Positions 1-64,000 of a stretch of 64,000 bases of DNA are shown one piece after another; within the stretch, counting starts at the first letter, position 1, and the number at the start of each line of letters is the position of its first letter. The stretch is taken from NCBI GenBank assembly GCA_951406725.2, contig OX597828.1:11098001-11162000 (forward strand). The letters are read 5' to 3'. This DNA comes from Octopus vulgaris (lineage: Eukaryota). A program made the translations under genes and the position numbers. The notes below the pieces were generated by a model. The model did not search any database. It saw only the letters and a program-made list of their open reading frames with translations, and was not told the origin of the DNA.

Positions 1-286
1 TGTATGTGCTTTATTTGTGTGTGTGTGTGTACAATAGAAACAGAAATAATGTTTTGAAGAAATGGCTTCAGAAGAGCTGAAAAATAAACAAAAGACAAAT
101 AGTAGCAAGGTTAACAGAGTTTTGTTTTGAAAAGCACACACATGTACATACATACATGTGTGTGTGCGTATGTGTGTCTGTGTGCGTGCGTGTGTGTATT
201 TGTATATATATATATGTGTGTGTGTGTGTGCCTGTGCGTGTGTATACATATGTAATATAACTATTTCTACGTAACTATAGTTACTG

Positions 287-342
<56 letters not shown>

Positions 343-1781
343 GTAAATATACACCTATACACCAGGCATACACACATACACACACATCTAGTAAAATTTG
401 AACGTTTGTATTTGTACATACTTATATAAGGTATACATGATATAAACTGCATTTGAATGTATGTGCTATCGTCTTGAGACTTAAATCGAATTCGTCTAAT
501 ATTTAGGAAATTTTATTCGAACCGTGCAAATACAACTCACCTAATGGTTAATTGCCTCATGTTAAAAATCATACAAATTCTGAAAGAACTAATATTAGAG
601 CCAATTTTCTACGGTTTTCATTCTCTCACAGGTAATTGTATGTATTTCGAAGAAATTAATCTTAATTCTTGATCTAAGTAGGTATCTTGGGATGATGGCT
701 GTAGATTTTGAACAGAAGAACTTTATATTTCTTCTTCTTATAATCTAAATCTTAGTTGGCTTATTTTGTCACTCACTTCAAAACAACAAGCTAGTCATCG
801 GTCGTTGTTTTTAGATACGTTCGTATTACAACCATTCGGGTCAGTTCTCCGATCTGAGTATAACTGCAACGGTGCTTCTCAACAAACTCCGACACCCTGA
901 AAAGGAACATCAGTCCCGCATCTCTATCTCTTAGCATGCCATTAATTAAAGGAGCTGCAATCGGTAAATCTTTCCATACAACTGGAAAATACAATAATAC
1001 ACATTTCGCGATTTCGCGTGTAGCTAGATGACCTTGTGGTTAAGATGGTTGGCTAACGAACAAAAGATCGTTATTTTAATTCCTTGATCGAACGGCGTGT
1101 GGTATCCTTATGCAAAAACTTCACTTCAGGCTGTTTCGATCTTTTCAGTTTCAAATGAATACATGTCAGGGGTTGATGCAGGTCTCGGTATCTCTCTCTC
1201 TCCATCTAGATGTGCCGCCTTATTGTGCTGCCTAGTTGTGTCGCCAGGTAAGAGGTGAGGGAATGAAGAACACATCTACCTCTACTCGAGAATACATGAG
1301 CACTTGAAGCAATTAACGGAAACATAGCACATATTCTTTCTACTCTAGGTACAAGGCCCAACATTTTGAGGGAAGAGGACCAGTCGATTAGATCGACCCC
1401 AAAATGATGGAACTGAAAGAAAAAGAGCATTGAGTCATTTATGAAGTTATATTTCTTGTATTATTTTCATTCAAACATATTATTATGTTCATTATAAAGT
1501 CCGTTATGAATGTATTTGTTGTTAAAAATTAACTGTCGCATTAAATGAATGTTTGTTTTTGCATTTTTATAAGACGTACCTAATAATTTAGGACGGTAAA
1601 AATGACGCCTATTAACAAAAATGGCCAGTGTTTCTTTACGCATGGGTGGATCAGACTTATTTTAGTACAGTACATGCAGATGGGTGTTATCATCATACGG
1701 TGAAAAGATATCTGTATTTGAACGAATAAATACTCGGTTATTGCAAAAAGACTGAGCTGCCTAATAGTTTGACATGCAGTG

Positions 1782-1784
<3 letters not shown>

Positions 1785-1813
<29 letters not shown>

Positions 1814-2020
1814 CATACAAATATACATACATAAATACATACATACATACACACGTACATACATACGTACATACATACATACATACATACATACATACAT
1901 ACATACATACATACATACATACATACATACATACATACATACATACATACATACATACATACATACATACATACATACATACATACATACATAAATACAT
2001 ACATACATACTGACATACAT
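1785..2020. repeat. (TACA)n microsatellite
   Basis: Directly visible; explains the MYVC/HTYI ORFs at 1580-2089. Confidence 0.97.
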
Positions 2021-2035
2021 AAATATCTTTTTGAA

Positions 2036-2380
2036 AACTGCTTCGAGACCTCCATGAACAACTATGAACAACTGCTTCGAGACGTCCAATTTCTATATCC
2101 AGACTATGAATTTATATTAATACCAATAATAATTGGAGCACTTGGCTTTGTTACTAAATGTTTAAAGGAGAACCTGGATGAACAGGGATTTTCAGAAAGA
2201 GCAATCGATCGGCTAATTCGTACATTACAAGTGCAATCTGTGAATGGAACAGTAAAAGTGTGCAAGACTTCTCTCAAGTTCCAAATGTGTAAACTACATC
2301 CCAAAAGTGGAGCCTAGTATCTTTGTTGGAAACCGACTCCTTCCTCAGTGGAAGATTTATAATAATTAAAAAACTAGAAT
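2036..2380 (+). mobile_element. 3' fragment of an RLE-type (R4/Dong-like) non-LTR retrotransposon
   Basis: ORF 2054-2317 reads YEQLLRDVQFLYPDYEFILIPIIIGALGFVTKCL...LQVQSVNGTVKVCK. This resembles the KY..L...(V/I)PI(V/I)IGALG...LQ....GT C-terminus of R4-clade proteins. A short 3' UTR follows, and TACA repeats flank both sides. Confidence 0.75.
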
Positions 2381-2562
2381 ACACATACATACATACACAT
2401 ATAAACACACATAGATACATGTGTATATGAGTGCAGGTAGATACGTATGTACTAATATATGCAAAACTAATCTGCTACTAATCCTAAACATTACGTCATT
2501 TGTATTGTAATCATTTGCTGGAGTTAGCACTTACCTAGTAACTCCAGAGATGGATAAAAGGA

Positions 2563-2722
2563 TAAAGACCCCCTTCTGCCATGAATGACCATGGTATTGC
2601 ACCTAGAAAGTTATTCTCGGAGGTAATACTCCGGGCAAGGTTTTTTTGAATAAGACCAGAAGTTGCCCATGCCATCTCCACACCACGGATGTTATCTAAG
2701 TAAAAGAGAAAGACAAAGGCAA
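2563..2722 (-). mobile_element. Probable 3' portion of a decayed SINE-like repeat
   Basis: ccccttctgccatgaatgaccatggtattgcacctagaaag looks like an octopus interspersed-repeat end recalled from memory. It is single-copy in this window. Confidence 0.35.
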
Positions 2723-3109
2723 AGGCTGGGCGAGGAACATAACTAATACGTCTGGGAAGCCTTATCTTATGTAATGAAATGTATCGTAAGAGCGCCGCTG
2801 AAACCTTCCTTCATATATTAAGTATTTAGCATGATTATGACTACAACCATGAGATCGAAATTCGGCCATCCGAAGCAATTTTTGACGTCTGTAGACAGTT
2901 CCGAGCAGCGGAAAGTTCTTTACTTGATCGCAGTCCTTCTAGAAATACCAATCTATAGACATTACAAAAACAGAGCGCCATTTTAAGAAAAGACAGATGA
3001 GATGGTATCTGATTATATGCTTAGGGGATGCTTTTGATCATAGGTTCGGAAATGAAAGTATCCCGAGATCCGAATGATTTCGGATCAGGATTACTATATA
3101 TACAATCAC

Positions 3110-3483
3110 TTGGCTTATTTTAGTTATTAAATTGCTGTCATGCCGAAGTACCACCTTGAAGCAGTTGTCTCAACAACTCGACTCTAGTATTTATTCTTCT
3201 TAAGTTTGATGCTTACTTTTATGTGCTCTAATGCCGAACCACTAAGTTACGGAGGTTAAACAAGACAATACCAGTTTTCAGGCGAAGTGGACACACAGAC
3301 ATACACACACAAGAACACACACACACGTACAGCGTTCCCGTTAACACACATTCACTCACAAGGCATTAGGCGACTTTGAGCTACAGTAGAAGTCACATAC
3401 ACATGATGCCGCTCAGTAGGACTGAAACCCAAACCTTGTTGCTGCAGAGCGAACTTCTTCGCCACAGAGCCATACTTGCACTT
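3110..3483 (-). mobile_element. Degenerate SINE, family A
   Basis: Colinear by eye with the better copy at 54451-54899 (gccgaaccactaagttacgg, ttcactcacaaggc, ccacagagccatacttgcacct). Confidence 0.7.
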
Positions 3484-3538
3484 ATATAGGTATGTATCTA
3501 TAAATGTGTGTGTTTGTGTATCTATGTATTTATTTCAT

Positions 3539-3586
<48 letters not shown>

Positions 3587-4316
3587 TATATATATACATA
3601 TATATTTATATAGATACATGTATGTATGTATGTATGTATATACGTATGCATGTATGCATATATGTATACCCTTCAGTGCAGGCTACCATAGCTAAGGAGG
3701 TGGTGAGCCGACAATAATGTATAATCGATTGAAATTAATTATTAACGCAGTTAGGAAAAAAATGTCATTAGCGTAATTCTTAGTTCTTCTCTGTTCTCTT
3801 TTCTCTTTTTCTCATTCATTTTGACTTCTAATTAAATGCCCAAAATATTTCTATTTTCTCTCTTTGATGATGTCTAATAAAATTTTCTTCGTTTTCGCCA
3901 TTCTTAGAAATTCGTCATTGTTGCGTGTTCTGCCATTGATATTCACAAACGTTTTCTATGTGACCGTATTTTGATCCGTTAATGATCCATTGAATTAAGC
4001 GAGGGATCCCTGGGCCAATGACGAAACATCAGTTCCGCTAGAAATAGCAGTCAGTTCTCCGTCTCAAGAAGTGTGAGTGGCATATATGAAAATGTCGCAG
4101 GTGTACAAAAAGGTGGAATACTCATGGCAGGATTGTCGTTGATTACTGGTGAGGACCAATCCAGAGGATGGAAGTTAAACAACAATGGAATATGTAGGCC
4201 GTTGCCCGTCTTACAAGAAATAGCAGAGAATTCTTCTTCATACCAATTTTGAAAAGAAAATATGGGGAGTCGCAATCGAAATTATAGTCCAAGGCCTGGA
4301 ATTCATTTGTCTATTC

Positions 4317-5160
4317 AGGTTGCGAGCTGGCAGAAACGTTAGCACGCCGGGCGAAATGCTTAGCGGTATTTCGTTTGTCGTTACGTTCTGATTTCAAATT
4401 CCGCCGAGGTTGACTTTACCTTTCATCCTCTCGGGGTCGATAAATAAAGTACCAGTTACGCACTGGGGTCGATGTAATCGACTTAATACCTATGTCTGTC
4501 CTTGTTTGTCCCCTCTATGTTTAGCCCCTTGTGGGTAATAAAGAAATAGGTATTTCGTCTGTCGTTACGTTGTGAGTTCATATTCCGCCAAGGTCAACTT
4601 TGCCTTTCATCCTTTCGGGGTCGATAAATTAAGTACCAGTTACGCACTGGGGTCGATGTGATCGACTTAATCCCTTTCTCTGTATTTGTTTGTCCCCTCT
4701 ATGTTTAGCCCCTTGTGGGCAATGAAGAAATAAGAAACGTTAGCACGCCGGGCGAAATGCTTAGCGGTATTTTGTCCGCCTTTACGTTCTGAGTTCAAAA
4801 TTCTGCCGAGGTCGACTTTGCCTTTCATCCTTTCGAGGTCAATAAATTAAGTATCAGTTATGAAATGGGGTCGATGTAATCGACTTAATCCCTTTGTCTC
4901 TATTTGTTTGTCCCGTCTATGTTTAACCCCTTGTAGGTAATAAAGAAAATAAGAAACGTTAGCACGCCGGACAAAATGATTACTAGCATTTCGCCTGTCT
5001 TTACGTTCTGATTTCAAATTCCACTGATGTCGAATTTGCTTTTCATTCTTTCGGTGTCGATAAGATAAGTACCATTTGAGCACTAGGGTCGATGTCATCG
5101 ATTTATTCCCTTCGCCGACATTACTGCCCTTGTGTCAAAATCTGAAATCAATTACTACTA
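4317..5160 (+). mobile_element. Head-to-tail array of four family-B SINE units
   Basis: Units at about 4317-4548, 4549-4732, 4733-4951 and 4952-5160. Each has a B-box-like gttcaaattcc and the body gcctttcatcctttcggggtcgataaattaagtaccag. The first three end in tail 1 (...ccccttgtgggtaataaagaaata); the last ends in tail 2 (...cccttgtgtcaaaatctgaaatc plus short repeats). Confidence 0.9.
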
Positions 5161-5271
5161 ACCTTTGGCTAAACAACAATAACATCAACGACATTGTCCA
5201 TTCATTATTTATTTTATGATATGCAGAGCGTTTTCCCCTAAACGTTTATTGAAAGTATTTTGGTTTTAAAG

Positions 5272-5436
5272 AGGCGCAGGAGTGGCTGTGTGGTAAGTAG
5301 CTTGCTTACCAACCACATGGTTCAGTCCCACTGAGTGGCATCTTAGGCAAGTGTCTTCTACTATAGCCTCGGGCCGACCAAGGCCTTGTGAGTGGATTTG
5401 GTAGAGGGAAACTGAAAGAAGCCCGTCGTATATATG

Positions 5437-5485
<49 letters not shown>

Positions 5486-5688
5486 CTGTGCTTGTCCCCC
5501 CAATATCGCTTGACAACCGATGCTGGTGTGATTGCGTCTCGTAACTTAGCGGTTCGGCAAAAGAGACCGATAGAATAAGTACTAGGTTTACAAAGAATAA
5601 GTCCTGGGCTCGATTTTCTCGACTAAAGGCGATGCTCCAGCATGGTCGCAGTCAACTGACTGAAACATGTAAAAGAGAGTAAAAGAGA
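5272..5688 (+). mobile_element. SINE family A (tRNA-like head, CORE-like motif, internal microsatellite)
   Basis: Head aggcgcaggagtggctgtgtggtaag, CORE-like catcttaggcaagtg, internal (TA)n(TG)n and gtaaaagag repeat tail. Matches copies at 43820 and 54451. Confidence 0.9.
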
Positions 5689-5731
5689 GATGCCGAGAGT
5701 CAGATAAATCTTTGCACTGAATCCAAATACC

Positions 5732-5819
5732 TATTTCTTTATTACCCAGAAGGGGCTAAACACAGAGGGGACAAACAAGGACAGACATAGGTATTAAGTC
5801 GATTACATCGACCCCAGTA
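5732..5819 (-). mobile_element. 5'-truncated family-B SINE with tail 1
   Basis: Reverse complement is nearly identical to 4461-4548. Confidence 0.88.
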
Positions 5820-7252
5820 CATAAATGAAGTCAAGCTTGCTTTTCATTCCTTCGAGGCTGACTGTCGTATACTGAAATATATTATTCCCTTCATCCTTAC
5901 AGTCTTTCTCACCCCTATCGCTCTCTCTCTCTTATTCTCTCGCTTCCCCTTCTCGCTCTTTCACCCTTTCCCGCGCTCTCTCACTTCCATTCTATCATTC
6001 TTCGTCTAGTTCCCGCTTTAGAAAGAAAATCAGCCGTGCTAGATATGGACGTGAACGGGCTTCGTCATTTTTAAAAGATGTGCAGGACATGCCGTATGTC
6101 ATGACTGCATTTCAGCAATTCAGTCAAGCATGGGTGGGACAGTATTTCTTTACAGATAAACTAGCTCATTCTTTATCAGATACTTATTATCGTTGTTTCG
6201 TTCCACGTTTGCCCTGAGATAGTTAAGCCAAGATCAGTGATGCTCCTGCTATGGCAAACTGACTCGATTATACAGTATATTTAGTTTTACATTTTACAAT
6301 GTGTCGTTCTTCTTTAAGAGTTGTGAGATATTTTACTGTTATTTCTAGAGTTTTGGGTAACTACTTTGATCCTTCCCTCACCTCATCTGCAGTAACGAAT
6401 TACTAAAGTTTATGATGGTAGCTGTTCTATTCATCCGAGATGTATCTATACTAATGTTTCTTAACTCTCAAATAACTAAATCTATAAGGAATGAAATTCC
6501 ACAATGGATCAAAACAGCTAACGAATTAACGAGCACTTTAGAGCATACGACAAATTCTCTTGCAGTATGTGTTCCAGCTGTTTTTACACTCTGAATTCAA
6601 ATTCTATCGGAGTCAGATTTGTCTATTATTCTTTGGAAATTGATAAAATAAAATACCAACTCAGGGCAGTGGAACGGCAGAATTGATACAGTGCTGGTAT
6701 TTGCCCAAGCTTTTTACGTTCTGAACTTTAGCCTGGTGGACTTAGTCCGTCGCTCAGTTTAATACCACTGGCACAATCACCCTTCCTTATCGCGTCTTCA
6801 GGCGTGTTGGCTCCGTTGGAAGCATTGCAGGCAGATATCCGATTTGAGCTTAACGTCCGCTTTTCTTTTCAATAGATTTGAACATCCAGAAAAAATATGT
6901 CTCATAGACGTTGCCCTCCCTTTCACGATGAGTAGTAAAGGGAAATCTTTATAAAGTTGGGGTGTGATGTGTAACCGAGAAATACTGCATGAGATTGAAG
7001 TAATGTGTTGAAATTGATACTACAAAGTTGATTTGCCCAAGATAACCTACAGTTAAAGCAATTCTACGAGATCGAACGACTTGCTAGAAATGGCAACCAA
7101 ATCGTCTTCATATTTCATCAGACGTTCTTAATTATAAAAGTAAACACTGTTAGTGCAGTCTAAGTAAATCTTGACGCCAACAAGCGCAATTCTATGAGGT
7201 CGAACAACTTGCTAGAAACGTCAACCAGATCTACCTGGGATAATATCGCATA

Positions 7253-7450
7253 TCTATTAAATAAAATCCGTTCTGTCTGTGTGTGTGTGTATGTCTTCTA
7301 GGATCTCGAGCATCCTCCATCCGATTGCGCTGAAATTTGATATGTAGATACCGACGGTATCAGGGCTTGTATAAGTCTTGAAACAATTACAAAAATCGAT
7401 TCCAGGTGAGAATGCGATCGATAAAGCCACGGGAACGTGCATATTTGTGT
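7253..7450 (+). mobile_element. Possible 5' part of a non-autonomous Helitron/Helentron-like element
   Basis: A|TC start (tctattaaataaaa), a short ctgt/gt repeat, then atctcgagcatcctccatccgattgcgctgaaatttg, a motif style typical of such elements. No CTAG 3' end was found. Confidence 0.4.
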
Positions 7451-7533
7451 GAATAAAATCGTTTTTCTTTGGAATAGAAAGAAAAGTCTATCTTTATTTC
7501 TTCTTTTGCTGGTGTCTCAAATTTAGGTTAAAT

Positions 7534-7595
7534 CAGTGTTTCTCAAAGGGGAGGCCTTTGGGACGGTCGGATAAGTGGTTTTTTGAGAAAATTTG
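7534..7595. mobile_element. 62-bp hAT-like miniature element
   Basis: TIRs cagtgtttctcaaa / tttgagaaaatttg; 8-bp flanks ggttaaat (7526-7533) and gtttaaat (7596-7603). Confidence 0.6.
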
Positions 7596-8204
7596 GTTTA
7601 AATGTTTGACAACTCAGCACCGTCCATTGGACGGGGGGCGTTTTGCTCGTTCTTAAATATAGAAGGATATAGTGATCAGGTAAATGGGAATTCTTGGTCA
7701 AAACTATTTTCGTCTTTTCACAGCTCTGCTGGATCACAATTGACCAGATTTTAAACAACTACATCTTTAAGTACATCTCTATCACCATCCAATACAAAAA
7801 GTGACAAGATATATAAATATAACTATCTTCTTTTACGCTGTTAGTATAAGGTGAATCTCGGCTCAACCACTTTTAAATCATTTTCCATTCATAAGTTGTA
7901 TTTCAATTATTTAAAATATAAACACAATTATTCCCTAAGCCATGGATTTTTTATTTATAGCGAACAATGGATGTTTCTTTCTTCCTTGAATGGCAGTTAG
8001 GATGACACATTTCTGAAATTAGTTTCGAACCGATCTCTTTTCAATGTCACTTTGACCTTTCATTGAGTAACGTAACAAATAAGAGGAAAAAATAATAATA
8101 AAAAATAAATAAAAACGTGATCATCAACATTTTAAATAGCGAACTGTAATATTTTCTTTTCAACCAAGTGGAAAGGATTTTATCTGGCATTGCCAAATTA
8201 GTTT

Positions 8205-8205
<1 letters not shown>

Positions 8206-8285
<80 letters not shown>

Positions 8286-8970
8286 TCTCTCTCTCTCCAT
8301 CTCTCTCCCGCTTTCCCTCATTCCTTGTTTTTATCACTCACCCTCTATACCTCTCTCCCACTTTATACAACTTAACCTCTCTACATCTCTCAATCTCTGT
8401 ATTTCTTTATCTTTTACCCTTCCTGTATAAATGTCTCTCCCTCTCTATTTCAACCACCCCTTTTCAATGTTCCATTTCTCCTTCCTTAGTTCTTATTTTT
8501 CCTATCTATCTCTCTGTCTATCTCTCAATCTATCTATCTATCTATCTCTTTTTATCTTCCCCTCTTTCGCTCTGTGATTAAATGATACCAAACGCAAAGA
8601 GGAGGAAAAAAATACATGAAGAGTTTCTCTGTATTCAATCAATAACAAAATTGCTTTGATTTTCGTAAATGTTATTTATTCAAATGTCTGCGATATATAT
8701 TTTTTTCTCCAATCATGGATTAATCTTTTTACTGAGGGGGAAATACAGACACACACACACAAGCACACACACAAGCACACACACACACGCACCAACACAC
8801 ACAAACACATACATGTATATATGTGTATGTGTATATATACATATATGTGTTGCATATATATACATATATATATATGTGTGTGTATATATATATATGTGTG
8901 TGTATGTATACGTGTGTGTATATATGTGTATGTATACGTGTGTGTATACGTGTGTGTATATGTATGTGTG

Positions 8971-9027
<57 letters not shown>

Positions 9028-9037
9028 ATATATATAT
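8206..9037. repeat. (TC)n, (TCTA)n, (CA)n and (TA/TG)n microsatellite blocks
   Basis: Directly visible. Confidence 0.95.
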
Positions 9038-9560
9038 AATTCCCTTTCAATAAAAGAAACGAATAGAAAGTAATTTTGGTTCTGATGGGAGTTTGTAGTA
9101 ATAGGGAACCGACCGTCTAATGTAAAATCAATTAAGTTTGTTTTGTCAATAAGGGTTTATGCGCATGCCACATCCAGTTATATTGATACCTAATCCATTT
9201 TCAAAGCTGAAAAATGAAACTATGAATTGAAAGTTTTGCTTTCGGTAATAAAATTGCCAATATGTCAGTAAAATTTTATAACTTTTTAAACACTCTCAGC
9301 ACTAATATGTTTTGTTTTATTTTGTTTTTCTGTAATCGTTTTCGGTTTCCAACTGATAACTGGCTGAATCCCGAGGCTTGCCATTACATTTCATTGAATA
9401 ATTATAAATTTTATAACGAGGCTGAATACTAGGAATGATACAGTGGTGAAAAGTCAAATATTTTCATCGTTTAGTCGCACCTATCTGTGATATGTGTTTA
9501 TATCCTGTCAGAGTGGTATCCAATTTGCATCCCTGTTGCGTAGTTAAAACGTACAAACAT

Positions 9561-9728
9561 AGGCGCAGATGTGGCTGTGCGATAAGAATTTTATTTCGCC
9601 AACCACGCAGTTTCAGGTTTAGTCCTACCACGTAGTGCCTTGGACAAGTATTTTCCATTATAAATCCGAGCTGCCCAAAGCCTTGTGAGTGGATTTGGTA
9701 GCCGGAAACTGAAAGAAGGTCATAGTTC

Positions 9729-9759
<31 letters not shown>

Positions 9760-9792
9760 CGCGCGTGTGTGTGCGCGCGTGTATGTGCGCGC

Positions 9793-9825
<33 letters not shown>

Positions 9826-10003
9826 TGAGAGAGAGAAAAAAGAAGCAACCACTTGCCAACTGGTGTCGATTTGTTTACCATCCCGTACCAAACTTTGAAC
9901 AATAAGATGTTCTGGTGTTAATTTCTTGAACGAAAATCCTCCTGCTTGGTGCCCCAGTATGGCCGCAGCCCAATAACTGAAACAGGCGAAACGAAAATGT
10001 AAA
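9561..10003 (+). mobile_element. Diverged SINE family A
   Basis: aggcgcagatgtggctgtgc head, aaagccttgtgagtggatttggtag body, internal (TG)/(CG) tract and cagtatggccgcag near the end. Confidence 0.8.
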
Positions 10004-10213
10004 ACAACACATGAAAGTCTAGTTTTTAAAAAAGACAAGAGATGGCTTGGCAGAAATGAAAGAGCGTCTGAAAGCGACGTTAGTTACGTCTTTTACGTTC
10101 TGATATATTTGTCGACAGAATACGTATGAGTTGGGTACTAGATCGATTCAATCACTACCAGCACAACCCATCGAAAACAAAATCAATATTTATCACATGC
10201 TGATGGATAATTG

Positions 10214-10684
10214 TGATCACCGAAAGATTAATCAAATGATGTATTCATTAGTGCGCGTCTGGAATAAACAGCAAGTACTAGGGAAATTAAATCACTAGTT
10301 ATAATCGAACGTTGCTGTTATGATAACATAGAGATCGAATGATCCATTGATCAAATACTATCATGAGAATCCTGATCGCCGAAAGATGAATAAATTGATC
10401 TATTCATTAGTGTGTATAATAATTAAACAGCAATTACTAGGGAAATGAAATCACTAGTTACTATCGAACGCTACTGGTATAATGACACAGAGATCGAAAG
10501 TTCCATTGATAAAATACTATCATGAGAATCCTGATCGCCGAAAGATTAATCAATTAATCAATTCATTAGTGCGTGGAATAAATAAATAGCGAGTACTAGG
10601 GAAATTAAATCACTAGTTATAATCGAACGCTGCTGATATAATGACATAGAGATCGAATGATCCATTGATCAAATACTATCATGA
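10214..10684. repeat. Tandem repeat, three copies of a 159-bp unit
   Basis: Units start with tgatc at 10214, 10373 and 10532, and share tactagggaaat.aaatcactagtta and tccattgat.aaatactatcatga. Confidence 0.93.
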
Positions 10685-10872
10685 CGGCATCTATGTAATT
10701 CTTAATGAACATATTTTGATCATCACTTTTCATTCCTCCAGTCCCATTTAAACATTCTAAATATATATATATTATTTACAAGGGAGCAATTATTTAAAAA
10801 AAATATAAGCTTGAAAGTTCGTATTCACACAGTTTGGTTTGTTACAGACAGCGGGCTTTTTAGCCTCTTGAT

Positions 10873-11202
10873 GGGTGAGGGCGCGTGGCTTAGTGGTTAG
10901 GGCATTCGGCTCATGATCGTAAGGTTGTGAGTTCGACTCCCGGCGACGCGTTGTGTCCTTGAGCAAGACACTTTATTTCACGTTGCTCCAGTCCACTCAG
11001 CTGGCAAAAATGAGTTGTACTTGTATTTCAAAGGGTCAGCCTTGTCACTCTCTGTGTCACGCTGATTATCCCCGAGAACTACGTTAAGGGTACACGTGTC
11101 TGTGGAATGCTCAGCCATTTGCACGTTAATTTCACGAGCAAGCTGTTCCGTTGATCGTATCAGCTGGGACCCTCGTCGTCGTAACCGGCGGAGTCTTTAA
11201 GT
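10873..11202 (+). mobile_element. SINE family C, full length with TSD
   Basis: A box tggcttagtgg, B box gttcgactcc and CORE-like gtgtccttgagcaagacactt. The 16-bp TSD is tttttagcctcttgat (10857-10872) / tttttagtctcttgat (11203-11218). Confidence 0.9.
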
Positions 11203-13829
11203 TTTTTAGTCTCTTGATATTATATGCATTAGGACAACCCTTTAAAAGAAGAAACAGCCAAATCTCTATCATACCGTTTTATACTAACTAAAAAATGTTC
11301 CATTGCATTATATAATGTTAGATGCCCTATAGCTAAAAAAAACAGGGGGGGCTTGATAGTTACTGCTGGTATGTTTTAGTAAATATTAATTTCTAATTCT
11401 GGTGCATGACCAGTAATGTATGGGTGGACGTCAGTCGATTACATGCATCACAATACTTGACTGGAATCTTTTATTCACTCCGGATCGATGAAAGCAGAGT
11501 TGGGGCCGGCTGGATTTGAATTTAGAAGGTAAAGAGACAAAAGAAAATAATACTGCCTTTCAATAAAACCACAATTTTTCTCTACGTTTGCCTTCTGATT
11601 TTTTCTTTCTTTTTGCCATTTCTGTTCTACAGTCTTTAAGTAAACATAGACGTTATCACTAACGCTAAACCTGATCATGAACCGTACCTGTTAATTCTAA
11701 TTTAAACGGGAATTTTCGCCCTAAATATTATCCCCTGTTAACCCCTTTGCCCAAACTAAAAATAATTGAGGAATATACTCTGTTGATCCATCTGATCATC
11801 GATAGATGATTCTTTCGGCCAATATGTCAGGTTAGGTGTCCCAACACTAAAACTATCCATGGTTTTATGCTTCTCGATGTTTCTTGAGCGGTCGAACATA
11901 TCTGTCGATATGCATGGACAGGCGCAGAGAAGTAAAGCATAAAAATTTAAGCCTTAGTACTACTAATTTTAATATTTAAGCAGATAGCATACTGTCAGTC
12001 ATTGGAGCATCAGTTGAAATACTTAATTGTACTCATTCTTGCATTCTGAGTTCAAAGTCAGACTGATTAAGTGTATCACCCAAGTAAACTGTGTTGGGAG
12101 GGAACGAACTGAGAACGCGCCGAGACGGAGCAAATACTGTAAGAGTATCCAATGCTTTTGTTTATAATTCTGCCAATTCTATGCCAAGGATTGGTTCATT
12201 ACTTTCAAAAGACAAAACGCGTGCTTCACTTCAATGATAGAATGTGTCATATAAAACATCTTCTACTCTTAGCGTTTTTGAGAAAAGTTTATATCTACGA
12301 GGTTATTTCGTGTTAAAGTTGTCGTATTTCGGTAATTTCAACCAATCAATGACATATATTCAGCTGAATAAAATTACTGCCATTGTTTGTCAACAACAAA
12401 TAACGGAGGTGTATATTTCGTTTGTCACTGTTATTTATGACATATTTCATCTCACTTACGTTGGTATGAATAAACGAGTTATCTAAAGCATGTTTACTCC
12501 ATGGCACCACCATAATCGTACTTTTTTTAACAGCGTAGCACTTCAACCTAAAATTGTGGCTTCAACCGAATATCGAAACCGGTTTACTGTCTGTGTTCGC
12601 TAGAGGTTCCCTTTAATCTTCCAAAGTATTTATTTAGTTCGTCAGTCAAGAAGCCCGATGACAAGAGAAAAATCGAGCATTTTTTTTTCTTTTTGGACAA
12701 AAATCCTCAGTAAAATGTCTTTTTCTGATGTTTTGTAACTAATTGGGAGAAAGTTATAGTCAGTCTGATACCATATATCACCTGAAATACACATACATAT
12801 AGTCATGTATGTATGTATGTATGTATGTATGTATGTATGTATGTATGTACGTATGTATGTATGTATGTATGTATGTATGTTCCCTATATTAAGTAGCTCA
12901 ATTATAAAAGATCACTCTCAGATATCAAGTCTCAACAGACATAATACAACTGTTCTTTCTCATCTACATCATTGAATTCACAATAGGCTTGTCTAATATT
13001 AGATTTTTTTCCTTGAAAATAGTACGTCTATCCTTTCTTTTAGTCTGTATTAAATTATTTTGTCACGCCACAGAAACTTTTCTCATCTCCGCCCCTCTTT
13101 CACTCAATGCCTCTCTTCACTTGCATACATCAACACATATACACCAACACATATGTACACCTTAATACACACAGGGATACAGAGTGGTATGCGTACACGA
13201 TTATTTTACTTGTCTGGTATCCATCTTTTTATTTTCTTATATTCTTTTTATATTTTACTTTAGCAGTATTTCTTGTAAGTTCCTCTCCAGCGTCAGATGA
13301 CAGCTTCGAATATTCTGTTCTTTCTTCTATGCAAAAAGACATCTCTAAGAAAAATTGTTCCGTCGTGACGTTACCATTTTTAAAAATGCTTTCCCTTGTG
13401 TTCTCCTAACAAACCACAATTTTTCTTTGTTTGTCTTCTGATTTTTTTTTTCTTTTTGCCATTTCTGTTCTTCAGTCTTTAACGTTATTTGTTATTATCG
13501 TGTACGTTTTCTTTGCTTTTTTTTTTATCATGTTTTCACTACTTTTATTTCGACCATTTTTGATTTAATGCTATTGGGACGATGAAGCACAATAAAAATG
13601 AACCAACAATAACAGCGAATGAATAGTATATTCGATGGACTGATAAATGGGTTGATGGATCAATCGATCAGTGATTTATTGATGAATGCTTTGGCAAATA
13701 GAGCAACAAACAGGCTGCAAGCAAATAAACTGAATGATTAGCAAATGGAGAGGAAATTGGGAGGACAATCGAATGATGTTGGACAGGCGATTAGATGGAC
13801 ACTTCATGAGACAGACGGGCAGAGAGAAT

Positions 13830-14282
<453 letters not shown>

Positions 14283-15446
14283 TTGAAATTTGAAGCTGAG
14301 AGCAGAGGGGGATCTGGAATGACAAAGATAAATAGATAGACAAAACACTTGAAAATATTGTCTATTATTACAGTGAGAAAAGAAAAAAAATGCAAATGAA
14401 AGGTGAGGATGATCTGGCGAATGACCCAAGGGATATGCCTAAAGACTAGTAAAATGACGGACGGACTGCCAAACCAACAGAAAAAAAAAACAGACGTGCA
14501 AACCGAAAGAGCAAAGATGGACCGGTGGAGGGCGGGCGACAGTGAGAGATGAATTGTTGCGAAGTTAGAAAAATACATGGACTAAAAAAAAATATGAAAA
14601 GATGTATTACAAATACAAAACAAAAGAGCAAGAAATTGAGTGAATTGATGATTAAATCTTTTGAGAAGACAAATTAAAATTGATATGAAAACAAACGCGA
14701 GTGATGGCAAAATTGGTTATAATCCGTGCCATGTAAATGAGAAAAATCAGCTGTATTATTCTGGACGGTTTATTTTCAGAATACATACTGAATAATGCAG
14801 ACGATGATTTTGTTGGTGAGAGGAGAAAGAATAAGAAAGGGAGAGAAAGAGAGAGAAAGAGACGTAAAGACAGAGAGAGGTGGAGGCAAACAAAATGAAG
14901 AAGAAAAATGGCGAAAGACAAAAGGAAGAGAGCTAGGACCAGAGATGTTTGGTGTGGTTTAAGATGGTGTCGTGAGATGTGGTAGGGAGATACAGAGAGT
15001 GAAATGAATAAATAAATTTCAAAATTGAAAATTATAGACAAAAAAAAATATGGAAGAAGGGAGTATTCTACAGAAAATATAAAGAAAATGATATAGAAGA
15101 ATAAGAATATCATTTCATAATAAAAGAAAACAAGAAACACGATAGGTAAGGGATGGAAAAATAAACGAATTTTTTCCTTAAAAATATGAAATGTATGATA
15201 CAGAATAAAGGGAAGTTTATGAGTAAACTTTACATTGTCACCGGAAGTGTAAAATTTTCTGAAGTTTCTTTCGACGCGCACACACACAAACACAAACCTC
15301 TTTATTTGATTTTATATTCTACTTTATTTTTTCATGTTGTTTACATTTTTTCTCTCTTTTTTTCAATTTTAAAATTGTTTTATTTTTCTTGTTTGTTATT
15401 TATTCTCATTTTGTCTTTATTTTATTTTCTTCGTTTAGTACCACAA

Positions 15447-15449
<3 letters not shown>

Positions 15450-15501
<52 letters not shown>

Positions 15502-15755
15502 TCCTCTGTTACTCCATAATGTCTACAATTCTGATCCCTTATATTTACATCTCTTACATACTGCATCCCATCCTCCAATACTTGTGTGTGCACGCGCGAA
15601 CGTGTATGTGCATATTTGCATTATGTGTGTGCGTGTGTGAATACATACATATATACATTCATACAAACAGATTCTCATACACACGTATATATATATATAT
15701 ATATATATATATTTCTATATATTTCTTTCTTCTTTGATCACCTCTGTTTTTTGTC

Positions 15756-15796
<41 letters not shown>

Positions 15797-16542
15797 ACAC
15801 ACACACATACACACAAGCATACACACAAGCACATACATAATTTCACTCCATATTACCGCTAATTTCCTCCTCACCCTCCCTTTACTCACTATTATCCTTC
15901 TCTGTCTCTTTTCTCCCTATCACTCTTTCCCTTTTTGTATTACTCTCTTACTCTATCTTCCACCCGCGCTTTCTTTCCCTCTCTTTCCCTCCCACTCTCG
16001 CACACACACACACACGTATTATTATCATATTCCCCCTTCCCTCTCACCATATTCACATCTTACCTCACACCTCCCTCTTCCTTTCTCTCTGGTTTTCTCA
16101 CGCTCTCCTACATGCAAGCGTCTAATTACCCTCCTCCTTTCACTCAATACATCTCTCTCTCTCTCACTCCCATTCCTTCTCTCCTGCATCCTCAGTCTAT
16201 CTCTCCCCCACTTCTCTCTTATTCTCTCAATTCCTCTCCCTGATTCCCTCTAATAAACTCTCACTCTCTCTCCTTTTCTCACTCCCTCACGCCTTCCAGC
16301 ATTCACTTCTCACTTACCTACTCCCATCATTCTACCCAACACTCTCTCTTTTTCTCTCTCACTCTTTCTCTCTCTCCTTCCCTCTCTCTCACATACACAC
16401 ACGCGCACACACACACATACATTCTTTTTCCCATACACTCATTATCTTTCTCTTCTGATACACACACATTCTGTCTCCCATACACTCACTCACTCACACT
16501 GACTTACTCTCACTCTTTCCCTCTGTCTATCTACCTATTTAC

Positions 16543-16618
<76 letters not shown>

Positions 16619-16649
16619 TTGTATGTCTGTCTATCTATATATCTGTCTG

Positions 16650-16705
<56 letters not shown>

Positions 16706-16763
16706 CCTATCTATCTATCTATCTAACTATCTATCTAACTATCTATCTGATTGTCTCTTTGTA

Positions 16764-16816
<53 letters not shown>

Positions 16817-16978
16817 GTCTGTCTGTCTATCTATCTATCTAACTATCTATCTATCTATCTATCTATCTGTCTGTCTATCTATCTATTTGTCTGTCTGCCT
16901 ATCTATTGATCTACCTATCTATCTATTGATCTATCTATCGATCGATCTATCTATCTATCATCTATCTATCGATCTATA

Positions 16979-17014
<36 letters not shown>

Positions 17015-17472
17015 AGTCTGTCTGTCTATCTGTTTGTCTCTCTGTCTCTCCTCTCCGCTCTTCCTGTTACTATTCCTTGCGTTTGTCACTTACAAGTCAA
17101 TATCGAATAATTAGAATGATTTCTCTACGTCTTCTTCGCAACAACATATAATATTCTGCTTACCAGACATTCGTTGAATTAAACATTACTGGTATTGAAA
17201 AGCAACACAACGTGATTTAACTCGTTAAGCAATGTTTTCAGCAACACAGCCATTGTTTCCAAACTTTTTGTTTCCTGTCCACCAAACTCAAATTTATTGA
17301 AATACGTGTCTTTTTTAAAAACTTCATTGAAAATTTACATTTCACAATCGAACACACATATTCATACAAACACTCTGACGGACGCTCCAGCACGTCTGCA
17401 TACATACATACAGACATACATACGTACGGACACACACACACAGACACACACACACAGACACACATACATATG

Positions 17473-17521
<49 letters not shown>

Positions 17522-17575
17522 GTTTGTATGTGTTTATACATTGCATGTATATACATATGTAAACGTATGTGTATG

Positions 17576-17617
<42 letters not shown>

Positions 17618-17650
17618 TGGTGGTGTGAGTGTGTGTGCGTACATATATAA

Positions 17651-17684
<34 letters not shown>

Positions 17685-18756
17685 GAGTGTGTGTGTGTAT
17701 GTATATATATATATTATGTATGCATGTGTACACATGTGTATCAATGTATATGTGTGTGTGTCTATATGTGTATACGTAAATATGAATATCTGTTTTACAT
17801 ACATACATACATATATGTGTGTGTGTGTGCGCGCGCGTATATATGTACGCTCGCGTACTTTCTGTTTGTGTTTATGTGTATGTATATATGTATTTGTAAT
17901 ATCCACTTTGTGTGTGTCTGTTACATACACATTTATGCTTCGCACACACATAGATACACACACACACACACACAAACACATTGACACACACATACACACA
18001 CGCACACACACACACACACACAAACACATTGACACACACATACACACACACGTTTGTGTATATGAACACTTTGCCAGAGTACGTGTGGTATGTCTCTTAA
18101 CTCTAAGCTTATCTGAACCAAACAAACTCACCCCCTCCAGCATTACCGTTCCTCCATCCCCAACACACACACATTGACACACACACTCACACACACAAAC
18201 ACAAACACACATAAATAAACAAACGTATACACATAACCACAGAAATATGCACACACATATATAATAAATACACAGGCAGATATCCATACGAAAGTTTGAA
18301 TTTCTATACGCGTATAAATGTTTTATTTGTATGTGAGTTGTGTCACTTGAACTCTGGGACGAATGTTAGTGATTGTTGTTGCTTGTATGTTTTTATTGTA
18401 TTTGATTCTATTTTGTATTTATTTGTATTATTTATATTTGTTTATTGTTTGTACTATCGATATTATTGTTGTTGTTTCACTAGGGTGTGTATATAATTTA
18501 TTTACATTCCTTCTTCATAAAGGACATTCTCTTAAGTTTCTTACCGCTGCAGCTGGTGATGCTGCTGCTACTGCTGCTGCTGCTGCTGCTGCTAGTGATT
18601 GTGTTATTGTTATTATTGTTTTTGTTGTTTTTGTTGTTGTTGTTGTTATTGTTTTGGCTGCATATATTATTGATAAGATAAATGCGTTAACGAATTGTTT
18701 ATCGCAAAGGGAAACAATTATCTATTTGAGAGTGTGTGTGTGTAAATGTGTGTGTA

Positions 18757-18841
<85 letters not shown>

Positions 18842-19115
18842 GTATACAGGATTATGTTCAAATATTACATATATATATAGATATACATATTCATAGATAG
18901 ACTGATAGATAGATAGATACATACATACATACATATATATATATATATACATATATATACCCAGACATATATATTGTAAGACATACGCACACATTACGCA
19001 TACACAGACACATCCACCAACAACCACCCCTTCCAACTCATGCACACGTGTATTAACATTCACACATATGTATACAGATCGGCATACGCATATGCATAAA
19101 TATAAACGTATACGT

Positions 19116-19164
<49 letters not shown>

Positions 19165-19760
19165 CATATATTTAAATATATATATATATATACTCACACA
19201 CACACACACACACATACACAGATAGATATATATATATATATGTTCGTGCACAGCTGAATTATACATCATTATTCAGTTATTTCGAGTCGGTCTAATCACA
19301 ATGCATATGCTAATAATAGCATTAGATACAGGTTCCAGACAATTAGAGACAATTCTTAAACAATAACAAAGGCTCATATACAGTGTTTGTTTGGGCAAAA
19401 TCATGTCTGAAGATGAGTGTATTTCTATGTGTATATAGTGTTTTTTATGTAAGCATGTTTGTATGCATATATTTGCATGTTCCTCTGTGTATATATATGT
19501 TTGGATATATATACGTTTCTGTCTGTACATATGCTTGTATAAATATTTGTAAATATTTATGCATCTGTGCGTATTTGTATATCTCTGTATGTGTGCATAT
19601 GTGTATATGTGTATTTGCGTGTGTTTCTACGTATATTTGTACATATACGTTTGCATGTATATATACCTGTATGTATGCATATGTGTCTCTTTGTAAGCAT
19701 GTTAATATCTATGTACGTTGATATATATGTGAGTATATATGTATGTATACACGTTTCTAT
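15450..19760. repeat. Extended low-complexity region: pyrimidine tract, (TCTA)n, (TA)n, (CA)n, (GCT)n/(GTT)n
   Basis: Directly visible; accounts for the long ORFs here, including the 349-aa ORF at 17238-18287. Confidence 0.92.
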
Positions 19761-19927
19761 GCATGTGTGTATGTCTGCAAACTTGCATGTTATTCTTGTG
19801 TTTTATAATTGTTTATGTTGGGGGTTTTTTCTGTTGCAAATTTACACCACAAGAGAAAGATCTGGTCTCTAATCTATATACAAATCTCTTTCATTGGAAT
19901 TTAAACAACTTTCCCGGTATAATTGCT

Positions 19928-19973
<46 letters not shown>

Positions 19974-20157
19974 ATCTGTTTAGGTATGGAATTTTTTGTG
20001 TGTTTATGTAGGAATTCATCCATATATTAAAAAATGTATGTATTTATGTATCTTCATACGCTTGTATATACACTAACATGACAGATATTGTATATGGTGC
20101 TATCCCTGTTTTAACCTTTTCATGCATCATATACATATGTTTGTAAATCAACTTTTG

Positions 20158-20196
<39 letters not shown>

Positions 20197-20349
20197 TTTA
20201 TTACGGTCTAAACTTCTAGAATATTTCACATATTTTCACAATTTCATTAGCGTAACAATGATTTCCTAATTAGCCTTGTTCTATCTGATTTTTATGAAAA
20301 TCAAGTACTTAAGTCTAGTTTTGAGATAATTATTTACATATTCAGTTGG

Positions 20350-22200
20350 CATAATATTCGAAGGTATAAATCTGGAGGTTGTCGTATCTACAGCGGTTTC
20401 GTCATTTCGGCATAGATGTGTTCTTATTCAATTTATCTCAGCTACATTAACGTCTTTGTCCCAGAACCGTATGTCAGGCCTGTTTTTCTTTAATTTGACT
20501 GAGTGTTTAACAGGAGTATTCCACCCGCATTCTTTCATATAAGCAAGCCCTCCACATCCTTATAAACTATGATAATGTTATTTTCAAGACTGTTCTGTCT
20601 ACAGTCTGTAGTTTATAATGTTTCGACCGTGACAATGCTTCATAGGTACATAACATCGGTATATCTCATAGGTAGTCAGCAGACGCTAACATAATATTAA
20701 GATAATTCTAAAAACGATTCACAGTTGTTATCGTAATGAAAATACTGCAGATATTTAGTGGTAAGAAACTTTCAACAGACTTGAACATGTCTTGAGCGTA
20801 TGAATTCCCTTAGAAAATTGTTTCGGCTCTTAACTTCGTACACTTTCAGGGGAAACAAATTCTGCTCTTCAGCTTTCTTGCAGATATTCAAACTTATACC
20901 AACAAATATAATCAAGCAACTGATTATGATGTGTTAATTCCACGCTTGTTGCATACAGGTGTTTTTCCTTCGTGCTGGAAAGAGCAATTATTTTCTGCTT
21001 CTGTATTGTAAAAGTACACATTTCAAGGCGACAGTTAATGTACTGCTTGAAAGTCTGAGGTAAACTATTTTGGTTGTCCATTTTTCTTACAGTGGAGATT
21101 TCTGACACCACGGTCGTGCATGATCTGTTGATGGCTAAGCTAACTTTCATCTGTTAATTTGTTGTGTTAGAGCTCTGCAACTTCCTTAAGATCATATCTT
21201 TCCTTCATAGTTTGGGAATATATTCCACTAAAAGATTTTCAACTCCTAAGGGGCCTTCGATGCATAATGTTATCTTCTTCATATTTCCAGACTTCATTCA
21301 TGGCGTAAAATTCTCTATGCACAATATTTTATGGTTGTGGATAAAGAAGACTGTGGGAACAAATTTAGCAATTTTTGGCAAAATACGTACCCTTTTGCCA
21401 AGTTATAACAAAAAATTAGCGAAATATTTTAAATGTTTACTGTTGAATAGATAGATAAATATAACAAAATAATTTGACAAAAAATATGAATTTTTTATTA
21501 TTTTCTGGGATTTTACAAAAACAATAAAAATATTATTAAAAAAAAAAAAAAAATTTTAATTTTATTTTATGATTTTTATGATTTCGTGTCAACGCTGACT
21601 TCAACTGCCATCTTTGAAATATATTTATTTAAAATACAACGTTAATATAAAGTCTAAAAAAATCATCTGTTGCAGTGAATAATTATATACGATTCGCAAA
21701 CCACACAAATTTTGATGTAAGCGTGACAAAGTGATTTATCCAAATTTCATCAAACAGTTTTATCAACTGCTGCTATAGTGGCCCGGCTAATGAGCAACGA
21801 GAGTTTCGAAACTAACAACAGATATTTATGAAGGTTTAAAAATCGTCACAGAATACGTAATAAAATAATGCAGTAAATATAATGATATTTACTGCGTTGT
21901 CTGTAGATTTGAAACCGTATCACCTCCAGTGAGATATATGTATTAATTAGTCGTGATAAAGAGATTTGTCCCTTAATGATTCTATAGCTATATCATCCTC
22001 GTTATCGACCTTCAAAATAGTGCTGCCCCCGTAGCTCCGCGTATGAGAGAAGAGAATTTCGAAACTAGAGACGGATATTAATGAAGATTTTTAAAAATGA
22101 TCACGAGATGGATAATAAAACATTTATCTGATTATATGATGTTTAGCGCGTTTTCTATAATTTCGTTAACGTACATCATGTTCATCGTAGAGTGTGCATT
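20350..22200 (+). mobile_element. Heavily decayed Penelope-like element (RT remnant plus tandem pLTR-like repeats)
   Basis: ORF 21164-21454 contains HSLGI..KRFS and IKKTVGTNLA, weakly like the Penelope RT motifs IPH.LGI and IKGTAMGT.LA. Downstream, two diverged direct repeats 253 bp apart each carry a decayed hammerhead core. Boundaries are approximate. Confidence 0.4.
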
Positions 22201-22467
22201 AATTAGTAGATTTTAAACCATTTCACGACGCATTTTCCTCTGATTATCACTTGTCTTATATCTTGCAATAATGTATCTCTAATTAACGGTTATATAACTA
22301 TTTCGTATCACATTTGTCTATAATTAACGGTGGTCTAACTATTTTACATAAATTTTGTCTCTAATTATCAGTGGGGGGTTTATTTCCTATCATATTTGTC
22401 TTCAATTATAATTACAGACAAATTATCAATTGTCTATTTCAGATTGATTTCTTCTATAATTATCATA

Positions 22468-22527
<60 letters not shown>

Positions 22528-22528
22528 G

Positions 22529-22588
<60 letters not shown>

Positions 22589-23726
22589 GAGAGAGGGAGA
22601 AAGAAAGAGAGGGAGAAACACCTACACATATATGTATATAAACATATATGCCTACGTAATATTGTATATGCGTATATAAATCGATATATTTATACATCTA
22701 TATATATAATTTGATACCTGCTGTATATAATTATGTATATAGCCATATATAAACTCTGTGTGTGTGTGCGTGTGTGCGTGTGCATGTTTGTATGCATGCA
22801 TGTGTGTATGTATATATATGAGACAAAAAGTGGCAGAGGAGAGCGTGAGATAGAATCTTATAATGGTAGACACGATTGTTCAAGAGGCATCTTAACACAT
22901 ATTCTCTGAATATAGGCTTACATCCAATGAAATAGTTGTTCATATATAAAGATTCGAGATTGCCACGACTGGAACGCCTTCATTGTTTTATTCTATCATA
23001 TCTCGTTTGGACTTCACAACTACGAATTTTACAGGGAACCAACAGAGGAACAATCTCTGTGCTTCCCCATATATTTTTATCTGTCCATAAACCAGCTTCT
23101 CCCTCTGTCGCTCACCGTCTCTCTCCTCTTTTCTCTACCTCTCTCTCCCGTTTACCCCCATTCTCTCTCTCTCTCTCTCTTTTTCTTCCATTCCCCTCTC
23201 TCTTTCTTTTTCTCTGTCTCAGTATCTCACTATCCGTCTGTTTATCAGTCTGTCTATACGGCTGTTTGACTATTTACCTCACTCGCTGTTTCTAGCTCCA
23301 CACTCATGATTCTATCTCTCTCTTTCTCCCTTCATCTCTTTCCCTCAAAACACGTATACATAGACAGAAAGAGACAGAAATTGAACAGGTGAGTTAGAGA
23401 GAGATTTTCAGCTCCTGATAAAATTTATTCTTCAAAAAACAACAAAACACGAAAACAATTAAATCTCTTTACTCTTACCTACATATCAAGCTACCTAGCA
23501 AATGATATCTACCACCCAATTCGGCCACAGTGAAATTGGACTTCAGCGAGCAAAGCGCCAAAAGATATACGGCAACTCAACCATCCCAACGTCATCCTGT
23601 TTCTGCTAGGCCATCGCCTTTAAGTGGTTCAGTGTTTATCGAACGCAGAAGGATGAAAGGCAAAGGTGCTGGTGGATTTTTAACTCACAACACAAGAAGC
23701 GAGAAGAAATAGGAATGAATAAAGCA

Positions 23727-24726
23727 TAAACAGTCTTGCAGGTAAATTGAGACCAATTTTAAGCAGTTGACTTAGTGGGTTTGACATTTCAGTATGTGAC
23801 AAAACCTTGCTTGCTTGAAAATTTAATGCTCCACTTTATATTTCAGGTAAATAGCGAACCGATTAGGCAACAGAAAGTAAAGTTACAACAGAATCGTTCT
23901 GCCATTGATATTTTGGCGCCCATTGGGCACATTGTCAATAAAATCGTTGAGTTGACGAAACTTCCAAAAGCAACAGTTTATCGTGTGTATAAGCAGTTTA
24001 AAGAAGAGGGAAAGATTGATAGAAAACAGAACACAAGACTTGAAGTGTTTCCAAGCGCAATCCGAAGTTTCCCGCTGCATACAACCCTTCTGACCTCCCC
24101 AATGTATTTGAGACTAAGAATCCTGCTTCTGCGATGGTATTTGGAACTGTGGCGAATCGTTGAAGTGTCATGGATCCACACTTTATTGAGTCTGGCTTGA
24201 AAATCGACAGAAAGGTGTATTTGAACATCCTGAAGAACTCTCTGTTACATTGGGTGGAGCAAAAGTTAGGGTTTGAAAATGTGGTGCTTATCCAGGATTC
24301 TGCACCACGTCATGGGTCAAAAGCAACACAAGATTTCCTTGGTGAGAAGGTGCCATTTTTTTTTTTTTTGTGAGGGCCAACATCTTGTCTAGTTATAGCC
24401 CAGACCTCAACCTTCGCAATTACTTTTTATGGGACATACTTCAAGCAAAGACCAATGCTTCACCACACGCGAGAGTCAACAGTTTGAAGGCCTGTATCGT
24501 GCGTGCGACACGCAAAATCAAAATCGCGGAGGTTGCGGCAGGTGTAACCAAATTTCGTTCTCGTTTGGGGCAGTAATTGCCCAAAAGGATCCATATTGCG
24601 TGATAAATATTTTCATGGCAATAAATGTTACATTAAAATTATATCTGCCTACTATCATTACTTTAGAATTTATAACTAGTTTTATGCATCGTAAAAATTG
24701 TCTCAATTTATCGGCAAGACCCTGTA
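23727..24726 (+). mobile_element. maT-type (DD37D) Tc1/mariner transposon relic, internally deleted
   Basis: Right TIR aaaaattgtctcaatttatcggcaagaccctg+TA and a degenerate left TIR. HTH-like LPKATVYRVYKQFKEEG, then QDSAPRH...YSPDLNLRNYFLW. The spacing is 37 residues if the poly-T run at 24356-24369 is read as two Phe codons. Confidence 0.85.
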
Positions 24727-25032
24727 CATTTTGTGCTTGGTTCTAACGACTTTCCTATTTCTTCAACTTTCGTACATCAACATATAGATATATATGTGCG
24801 GAGATATATATATGTGTATGTGTACGTGCGCATGGTGTATGAGTGTATCTGTGTCTCTGTTTACACCAATTTAGAAACGGTGCAGCACATCTTCATACCT
24901 ATATGTCTTGTATCTTAGGCAAGTAGAGATAGAAAAATAAGTACCTGAACGAAATAATAAAATTACACGGGAACATATGATTCAGTAAATCCCCTGATGG
25001 CTGTGCACTTTAAGTGCAATGAGTGTAGCAAG

Positions 25033-25081
<49 letters not shown>

Positions 25082-25306
25082 TATATATGCGTGTGTGTAT
25101 GTATGGTGGGGGTGAGAGACCGTGTTACGAAAACGAGATAGACTTCAATATCGTTGGAATTAGAGGACTACATTTATTCAATGATACACTGTTTCTCACA
25201 GGGCTTAGGACAGGTGGAGAAATAAGGCGATGAGCGTATCTTCGATACAGAAACTTGAAGAGTTGTATGTGAGTCTCCATAAATGAATCATCCAATACAT
25301 GCATGC

Positions 25307-25356
<50 letters not shown>

Positions 25357-25390
25357 GCATACATACATACATACATACATACAAACAGAC

Positions 25391-25461
<71 letters not shown>

Positions 25462-25959
25462 AACAATTTTAGTGTATGCATTTTATTGTCACTTATGTAT
25501 CGCTTGTTTACTGTGCTGTATCTTACGCCTGTTTAATACTTAAAATTAACTCTAAATTGTGTGTTATACTTGAAGATATCTAAAGCAACGGGACCTGTTC
25601 TCGCATTTTCTTCAATGCCCACTTCATGAATATATCAGGATTGGTCATTACTTTACATTTTATAGCGCCTTATTTTACTTTAACTTCATGTAATCATCTC
25701 TATTTTATCTTCCTCCTTTGTTACAACTTCCATTCATTATTCCGTCTTGCATTTAAAACTACCTGACAGCAACGTTTAAATTAACCTGTTTTTAAACTAG
25801 TCTTTCTTTATTAGCAATTTTATTAAGACATCTCTAAACTGCAGTTAAAATTGTTCGTCTTTTTTTCTTCCATTTCTCTCAAGTCAGCTGGTTATCTTAA
25901 AACATTTATGATTTAATCTCATTCTTGTTCTTCTATACACTTTCCTTAATAATAATGAT

Positions 25960-26270
25960 CCTTTCGACTATTGTCACAAACTGAAATTTCTGGGAATTAC
26001 ATCGACCCTTGGGCTCAACTGCTACTTGCTTCATCGATCCCGAAAGGATGAAAGGCCAAGTCGACCGCGGGGAAATTTGAGTTCAGAACGTAAAGATAGA
26101 CGACATGCCGCTAAGCATTTTGTCCGGGTTGCTAACGATTGTGCCAGTTTTTTGTTAATGATTTTAAATTTTGACGCGGGACCTGGCAAGGGAGGGATAA
26201 GTAGATTACATCGACTCTCAGTGCTCAACTAGTACTTATTTTATCGACCCCGGAAGGATAAAAGGCAACG
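25960..26270 (-). mobile_element. Two adjacent family-B SINE fragments
   Basis: cgaaaggatgaaaggccaagtcgacc...gaaatttgagttcagaacgtaaag, and gattacatcgac...tacttattttatcgaccccggaaggata. Confidence 0.8.
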
Positions 26271-27439
26271 CTTTAATCGATTTAACACTAATGCACGGTA
26301 CGTCGATTCCTTGGCTGCATTCTCTCTGGTACATGGATTCAGGCCAATTGTCTGATATGAGCAACACTTTCTCCCTTTCTTCTTTCCGTCATCCATCCTT
26401 TTTTTTTTTTACTTTCCTGTATAGGAAATCATATGCAAGACGTTCGTCTCCTGCATTTGTCATTTAGTTAGTAAGTGGCATGAGGTTCATGAATCTTTAC
26501 AAAACCACGGAGACGAGCGGCAAACAAGGAAGATGATATCCCCCAAAACAGAAACCTGATACAAACGCTTGCAACCGATTAGATTTTTCCATTAAAGACG
26601 CACACCGAACGATGATGCAGTTAAACAGGCTACAGAGTAAGTGAACCCTTTCAAAGTCGTTTAAAAATGTTTTATAAAAATCCGGACACTGTGATAACCA
26701 TTGAGTGAGAATTTGTAACTGTCGATCAAGTACACCTCGACAAAACACGTTCGATTTCCAGTTGAACCAGGAATAATTTCAGTTCAATTAATTATTGTTT
26801 GTGCGAGGATGCAACTCAGACAAGTACAGAAGATTTTAAAGAAGTAGTTTTGTCTTATTAAATTGGTCTCGACACTCGCAGTACTTAATCGAAAAACAAA
26901 ATTCCTCGGTCTCAAACCAGCGATTCATTAAGGGGAAACAAAGCATTTTCATTTCATAATGAAAACATAGATATTCTACAAATAATTAATTGGTTTAATA
27001 GCAACACGTGTGAGTAAAATTCCTTGTGAAAAAAAGGAGAGAAGATATTTCTTAAGTATTCAACGGTCGATTGTCAGGTTGAAAGGCGAACAGCAAAACG
27101 TCAAAATAAAGTGCTAAACTCAAAAGTTTTTATCATTTCCATCTTCATTTTTCTTCTTTCTCTTCTTCTCCGAATTCTTTTTCTTCTTCGTGTTTTCTAA
27201 TTATTTTTTCTTTTAACTTTTTCTCTAACTTTTACTTTCTCTCCTTTTTTTAAAATTTTTATCCTCTTCCATCATTATTTTTTAACACCTATTTATGTTG
27301 TATAATAGAGAATTATTGCCTCTCTGTCAGATGGCCAGGCAACAGTTCATCATTGGAAACAAGATGCCATTTCAAGACACATACGAACAACATCAACACG
27401 ATTTCTTTATTTCTTCGCATTCGTTTTTGTTCTACACTT

Positions 27440-28330
27440 TTTCTTCCTGTTCTTCTCCTTCTTCTTTTTCTTCTTCTTCTTCTTCTTCTTCTTCTTCTTC
27501 TTCTTCCTTCTTCTTTCTTCTTTCTTCTTCTTCTTCTTGTTCCTTCTTCTTCCACACTTGCAAAAACTGGAGATTGGTTGAGAAGAACAACAAAATAAAA
27601 ATGGTCTGCACCGCATCATAAGTCTTGTAAAGAAATTGTAGTTCTTTACACTTATCCCTGATATGCTTCATGAAGCCTATTAATCAAAGAGTTACCAAAA
27701 GAAGAAGAAGAAGAAGAAGAAGAAGAAGAAGAAGAAGAAGAAGAAGAAGAAGAAGAAGAAGGAAAAGAAGAAGAAGAAGAAGAAGAAGGAGAACACGAAC
27801 ACGTACAACGAGAACAACAATAGCCATCAAATATAGTGTCGACATTAATAATCTGGGAGTCGGACGATGGACATCTGAAAAGCTTTGAAAACACCTCAAC
27901 AAAGATAACAATGGAAAACATTCAGACCGAAACAATGTGTGAGTACAACACGACGACCACCAACGCCAACACCACCACCAACAACAACAACAATGACAAC
28001 GACAAGTAAAACATCAGTAATGGCAGCAGCAGCAGCAACACAGCCACAACAACCACAACAACCACAAATGATGGTGATGATGATGATGATGATGATGACC
28101 TGGGAAAAAAGTAAAGGTGAAGAGACGGAAGGGAGAAGAGGGGAAAGAGAAGAAAAACAGGGCGGATGGGGAGGAGGAGGAGGAAGAGGAGGAGGAGGAG
28201 GAGGAGGAGGAAGAGGGGAGAAAGAGAGGTAAGGAGGAAGAGCAGTAGGGGTGGGAGAGAAAAGGAGAAGGGTTGAGGAGCAGAGGAGCTGGAGAGAAGT
28301 GATGAGGTGGCGGAGGAACGGAGCAACGGA
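27440..28330. repeat. Trinucleotide blocks (TTC)n, (AGA)n, (CAA/CCA)n, (GAT)n, (GGA)n
   Basis: Directly visible. Confidence 0.95.
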
Positions 28331-29147
28331 GGAGGAGTATAGGTTTAGAAATAATTAGATATTTTTTTCTCCATGTTCCCAATTTTGCAGGGCTTCCACT
28401 ACTGAGTTCCTGGAACGCATCATATGTTCTGGCTTTTCTCCCCGGACCATACATTTAAGAAATAAAATTTTGTGCGGCTGACCCCCGTCCGTAAAACCTT
28501 ATTTGAAAAAGCCTGGGAGGCACCAATATCAGTCAATTAATTCGATCCTAGTATTTTATGAGGCTCACATGCAGTGAAAGAACAACAGCTCAGCAGAAAA
28601 CTAGACGCAGGCATTAGGCTAATGGATCGTTATAGTTTGAAAAAAGCATTGGCCATATTAATTATATGCTGCCAACCCAGTATTTACTTGTTTCAAGTCA
28701 GATCAAAACTCATTTGCTATTAGTAACCCTAATCTGCTTCATTGTTGGACCTTCAGCAACTAAACTGCCAACACCACTCTCCGGTGTGTACAGTGTAGAT
28801 CGACATTCAAAAAGTAACAGTACCTGGTCCACAATTTATATAAACTCAACAGAGACCCGCCCGTCATCCATCAAACCTACAAATGCACTGATTCCCTGTT
28901 AAAGACATCAGTTTAGCATCAATGACTTTCTTCGTATCTCTTGCAACTGGCTGCTGGTCTCTAGAGCGAACTGGCTTTGTCTTTACTCTTACTCTGAGGT
29001 ACCCAACGACAGAAGCTCTTTCATAGTTGCTAAGATCATCCAAGTTGATTTAAATCAACTCTGACTTCGCTTTAAGTGTTTCTCTTTATCTTTCAAACAA
29101 CGGAAACTATTGGAACATATACTTTACAGCATTTCGGTTTATAGTAA

Positions 29148-29997
29148 ATAGCTTAGTTGCTGGTAATTCGGCTCGAGAATGTAAGGTTGTGAATTTCATT
29201 CCCAGCAGTGCGTTGTGTTCTCAAGCAAGATATTGGGTTGCCCGGAAAGTTCGTGCCGATTTATAGTAACTTAACTTTCGACTTATTTTAGAACATGGTT
29301 GAATCCATAACATAGAATTTGACTATACCTCTATTTAGAGCACAGTTTAAACTATCTTTTCGTGGAAAAAGGTTTATGTTCCTATAACCTATGTTAATTC
29401 TGTAACCCTTTAAAATAGAAGATAAGGAAGTTCATTTTCGGAAATTGGTGCTTTAGGAACCAGACAAAAATTGCTACAGCTGGGATGTGTTACCCCACCC
29501 TCCATATTCATCAGATATTGTTCCTTCGGATTTCCACTTATTCAGGTCTCTGCAGAATAGTCGTAATGGTAAAAATCTCAATTCCTTGGATGACGTAAAA
29601 AGATACCTTGATGAATTCTTTGCCATGAAACCACCTCACTTCTGGGAAGAGGGTATTTTCAAGTTAAAGGAAAGATGGAGATGCATTGTGCAACAAAATG
29701 GTTCATATTTGGTTGATTAAAAATGTAATGGCAAGTATTTATTGACCTTTTTCTTTCTTTTAAAAATCGGACAACCCAGTACTTTATTTCACTTTGCTCC
29801 AGTTTACTCAGCTGGCAAAAATAAGTGGTACCCGTAATTTAAAGGGCCAGCTTTGTCACATGCTGAATCTCCCTGAACATTACGTGAATAGTTCGTGTGT
29901 TTCTGGAGTGCTCATCCCTTTGCTCGTTAATAGCATGAGCAGGCTGTTCCGTTAATCGGATCAACGGAAATCCTCGTCGTAACAGACGCAGTGCCAG
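29148..29997 (+). mobile_element. Diverged SINE family C interrupted by a mariner
   Basis: gcgttgtgttctcaagcaaga|TA...TA|ctttatttcactttgctccag rejoins to match the 10873 copy, and the downstream tail also matches. Confidence 0.82.
29233..29779 (+). mobile_element. Internally deleted mariner element
   Basis: TA duplication at 29231-32 and 29780-81; TIR ttgggttgcccggaaagttcgtgccgattt with a shortened right copy. An EDKEVHFR N-terminus is fused to LPHPPYSSDIVPSDFHLFRSLQN...GIFKLKERW (HPPYSPDLAPSD motif). Confidence 0.92.
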
Positions 29998-30059
29998 TTT
30001 AACTTTAAAAGTGGCTTTAGATAATTCTACATGAAATTCTACTTGTTTCTATCTTAGAC

Positions 30060-30250
30060 AAAAAGCCAACAATTTCACTGAGGGAGCTGTTCAATATCAT
30101 CGAACTTTGGACTTCACTGCTACTTCATTTTATCGTCTCCGAAAAGATGAAATGCAGGATGACTACGGCAGAATTTGAACTCAGAATATTAAAAGCCTGA
30201 AGACAAGCTGCAACGCAGTTGCCTCGATGCTCTAACAGTTCCGTCAATCC
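30060..30250 (-). mobile_element. Degenerate family-B SINE
   Basis: ttttatcgtctccgaaaagatgaaatgc...ggcagaatttgaactcagaa. Confidence 0.65.
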
Positions 30251-30288
30251 ACTACATTGAAAATTACTTAATTATAATACGCATACAC

Positions 30289-30516
30289 AAGGCGGCGAGC
30301 TGGCAGAAACGTTAGCATGCCGGGCGAAGTGCCGTATTTTGTCTGCCGTTACATTCAGGGTTCAAATTCCGCCGAGGTCGACTTTGCTTTTCATCCTTTC
30401 TGAGTCGATAAATTAAGTACCAATTACGCACTGGGATCGATGTAATCGACTTAATCCGTTTGTCTCTCCTTGTTTGTCCTCTCTATGTTTAGCCCCTTGT
30501 GGGTAGTAAAGAAATA
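30289..30516 (+). mobile_element. Full-length family-B SINE with tail 1 and TSD
   Basis: Runs from aaggcggcgagctggcagaaacg to gtgggtagtaaagaaata. The 16-bp TSD is tataatacgcatacac (30273-30288) / tataatgctcatacac (30517-30532). Confidence 0.9.
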
Positions 30517-30918
30517 TATAATGCTCATACACTTTGGGGTGGCTAAATCGGTACTCCATTAAATAAAATGGCCTGCTGTATTTCCTTTTCAATCTCTCTT
30601 ATTCGAAGCCCACTTCTTTTGTTGATTAACTAAATCTGCATTTATGTTGCAGATGATGGGTAAAGCTTTTCTATCTGTGACCATTTCGTCTACTTTCTTT
30701 CGTGAACTTCACCGTTGTGAAAAACCTCAGGGAGCGATGTGTGAAAGTATTGGTTCTCATTCCAAAAGATCAACGGACCATGTAGAGACTGCTTGGTGTT
30801 TGACAACGATATGGTAGAGAATTATTAGGATTCGACTCCGGCAGAATTCGAACTCAGAACGTCGTGTTTTGTAAATAAATACTTCCTTAAGGCAGCGCAA
30901 TATTGTTCTTGCCACTCC

Positions 30919-30966
<48 letters not shown>

Positions 30967-31147
30967 CTCTCTCTCTAAACAATTGCACGTTCTATGCGAT
31001 AGAGTTACTGATGGGGATATTTTTTTAAGCTTTTAATTGTTGAAAGATTTACTCTCCCGCAACCAAATATATATTTGTGCATACATATACAAACATGTAT
31101 ACATAAACACACGTGCACGTACATATATATAGATATTTTGATAAATA

Positions 31148-31163
31148 TGTCTATTTATAAACA

Positions 31164-31212
<49 letters not shown>

Positions 31213-31223
31213 ATATGTATATA

Positions 31224-31280
<57 letters not shown>

Positions 31281-31346
31281 GTATGTATTTCTTTGTTTTT
31301 ATATTGTTTCATGTAAATAATTTCAAAACACTGAATAGAATAAGAG

Positions 31347-31429
<83 letters not shown>

Positions 31430-31443
31430 ATATATATAGATAT

Positions 31444-31528
<85 letters not shown>

Positions 31529-31552
31529 CACACGCACACGCGCGCGCGCGCA
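31148..31552. repeat. (TA)n/(TG)n microsatellites
   Basis: Directly visible. Confidence 0.95.
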
Positions 31553-32556
31553 TGTCCATACGTAAGTATGTATGCACGAATGTTTTATGTATATAGAGTG
31601 TGTATATGTAGTATATCTATTGTAAATAACACGATGAATGTAGAATAAAGAAGAAAAAGACAGAAAAAAACTTCGCGAAACAATCTATTTTTCTCCTCAC
31701 AGCTGGAATCTTAAAATACTGCGTTTATTTAAAAGATATTAATTCGACTGGGATAAAACAACAACAGCAGCAGCAACAACAACAACAACAACAGCAACAT
31801 GTGAGAGTAGATAATCGTTTCAACTTTCAAGTTACTTCTTTTCTTTCTTTCTTCTTTGTTTTGTTTTCTTTTTTTTTATATTATTCTGATTATCACAAAA
31901 CATCTTAAAAACCAGGTTTCACAGCGCCTATTCACAACAGATAAGTATGTATGCACGAATGTTTTATGTAAAATCATAATAACTAGTCTATCAGAAAGAT
32001 AACCGACCGAACTCTCTGTATAATACGAAAGATATACATAAAAGAATGTTTCAAAAGAACACAAAACATAGGATACAAGCCGACTAAAAGATATAGTAAA
32101 TGTTTATGATGTTATAATTTACTAAAGATTTCCCTTCAAAGCTTTCAGAAGTTTCTAGCACTCGTGATGCAAGTCGTAAGTTGAAAGATGGAAAGACAGG
32201 CGTGTTGTAAACGTGTAAAACGAAGCGGATATGATTATTATATTTTTTTTAGATTGATGTGCTGGGTTTTCTTTTAAATATATATAGGCGTGTGTGTGCA
32301 TGTGTGTTTAGGAGTGTATATATACGTATATCATTGTGTAATTAGGGATAAAATATTGGCCAAGCCAACCTGTAATACTGTTTTGATACTGCTTCGAAGT
32401 GGTCCACTTACACTTAAAATCATAATAACGGTCAATGTCTATCAGAAAGATAACCGACCGAACCCAGCTTGCATGCGATTCTAAAATTTATATGTTCAAG
32501 AACATATTTCAAGCCGACTAAAAGATATAGAAATGTTTAATGATGCTTATTTTATC

Positions 32557-33164
32557 ATCCATACTCTCAACAGTGCGCCTTTAAATATGGTTTCTGATTA
32601 TAAATATCTTGGGTCATACATATCATCATCTGGAAAAGACTTTCTAACTAGAAAGGGTATGGCCTGGTCAGCCTGTAATGACATGCATAAGATCTGGTCA
32701 TCAAATCTAAGTAGAGACTTCAAACTTGAAATATTCAAAGCCACAGTCGAACCAATTCTACTATATGGCTCAGAAACCTGGACGTTATCAAAGAAGCTTG
32801 AGAGGCGGTTGGATGGAACCTACACTCGCCTCCTTATGAGAGCTCAAAATCTCTCGTGGAAGCGCCATCCAACCAAAATGCAAATATATGGGAAATTACC
32901 ACCTGTGTCATCCCTTGTGAAAGGTAGGAGAGTCCAGTTTGCTGGACATTGTTGTAGAGCTGAAAAGAAATAATTTCTACTCTTCTCCTCTGGAAGCCAT
33001 CTACTCGCAATACCAGAGGGCGCACACTCTCCTACCCTGATGTAATCTCCAGGGATACAGGCATCCAGCAACAGGACCTCCGTAATGCTATGATGGACCG
33101 TGAAGTCTGGCGTAACATAGTAAATTACTATTGTCTTGACCACGGTCAACAATGATGATGATGA
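32557..33164 (+). mobile_element. 5'-truncated RTE-clade LINE
   Basis: YKYLGS...PILLYGSETWTL...RLDGTYTRLLMRAQN...RRVQFAGHC, with one frameshift near 32970 and a (GAT)n tail. A ttatc duplication lies at 32552-56 and 33165-69. Confidence 0.92.
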
Positions 33165-33290
33165 TTATCGACCCTGAAAAGATGAAAGGCAAAGTCGACC
33201 CCGGTGGTACCTGAACTCAGAACGGGAAGATGGACAAAATACCGCTGGCTACTTTGCCCAACGTACTAACGATTCTACCAGTACACAGCC
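33165..33290 (-). mobile_element. Family-B SINE remnant that hosts the RTE insertion
   Basis: tgcttattttatc (32544-56) plus gaccctgaaaagatgaaaggcaaagtcgacc reconstructs the SINE body. Confidence 0.75.
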
Positions 33291-34084
33291 TCTCTCTCTC
33301 TTTCTCTCTCTCTCTCTTCCTCTCTCTCTCTCTCTTTCTCTCAATATTACCTGTATATTTTTAATTAGTTATTTTAGGTGCAGGTATTACTCTGTATCTA
33401 AGAAGCTCATTTTGTTACCACATGGTTTCGTGTTCAGCGTCAAGGCGCGGCACCTTGGTCAAGTGACCTCTACTACAAGTCTGGGGTTGACTAACGGCAT
33501 GTGAATGGATTTGGTAGACAGACAGCATAGAAGCTCATTGCAAATACATCCATCCATTCATATATATATATATATTGAGAAAAGGTAGCAGTCAGAATTT
33601 TGAATAATTCTTTAGCGTTTTCGTTCGTTTGACCGACAACAATTAAGCCTTAATTTTTGTCTTGAATAGAACAAAATGCGATAAATATCGAAAATTATTA
33701 TATACCTTGTTTATCTAATCATACTTATGCATAAAAAAATACGAGTAAGACTTATCAAGTCGATTTTCTAATGCTTTAAATGGTATAATTTAAAAAAAAA
33801 AACGCTATATAACTAGACATCATTGCAATGTACCGTGTGGGTACTACTAACCTCGGTTACCAAAAGTAAATATCTAATTATCAATGAATGTTGTCTAATG
33901 GAAAAATATTGCATCTAGGAGGAAATAATCTTTAAACCACTCCACTCCTTGAAGCCGAAGCTTATCCCCGACCTTTTGAAGGATGCACTACGTTGTCACA
34001 CGATCTGTTGGAAATTGCATCTAAATCTTACGCCGAGAGTTTTAAAAGGATATACGTTTATTTAGATATATGAGATAATTACGA

Positions 34085-34383
34085 TAAACGTCGCCCTTTT
34101 CAAGCCTAGCCAGTCTCATAGGCCCGGTTTCTGTGGCGTATGTACTCCCCACCCCCAGCTAAACGGGACGCCAGTCCATCGCAGCGTTACTCAAGAAACG
34201 GGAAGAGAGAGAAAGTTGGGGCGAAAGAGTACAACAGGGGTCGCCACCACCCCTGCCGGAGCCTCGTGGAGCTTTTAGGTGTTTTCGCTGAATAAACACA
34301 CACAACGCCCAGTCTGGGAATCGAAATCGCAATCCACCGACCGCGAGTCCGCTGCCCTAACCACTGGGCCATTGCGCCTCCAC
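34085..34383 (-). mobile_element. SINE family D (tRNA-like head, tail shared with 41432)
   Basis: Minus strand reads gtggaggcgcaatggcccagtggttaggg...tttcgattccc. The 3' part gcgatggactggcgtcccgt...gaaaccggg...ggcttgaaaagggcg matches 41575-41685. Confidence 0.85.
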
Positions 34384-34679
34384 ATATTAGGTAATTAGAG
34401 TTTACAATTCTTGAATCATAGACCTGCGCGATCAGGGCTGCTATCGTACTAAATAACAACATATGCTTGTTTTAGAATCTTGTTAATGTTCGATGATTGT
34501 ATAGCTATTTATTTGGCAGTGCTGCTTTACTGCTTATTCCGTATACGTCGTAAAGGAAATGTAAAATCAACCAGGACAATAGTACATTACTGCTTATTTC
34601 ATATGATGGTAGTCCCTAGTAGTCCAGGAAGACAGCTCTGCAATGTCTTACTGAACAATCTGCACAACCTGCACAAATG

Positions 34680-34980
34680 AGTTATCAAGTATGTCTGTTG
34701 TACAATAGCTCACTCCTTTCAATCAAACCGATGTTACCTCTAGAAACTGTCTTTGTCTAAAAAGGACAGATTAGTTACTTGCTACAAATTCCAAATGAGA
34801 AGGGTAGATAACCACAGGAATAAAGGATTTTCCAAAATAGACATGACATTACTTGCACAAGTCATAAATGAATTCTACTCTGTTGCTGTATACATCTAAG
34901 AGTCTTGTTTTCTGAAGATAAAGTAGGATAATTGCTGTACTGATGAGACTTCTTGAGGCAGAAATATATCAATAGCCCCT
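34680..34980 (+). mobile_element. Possible decayed Penelope-like 3' end with a degenerate hammerhead
   Basis: SRNCLCLKR (weakly like the C-x2-C after GIY-YIG), followed by gctgta-CTGATGA-gacttcttgaggca-GAAA-tataTC-aatagc at 34934-34976. Confidence 0.35.
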
Positions 34981-36337
34981 CTTGTTTTCAAGACAAGCAG
35001 ACTGTGTTTTCCTTAATAGCATCAATTTTTAAGAGAATTCTTGATTCTTGAGGTTATCTCATCTAAAGTTGGTACCAGAGATAGTTTCAATAAATCGAGA
35101 ATTTATTTTATATGCCCTTATTCATCTTTGAGCTCATTTTCATTTCATTTGTGTATATATTTGTGTATATATACACAGAGACACATATTATACACACATA
35201 TTCATGAGCATATATACATACACACACACACACGCATACTTATATGTTGCAATTTTGTAGAGTCAAATATTTAACAGGTTCACCATGTACCACACGTTAG
35301 GTGTCGAAGTGATCGCAACGATGACGAATTTTGTTCGAGACCACAACGCACTATCTGCGATCCAGAGGGCAACATTCTAAGCACCAAGCCATACGGCCTC
35401 ACCTATTTCATAAACACTCAAGAGAAATTAAAACTTAAGAGTAATATTATGTAGTATAATTAATCTACTTAATCCATTATTTTATATGCTAATTTACATT
35501 TGATTGCACATTAGAAATAGTAATAAATCCACTCCGGACTGAAATACATTCCATTGGAATTCTATAATTTTACAATTTACGAAATAGGTGTGAATAGATT
35601 AAATACGATTCAGTTGAATTTTAATAATTATAACTACGAAGTAATTAATTATGGAATAAATTTCATGAAGTAAAACAAATGAAAGTATCTATTTCTGGAA
35701 AAAATACTTTCTTCATTTTATTAGAAGAGATAGGTGCAAAAGTGGCTGTGTGGTAAGAAGCTTGCTTACCAACCACATGGAGGCACTTAGAATACTTATA
35801 TATAGTGAGTTCAAGTGCCGCCCGGGTTGACATGACTTTCATTCTTCTGTACTGGATAAACTAAATACCAGTAGAGGAATGGTGTCGACAACTCCCTTTC
35901 CCTAAAATTACTGGCCTTGTGCTAAAATTTGAAACCATTATTATTCCAGTTGCCAGGTTTCTCGATATTATTAATAGCAGTGTACAAAATTTCAAGTATG
36001 TCCTGTGAAGCCGTCAAACTTATAGAAGTTTAATGCTGTAGTTTAAATACAAACTTTCTCTCTCTGCCTGTGTGTGCGTGCGTGTGTGTTGATCGCGTAG
36101 TTGAATAAAGCTTAAATATTTCACTTCGCACGTCTTTCTTCCACTCCCACCCTCGTAAAATCCTTCTATAAATAATATAAACCAACAGCAACAAAAAATT
36201 TCTTTAAAAAAAAAATGTTTGTTCTGGTTTACACGTCGTATCTCTAATTTTCTTCATTTTCCACCTTCATATTATATCTATGTCCAAAGGCTAAACGGAA
36301 TCTAACCAAACTTGTTATGTACTTAATACTTAGCTCT

Positions 36338-36398
36338 ATATATACATACATATACACGCATATAGATGTGTGTATGTATGTGTAAATATATATATGTG

Positions 36399-36449
<51 letters not shown>

Positions 36450-36554
36450 GTGTATATATATTTATATATATATATATATACACAGTTATATATACGTATT
36501 CATATACACATATGTATATACATATATATATGTATATATATATATATGTAGGCG

Positions 36555-36623
<69 letters not shown>

Positions 36624-36701
36624 TGTATATTCTGATATATGCATATAACTATGCATTACATACATATTAAGTATGTATATATGTATGTATATATATGTAC
36701 G

Positions 36702-36756
<55 letters not shown>

Positions 36757-37693
36757 GCACGCACGCACGCACATACACACGAAGAGGGGGTTGGTGAGAG
36801 AGAGTCAGAGAGAGAAAGAGACGGGATGCGTTTCTGAGTTTCTGGCAACGACAAAAGCACTCCAGCGTCGTCAATACGTACTTGTTAGCCTAAAACGCAC
36901 AATACTTTACCTCTCTAATACACAAATACCAACGAATTGATAGTATTTACAATTACTCATTTATTATTTTTCTTTTTTTTTTTTGGTAATTCTTTATGCT
37001 TTTCTTTCCATTCCCCTTTTTTTTCTGCTTTCTGTTATTCTGTAGTTCGTCAACTTCTTCATAGTTCGGCCGTATACATTGTTCACTTTATTACTTTTTC
37101 TAGTTGTTATTTTATTGTGATCACAGTTGCTGGCGTTGGTTTTGGCTACAATGGTAGCGCTGCTGCTGCCACTGCTGCTGCTGCTGCTACTACTACTGCT
37201 GCTGCAGATGATGATGATGATGGTTGTGGTGTAGCTTGTGGCGTTTATTGTTTGCTAGTTATTTGTTTTTGTTTTGTTTTCTTGTTAGTGTTATCGTATA
37301 CATCTCATTAAAATGGAACATTCTTATGCTTAAGTGATGGCACTGGCTTTGACCGAAATCTCTTCAACTGACCTATAATATATTCTATGTAATAGAGTTT
37401 ACTTGAGGGACGTAAGGCGTGAACGCCAATACAAACATGGCTATTACGATCTTTATTGAATTTCGGTGATATAAAGAGAGAGAAGTCTCATTTGAAATTC
37501 TATTATAATAGGTGAGATGAGAGAAAATGAAGCCAGTATTGTTTGTGAGAAGGTCAACACTATTGGGCCTCTGTTATTTTGACATGTTATCCCATTAGAA
37601 AAGATGATGTATACATTTATGAGCGTGTACACACATACACACACACAAACACTCACACACAGGTGCGTATGCATATTTGTATGTGTGTGTAGG

Positions 37694-37739
<46 letters not shown>

Positions 37740-37869
37740 GGTATGTGTATATATATATATATATATACACACACATATTATGCATGCATATATATACATA
37801 TTATACATGCATATATATATACTTATATACATATGTATCTACTTATCTATCTATGTATCTATCGTCCTT

Positions 37870-37968
<99 letters not shown>

Positions 37969-38131
37969 TTATATATATATATATATTCTGTATATGTATA
38001 TATAGTATGTAGTGTATATAGTGTGTGTGTATATATATGTATACATAAATGTATATGCATGTATGCATATATATACATAAATATATGTGTAAGGGGTGCG
38101 TGTTAGTAAAAGTATAAGACGTATACATGTA

Positions 38132-38201
<70 letters not shown>

Positions 38202-38418
38202 CGTGTGTTTGTGTTTGCACATATGTATATAGCATGCATATCTATGTAAGTGTATATGCATGTATACACATTTGTGTGTATATGTTACTTTGCCTATGAC
38301 CAAAATGAATGACCTACGACAGAAACTGATTGAGTCTCGTTATGGTGTATTTAACTCATCACTTCTTGCTATCAACTTAACGAAGTTTCTTGTTATCGTT
38401 GTTATTATTACTATTATC

Positions 38419-38481
<63 letters not shown>

Positions 38482-38482
38482 T
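36338..38482. repeat. Microsatellite-rich block (TA, CA, GCT, TC, ATT) with short unique islands
   Basis: Directly visible. Confidence 0.9.
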
Positions 38483-38956
38483 TCACTTTTTTGTTTTCTT
38501 TTCAGTCAAATATAAAAAGAAAACAAAGACGAAATGTAGAAGACTTTTATGGAAAGATAGATGAGGTGGAATGAAAGTGAAAGTGAAAGTCAATTGTGTG
38601 GGATAAAACGACAGTAAAGAGTAATGACCAATATTTAGAGTCATAAAAAAAAAGGTGAGCTTTGTCCAAGAATTTCTGTCTTGACCAGCCGGATATATCA
38701 AAATGAATACCGAATAGGTAACAGCTGGAGAATAAGACTAGTTTCAGAATGATATATCAATCCATTCGTTGGAGAAGCAGTAGGTTTAAGATAAGGACAG
38801 TAAGAGAATAGACAGGCTGTTTATAAGACGCTAATCTACGTGTATTGATTGGTTTAGTATAAGATTTCAGAATAATGGACATAGGCTGCAGAATGAAAAA
38901 ATAAAGATATGAGGCGGTAAGATTACACGTGAAGGAGATAAAGAAAATGTGTTTGA

Positions 38957-38993
<37 letters not shown>

Positions 38994-39959
38994 TAAAGAA
39001 ACAGAAAGAGTGAAAGAGAGAGTGTAATTAAAAGCAAAAGAAAAAAAAAAGGTAATTGATAAGTTAAGGGAGAAAAGTGCTCAAGCGATTTAGAGGTTTA
39101 GATGCCGGAGGAAATGAGTACGTTGAGAAGAGAGTGGAGAGAAAGAGATAGAGGGAAAAATACAATCAAAGACCATAACGAACGGAGGAGACAATTGCAA
39201 AAATAAAGAGAATCGCAAAGAAAATAGGAATAAGTGCAAGATTCTAGGAATGAAATGATGTTTGAATAAAGAAATTAATGCTAGTAATATTACTTGAAGC
39301 AATGAAAAGTTCATACCAGCAGAAAAAAGATAGAAGAAATAAAGTGAGTTTAAAAGAGAAACGAACGTTAAAGAGAGTGAAGGAAACGCCATAACTACGT
39401 CTGCGTTCCTTGGAGCTATCTTGCACATCAAACTGACGAATAAGCGCATTATAAATTTTACAAATTGCAGCATCTGTATTACTCTGAATGAAGATACGTA
39501 AGATTCCGGTATGTAAGGATTAAGTGATCAGAGGATATTCTAAGTGTCTCCTTACTAACAATATCAATATGTTGTCTTCATTTGAAAATGACAACAAAAA
39601 AATTTCTTATTGATTAAATTAAAGAACAGAAAGCGGGAAAAAAATTTAGGAAAGTGCTAAGATGTATGTAAATAACGATGATTTGTTGTGTATATTTTTT
39701 CTGCACGATGCATATATGACATGTTCTGCTAATATGCCGTTTATGTTGATTATAAGCTGCAGTATGTGCAGCAAGACAGAATTATGGTATGCTACGTACA
39801 CATCTGTATTATGCTATTTACATTTTTATATACTGTTAACTTACTGTTCTGCATTGCGTAGATATCAACTTTTCTTATTATCAGTCGACTATAAACTGCA
39901 TTTGCGTCTTTCAACATTGACAAGAGTTCCAAATATACCGTTCTGTCATTAGTATTATA

Positions 39960-41300
39960 AGTCCCTCAGCAATCGCAACACTATTCTCCATCAGAGTCCT
40001 GGATGCGCTTGTGTAAGGCTATTTAGATTTCTCTTCTTCATCATCTAAAATGGCAGCTTGCCGTACAGTTGCTCATTGGTCAATTTCTACATCCAGGTGG
40101 CGGCTGAAGGCCGTCTGTCAGATTAATTCTAAGAATCTTCTCTTGACTTCTTTGGCGAGATTACAAGTTTACATATTCTTCGTATCGGTGAGCACTTTCC
40201 AAACAAGGCTTTTGTTCACAATTATCTCCTTTTCTTATCCCACCATAAGAATTTGAGGATCTCGAAGCATTTTTACTACGTATTCTATAGAACAAGTTTT
40301 CTTTCAGTAGTCTTTATCCGCTGATACACTACTATGATGTATACCACTTCTTTCACTTTCTTCAGATTAAAATGAAACACGACTTTCTTTGTTGCACTCA
40401 GTTTTTAATCTCAACATGAGGGTTTGCACATTCGCGATTTCGTCCGATAAAAATGTAACGATGTCAACAAAGTCCAGACCAGTCAGCGTCACATATCAGC
40501 CTTTTCCGCATTTCTTTTGTGCTGTGATGAGTTAAAACACGGTGAGAGTATGGACCAAAATACGACAAACAAGAAGAGTGTCAGTGCATTATCTTGTAGT
40601 ACTCCAGGTCGCAGTGGGATTAATCAAGCTACAGGCTTGGTGTACAAAGCCTTTTTGCCTTATAAGAAATGCGGGAAGGCCTGATCTTGAAGATCATGGT
40701 CAGGTTTCCCCGAAGAAGTGAATCAAATAATTTCTAGAAGTCGTTAAATATCAAGATTAGTGAGAGATTGTTTCACTTCACCTCTTCTATTGTTCTCCAG
40801 GGCCATTCTCTTCGTCATAATTATCCGCTTGTCCCACACTGATTCAAATGAGGCTCACCAGATTATACCTGATTGTGCAGCTTCACACAGATAGTACTCT
40901 TCTCATCCCACGATAGTTGCAGTTCTTGCTAGGAGATACTGACTTTTGAATAAGTGTTCTACCGTTCTTGATTGTCGTCCTTCCTTAGTAATGTATTGCA
41001 TGTGTTTTATAAGATATCCTCTAGGCAATCATTTTGAGCCATTCAGATTTGATGCCTATGTGTTCAACATTCTTTCCTTGTTTTCGAAAGATTTTCTTTC
41101 AGTTTTTTTCTCAGCTCAGCCACGGAAGATATACCGTTGCTATTGACAAGTATTGTGCAGATATCACCATCACTGTTTGGAAGATTCTTCAGTATACTAT
41201 TAAAGAGCTTCAACCACGTCTATACCACGTGCTGATTTGACTTGCGTTGGACTTCCTTCTATTTACCATGATCCTCATGCACCCTACTTCCCCACGATCG
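39960..41300 (-). mobile_element. Old, degraded RTE-clade LINE reverse transcriptase remnant
   Basis: Hand translation of the minus strand gives, in the expected order, KNCNYRG (~40915), GVLQDNALTLFLFVV (~40590; cf. GVLQGDTLAPYLF) and LTGLDFVDIVTFLSDEI (~40460; cf. DLDFADDIALLS). Confidence 0.7.
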
Positions 41301-41431
41301 TATCTTCGTTGGCTATGCCTATCTCGCTAACTATTTAAACACGAGCTGACAGTTAATATGAAATCAGCGCACGTTCAGAACTGTGATACGTAATGTTTAC
41401 TTGTGATATTGTGTTGCTTTATATATTATGT

Positions 41432-41708
41432 GGAGGCGCGTGACTTAGTGGTTAGGGTGTCAGCACCATGATCGTAAGATTGTGGTTTCGATTCCTGGAC
41501 CGGGCAACGCGTTGTGTTCTTGAGCAAAACATTTCATTTCACGTTGCTCCAGTCCACTCAGCTGGCAAAAAATGAGTAGCGCTGCGGCGGACTGGCGGAC
41601 TGGCGTCCCGTCCAGCTGGGGAATACACACGCCATTGAAACCGGGAAACTGGGCCCATGAGCCTAGCTAAGCTTTAAAAGGGCACATTTATTTATTTATT
41701 TTTATTTA
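41432..41708 (+). mobile_element. SINE with family-C head and body plus family-D-type tail, with TSD
   Basis: A and B boxes, cacgttgctccagtccactcagctggcaaaaa as in the 10873 copy, and a (TTTA)n tail. The 14-bp TSD tttatatattatgt lies at 41418-31 and 41709-22. Confidence 0.9.
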
Positions 41709-41854
41709 TTTATATATTATGTTCATAATATATTTCGTCCTGGTCAACATATTGTTCATATATAATATGATTATAAGTAAATTATACATGACACACATTC
41801 TCTAATATATATTGCGATTAAATGTGATACATTTAAGCGCAAAATATGAGCAAA

Positions 41855-42350
41855 TACTGGTTTCATATTTTGGCACAATACCAGCAATTTTAGGGGAAGT
41901 GTAAAATCGATTACATCAATCCAAGTGCTTGCACTAGTTTAGTTGACCTCGATAGGATAATAGGGGAAAGTCGACCTCGGCGGAATTTGAATTCAGAACG
42001 TAATACGGACGAAATGACGCTAAACATATTGTGTGGCGTGCCAACACTTCCACTAGTTTGTCATCTTATTTAGTGAATGAATATTGGTTCAAATTTTGAG
42101 ACAGGGACAGCAATTTCGAGGGAACGTGGAAGTCGATTAGGTCGACCTTAGTGCACAACCGGTACTTATTATATCGACCTCAAAAGGATAAAAGGCTAAG
42201 TCGACCTCGACGGAATTTGATATCAGAACCTAATATATAGTGAATAAATATTGATTTGAGATGATGGCACAAGGTCAGCAAGTAAGGTAGACGGACTAAG
42301 GCGATTACATCGACCCCAACGCTCAACTAGTGCTTATTCTAATCAAATCC
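41855..42350 (-). mobile_element. Three tandem diverged family-B SINEs (tail 2)
   Basis: Three repeats of attggtt(t)ca...gcacaa..ccagcaa...gattacatcgacc; the first two include gtcgacctcg.cggaatttga. Confidence 0.8.
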
Positions 42351-42389
42351 GTAGGATTTAGCATTTTGCCAAAGATTTCGTCAGATCGC

Positions 42390-42715
42390 TGAGGCCGACC
42401 AAAGCCTTGTGATTAGATTTGGTAGACGGAAACTGAAAGAGGCCCGTCGTATACACACACATACATACATATATGTATGTATGTATGTATGTATGTGTAT
42501 CTCTTTCTGCCTGTGTTTGTCCTCCCATCACCGCTTGACAACCGGTGTTGGTGTGTTTACGTTCCCGTAATCTAGCAGCTAGGCAATAGAGACCAATAGA
42601 ATAAGTACTAAGCTTTAAAAACAATAAGTCCTGGCGTCGATTTGTGTGACTAAAACCCTCCAAGGCGTTGCTCTAGCATGACTGCGGTCAAATGACTGAA
42701 GCAAGTAAAAAAAAA
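42390..42715 (+). mobile_element. 3' part of SINE family A
   Basis: ggccgaccaaagccttgtg...gacggaaactgaaagaggcccgtcgt[microsatellite]...aaatgactgaagcaagtaaaa. Confidence 0.85.
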
Positions 42716-43387
42716 ATCCTTAATATATAATGAATCATATGATGAACAATACATTGTATTATGTAATACACGTAACGTAACTCCTTATATGTCATGATTG
42801 AATGCATACAAGTGCTCCAAGTTCTCTGCAATAATAAGGTGATGACACATTAAAACAAACACCACAAAACATAGAAAAACATTAGTTCAGTCAGTCTACA
42901 TTCAAATCTTATCGTCTTTAACTTTCATTCCCCGGGGAACGATAAAACAAATGTCTGCAACATTTTCGATAAGAATAATAAACGATTTAATTAGAAATTT
43001 CTCAGTTATATATGGTAACTATATTTCCGTAACAATATTCGTACAACGTCTTTAAATGTATGAGTTACCTTTAGGGGCTCAAAAATCGGAATGATAATGA
43101 GAATGTTAATAAGAATATAAATAAGCATGTTAATACTCATGCAGATGAGAATGTAAATACGAAGGAAATTTGAAGCTAAATATATTCATATATTTGGAAC
43201 AGCTTACACCGCAGCAGAGTTTGAGTTTTTGAATATTTTGCGTTTTAAGTCTTCACTTCAAGCAAAGAGACGCTCAAAAACGCATTGATACACGAAATCA
43301 CACACACAAACATACAAGAACACATACATACATACATACATACATACATACATACATACATACATACATACATACTCTCTTTCTGAT

Positions 43388-43389
43388 TG

Positions 43390-43442
<53 letters not shown>

Positions 43443-43663
43443 ATACATATACATATACATATACGTACACACATGTATGTGCATTCATCCCACAATACAT
43501 ACATACATATATACATACACACATATATATGTGTATGTATACACACAGACATACAAGCACAAAAACAAGCATAAATACGCGAGCGTTAACATAGTGATCA
43601 TGCATATCTATTGGGGGATGAATGCACATACATGTGTGTACGTATATGTATATGTATGTGTAT

Positions 43664-43724
<61 letters not shown>

Positions 43725-43726
43725 CA
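43388..43726. repeat. Long inverted repeat, ~110-bp arms and ~110-bp spacer
   Basis: (tcta)n...cgtacacacatgtatgtgcattcatcccacaata (to 43497) pairs with tattgggggatgaatgcacatacatgtgtgtacg...(gata)n (from 43609). Confidence 0.92.
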
Positions 43727-43819
43727 GACAGAGAGAGGGTATGGAGAGAGAGATATGTATATATATATACATACACATATATATGTTTTAATATATATAT
43801 GAGCCCCAGCATTTTTCCT

Positions 43820-44007
43820 AGGCGCATGAGTGGCAGTTTGGTAAGTAGATTGTTCACCAACTACATGGTTCCGAGTTCATTCCCACTGCGTGGCACCTTC
43901 GGCAAGTGTCTTCTACTATGGCTTCGGGCCGACCAAAGCCTTTTGAGAGGATCTCGTAGACGGAAACTGAAAGAAGCCTGTCGTACATATGTATATATAT
44001 ATATATA

Positions 44008-44041
<34 letters not shown>

Positions 44042-44240
44042 TGTCTGTGTTTCCCCCCCCCCCCAACATCGCATGACAATCGACGTTGTTGTGTTTACGT
44101 TCCCGTAACTTAGCGGTTCGGCAAAAGAGACGGATAGAATAAGTACTAGGCTTACAAATAATAAGTCCTAGGGTCGATTTGCTCGACTAAAGCATGTGCT
44201 CCAGCATGGCCTCATTCAAACGACTGAAACAATTAAAAGA
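43820..44240 (+). mobile_element. SINE family A, full length
   Basis: Colinear with 5272-5688 and contains caccttcggcaagtg and the internal (TA)n(TG)n. Confidence 0.9.
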
Positions 44241-44362
44241 GACACACAAACACACACACATGTAAATACATACAGGTAGAAATAAATATACAGATATGCA
44301 TTTACATATAAATACATTTATAAATTTATATATATACGTGCCTATATCCGTATATGTGTGTG

Positions 44363-44547
<185 letters not shown>

Positions 44548-44819
44548 AGTCTGTTTCGCTGTCTTCCTCAAAACCTCATTTTTTCCTTCCTCTGCCTCTT
44601 TATTGCTTTGCTACCCTAATTCTATATTACTGAGCTTCCGAATCAATCCTGCGTTTCCGCTATAGTGGTTTCCCCTTCATCACCTGCTCCGTCAATGAAC
44701 GAATATAGTTTTCGTATACCAAAAACAATATTACTAAAAATTATATAAACTAGGCAACGATAAATTTAATAAAAATAAAGTAATCAGAATATATATGTGC
44801 GTATATATTTATATACACA

Positions 44820-44854
<35 letters not shown>

Positions 44855-45131
44855 AATATAAGAGAGTGGTCATATATTGATCATAGCACCAGTTAATCCA
44901 AAAGGTTTCAACCACGAAAAATACATGTTTCCCATGAAAGCCAGTACGACTGTTAGCTCACACGGACAGGGCAAATAAAAAATAAAAAAAATATACCACT
45001 CTTATATTTATTTTGTGAAAATATTATAATATGTTATAAAATATTATAATAATCCAGGTTTCTCGTATAGGCCACTTGGTGTGGAATAAATATACTATTA
45101 AATTAGTATCTAATTCTCTCACCCTTATTAA

Positions 45132-45189
<58 letters not shown>

Positions 45190-45285
45190 TATATATATAT
45201 GTATGTATGTGTGCGTATTTGTGTCTGTATATATACATATGTGTATATATTTATATGTATATATATATATGTATATATGTATATA

Positions 45286-45326
<41 letters not shown>

Positions 45327-45956
45327 CGTACAGAAAATAATCTTGAACAGGATCCAAGAAGATTTTTCAACCTTAAAAATGGAAGTTGAAATAATGAAAC
45401 TGTGTGTATCCATGTGTATGTGCGTATATGTGTGTGTTTTTGTGTGCGTGTATGTGTGTGCGTCTCTCAGTCTAACTGTCTCTGTATTGCGTTTACCCAT
45501 CTGCGTATGCTATGCGTATATATGTTAATACTCATTTTCCATGGCTATTTCTTAAATGCGTTTCTGGGGCATTTTTTTCTACTCCTCAGTATACATCCTA
45601 CAATCTTATTTTAACTTCCTTATGTTTGATTAGTTCAGAGAGTATCGAAATCGAGACGACGGTGTCTGCAGTGTTGTTGCTGCTGTTATTATTGTTTTTT
45701 ATGTGGTAGTGATACCAGGAAAAGGTTTAAGACGTCGTGTTGTTCATAGTGTCGGATGGGTCGCTTACTGTTAATTTTGCTTTCTAAAGTTATTTTTATT
45801 ATATCTACTGTGCTAGAACATTCAGTCCCACAGAAATATTGTTCATCTGTCTTCTTTATTCACTCCATCGACTCTCTTATAAACACTACTTACTCTTTCT
45901 TCGCCACCTCCTGCTCTCTCCCTCTCACCCTTTACAAACACACTCACTAGGCATAC

Positions 45957-46019
<63 letters not shown>

Positions 46020-46091
46020 TATGCACGCACACAAATATGATATATAAATATATATACACATGCATGTATATCTATTTCTAACTACACACAT

Positions 46092-46124
<33 letters not shown>

Positions 46125-46564
46125 GCTTACACATATATTTACATATATGTGTACTTATATATATACATATATATATATATATACATGTATGTATGTACGT
46201 TCTGTCTTTCTCTGGAATGATTTTCCTTTTTATCCCATTTATCAATCGTGATGTATACATACCTATATACGAGTGTCTCAAAGGTGCGCGTATTTGCTTG
46301 TGCGTATGTAGTATGCGCACGCGATATGTGTAGATGTGTAGAATGTGGAGACTGTGTATATGTTTTCGCGCTTGTGTTCCTGTGTGTGCCTGTATGCCAG
46401 TGCACTTGTGTGAGTGTGAGTGTGTATGTGGATATGTGTGTGTGTGCTCGCACATGTGTGTCTACGCGTGTGTGGTATTGGGAAATATTCTTACGGATGC
46501 AGCTCCCAAATAAATATATTTTGATGTTTTATAAACCACCTAATTAATTCCCATATCCACATAT

Positions 46565-47282
46565 ACTTGTTGCTCTTGTTGTGGTTGACGTGGTAGCTGT
46601 TGTTGTTGTTGTTGTGGTGTTCTTGCTCTTGCTGTTTTTGTTGTTGTTGTTGTTGTTATGATGTTTATTATTGTTGTCTTTTTGTTGTTAATGGTGTTCG
46701 TCTTGCTGGAAAAGTTATGCTTGTTGGTAGTGAATTCATTTTTTTATTTGTTATGTATTTATTTACTATATATATATGTTGTTCTTTTGTTTTTTTCTGT
46801 TCTTATATACCATTCCGGTGTTTCTTTAGATTAAGCAATCCTCTTGTGAACTCTTCTTGCTAATATCATAACTACTCTTGACGATAATGGCTGTGGTGGT
46901 GGTGGTGCTGCTGCTGCTACTAAAGAAGAAGAGAGTGAAGAAGAAAGAAAAGAAGAAGAAGACGAAGAAGAGGAGGAGAAGCAGAAGAAGACGATTACGA
47001 CGACTATGACGACGACGACGATGATGATGATGATGATGAGGATGAGGATGGTGATGACGATGATTATGAAGATGGTGGTGGTGGTGGTGGTGGCGGTAGT
47101 GGTGGTGGTGGTGGTGGCGGTGGTAGTTGTGGTTTTGGTGATGGTGGTGAGGATGATGATGGTAATGATGAGGATGATGGTGATGATGATGATGGTGATG
47201 ATGATGGTGATGATGATGGTGATGATGATGACGGTGATGATGATGAGGATGGTGATGATGATGATGGTGATGATGATGATGG

Positions 47283-47317
<35 letters not shown>

Positions 47318-47525
47318 GGGGGAGAACTGGAGAATGTGGAAGGGATGATAATTGCAATGACGACGAGTACTATTATTCATATTATAAATAATATTAACGA
47401 AAAACGATAATTAAATTATTGTGTGATAACGACGATGAGGATCGTGATAACGATGATAATGATGACAAGGAGGAAGAGGAGGACGAGGAGGACGGGGAAG
47501 ACGGTGGTGATAATGATGATGATGG

Positions 47526-47566
<41 letters not shown>

Positions 47567-47620
47567 TAGATGAGGATGATGAAGATGAGGATCTTCATTA
47601 TAATGGTGGTGATAATAATT
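46565..47620. repeat. Compound trinucleotide region (GTT, GGT, GAA, GAT, GAG)
   Basis: Directly visible; source of the poly-His, poly-Met and poly-Asp ORFs. Confidence 0.95.
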
Positions 47621-47681
47621 TACTGCAGTCGATACTGCAGAATCTACTCTTGATCATTGTGTATATATTTCGATGAGAGAG

Positions 47682-47718
<37 letters not shown>

Positions 47719-48187
47719 AAGAGACAGAACGGGAGAGAGAATAAGAGTGAGAAAGATCTAGTGAGACAGAGAGAAGAAAGATAGAAAGAGAAAGAATGAG
47801 AGAAAAAGAGGTGGAGAGAAAGAAGTAAAGGTAACGATAATTATGAGAGATTAGAAAGAAAAACAAGGATTTGAGATTTCAATGGAGAGCCTGGTTTGGC
47901 CGCATTGCTTTTAATTTTAATGAATTACACAAATAGAATTTTAGATATTGTATTTTAAGATGCCAGGTGCTGATTTGCCATTTTCTTTTCTAGAAAGTTT
48001 GTTATGAACCGAATAATTTCTCCTTTGTGTAAATGATCCTGTAAAGCGATATTAAATTTTCATGCATACAAACAAACGCATAGAGATTTTTGCTTATTTA
48101 TACACACATACACGTACATACACACACACACAAACATACACACATACCCCCCACACACACAACACACACACACACGCTTACTCACAG

Positions 48188-48520
<333 letters not shown>

Positions 48521-48865
48521 TGTTTCTTTATTAGCCACACAGGGCTGCACACAGACAGGACAAATTACAAGGTAGAACTTTTCTTTTGGGGATAAAAAAG
48601 GGGGTTTGGTTTTCGATCAAAAGGGATCGTAAAAGGAAAGAAAGAGGGAAAAAGGGGGGGGGATAAAAATAAAAGGAAAACGAAAAAAATCGATCAATAG
48701 GGATCGTTATCACAGAAATGTCAATATAAAGTGTAAAGGGGAGGACAGGTGTGGTTTAACCGTGGAAAGAAAAGCCTACGGAAAAGATCACGTTAACCTC
48801 GGTCAATGAAGTCACATGTTATATATTTTTACAAATAAGCAACTCTCTGTATTAATTTTTACGGT

Positions 48866-51577
48866 TCATAGGATCATAGTCAAGGTGGTTTCGTCATTCA
48901 TACGTGCCATCCTTGCTACATTCACCCATCGTTTTTTAAAACATTCACTAGACAAAACTTGCCTCTCTACTCTCACTTTCCTCTTCAGGTGATGCTTGAA
49001 GAAGTTGATGAGAGATTGACCAGAGAGGAAAGTGTTTGTCTCTAATCCTTTCAGGCGCGTCCACCAGATACATTCCTTCGCCATAGCCACAAGTATGATA
49101 AAAATAGCTCTTCCTTCCCGTTTGGAGGAAGGAAGCGGGACGATATTAACGATAGACTCGGCTGATAAACTGACACGTCCCACACGTGACAGCAGTCGTC
49201 CGACATAAGCCCACAGGTCTGAGATTGTTGGACACTGCACGATTGCGTGCAGAACGGTTTCGTCGCTCTACCCGCATCTCGGGCAGGTCGGCCCGGTGTT
49301 TCTCGAGCCATGCCTGTAGAGCTTATCCCGAACGGGTAGCGCTTCTCGGTAGCACTGCCAGGCCAGGGATCTCTGGAAGTTGTCCATAGGTCCCGGCCCG
49401 AAAGTCGTTTCAAACAGGCGGGTCAGGTATTCCTCGTCGGCACCCAGGTTTGCCCCAAGATCGTCGTCGTACCCGCCCCTCCACTATTCCCCTATAGAAT
49501 GCTTTGGTTGTGTTGAAGTCACTCAAGGTCGACCCAGGACGGCAGAGTTGCTTGAGAGCAACGCAACACTCGCGGTGCCATTCACCCTTCCTCGGCCTCT
49601 TTTTGATCCACGACTGCAGTTCGGTCATTGAGACGAGCTGCGGGAAAGCGTGCCTCACAAACGGCGACCACACCTGTTCACCGTCGTCTACATAGAGCCG
49701 GAGATGTCGCAGTCTCAGCGCGTGTCTGCGCATCATCAACCACGGCATGCCCAGCCCTCCTTTTAACGGGTGTTGACAGCAAATGGATCGCCTGACCGTC
49801 GGGACGCATCCTTTCCACAAGAAGCAGAAGAGAATGCATTCTAGTTTGGTGATGGTAGGGTCGGGACAAGGTACGACGGTTAGGCGGTAGTAGATGATGG
49901 ACGCGATGTACGTGTTCGCCACCTCCGCCCGACGTTTGTGCCTTGTCGACCAGTTTATCGATGCCGAGCGCCAACCTCTTGGCTAACACCTTTCTCAAAA
50001 TTTTCAGGTCTGCATTGAGCAGAGTGATTGGCCTAAAGTTATCTATAATGTCCCCCTTGTTCGGATCTTTCTTCAGCAGCGTTACGGCTCCTGGACTCAC
50101 AAAACCGGGTATGCTCCCGTTTTGCTGCCAGTTGCAGTATACCGCTGCCTAGACGTCTCCAAACAAGTCTGGCATACTCGTAAAACTCGTAGGGCAGACC
50201 ATCCAAACCCGGCGATTTGTCTCTCGAGCATTCTGCCATTCCGTCCCGCATATCCGCCGCCGTGATGGCACCTTCGCAGCACTCTGCCTCTCTTGCCGAG
50301 AGTCGTGGTAGGCTGTGCAGGTAGGCACTGAAGTCCATCCTGCGTTCACGCTCGCCACTCGTTCCGTACAGTCGGGCAAATTGCCGGTGAAATGCCTCGC
50401 ACATCTTTCTGGGCTCGAGCAATTCGCGCCCTTGTTCATCTACAAGATGGCGGCTTTGTTGCCCTGCTGCGCCTCCGCCACCCGGGCCTCCCTCGTGGCT
50501 CCAACACCTTCCATCCTTAGAGCATGCATCCTAGCCCTGACAGCACACCCTTCGTGTTTGGCGTTGAAGTGTTGGTCAAGGGCCAACATCGCCGCTAAAA
50601 CGTCGGATGTGATGCCGCTTCTTATTGCCTCTTCTAACTTCTTAACTAACTCACCCTCTACTCTATTTCTATCTACGGCTAGTGCCTTGCTATATCTAAT
50701 TGCTTCCGCTTTTACTGCTCTCTTGAGGGCGAACCACCATTTTTTGTTGACGATGGCTCCCGTTAAACCTCTTTTTACTAACGTGTTGATTCTGTCTCTG
50801 AAAACCTGTCTGGACGGGAAAGATGCGTTCAGTTCCCAGTAACCGGGACCTTATCTATGTGCCTTATCTAAGTCTAGCGTACACGTCACGAATTTGTGAT
50901 CCGTGTAGCTGACAGTGTGGAATTGTGGACATCCTAAGTTATCCCTATCTACTGTCCTACACAGTATCCTATCTAGATACGATCTTGACAACCCACTGCG
51001 GTTGCTCCATGTCCACGTTGGTGCATTTGGGTGATCGAGTCGGTACCTGTCAGACAATTGGAATCGTCTGAGCAGGTCTCTGAGGCATTTGCATCCCCTT
51101 CTGTTTTTGTCTCTCCCCACATAGTCTAGATGCGTGTCCAAGGTAGCATTCCAACCCCCCACTAAAAGTAAAGGACGAGACGTTCCCAGGAATACTTCTA
51201 GACGTCGAAAGAAATCCGGCCGACCTGTTAAAGGCGGTGCGTAGACTGATACGAGTCGAAAAGCGCACCCATTGCTGCCGTCGACATCCTGAACGACCAG
51301 TCTACCCTCCGGGTCTACGAATATCGTCTTGACTTCGAGATCCAGGCTCTTGTGAAAAAGTACCGTGGTGCCACTACCGCCCATCCTCGGCAGACAGGGA
51401 GAAAAATAAATGTTAAACTGTTCCTCCAAACATGGACTTTAGGGCCCGTGGCTCGTAGAATCTGGTCTCACTTATGGCTATGATTCCCAAATCGTGTGAC
51501 TTGATGTCATTTAGGAGGTACCCTTGTTTCCAAGGAGACCCCAAGCCACGCGCATTCACACAACCAATCTTGAACAT
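48866..51577 (-). pseudogene. LINE ORF2 (APE endonuclease, partial RT, C-terminal Zn finger), frameshifted
   Basis: MFKIGCVNARG...IIAISETR; RLVSVYAP; LLVGGWN (GDWN with D to G); SYLDRI; TDHK; KSPGLDGLPYEFY; NFRPITLLNADLKI; HPLKGGLGMP; CPRC...HAIVQC. Confidence 0.92.
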
Positions 51578-51581
51578 GATT

Positions 51582-52994
51582 CTATTGGGGTGTGTGCTTT
51601 AAAACACAAAAAGGAAGGTACAGAGAGTTACTTACTTGTGTCGAAAGTTTTGGCTTCCTCGTCCTTTGATGTGTCTTGGAGGAGGTTTTTGTACAGTTTT
51701 TTCGAGAGATATTTTTGGAACCCCCCACCAACCGCATTTGGAAAGAGGGCTTTGAGTGTGTGGTGATGTGTAGTATTTTGATGTGTTTCGGTGGTGCAGT
51801 GCGTGGATGGTTGTTAGTTTTGAGGTCATCTTCACAGATGTTTGTGTGGGATGTGATGTACTCCATTAGTTTTGAGTCTTTGGTGTCTATCGCTGATAGC
51901 ATAGTGTGTGTTTTTGTGGTGTTTGTGCTGGTTTGGTTGTGTAAGGAGCTTTCAGGGTTCAGATATCTCCCTGCTTTGGTTGAGTTTTCTTGTTTGGGTT
52001 TTTTTAAATCTTTTTCTTTTTGCCATTCTGTCGAACTTTCATGGTTTGACGAAGAGTGTGACGAATCAGAAGGGGGTAAGGGCAAAGCATCTGGGTCTGT
52101 TTGTGCGGTTGTAGATATTGTTGTGGTGTGCGTGGGGGGGTGTTGCTTGGGGTTTGGTGTGGTAATTGTCTCTTCTACATCCTCGGTGCTTGTCTTCTTG
52201 GTTGTTGTTCTTGGTGTTGGAATTGATTTAGTTGTTGTTGGTGGTGTTGATTCTGTTCTTGGCGCAGGTGGTGGTGTTGTTTGGTTGGGTTGGTTCGTTC
52301 TTTGTTACTTTTCATGCATTTCTGCATATAACTGCTTGATTAGCCGTCCATACTGTGGTGTGGGCAATAACGCTGGCTTTTTTGGTTTTTCTTGCGGCTG
52401 TTGTTGTTGTTGTCGTTGTTTCGCGGCAGATTTGCACTCCTTTTTGAGGTGTGCTTCACTGCCGCATATATAGCAGCGTGGCCTTCTGCCCTCGACTACT
52501 ACATACAACTAGTGGTCTTCCGCAAGATGTATATGAGTGAGTATTTTGTTAATGGCGTCTTGGTTTATGTGGAGGAGAATCTCTAGTCTCTTTCCCACCC
52601 AGTTCTTGTGTTCCGAAACAGCGATTGGCAGGATGTTTATGTCCTCCATTTCGACGCATATGGCCGATGTTATCCATTGTATCTCTACTATTTTAGGAAC
52701 ATTATTGATAATGACTTTTCTTACCCTCTGGCCAAGCTAACTGGGTATCATTGTTAGCTCATCTGAATGAAGAGTTAGCATTGAGAATTGTTTTGCTATC
52801 TCTTCATTTTGAAAAACTACCTGTACGTGGGCAAACTTGTTCGACCAAGTTACATACTCATAGTATCCCCATATGGGGCGTAGGCATTTTTTGATTTTGT
52901 CTGTGTTTGCTTTTCTGGACTTTTAGTTGTGTTGTTTATTATTTTATATACAATTGTTCTCTTTTTTCGTCATCAAGTATGTGTTGAGGTATCT
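51582..52994 (-). pseudogene. LINE ORF1 (gag-like, CCHC zinc knuckle), disrupted
   Basis: GRRPRCYICGSEAHLKKEC is C-x2-C-x4-H-x4-C, followed by a Pro/Thr-rich region. The TAG at 51584-51582 lies four bases before the ORF2 ATG. Confidence 0.85.

Positions 52995-53081
<87 letters not shown>
52995..53081. repeat. (GATA)n tract, right flank of the LINE
   Basis: Directly visible. Confidence 0.97.
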
Positions 53082-53082
<1 letters not shown>

Positions 53083-53089
53083 CGTGGGA

Positions 53090-53344
53090 GATTAGTAAGA
53101 AGATTTCTTTTCAACCACAAGATTCACGGTTCTGTCACACTGCTCGACCACTCTAGGCAGAAGGCTGGAAATTTTGGGAGAGGGGGCCAGTCGATTAGAC
53201 CAACCCTGAAAGGATGAAAGGCAAAGTCGACCTCGGCGGTATTTGAACTCAGAAAGTGTTTTCTTCTATAGCCCAGGCCGACCAAAGCTTCGGAAGTAGA
53301 TTTGGTTTGACGAAAACTGAAAGAAGCTCGTATGTCCACGCATA

Positions 53345-53388
<44 letters not shown>

Positions 53389-53575
53389 AATACACACATG
53401 TACATGTGCGTGTGTGTGTGCTCACCGCAGTGTAGCAGTTACACATTAGAGACCGTCGGAATGAATAAAGTTAAAAAATAAGCAGCAGTTGGGTGGATTC
53501 GTTGGGTTGAAGCCGTTGAAGACAATGCCCCAGTATGGCTGCAGTCAAATGACGGAAACATGTAAAGGGATAAAA
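53090..53575 (+). mobile_element. Diverged SINE family A with a nested minus-strand family-B fragment (~53155-53253)
   Basis: caaccacaagattcacggttc...[gaaaggatgaaaggcaaagtcgacctcggcggtatttgaactcag]...aagtgttttcttctatagcccaggccgacc. Confidence 0.75.
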
Positions 53576-53630
53576 TATTTATTCTTTATTCTTTTATTCA
53601 TTACTCTTTTATTCTTTTCAACGAAAAGTT

Positions 53631-54446
53631 TCACCTACTTTTCCCATCTGAGCCAAATAACATAAACTTAGATTCATCACTGAAATGCACCGTTTGCCAT
53701 TTTTCTTGAGACCACAACACATGTTCGGTTGCAAAGGTAAGACGACACTTTTTATTTTTGGAGCTGATCAGTGGCTTCACTGCTGGTGATCTTGCTTGTA
53801 GGTTATGTTCAGCTAAACGAAGAGACAAGTTTTTCGAGATAACGTTTTCTTCAGTACAATGCTCATTTCGCGAGAAACAGCAGCAGCAGTTTTAAATCTG
53901 TCCTTTTTAACCAACTTTACCATAGCACGATCTTCTCTCTTGGTCGTTTTTCTTGGTCTATCTGTAGATTTTCTTGCTTCACACGAACCACAATCATCGA
54001 AGACCTTAAGAATAGCGTGTACAACACTTTTTGACTTGTTAACAATCTTTGCAATAGACCCAATACTTAAATTATCCTTCTTTCGAAGCTTAATAATATG
54101 CTGACGAATTGATAACGGAGTAAGTGGCATTATATTAACAAAGTACACTGCAGATATTCTTACTAATGTTTAGTAAACGAACCGTCACGTAAACAAATTC
54201 AAAACATTAGAGTTCGCCGGTTAAATATACTAAAACATTTTGGCCGCCATGGGTTTTGCAGTAAATCACTAAATCATCCATAACTTTTGTATTATCCTCT
54301 CAAATTACATCAAAATCTCAGACAATAACAATTACTATTGTATTTATTGTCTGTGAAAATTATAGAATATAAAACAACTTTGATAAAAAATTATATCTAC
54401 TTTTCTGGCGAAAACAATGCCGATCTGAACATTTTGGCCGCAACTG
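53631..54446 (-). mobile_element. Tc1-like transposon, left arm plus N-terminal half of the transposase
   Basis: TA-cagttgcggccaaaatgttcag terminus with an inner direct repeat at ~54232-54248 (IR/DR type). HTH IAKIVNKSKSVVHAIL, DRPRKTT, KPLISSKNKKCRL and WQTVHFSDESKF are present; the element is truncated after the first catalytic Asp. Confidence 0.92.
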
Positions 54447-54450
54447 TATA

Positions 54451-54680
54451 TACTCTTTTACTCTTTTACTTGTTTCAGTCATTTGACTGCGGCCATGCTG
54501 GAGCATCGCCTTTAGTCGAGCAAATCGTCCCTGAGACTTATTCTTTGTAAGCATAGTACTTATTCTATCGGTCTATTTTGCCGAACCGCTAAGGTACGGG
54601 GACGTAAATACACCAGCATCGGATGTCAAGCGATGTTGGGGAGACAAACATATATACACACAAACAAATATATACACACG

Positions 54681-54739
<59 letters not shown>

Positions 54740-54899
54740 GACGGGCTTCTTTCAGTTTCCGTCTACCAAATCCACTCACAAGGCTTAGGTCGGCCCGAGG
54801 CTATAGTAGAAAACACTTGCCCAAGGTGCAACGCAGTGGGACTGAACCTGGATCCATGTAGTTGGTAAGCAATCTACTTACACAGCCACTCCTGCGCCT
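54451..54899 (-). mobile_element. SINE family A, full length
   Basis: Reverse complement of the 5272/43820 type, with caccttgggcaagtg (CORE-like), internal (TA)n and a (gtaaaaga)n tail. Confidence 0.92.
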
Positions 54900-55319
54900 A
54901 TAAACTTACCACACAGCCACTCCACAAATATATAGGTGTGTGCGTCTGTGTGCGTGTGTGTGTGTGTGTGTGAGTGATTGTGTGTGTGTGTGCGCGCGCG
55001 CGTGTGTGTATGTGTGAGTGTGTGTGTGTGTGTATGTGTGTATTCATGCATATATATATTTAGGGCTATACTTTCAAAGATCATTATTCACAGTTTCTCA
55101 ACTACTATCGTGTACATATATGCGTATCGCACATTTTTACACACACATACAGACACAGACACAGGCACACATACATACACACACACACTCACACACACGC
55201 ATAAATACATAAGCATTGATTTTTATTCAGTAATTTGATGAATGCAGGTGATGCTAATACACTTTATCCTTCATTACGGCAATCTTGACGATGCATCATG
55301 AATATAAATTATTGTTGAA

Positions 55320-55522
55320 TATTGGTTTCAAATTTTGACAAAGCCAGTGATATCGAGGACGAGGCAAGTTGAATACATCGATCCCAGTTCTGAATTGCTA
55401 CTTATTATTTTATCGAACCCGAAAGAATGAAAGCCAAAGTCGACATCGGTAGCATTTGAACTTAGAACATAAAGACGGGCGAAATGCCGCTAAATACTTT
55501 GTCCGGCGTGCTAACAATCCGG
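55320..55522 (-). mobile_element. Diverged family-B SINE (tail 2)
   Basis: attggtttcaaatttt...gaaagaatgaaagccaaagtcgac...gaaatgccgctaaatactttgtccggcgtgctaac. Confidence 0.8.
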
Positions 55523-55575
55523 CATGCACACGCACACACACACACACACACATACACACACACACACACATACAT

Positions 55576-55631
<56 letters not shown>

Positions 55632-55680
55632 ATATATACAAGGAGCTTCTTTCAGTTTCCGTATATATCTACATATATAT

Positions 55681-55711
<31 letters not shown>

Positions 55712-55740
55712 CACTTTATTTAAAAGCACCAGAAATTCAA

Positions 55741-55789
55741 CAAAACCTGTTACTCGGAGTTTCACGTTCCCGTTCGTCGGACAGTTTTG
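55741..55789 (-). ncRNA. Minimal type I hammerhead ribozyme motif (core variant CCGACGA)
   Basis: Minus strand: caaaactgt-CCGACGA-acg ggaa cgt-GAAA-ctc c gag-TA-acaggttttg. All three stems pair, stem II has a GNRA loop, and the GUA triplet predicts a cut between 55751 and 55750. Confidence 0.75.
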
Positions 55790-56214
55790 CATAAATGTTT
55801 ACTCCGGTATATATATATATATATATATTGCCAAATCGCTACCTTATCCTTGTCTATTATATAGGTTTCAAACTTTAGCACAAGGCAGGCAAGAACGAGA
55901 GAATGGTTTAGTCAATCACATCGGCCGCCACGGTTGCATGGTATCCGCTTAATATCGCGAGTTTAAATCTCGTGAAGATCAACTGTCTTTCATGCATCAG
56001 CTACCGATAAATTATAGAAGCAATAAAATTCTGGTTCCATGGTGTCGATTCTTCCAAATTGCCGGCTATGTGCCTAAGGAAGGAACATTTGCGCAATAGC
56101 ATCGATAAAACAGATCGATCGATTATTGTACCAGTTAAGTACTGAGGTAAAAAAAAAAGGAATCGACTACACTTCTTCCCTAAGAATGGCTGGCTTTGTG
56201 TCTTTATTCGGAAT

Positions 56215-56243
56215 TATTATTATCATTATAATTATTATTATTA

Positions 56244-56292
<49 letters not shown>

Positions 56293-56335
56293 GATTATTA
56301 TCATCATCATCATTGACTGTGGTGGTGGGGTCGTT

Positions 56336-56411
<76 letters not shown>

Positions 56412-56428
56412 GTGGTGGTGGTGGGGGT
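56215..56428. repeat. (ATT)n, (GTA)n and (GGT)n microsatellites
   Basis: Directly visible. Confidence 0.96.
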
Positions 56429-57177
56429 GAGTGTTGTTTGGATGAGAAGTAGTAGGAGGGGTGACGAAGAGTTATTGGAGATGAAGGAAATTATTCGTCT
56501 TATTTCTACGCGTTTTTGTTGTATATCCGACATGCAGATCAATGCGCCGTTGAGTTCTTTTAACGTCGTTTTTTGTTTTGTTTTGTTTTGGTTTTTTTTG
56601 TAACAGTAGATTTAGTGTTGTACTTAATATACATATAGTGGTGCAAAATCTCTATTTTGTTTTAGGCATGTTGTGTACATATATCTGTTAATACTGAAAT
56701 ATCTCTTTTACATTTGTCCATGCCGTCATATATTTTGTAATGCCTGGGGTGTATATACGTGTGTAAGATTGTATGTATATAAGTGTGTGAGTGTGAGTGT
56801 ATGAGTGTGTGCGTGTATGCATATACATTTGTGTATATGGATTTATTCAGTAATTTTTTCCTGCTCCGACATTATAGATACATCCATTTTCAAGTCTTAT
56901 ATATATTTATATAAATTTTCTATGCTTTTATTGGAGCTATATTGTCTCTTAGTGTGATTGATATACACAACAGATGATTTTTTTTACCCGAATCCCCATG
57001 AAAATGATATTTGAGCAACATGTTTTTACTTCTGTTCCATGTACCATACACAATATTTTAGACATCAACGATTTTTTCGATACTTTTACAGTGTATGCTT
57101 GGAAATGCATTCGCCCTATTACGATACTGTAAGCTCTTACCTTGTTATTTTTCCGTAGACTTTATTACTATTATGAT

Positions 57178-57722
57178 TGAGTGAGAGAGCAGTTCATGCA
57201 ATCAAAGTGACACTGGGGTAAAATATACGAAGCCCAGTATACCCATCATGACTACCCGTTTGATAAACGTACACATGGCACATGCATCACAGCCATATGT
57301 GCGCGACATGGTGATCTCATATCAAGATAAACAGCGCATGACCTTGCATATGGGCCCCAGTTAGAATTTTTATCTGGTCGAGTAGCCCATCAAAAGGTCC
57401 CTGAATAAGGATAGTTTAAGAATGTTGAACGAACCATCCCTGTTTCCAGAGGTGAATTATCCAAACCTCTAAAAATTCCTTTCAACACACGGCTATGATG
57501 CTCCCCCACTACTTCTGCTCGTGATCAGAAATGCACATATCGTCAGCCACTAAGGGACATGCTCAACTGGTTAAGGTCAAACAACTGACAAGCAAATCTG
57601 TGGTATTGAGCAGAATATTTGCTGTATATTTTATACCAAGACATAACAATGTACATGATAACACTTCCAATCAGCTAAGATCAGAAGCCACGAGAGCCAG
57701 TGCCTGGCACTGCATCAGGGCA

Positions 57723-57723
<1 letters not shown>
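57178..57723. mobile_element. Probable non-coding interspersed element bounded by (TTA)n
   Basis: A ~545-bp complex segment with sharp edges against ttattactattatga on the left and (tta)n on the right. It has no ORF of note and no A/B boxes were seen. Repeat status is inferred. Confidence 0.5.
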
Positions 57724-57783
<60 letters not shown>

Positions 57784-57791
57784 TTCATTAA

Positions 57792-58215
57792 GAAAGCGAG
57801 CTGGCAGAATCCTTAGAATGCAGGTTAAAATGCTTAGCGTCATTTTGTCCGTCTTTACTTTCTGGATTCAAATTCCACCGAGTCCGACTTTGCCTTTCAT
57901 CCTTTCGCCATCGATAAAATAACAAGTTGAGAACTGGGATCGATCTAAACGACTTACTCCGACCCCAAAATTTCTGGCCTTGTGCCAAAAACAAAATTAA
58001 GTGCACTGGCAGAATCACTAGCACACCGGGCAAAATGTTAAACGGCATTTCGTCTGTCTGCACGTTCTGAGTTCAAATTCCGTCGAAGTCGACTTTGTTT
58101 TTCATCCTTGCGTGGTCGATTAAATAAGTACCAGTTACGCACTGAGGTCGATGTAATCGACTTAATCCCTTCCCCCAATTTTGAAGCCTTATGCTTCCAG
58201 TAGAAAGGACTGTCG
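57792..58215 (+). mobile_element. Two tandem family-B SINEs (tail 2), ending in (TTA)n
   Basis: gcgagctggcagaatc... and ctggcagaatcactagcacaccgggc..., each with the gactttg..tttcatcctt body. Confidence 0.85.
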
Positions 58216-58261
58216 TTATTATCATTATTATTATTATTATTATTATTATATTATTATTATA

Positions 58262-58745
58262 GAAAAGATATTTCATGCTAATTTATTTAACTTTTACAGG
58301 TATAGTACTGAGTTTTGCTTATGGCATGTCTTCTCAAAACTTAAGGGCTTTTAGGAGGATTTTTGCTGAATATTGAATGGTACTTTTCTTCAGGTCGACA
58401 ATACTTGTCTCAATTCTTTTTAGGCAGAGTTTTGGGTACTTATCCCTGTACACACCCATTTAGCACAAGAACTATTGTCCATGGCGAGATATAAGGGCTG
58501 CTTAAGAATCCCTTTGTCGATCTGACTAGATTCTGATATTTCTCACTTTTCTGTTATCCACTTCTCTGTCGTATAAGATTGTCAAGCACAAGGGTTTTAT
58601 AGTGTTAGTTCTTTCTGTCCCCTACGATCGTATCTGGTCTCCTTGCTTCACCAGCATGATCAGTTTCCATGCAGAAATCCCATAAAAATCTTCTAATATT
58701 GATTCATAATGATAGCTTCTGTTCCATGGTCAAACCGATTGTTAT
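58262..58745 (-). mobile_element. Decayed R4/Dong-like RLE retrotransposon 3' fragment
   Basis: Hand translation: LWDFCMETDHAGEARRPD (cf. ILWDF.IQTD..I.ARRPD), EKYQNL and ETSIVDLKKSTIQYSAKILLKAL*. The 3' end runs into (TAA)n. Confidence 0.8.
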
Positions 58746-59459
58746 CGTCAGAACCAACATCACCACCACTACCATCATTATCATCATCATCACCATCATC
58801 ATCGTCATCGTCGTCATTGCTACTGTGATTTTATGCTAAAATGAGCAGGCGTCTATGTCAGATCTCCGAATAAAATCGTTTTTAACAGGATTATCAAATG
58901 AAAATGGAAGCTTTTTTGTTTAATGTTAGTAAAATTTTTATTGTATTCTATCAGTTCATTTCTTTTCCAGAATTTACCTCATTATCTGCGGTAGATGAAA
59001 GGTTCGCCTTCAGATATTTTTAATTGTTTATAAAACTTTGGCAAACAACCACTTCTAATATTCATACGTGTTGCATGATTGCCATTTCAGAAGTAGCATG
59101 GTATGGTGCTTGTTGCACCGGTGCTAGCAAAATCCTCAATCCTAAATCAGTTAATATGCTCCCAATAATTACAAGCATGAGCTCCAATATTATACAGAAT
59201 ATACAAAAAAAGCAACAGACTATGAAATAACCATTTACACCAAAAGAACTCTTTAAGCTTTAACAAAATTGTACAATGAAGAACACAAAAATGAATGTTA
59301 TTTAAAACCTCCTTACTCAGTTTCAGATTTGTACACAAAAAGAATTCAGGAATGCATAAAACAGCATAGACACAATGCATCATAGACACAAAAAAGGGAA
59401 AGTAGAGAAAAGCCTATTTCATAAACCCCAGGAAGTAAATTTTTGGTCAAGAGTTCAAA

Positions 59460-59666
59460 CTGTGTGCAGATAATTCGTCGGCAAACAATTCGCTGACAGA
59501 AAATTCGCCTCAGGTTCAACACAGAGGCCTACGTCAAGTGCCTGGAGGAGGGTGGCTGCTGGAACACCCTATGTCTAGCAACAGAACTCTGCACCATACC
59601 ACACAATTTCCCTGTCTGTAAGTTGTCTGTTGGCCACCTGTCTGTCGACGAATTGTCCATCAACCG
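59460..59666. mobile_element. MITE-like element with inverted arrays of ~15-bp subrepeats
   Basis: Left gataattcgtcggca/aacaattcgctgaca/gaaaattcgcc; right, reverse-complemented, gacaattcgtcgaca/gacaggtggccaaca/gacaacttacagaca. The flanks are ttcaaa and atcaaa. Confidence 0.55.
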
Positions 59667-60167
59667 ATCAAACATCTGCATGATTTTTGAGAGAAACATA
59701 TTCATAAACATTTTTGAAAACGAGCGGTTAGAAATACGTGATTTTACTTAAAGTTAATGAATATCTATATTCATTAAATAAATTTTAATGAAGTGTTTAT
59801 ACATATTTATTCATAACAATGCTATATTGATACTGCAGTAATATCTACCCGAAAAGTTTATAAGCTTGCGCAATATAGATTATGTTAGATACTATTTTGC
59901 TTACATTTTCCAAAAGTAGCTCTGGGCTACTTTCTTTCTGTAGCTAGTAAGACCGGGGTGAGCGAAGACTGACGAGTTTTTAATCGAAATCAGTCGATTT
60001 GATTCTCGCCCCATTTAGCTGAAAGCTATATAGGGTGGCTAAATATGTATTTTTGAAATGTGTGGATATAAGGCCTCCTATATATTTATATGCGTTTCAC
60101 TATTATTTCTTTCCATTTTTAAAAATAAAAACAAGATATTCGAGGTAGCTTTCTTATATTTAATATA

Positions 60168-60171
60168 GATG

Positions 60172-60248
<77 letters not shown>

Positions 60249-60400
60249 GAAGGTAAATAGGTAGGTAGGTAGGTAGGTAGGTAGGTAGGTAGGTAGGTAG
60301 GTAGGTGGATAGGTGGGTAGGTGGGTAGGTAAGTAGGTAGGTAGGTAGGTGGATAGGTGGGTAGGTAGGTAGGTAGGTAGTTTGGTAAATAGGTAAGTTG
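60168..60400. repeat. (GATA)n grading into (GGTA)n
   Basis: Directly visible. Confidence 0.96.
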
Positions 60401-60585
60401 GTAGTCAGAAAGCCAGACGGAGGCTTGTATGATTGTACATATATGTAAATATATATATATATATATATTTATAAGTATGTATATATGCGTGTATATACAT
60501 TTATGTATGTGTATACATATACACATATATTTATATACATATATGTGTGTGTATGTATATACGTATATATATATAAATATATATG

Positions 60586-60638
<53 letters not shown>

Positions 60639-61292
60639 AACTCAACATATAATCAAGAATTCTTGATGTTCCTTGATTCCTTGCTTTTCTACGATATGTA
60701 TTTATGTAGCTAATTGTAAATGCATATGTTCATACAGGAGCATTTTATGCTAATATTTTATATACACGATACGTCATTTCAGATTTCAGTGATATTGTGT
60801 TTACATATAAATGTAAGATAAACGTTATGTATAGAACAATAGAACAATTGATGCAGTTCTGATGTCTTGTCTGGTCTCTGTAAAACCGTTCTTGAACGTT
60901 CGGATCATATGTATCGTAATATCATATAGACATTTGTTGTGTGTATTTGTGTGCGAGTAGTTGTGAGTGCAAGTGTGAGGAGCTGGGGAAAGTGCAGCTG
61001 CATTCATAACTATATGTGTGTGTGTGTGTGTGTGTGTGAATATATGTATATATGTGCGCAGCTTTATACTTGTACATGTATATATACGTAACTATATTTT
61101 TCTAAACATATATTCATATATATATATATACATACACACACACAGTTGTACACACACACAGTTGTACACACACACACAGACACAAACACACACATATATA
61201 TATGGATAAATGTTTATATATATATATACATATACATATACTCATTCATAAATATGCATGCATAAATACATACACACATGCACACATACACG

Positions 61293-61366
<74 letters not shown>

Positions 61367-63636
61367 CCCAATGTCCATTTGTGTGTGAGTGGCTTTGTCT
61401 TGAGGCGCCAGTTGTTGTGTTCCACAAATATTGGATCTAAAGCACATCTCTTATAGAAACATGATGAGACACTGAGAAGGTAAGAGATCAGAGGTTATCT
61501 TCAATGAACAACCAAGATTTTGAGTTGAGATCATCTACTCGACTGTCTTACCGCCAAAGTCACAATTTACTGTAGCTGCCATTTTGTCTGTTGGATGGGT
61601 TACCGGAAATGCGTATTGCATTCGATATTGGAGATCCTTTTCCTCATGCATGTTTTAGCTCTGTGCTATTGTTTTTTTTTTCTTGTGTTTTCTATTTTTT
61701 GTCTATTTTCGCGTTCGTTATTGATACTGCTATTTTATTTTATTTTGTGATTGTTTTTCATTTCTGTGAAAACCAAAGTTAGTCAATTTAGAAATGTTGA
61801 TTCCATTTCCTTCTGTGAGATAACTCCCTTTTTTTTCGCCTTTAAAGTTTATATTTAGTTTTATAATATTTTTCTTTCTGTTCAACGATAGCTACAGAGT
61901 AGAGAAAATAAAATCACATACACACACACACACAATGAGGCGCGTATAGTCACATACACGAATACAGGTGCATGCAACAATACTTACATATAAACTGTTA
62001 CACATATTCACGTGCATACATATAAATATAAAATATATATTTGAAAACAAAAACATGCAACACCTCAGCGAAACACTAACACAAACACATACATACGTTT
62101 TGTGTAGATACGCATGAGTATTTAGATCCATATATACAAAGGTATGCGCATACATGGACATACGTATGTGCACAAACACGCGTGCACAATCACATACGTT
62201 CACATGAACACACGTTCATATATGAGTATGTATGCATGTTTATATGTACTTGTGTGAGTGTGTGCTTGTGCGGGCGGGTTTATGTGAGGCCATGAAGACG
62301 TTTTACATGTTTTGCAAAGTGATTGGATATGAAATTAAAACAAAATAGTTTTATCCTCTTGGATTCATGGCATTCATTGTTTTAAACAAAGCAACGCACA
62401 CATGCACACTCTTTCTCTAACTTCTATCTCTCCTCTCTCTCTCTCTCTCTCTCTATCTCTATCTCTCTCGCACACACACACACACATGCACACACAGAGA
62501 AGCAAACATATGTATACCAAACACGTACGTACCGTTAAATTAACCTGGGTCTTATTTTGTAATAGTATATACTATGGTATTAAGTGTCACAACATTTACT
62601 TTGTAATAGTATACGATATGCTATTAAATGTCGCGTCATTTTGTTCTACGTCTATGACCAGGTCACTGACACTCTTTTCCATTTCTAGAGATACAAGAGA
62701 GAAACAGCCTTCAAAAATAAATGGAATGAAACAAAAATAATAGAAGATATATAAGTATAAACCTAACTTAGAGTAAAGGAGGAAAGAGATGAACTCACGA
62801 ACTGTTTTACTTTCTTTACGGTTTCATTATTATTCTCCATCTCTTCCGAACATAATTTGAGCTTTACAAAATATAATTGCAGATTAGCTGGTTAACGGAG
62901 AGCAGCGTACATATTCAAGATTTGATAAATAGAGTGGATAAATACTAGGTCTAGTAAATACACATATGGAATATATCAAGGCTAAGAAGAGTAAAAGTGG
63001 TTGTAAATATGGCGCCGAATTAATATTTCTAAAATGGATCTGGAAGCGGTAACAAGAACAGATGACGTAAGGTGGGACACGAAATCAAGAAAATTCCATA
63101 CAGTAAAATATATACGAGGTATATAAATATATGTATGGATTATGCAGAGGCTGAGAACGGTAAAAATTATGTGCAATTATGCTGACGAAACTATTTTCTT
63201 GAGTGAAATGGATCTGGAAACGGAAACTAAAAGGTAAATACAATAACTACCAATGTACAGGAAACAGAATATGGACGAATGGTATAATGCATTTTTATAC
63301 ATTACTACTTATTGCTTTTTCCATATAACCATATGTTCTGTTCATTGGCGAACAGCATTCCTTCTCGTATAATATTCAAGATTTTGAAAACATTTCTATG
63401 CAGTTTGTGATACGATATATTCTACAATAGCTGTAGATTTATATTTATCTGATAAAAAATCTTTAGTTTTTTCTTTACTTTTATGACACAGAATTTAAAT
63501 TTTATGTAAATATTTTTGTATCTATAAAATCAAGACGTATCATTAAAATACATGTCTGACTTATTTTATTCCAATTATCTATTCACAAATATTAATTCGA
63601 ACTGGCGTGTTTCTCGTCTTTTTTTTCTCCCCGTGA

Positions 63637-63830
63637 GGTTGTAAAATAACTACAGTAAAAGCAACAGGAGGTGGCGCACGAAGTTTCATCGCAGCGTCGA
63701 CGTACCAACTACTTAGTCAGCTCGGAATCAAGTCAAAAGAAAAACGAAAATGAACTATTTGTAAGAGATAGCTGAGAAAAGCTCAATGCATTAATGAACA
63801 AAAAGGAATGGTAGATGGAACTGAAAAGAT
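63637..63830 (+). mobile_element. Decayed C-terminus of a HERO-like RLE retrotransposon
   Basis: TVKATGGGARSFIAASTYQLLSQLGIKSKEKRK* then EIAEKSS...KRN resembles EVG(A/C)RGF..ST..LL..LGI...E.AEK.S.W.W.KR. It is absent from the ORF track. Confidence 0.6.
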
Positions 63831-64000
63831 ATACAACAGCGTCACTAAAAATGTAAGAAGAATATAACCCAGTTTGAGACAATGCAACTTCATGCGGTGG
63901 CCTGTGTGGCCGAGCAATAACCTCTTCCAAAAGTTCCGAGTTCAATCTCAATTGAAGGTGGCATTTAAGTAACAGCAGGAGTCAATACCAAAGTGGACCC

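Follow-up and report, generated by a model that had tools for sequence, protein, structure and literature searches.

The window, i.e. the whole stretch of 64,000 nt of Octopus vulgaris DNA analysed here, carried an array of four SINE units, two further copies of the same SINE and a decayed LINE. With SINE positions numbered from the first base of the SINE, these features were as follows:

4316..4548, forward strand: unit 1, SINE head and tail-1 body
4549..4732, forward strand: unit 2, of tail-1 type, with its restart at SINE position 50 (ggtatttcg)
4733..4951, forward strand: unit 3, of tail-1 type, with its restart at SINE position 17 (agaaacg)
4952..5149, forward strand: unit 4, the original target, an old-family SINE with tail 3, present from position 17 (agaaacg) on
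5732..5827, reverse strand: 5′-truncated tail-1 copy, followed by a non-SINE site matching position 50 over 7 bases
30289..30516, forward strand: solo full-length tail-1 SINE, with its duplication at 30273-30288 and 30517-30532
48521..52995, reverse strand: L1/Tx1-type LINE, decayed and embedded in (TATC)n, with homology to tail 1 over its final ~48 bases

An array of tail-1 units restarting inside their own head had been described in a first-pass annotation of this sequence, and four units were confirmed at 4316-5149. Units 1 and 2 ended exactly at aagaaata, as described there, whereas unit 3 ended at gaaaata, with one A more. The last unit, formerly assigned to tail 2, belonged instead to an old family designated tail 3 and not to the commoner second tail. 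Its divergence from its own consensus was 0.127, versus 0.03-0.06 for units 1-3, and its base 21 was of the tail-1 type, the other base being present in 64 of 65 solo old copies. The true 3′ end was indeed marked by the solo copy at 30289-30516, whose 16-bp duplication (2 mismatches) began directly after gaaata. The young units were thus stacked on an older last unit, in agreement with the earlier proposal that tail-1 SINEs had inserted repeatedly into the head of an older SINE. The array likely began with an insertion at position 17 of the old element, followed by a further one at position 17 and then by one at position 50; unit 1 is likely a chimera of the first bases of the old target and later inserts. 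Just downstream of the array, nt 5275-5690 contained a SINE of a different family, which has a (TA)/(TG) tract in its interior and a segment that we take to be CORE-like. At nt 10214-10684 lay a threefold tandem repeat whose 159-bp unit had no relation to the SINE.

The SINE was 233 bases long and dispersed, with target-site duplications of 10-21 bp at 48 of 88 non-SINE sites; its two tail variants had 74,299 and 20,904 exact matches in the genome. Box-like motifs were seen by eye at about positions 13-23 and 75-87, on comparison with A- and B-box consensus sequences, and ARAGORN and Rfam gave no match to the SINE. A run of four T residues was absent from every unit, making read-through possible. 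The 3′ tail was homologous to those of two LINE families, namely an intact relative of the window LINE (38 of 47 bases identical to tail 1) and the position-50 LINE described below (37 of 46), with alignment scores of 51 and 46 versus shuffle maxima of 34 and 29, respectively. For a MetaSINE central domain, no likeness to bivalve Meta alignments was evident by eye, and two short core motifs were absent from the portion of the supplement consulted. In the predicted folds of head and tail, hairpins surrounded both insertion sites.

Insertion sites across the genome

Exact joints between the tail and position 50 numbered 26,956 in the 2.8-Gb genome and those between the tail and position 17 numbered 2,078, versus none for reversed-pattern controls, which places them far above chance. 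Scattered restarts, which the first-pass annotation had named as evidence against nesting, were not observed, since restarts concentrated at these two positions. In a position-picked sample of 588,700 bases (drawn from 40 stretches on C2-C11 and from the window with its neighbours), 58 tail-1 ends were found, of which 21 were at position 50, 7 at position 17 and 5 elsewhere, and 25 had no restart; such sites made up about 6 per 100,000 strand positions of the sample. Tail-1 SINEs therefore landed about half the time at two fixed sites in older kin. In the same sample, none of the 61 ends of three sister SINE families lay at positions 50 or 17. As these families share head and core with the tail-1 SINE, body homology alone is not the cause. 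Under Kojima's rule, which in the part of the source consulted calls an element target-specific when over 20% of its flanks lie in one repeat (PMC4494074), the corresponding figures were 28/58 for the SINE and 79/96 for the position-50 LINE.

The two sites were used unequally by the tail variants. Judged by eye among the matches listed, 69 of 100 ends of the commonest variant lay in position 50, and the second variant had 16 ends in position 17 and 7 in position 50 among 100 matches listed; among 100 listed matches of the second family, no more than one end lay in these sites. Along arrays, the order 50-then-17 versus 17-then-50 was 27:7 in an enriched sample. By a rough measure, the joint/body depth ratio of position-50 joints was about 0.3 in one related organism, a more distant one in which these joints look scarce, versus about 1.5 in three others. 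Within the SINE core, a minor antisense hot spot (L297-L306) had 496 exact joints, and 7 of 10 viewed were true insertions with duplications. Two further arrangements were recorded. A short gap followed by a full SINE head was present at 27 of 210 sister-family ends, possibly a tandem habit at outer duplications, and at one locus (L108, C1 near 1,415,300) two arrays of opposite orientation were joined at position-50 sites, suggesting an inversion.

Nesting and local duplication

The pattern of a head followed by a short duplication and a full SINE had 118 matches, some of which were tandem head repeats. The complete nested form, i.e. head, duplication, full SINE, duplication and remainder of the target, was present at 25 of 30 loci viewed and absent from 5, the duplications of the nested cases being 14-19 bp long and starting at position 50. 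Targets were tail-1 copies themselves as well as several older families. In arrays ending in an old family, the last unit was more diverged than the one directly before it in 33 of 35 (0.116 versus 0.033, p = 6e-7), a set that includes pattern-selected loci and uses an old-family consensus of 9 copies; an age test on outer duplications gave p values of 0.16 and 0.51. For one seamless position-50 locus on an old target (L288), a contig from another organism that is orthologous to it continued past position 51 as the old family, as read from 12 letters of this one contig.

Seamless homologous 5′ joins had also been claimed, and most joints were indeed seamless, with bases of the old head kept in about half. 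Among seamless position-50 arrays on old targets, T21 was kept in 5 of 10 and A38 in 6 of 10, these bases being present in 30 of 94 and 11 of 97 solo tail-1 copies, respectively; from base 52 on, old-type sequence was found in 0 of 10, the sequence being donor-type throughout. Truncated old heads were not restored in three cases.

Tail-1 dimers had a concordance of 0.51 versus 0.52 for random pairs, and 0 of 38 were identical. In arrays of three or more tail-1 units, concordance was 0.76 and 6 of 28 neighbours were identical. Across arrays, rare alleles were common to neighbours at 10-14% versus about 1% after shuffling, and 31 of 176 units of multi-unit arrays had their nearest neighbour within the same array. 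The annotation had named close kinship within arrays, and multimers moving whole, as outcomes that would speak against nesting. Units 1-3 of the window, all with a similar common haplotype, ranked 82-409 to one another among 449 compared units, and families of multimers were not found (Mantel r of -0.006, n = 72, and 0.032, n = 60). Restarts at positions 50 and 17 thus mostly represent independent insertions into pre-existing copies, and local duplication is real but secondary, adding a minority. Homogenised units and growth by duplication, by which a SINE-derived satellite is defined, were observed in part and in the longer arrays only.

That the arrays arose mainly from copied ready-made multimers, template jumps between RNAs or tandem duplication after insertion is highly improbable, and such copying or duplication as the main route was rejected by the age and dimer tests. 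This explanation would account for the single outer duplication bounding whole arrays, for the rare alleles common to neighbours, for the identical neighbours in longer arrays, for the frequent donor-type heads and for one array copied whole as the cargo of another element. However, nesting predicts an outer duplication as well, and the old terminal units, the presence of inner duplications, the unrestored truncated heads, the empty orthologous site (one contig, 12 letters) and the lack of multimer families all argue against it.

Larger-scale copying and other tandem repeats were observed alongside. Copies of one four-unit SINE array (L416-L419) were found on at least 4 chromosomes along with kilobases of flanking sequence, the array being carried within a larger segment that was either mobile or duplicated. 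Head-only units (positions 1-65) occurred in tandem, with 8 copies at G000 C10:17,996,023-17,996,501 and further cases at L225 and L247; this head-only tandem is a minisatellite seeded by a non-seamless insertion. A 101-bp tandem of seven copies with the tail of the second family was located at G000 C1:15,779,655-15,780,295.

LINE families and junction footprints

The (TATC)n LINE family represented in the window possessed endonuclease, reverse transcriptase and zinc-finger domains, and its closest solved structure was L1 ORF2p (E 1e-55). As a targeter of position 50 it was ruled out, with 0 of 100 among the ends listed and no genome matches at SINE sites; a homologue search with a broken endonuclease piece gave no match. 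A sister of this family was found at position 50. Of its 96 tail matches, 79 lay in position 50, 4 in look-alike sites and 13 elsewhere as judged by eye, and all 30 of its 5′-end matches followed SINE positions 47-65. Three full-length copies had a 16-bp duplication, and one copy retained a frame of 1100 aa encoding endonuclease, reverse transcriptase and zinc finger, 55% identical to that of the (TATC)n family. Both families had two frames, with PF03372, PF00078 and PF13966 and a zinc knuckle in ORF1. The earlier guess of a Tx1 endonuclease was borne out to the extent that an L1/Tx1-type LINE with a related tail occupied position 50, its Tx1 label being presumptive and based on motifs. This LINE likely supplied the enzyme that moved the SINE.

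Altogether, three sister LINE families with ORF2 identities of 55-71% were located at different sites, namely SINE position 50, (TATC)n and (ATT)n. The last of these (L392/L393; G000 C4:93.80-93.83 Mb, C47, C50), considered as a SINE targeter, was not located at the SINE; this family is young and of L1/Tx1 type, lies in (ATT)n tracts, retains many intact frames and forms head-to-tail arrays with a period of about 5.9 kb. No LINE at position 17 was found among 100 of 168 matches listed, and one class of candidates was rejected as being a copied array. A PF00078 profile search returned families that we take to be CR1-like and RTE-like and that lacked tail 1. One abundant young family (L308-L336), presumably CR1-like, had a 949-aa frame and ended in (ATT)n.

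The bases at the junctions differed with the inserting element. At non-SINE sites, duplications started with GG in 28 of 53 cases for one tail variant versus 6 of 48 for the other (p = 2e-5) and with AG in 15 of 48 cases for the other variant versus 3 of 53 (p = 0.001), GG and AG being the same letters as at the SINE site favoured by each variant. Relative use of non-SINE sites climbed with match length, reaching about 700-fold at 6 bases. Where the first base mismatched, the letter of the RNA was in the downstream copy in 5:0 cases, with no clear bias at positions 2-4 (3:3). Positions 3-5 of the target were TAT-like whatever the tail variant (89, 103 and 85 of 126, respectively).

Old-type units had C52 in 30 of 39 of their own heads and T52 in 35 of 35 after a joint; in a further set, C52 followed the joint in 8 of 100 among the matches listed. 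Twelve nested cases had C52 upstream, 8 of them with old-family targets, and T was present downstream in 4 of these 8, the other 4 cases, which were tail-1-type or complex, being left out of the count. At base 50, the SINE left G in 173 of 181 cases, about 30 of which were forced by the search pattern, and C in 0 of 69 of the unforced list. At the same site the LINE left C in 52 of 79, C50 being present in 40 of 167 heads. The 5′ flanks of the LINE had C50 in 30 of 30 and T63 in 20 of 30, and base 63 differed between the upstream and downstream duplicates of two copies, which suggests that the LINE RNA brings a SINE head. Target bases were thus overwritten in 4 of 8 cases and the tail variants predicted the first target bases, and it is likely that the flank carried by the RNA also picks the site.

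Site choice and its place among known systems

The reading that we favour, with a probability of roughly 0.7, is that tail-1 copies entered the two head sites one by one via target-primed reverse transcription, using the enzyme of the position-50 LINE. In this process the SINE would be transcribed from its tRNA-like head and, with no run of four T residues, would read past its tail into the flank. The LINE endonuclease would nick position 50 or looser look-alike sites, and, as the footprints suggest, the run-on letters of the RNA may pair with the nicked strand, set the register and sometimes overwrite target bases. A second nick about 16 bases on would give the visible duplication that a minority of cases show. 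In most cases the new DNA would pair with the homologous head upstream, giving a seamless 5′ join and partly replacing the old head; the head upstream of the nick was donor-type in about half of the seamless cases, so that a conversion step is needed. Each event would yield a complete head and a fresh site, so that chains grow, as the structure of the arrays indicates, with local duplication lengthening the longer ones as well. The same feedback of the RNA flank, in another tail lineage, likely maintains the use of position 17. Read-through, pairing, homology-based seamless joining and movement of the SINE by the LINE are what we infer here. Against this mechanism counts the observation that the tail variant closest to the tail of the position-50 LINE mostly goes elsewhere, and the link between variant and site could therefore reflect different partners at different times.

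A related explanation, in which Tx1-type LINEs with different nicking moved different SINE lineages over time and RNA pairing took no part in site choice, appears unlikely. The three sister LINE families at different sites, the recent look of position-50 joints by the rough depth ratios and the statement, in the part of PMC4494074 consulted, that the endonuclease is the main determinant of target choice are in its favour, but it leaves unexplained the overwriting of base 52 (4/8), the 5:0 polarity at the first duplicated base, G50 versus C50 at the same site and the use of position 17, where no LINE was found among the matches listed. The opposite extreme, a near-unspecific endonuclease with all lineages, LINEs included, returned by RNA pairing to the flank sequence of their source copy, is very improbable. 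It agrees with the rise in use of non-SINE sites with match length and with the much lower use of the antisense hot spot, a 4-base look-alike in the same SINE (496), than of the full match (26,956); yet enzyme recognition would give the same match-length curve, and the TAT-like positions 3-5 in most targets of both variants fit an enzyme preference.

Returning to stepwise insertion with the LINE enzyme, a wider form of it is put forward tentatively, at somewhat less than even odds: target choice would be inherited via the RNA, the transcript carrying its landing sequence and steering daughters back to it, so that one enzyme family could serve different addresses (position 50, position 17, microsatellites). 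The SINE would thereby be a landing pad for itself and for its LINE, full-length copies of which apparently have a SINE head at their 5′ end.

Crocodilian Tx1-Mar LINEs and SINEU offer the nearest comparison. According to the sections of PMC4494074 consulted, one target, within a Mariner, is common to a Tx1-type LINE and to the SINE that is its passenger, the tandem SINE insertions are successive, and co-transcription with the target is considered as a factor that would strengthen specificity; insertion of Tx1 in Tx1D is a further case of an element-in-element target. The octopus arrays are similar in that LINE and passenger share a target inside a mobile element and tandem insertions are successive. 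As far as those sections describe that system, they differ in that the target is the passenger's own head instead of a third element, in that most joins are seamless instead of having a visible duplication between tandem copies, and in that two sites are tied to two tail variants. In R2 and SART1/R1, target sequence at the 3′ end of the RNA anneals to the nicked target and raises efficiency, with 12% for 4 bases plus vector and 96% for 100 bases in R2Ol, as given in the parts of PMC6530143 and PMC7265360 consulted. Unlike these autonomous elements of rDNA and telomeres, as they are presented there, annealing in the octopus would concern a SINE whose lineages carry different flanks. In snap-velcro priming of L1, complementarity of 4-10 bases between RNA and primer adds to endonuclease preference in setting the site (PMC3649969, in the part consulted); L1 is described there as pairing via poly(A), whereas the letters that pair in the octopus system would be target sequence that was inherited. 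Tandem repeats built from SINE parts are also known as squamate SINE-derived satellites (PMC10702118); in contrast to the satellites covered in the consulted part of that paper, the octopus arrays were short (2-5 units), dispersed and made of mostly unrelated units. A literature search, with subscription papers, Repbase Reports and bioRxiv supplements outside its scope, found no published account of an octopus SINE that inserts in its own head, and such arrays were not mentioned in the consulted parts of PMC13282606, PMC4758252, PMC3531059 and PMC4824008.

What is new relative to Tx1-Mar/SINEU and to annealing of the R2 type is that the passenger is its own landing site. This would form a closed loop in which the passenger supplies landing sites for itself and its carrier, with tens of thousands of joints, and it would provide a route by which dispersed repeats become tandem ones, an entire promoter head being restored at each step. 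Since this one genome harbours sister LINEs that differ in target and retain intact frames, the shares of protein and of carried-over RNA in the target specificity of retrotransposons become testable. For this genome, the chimeric units confound repeat libraries and age estimates.
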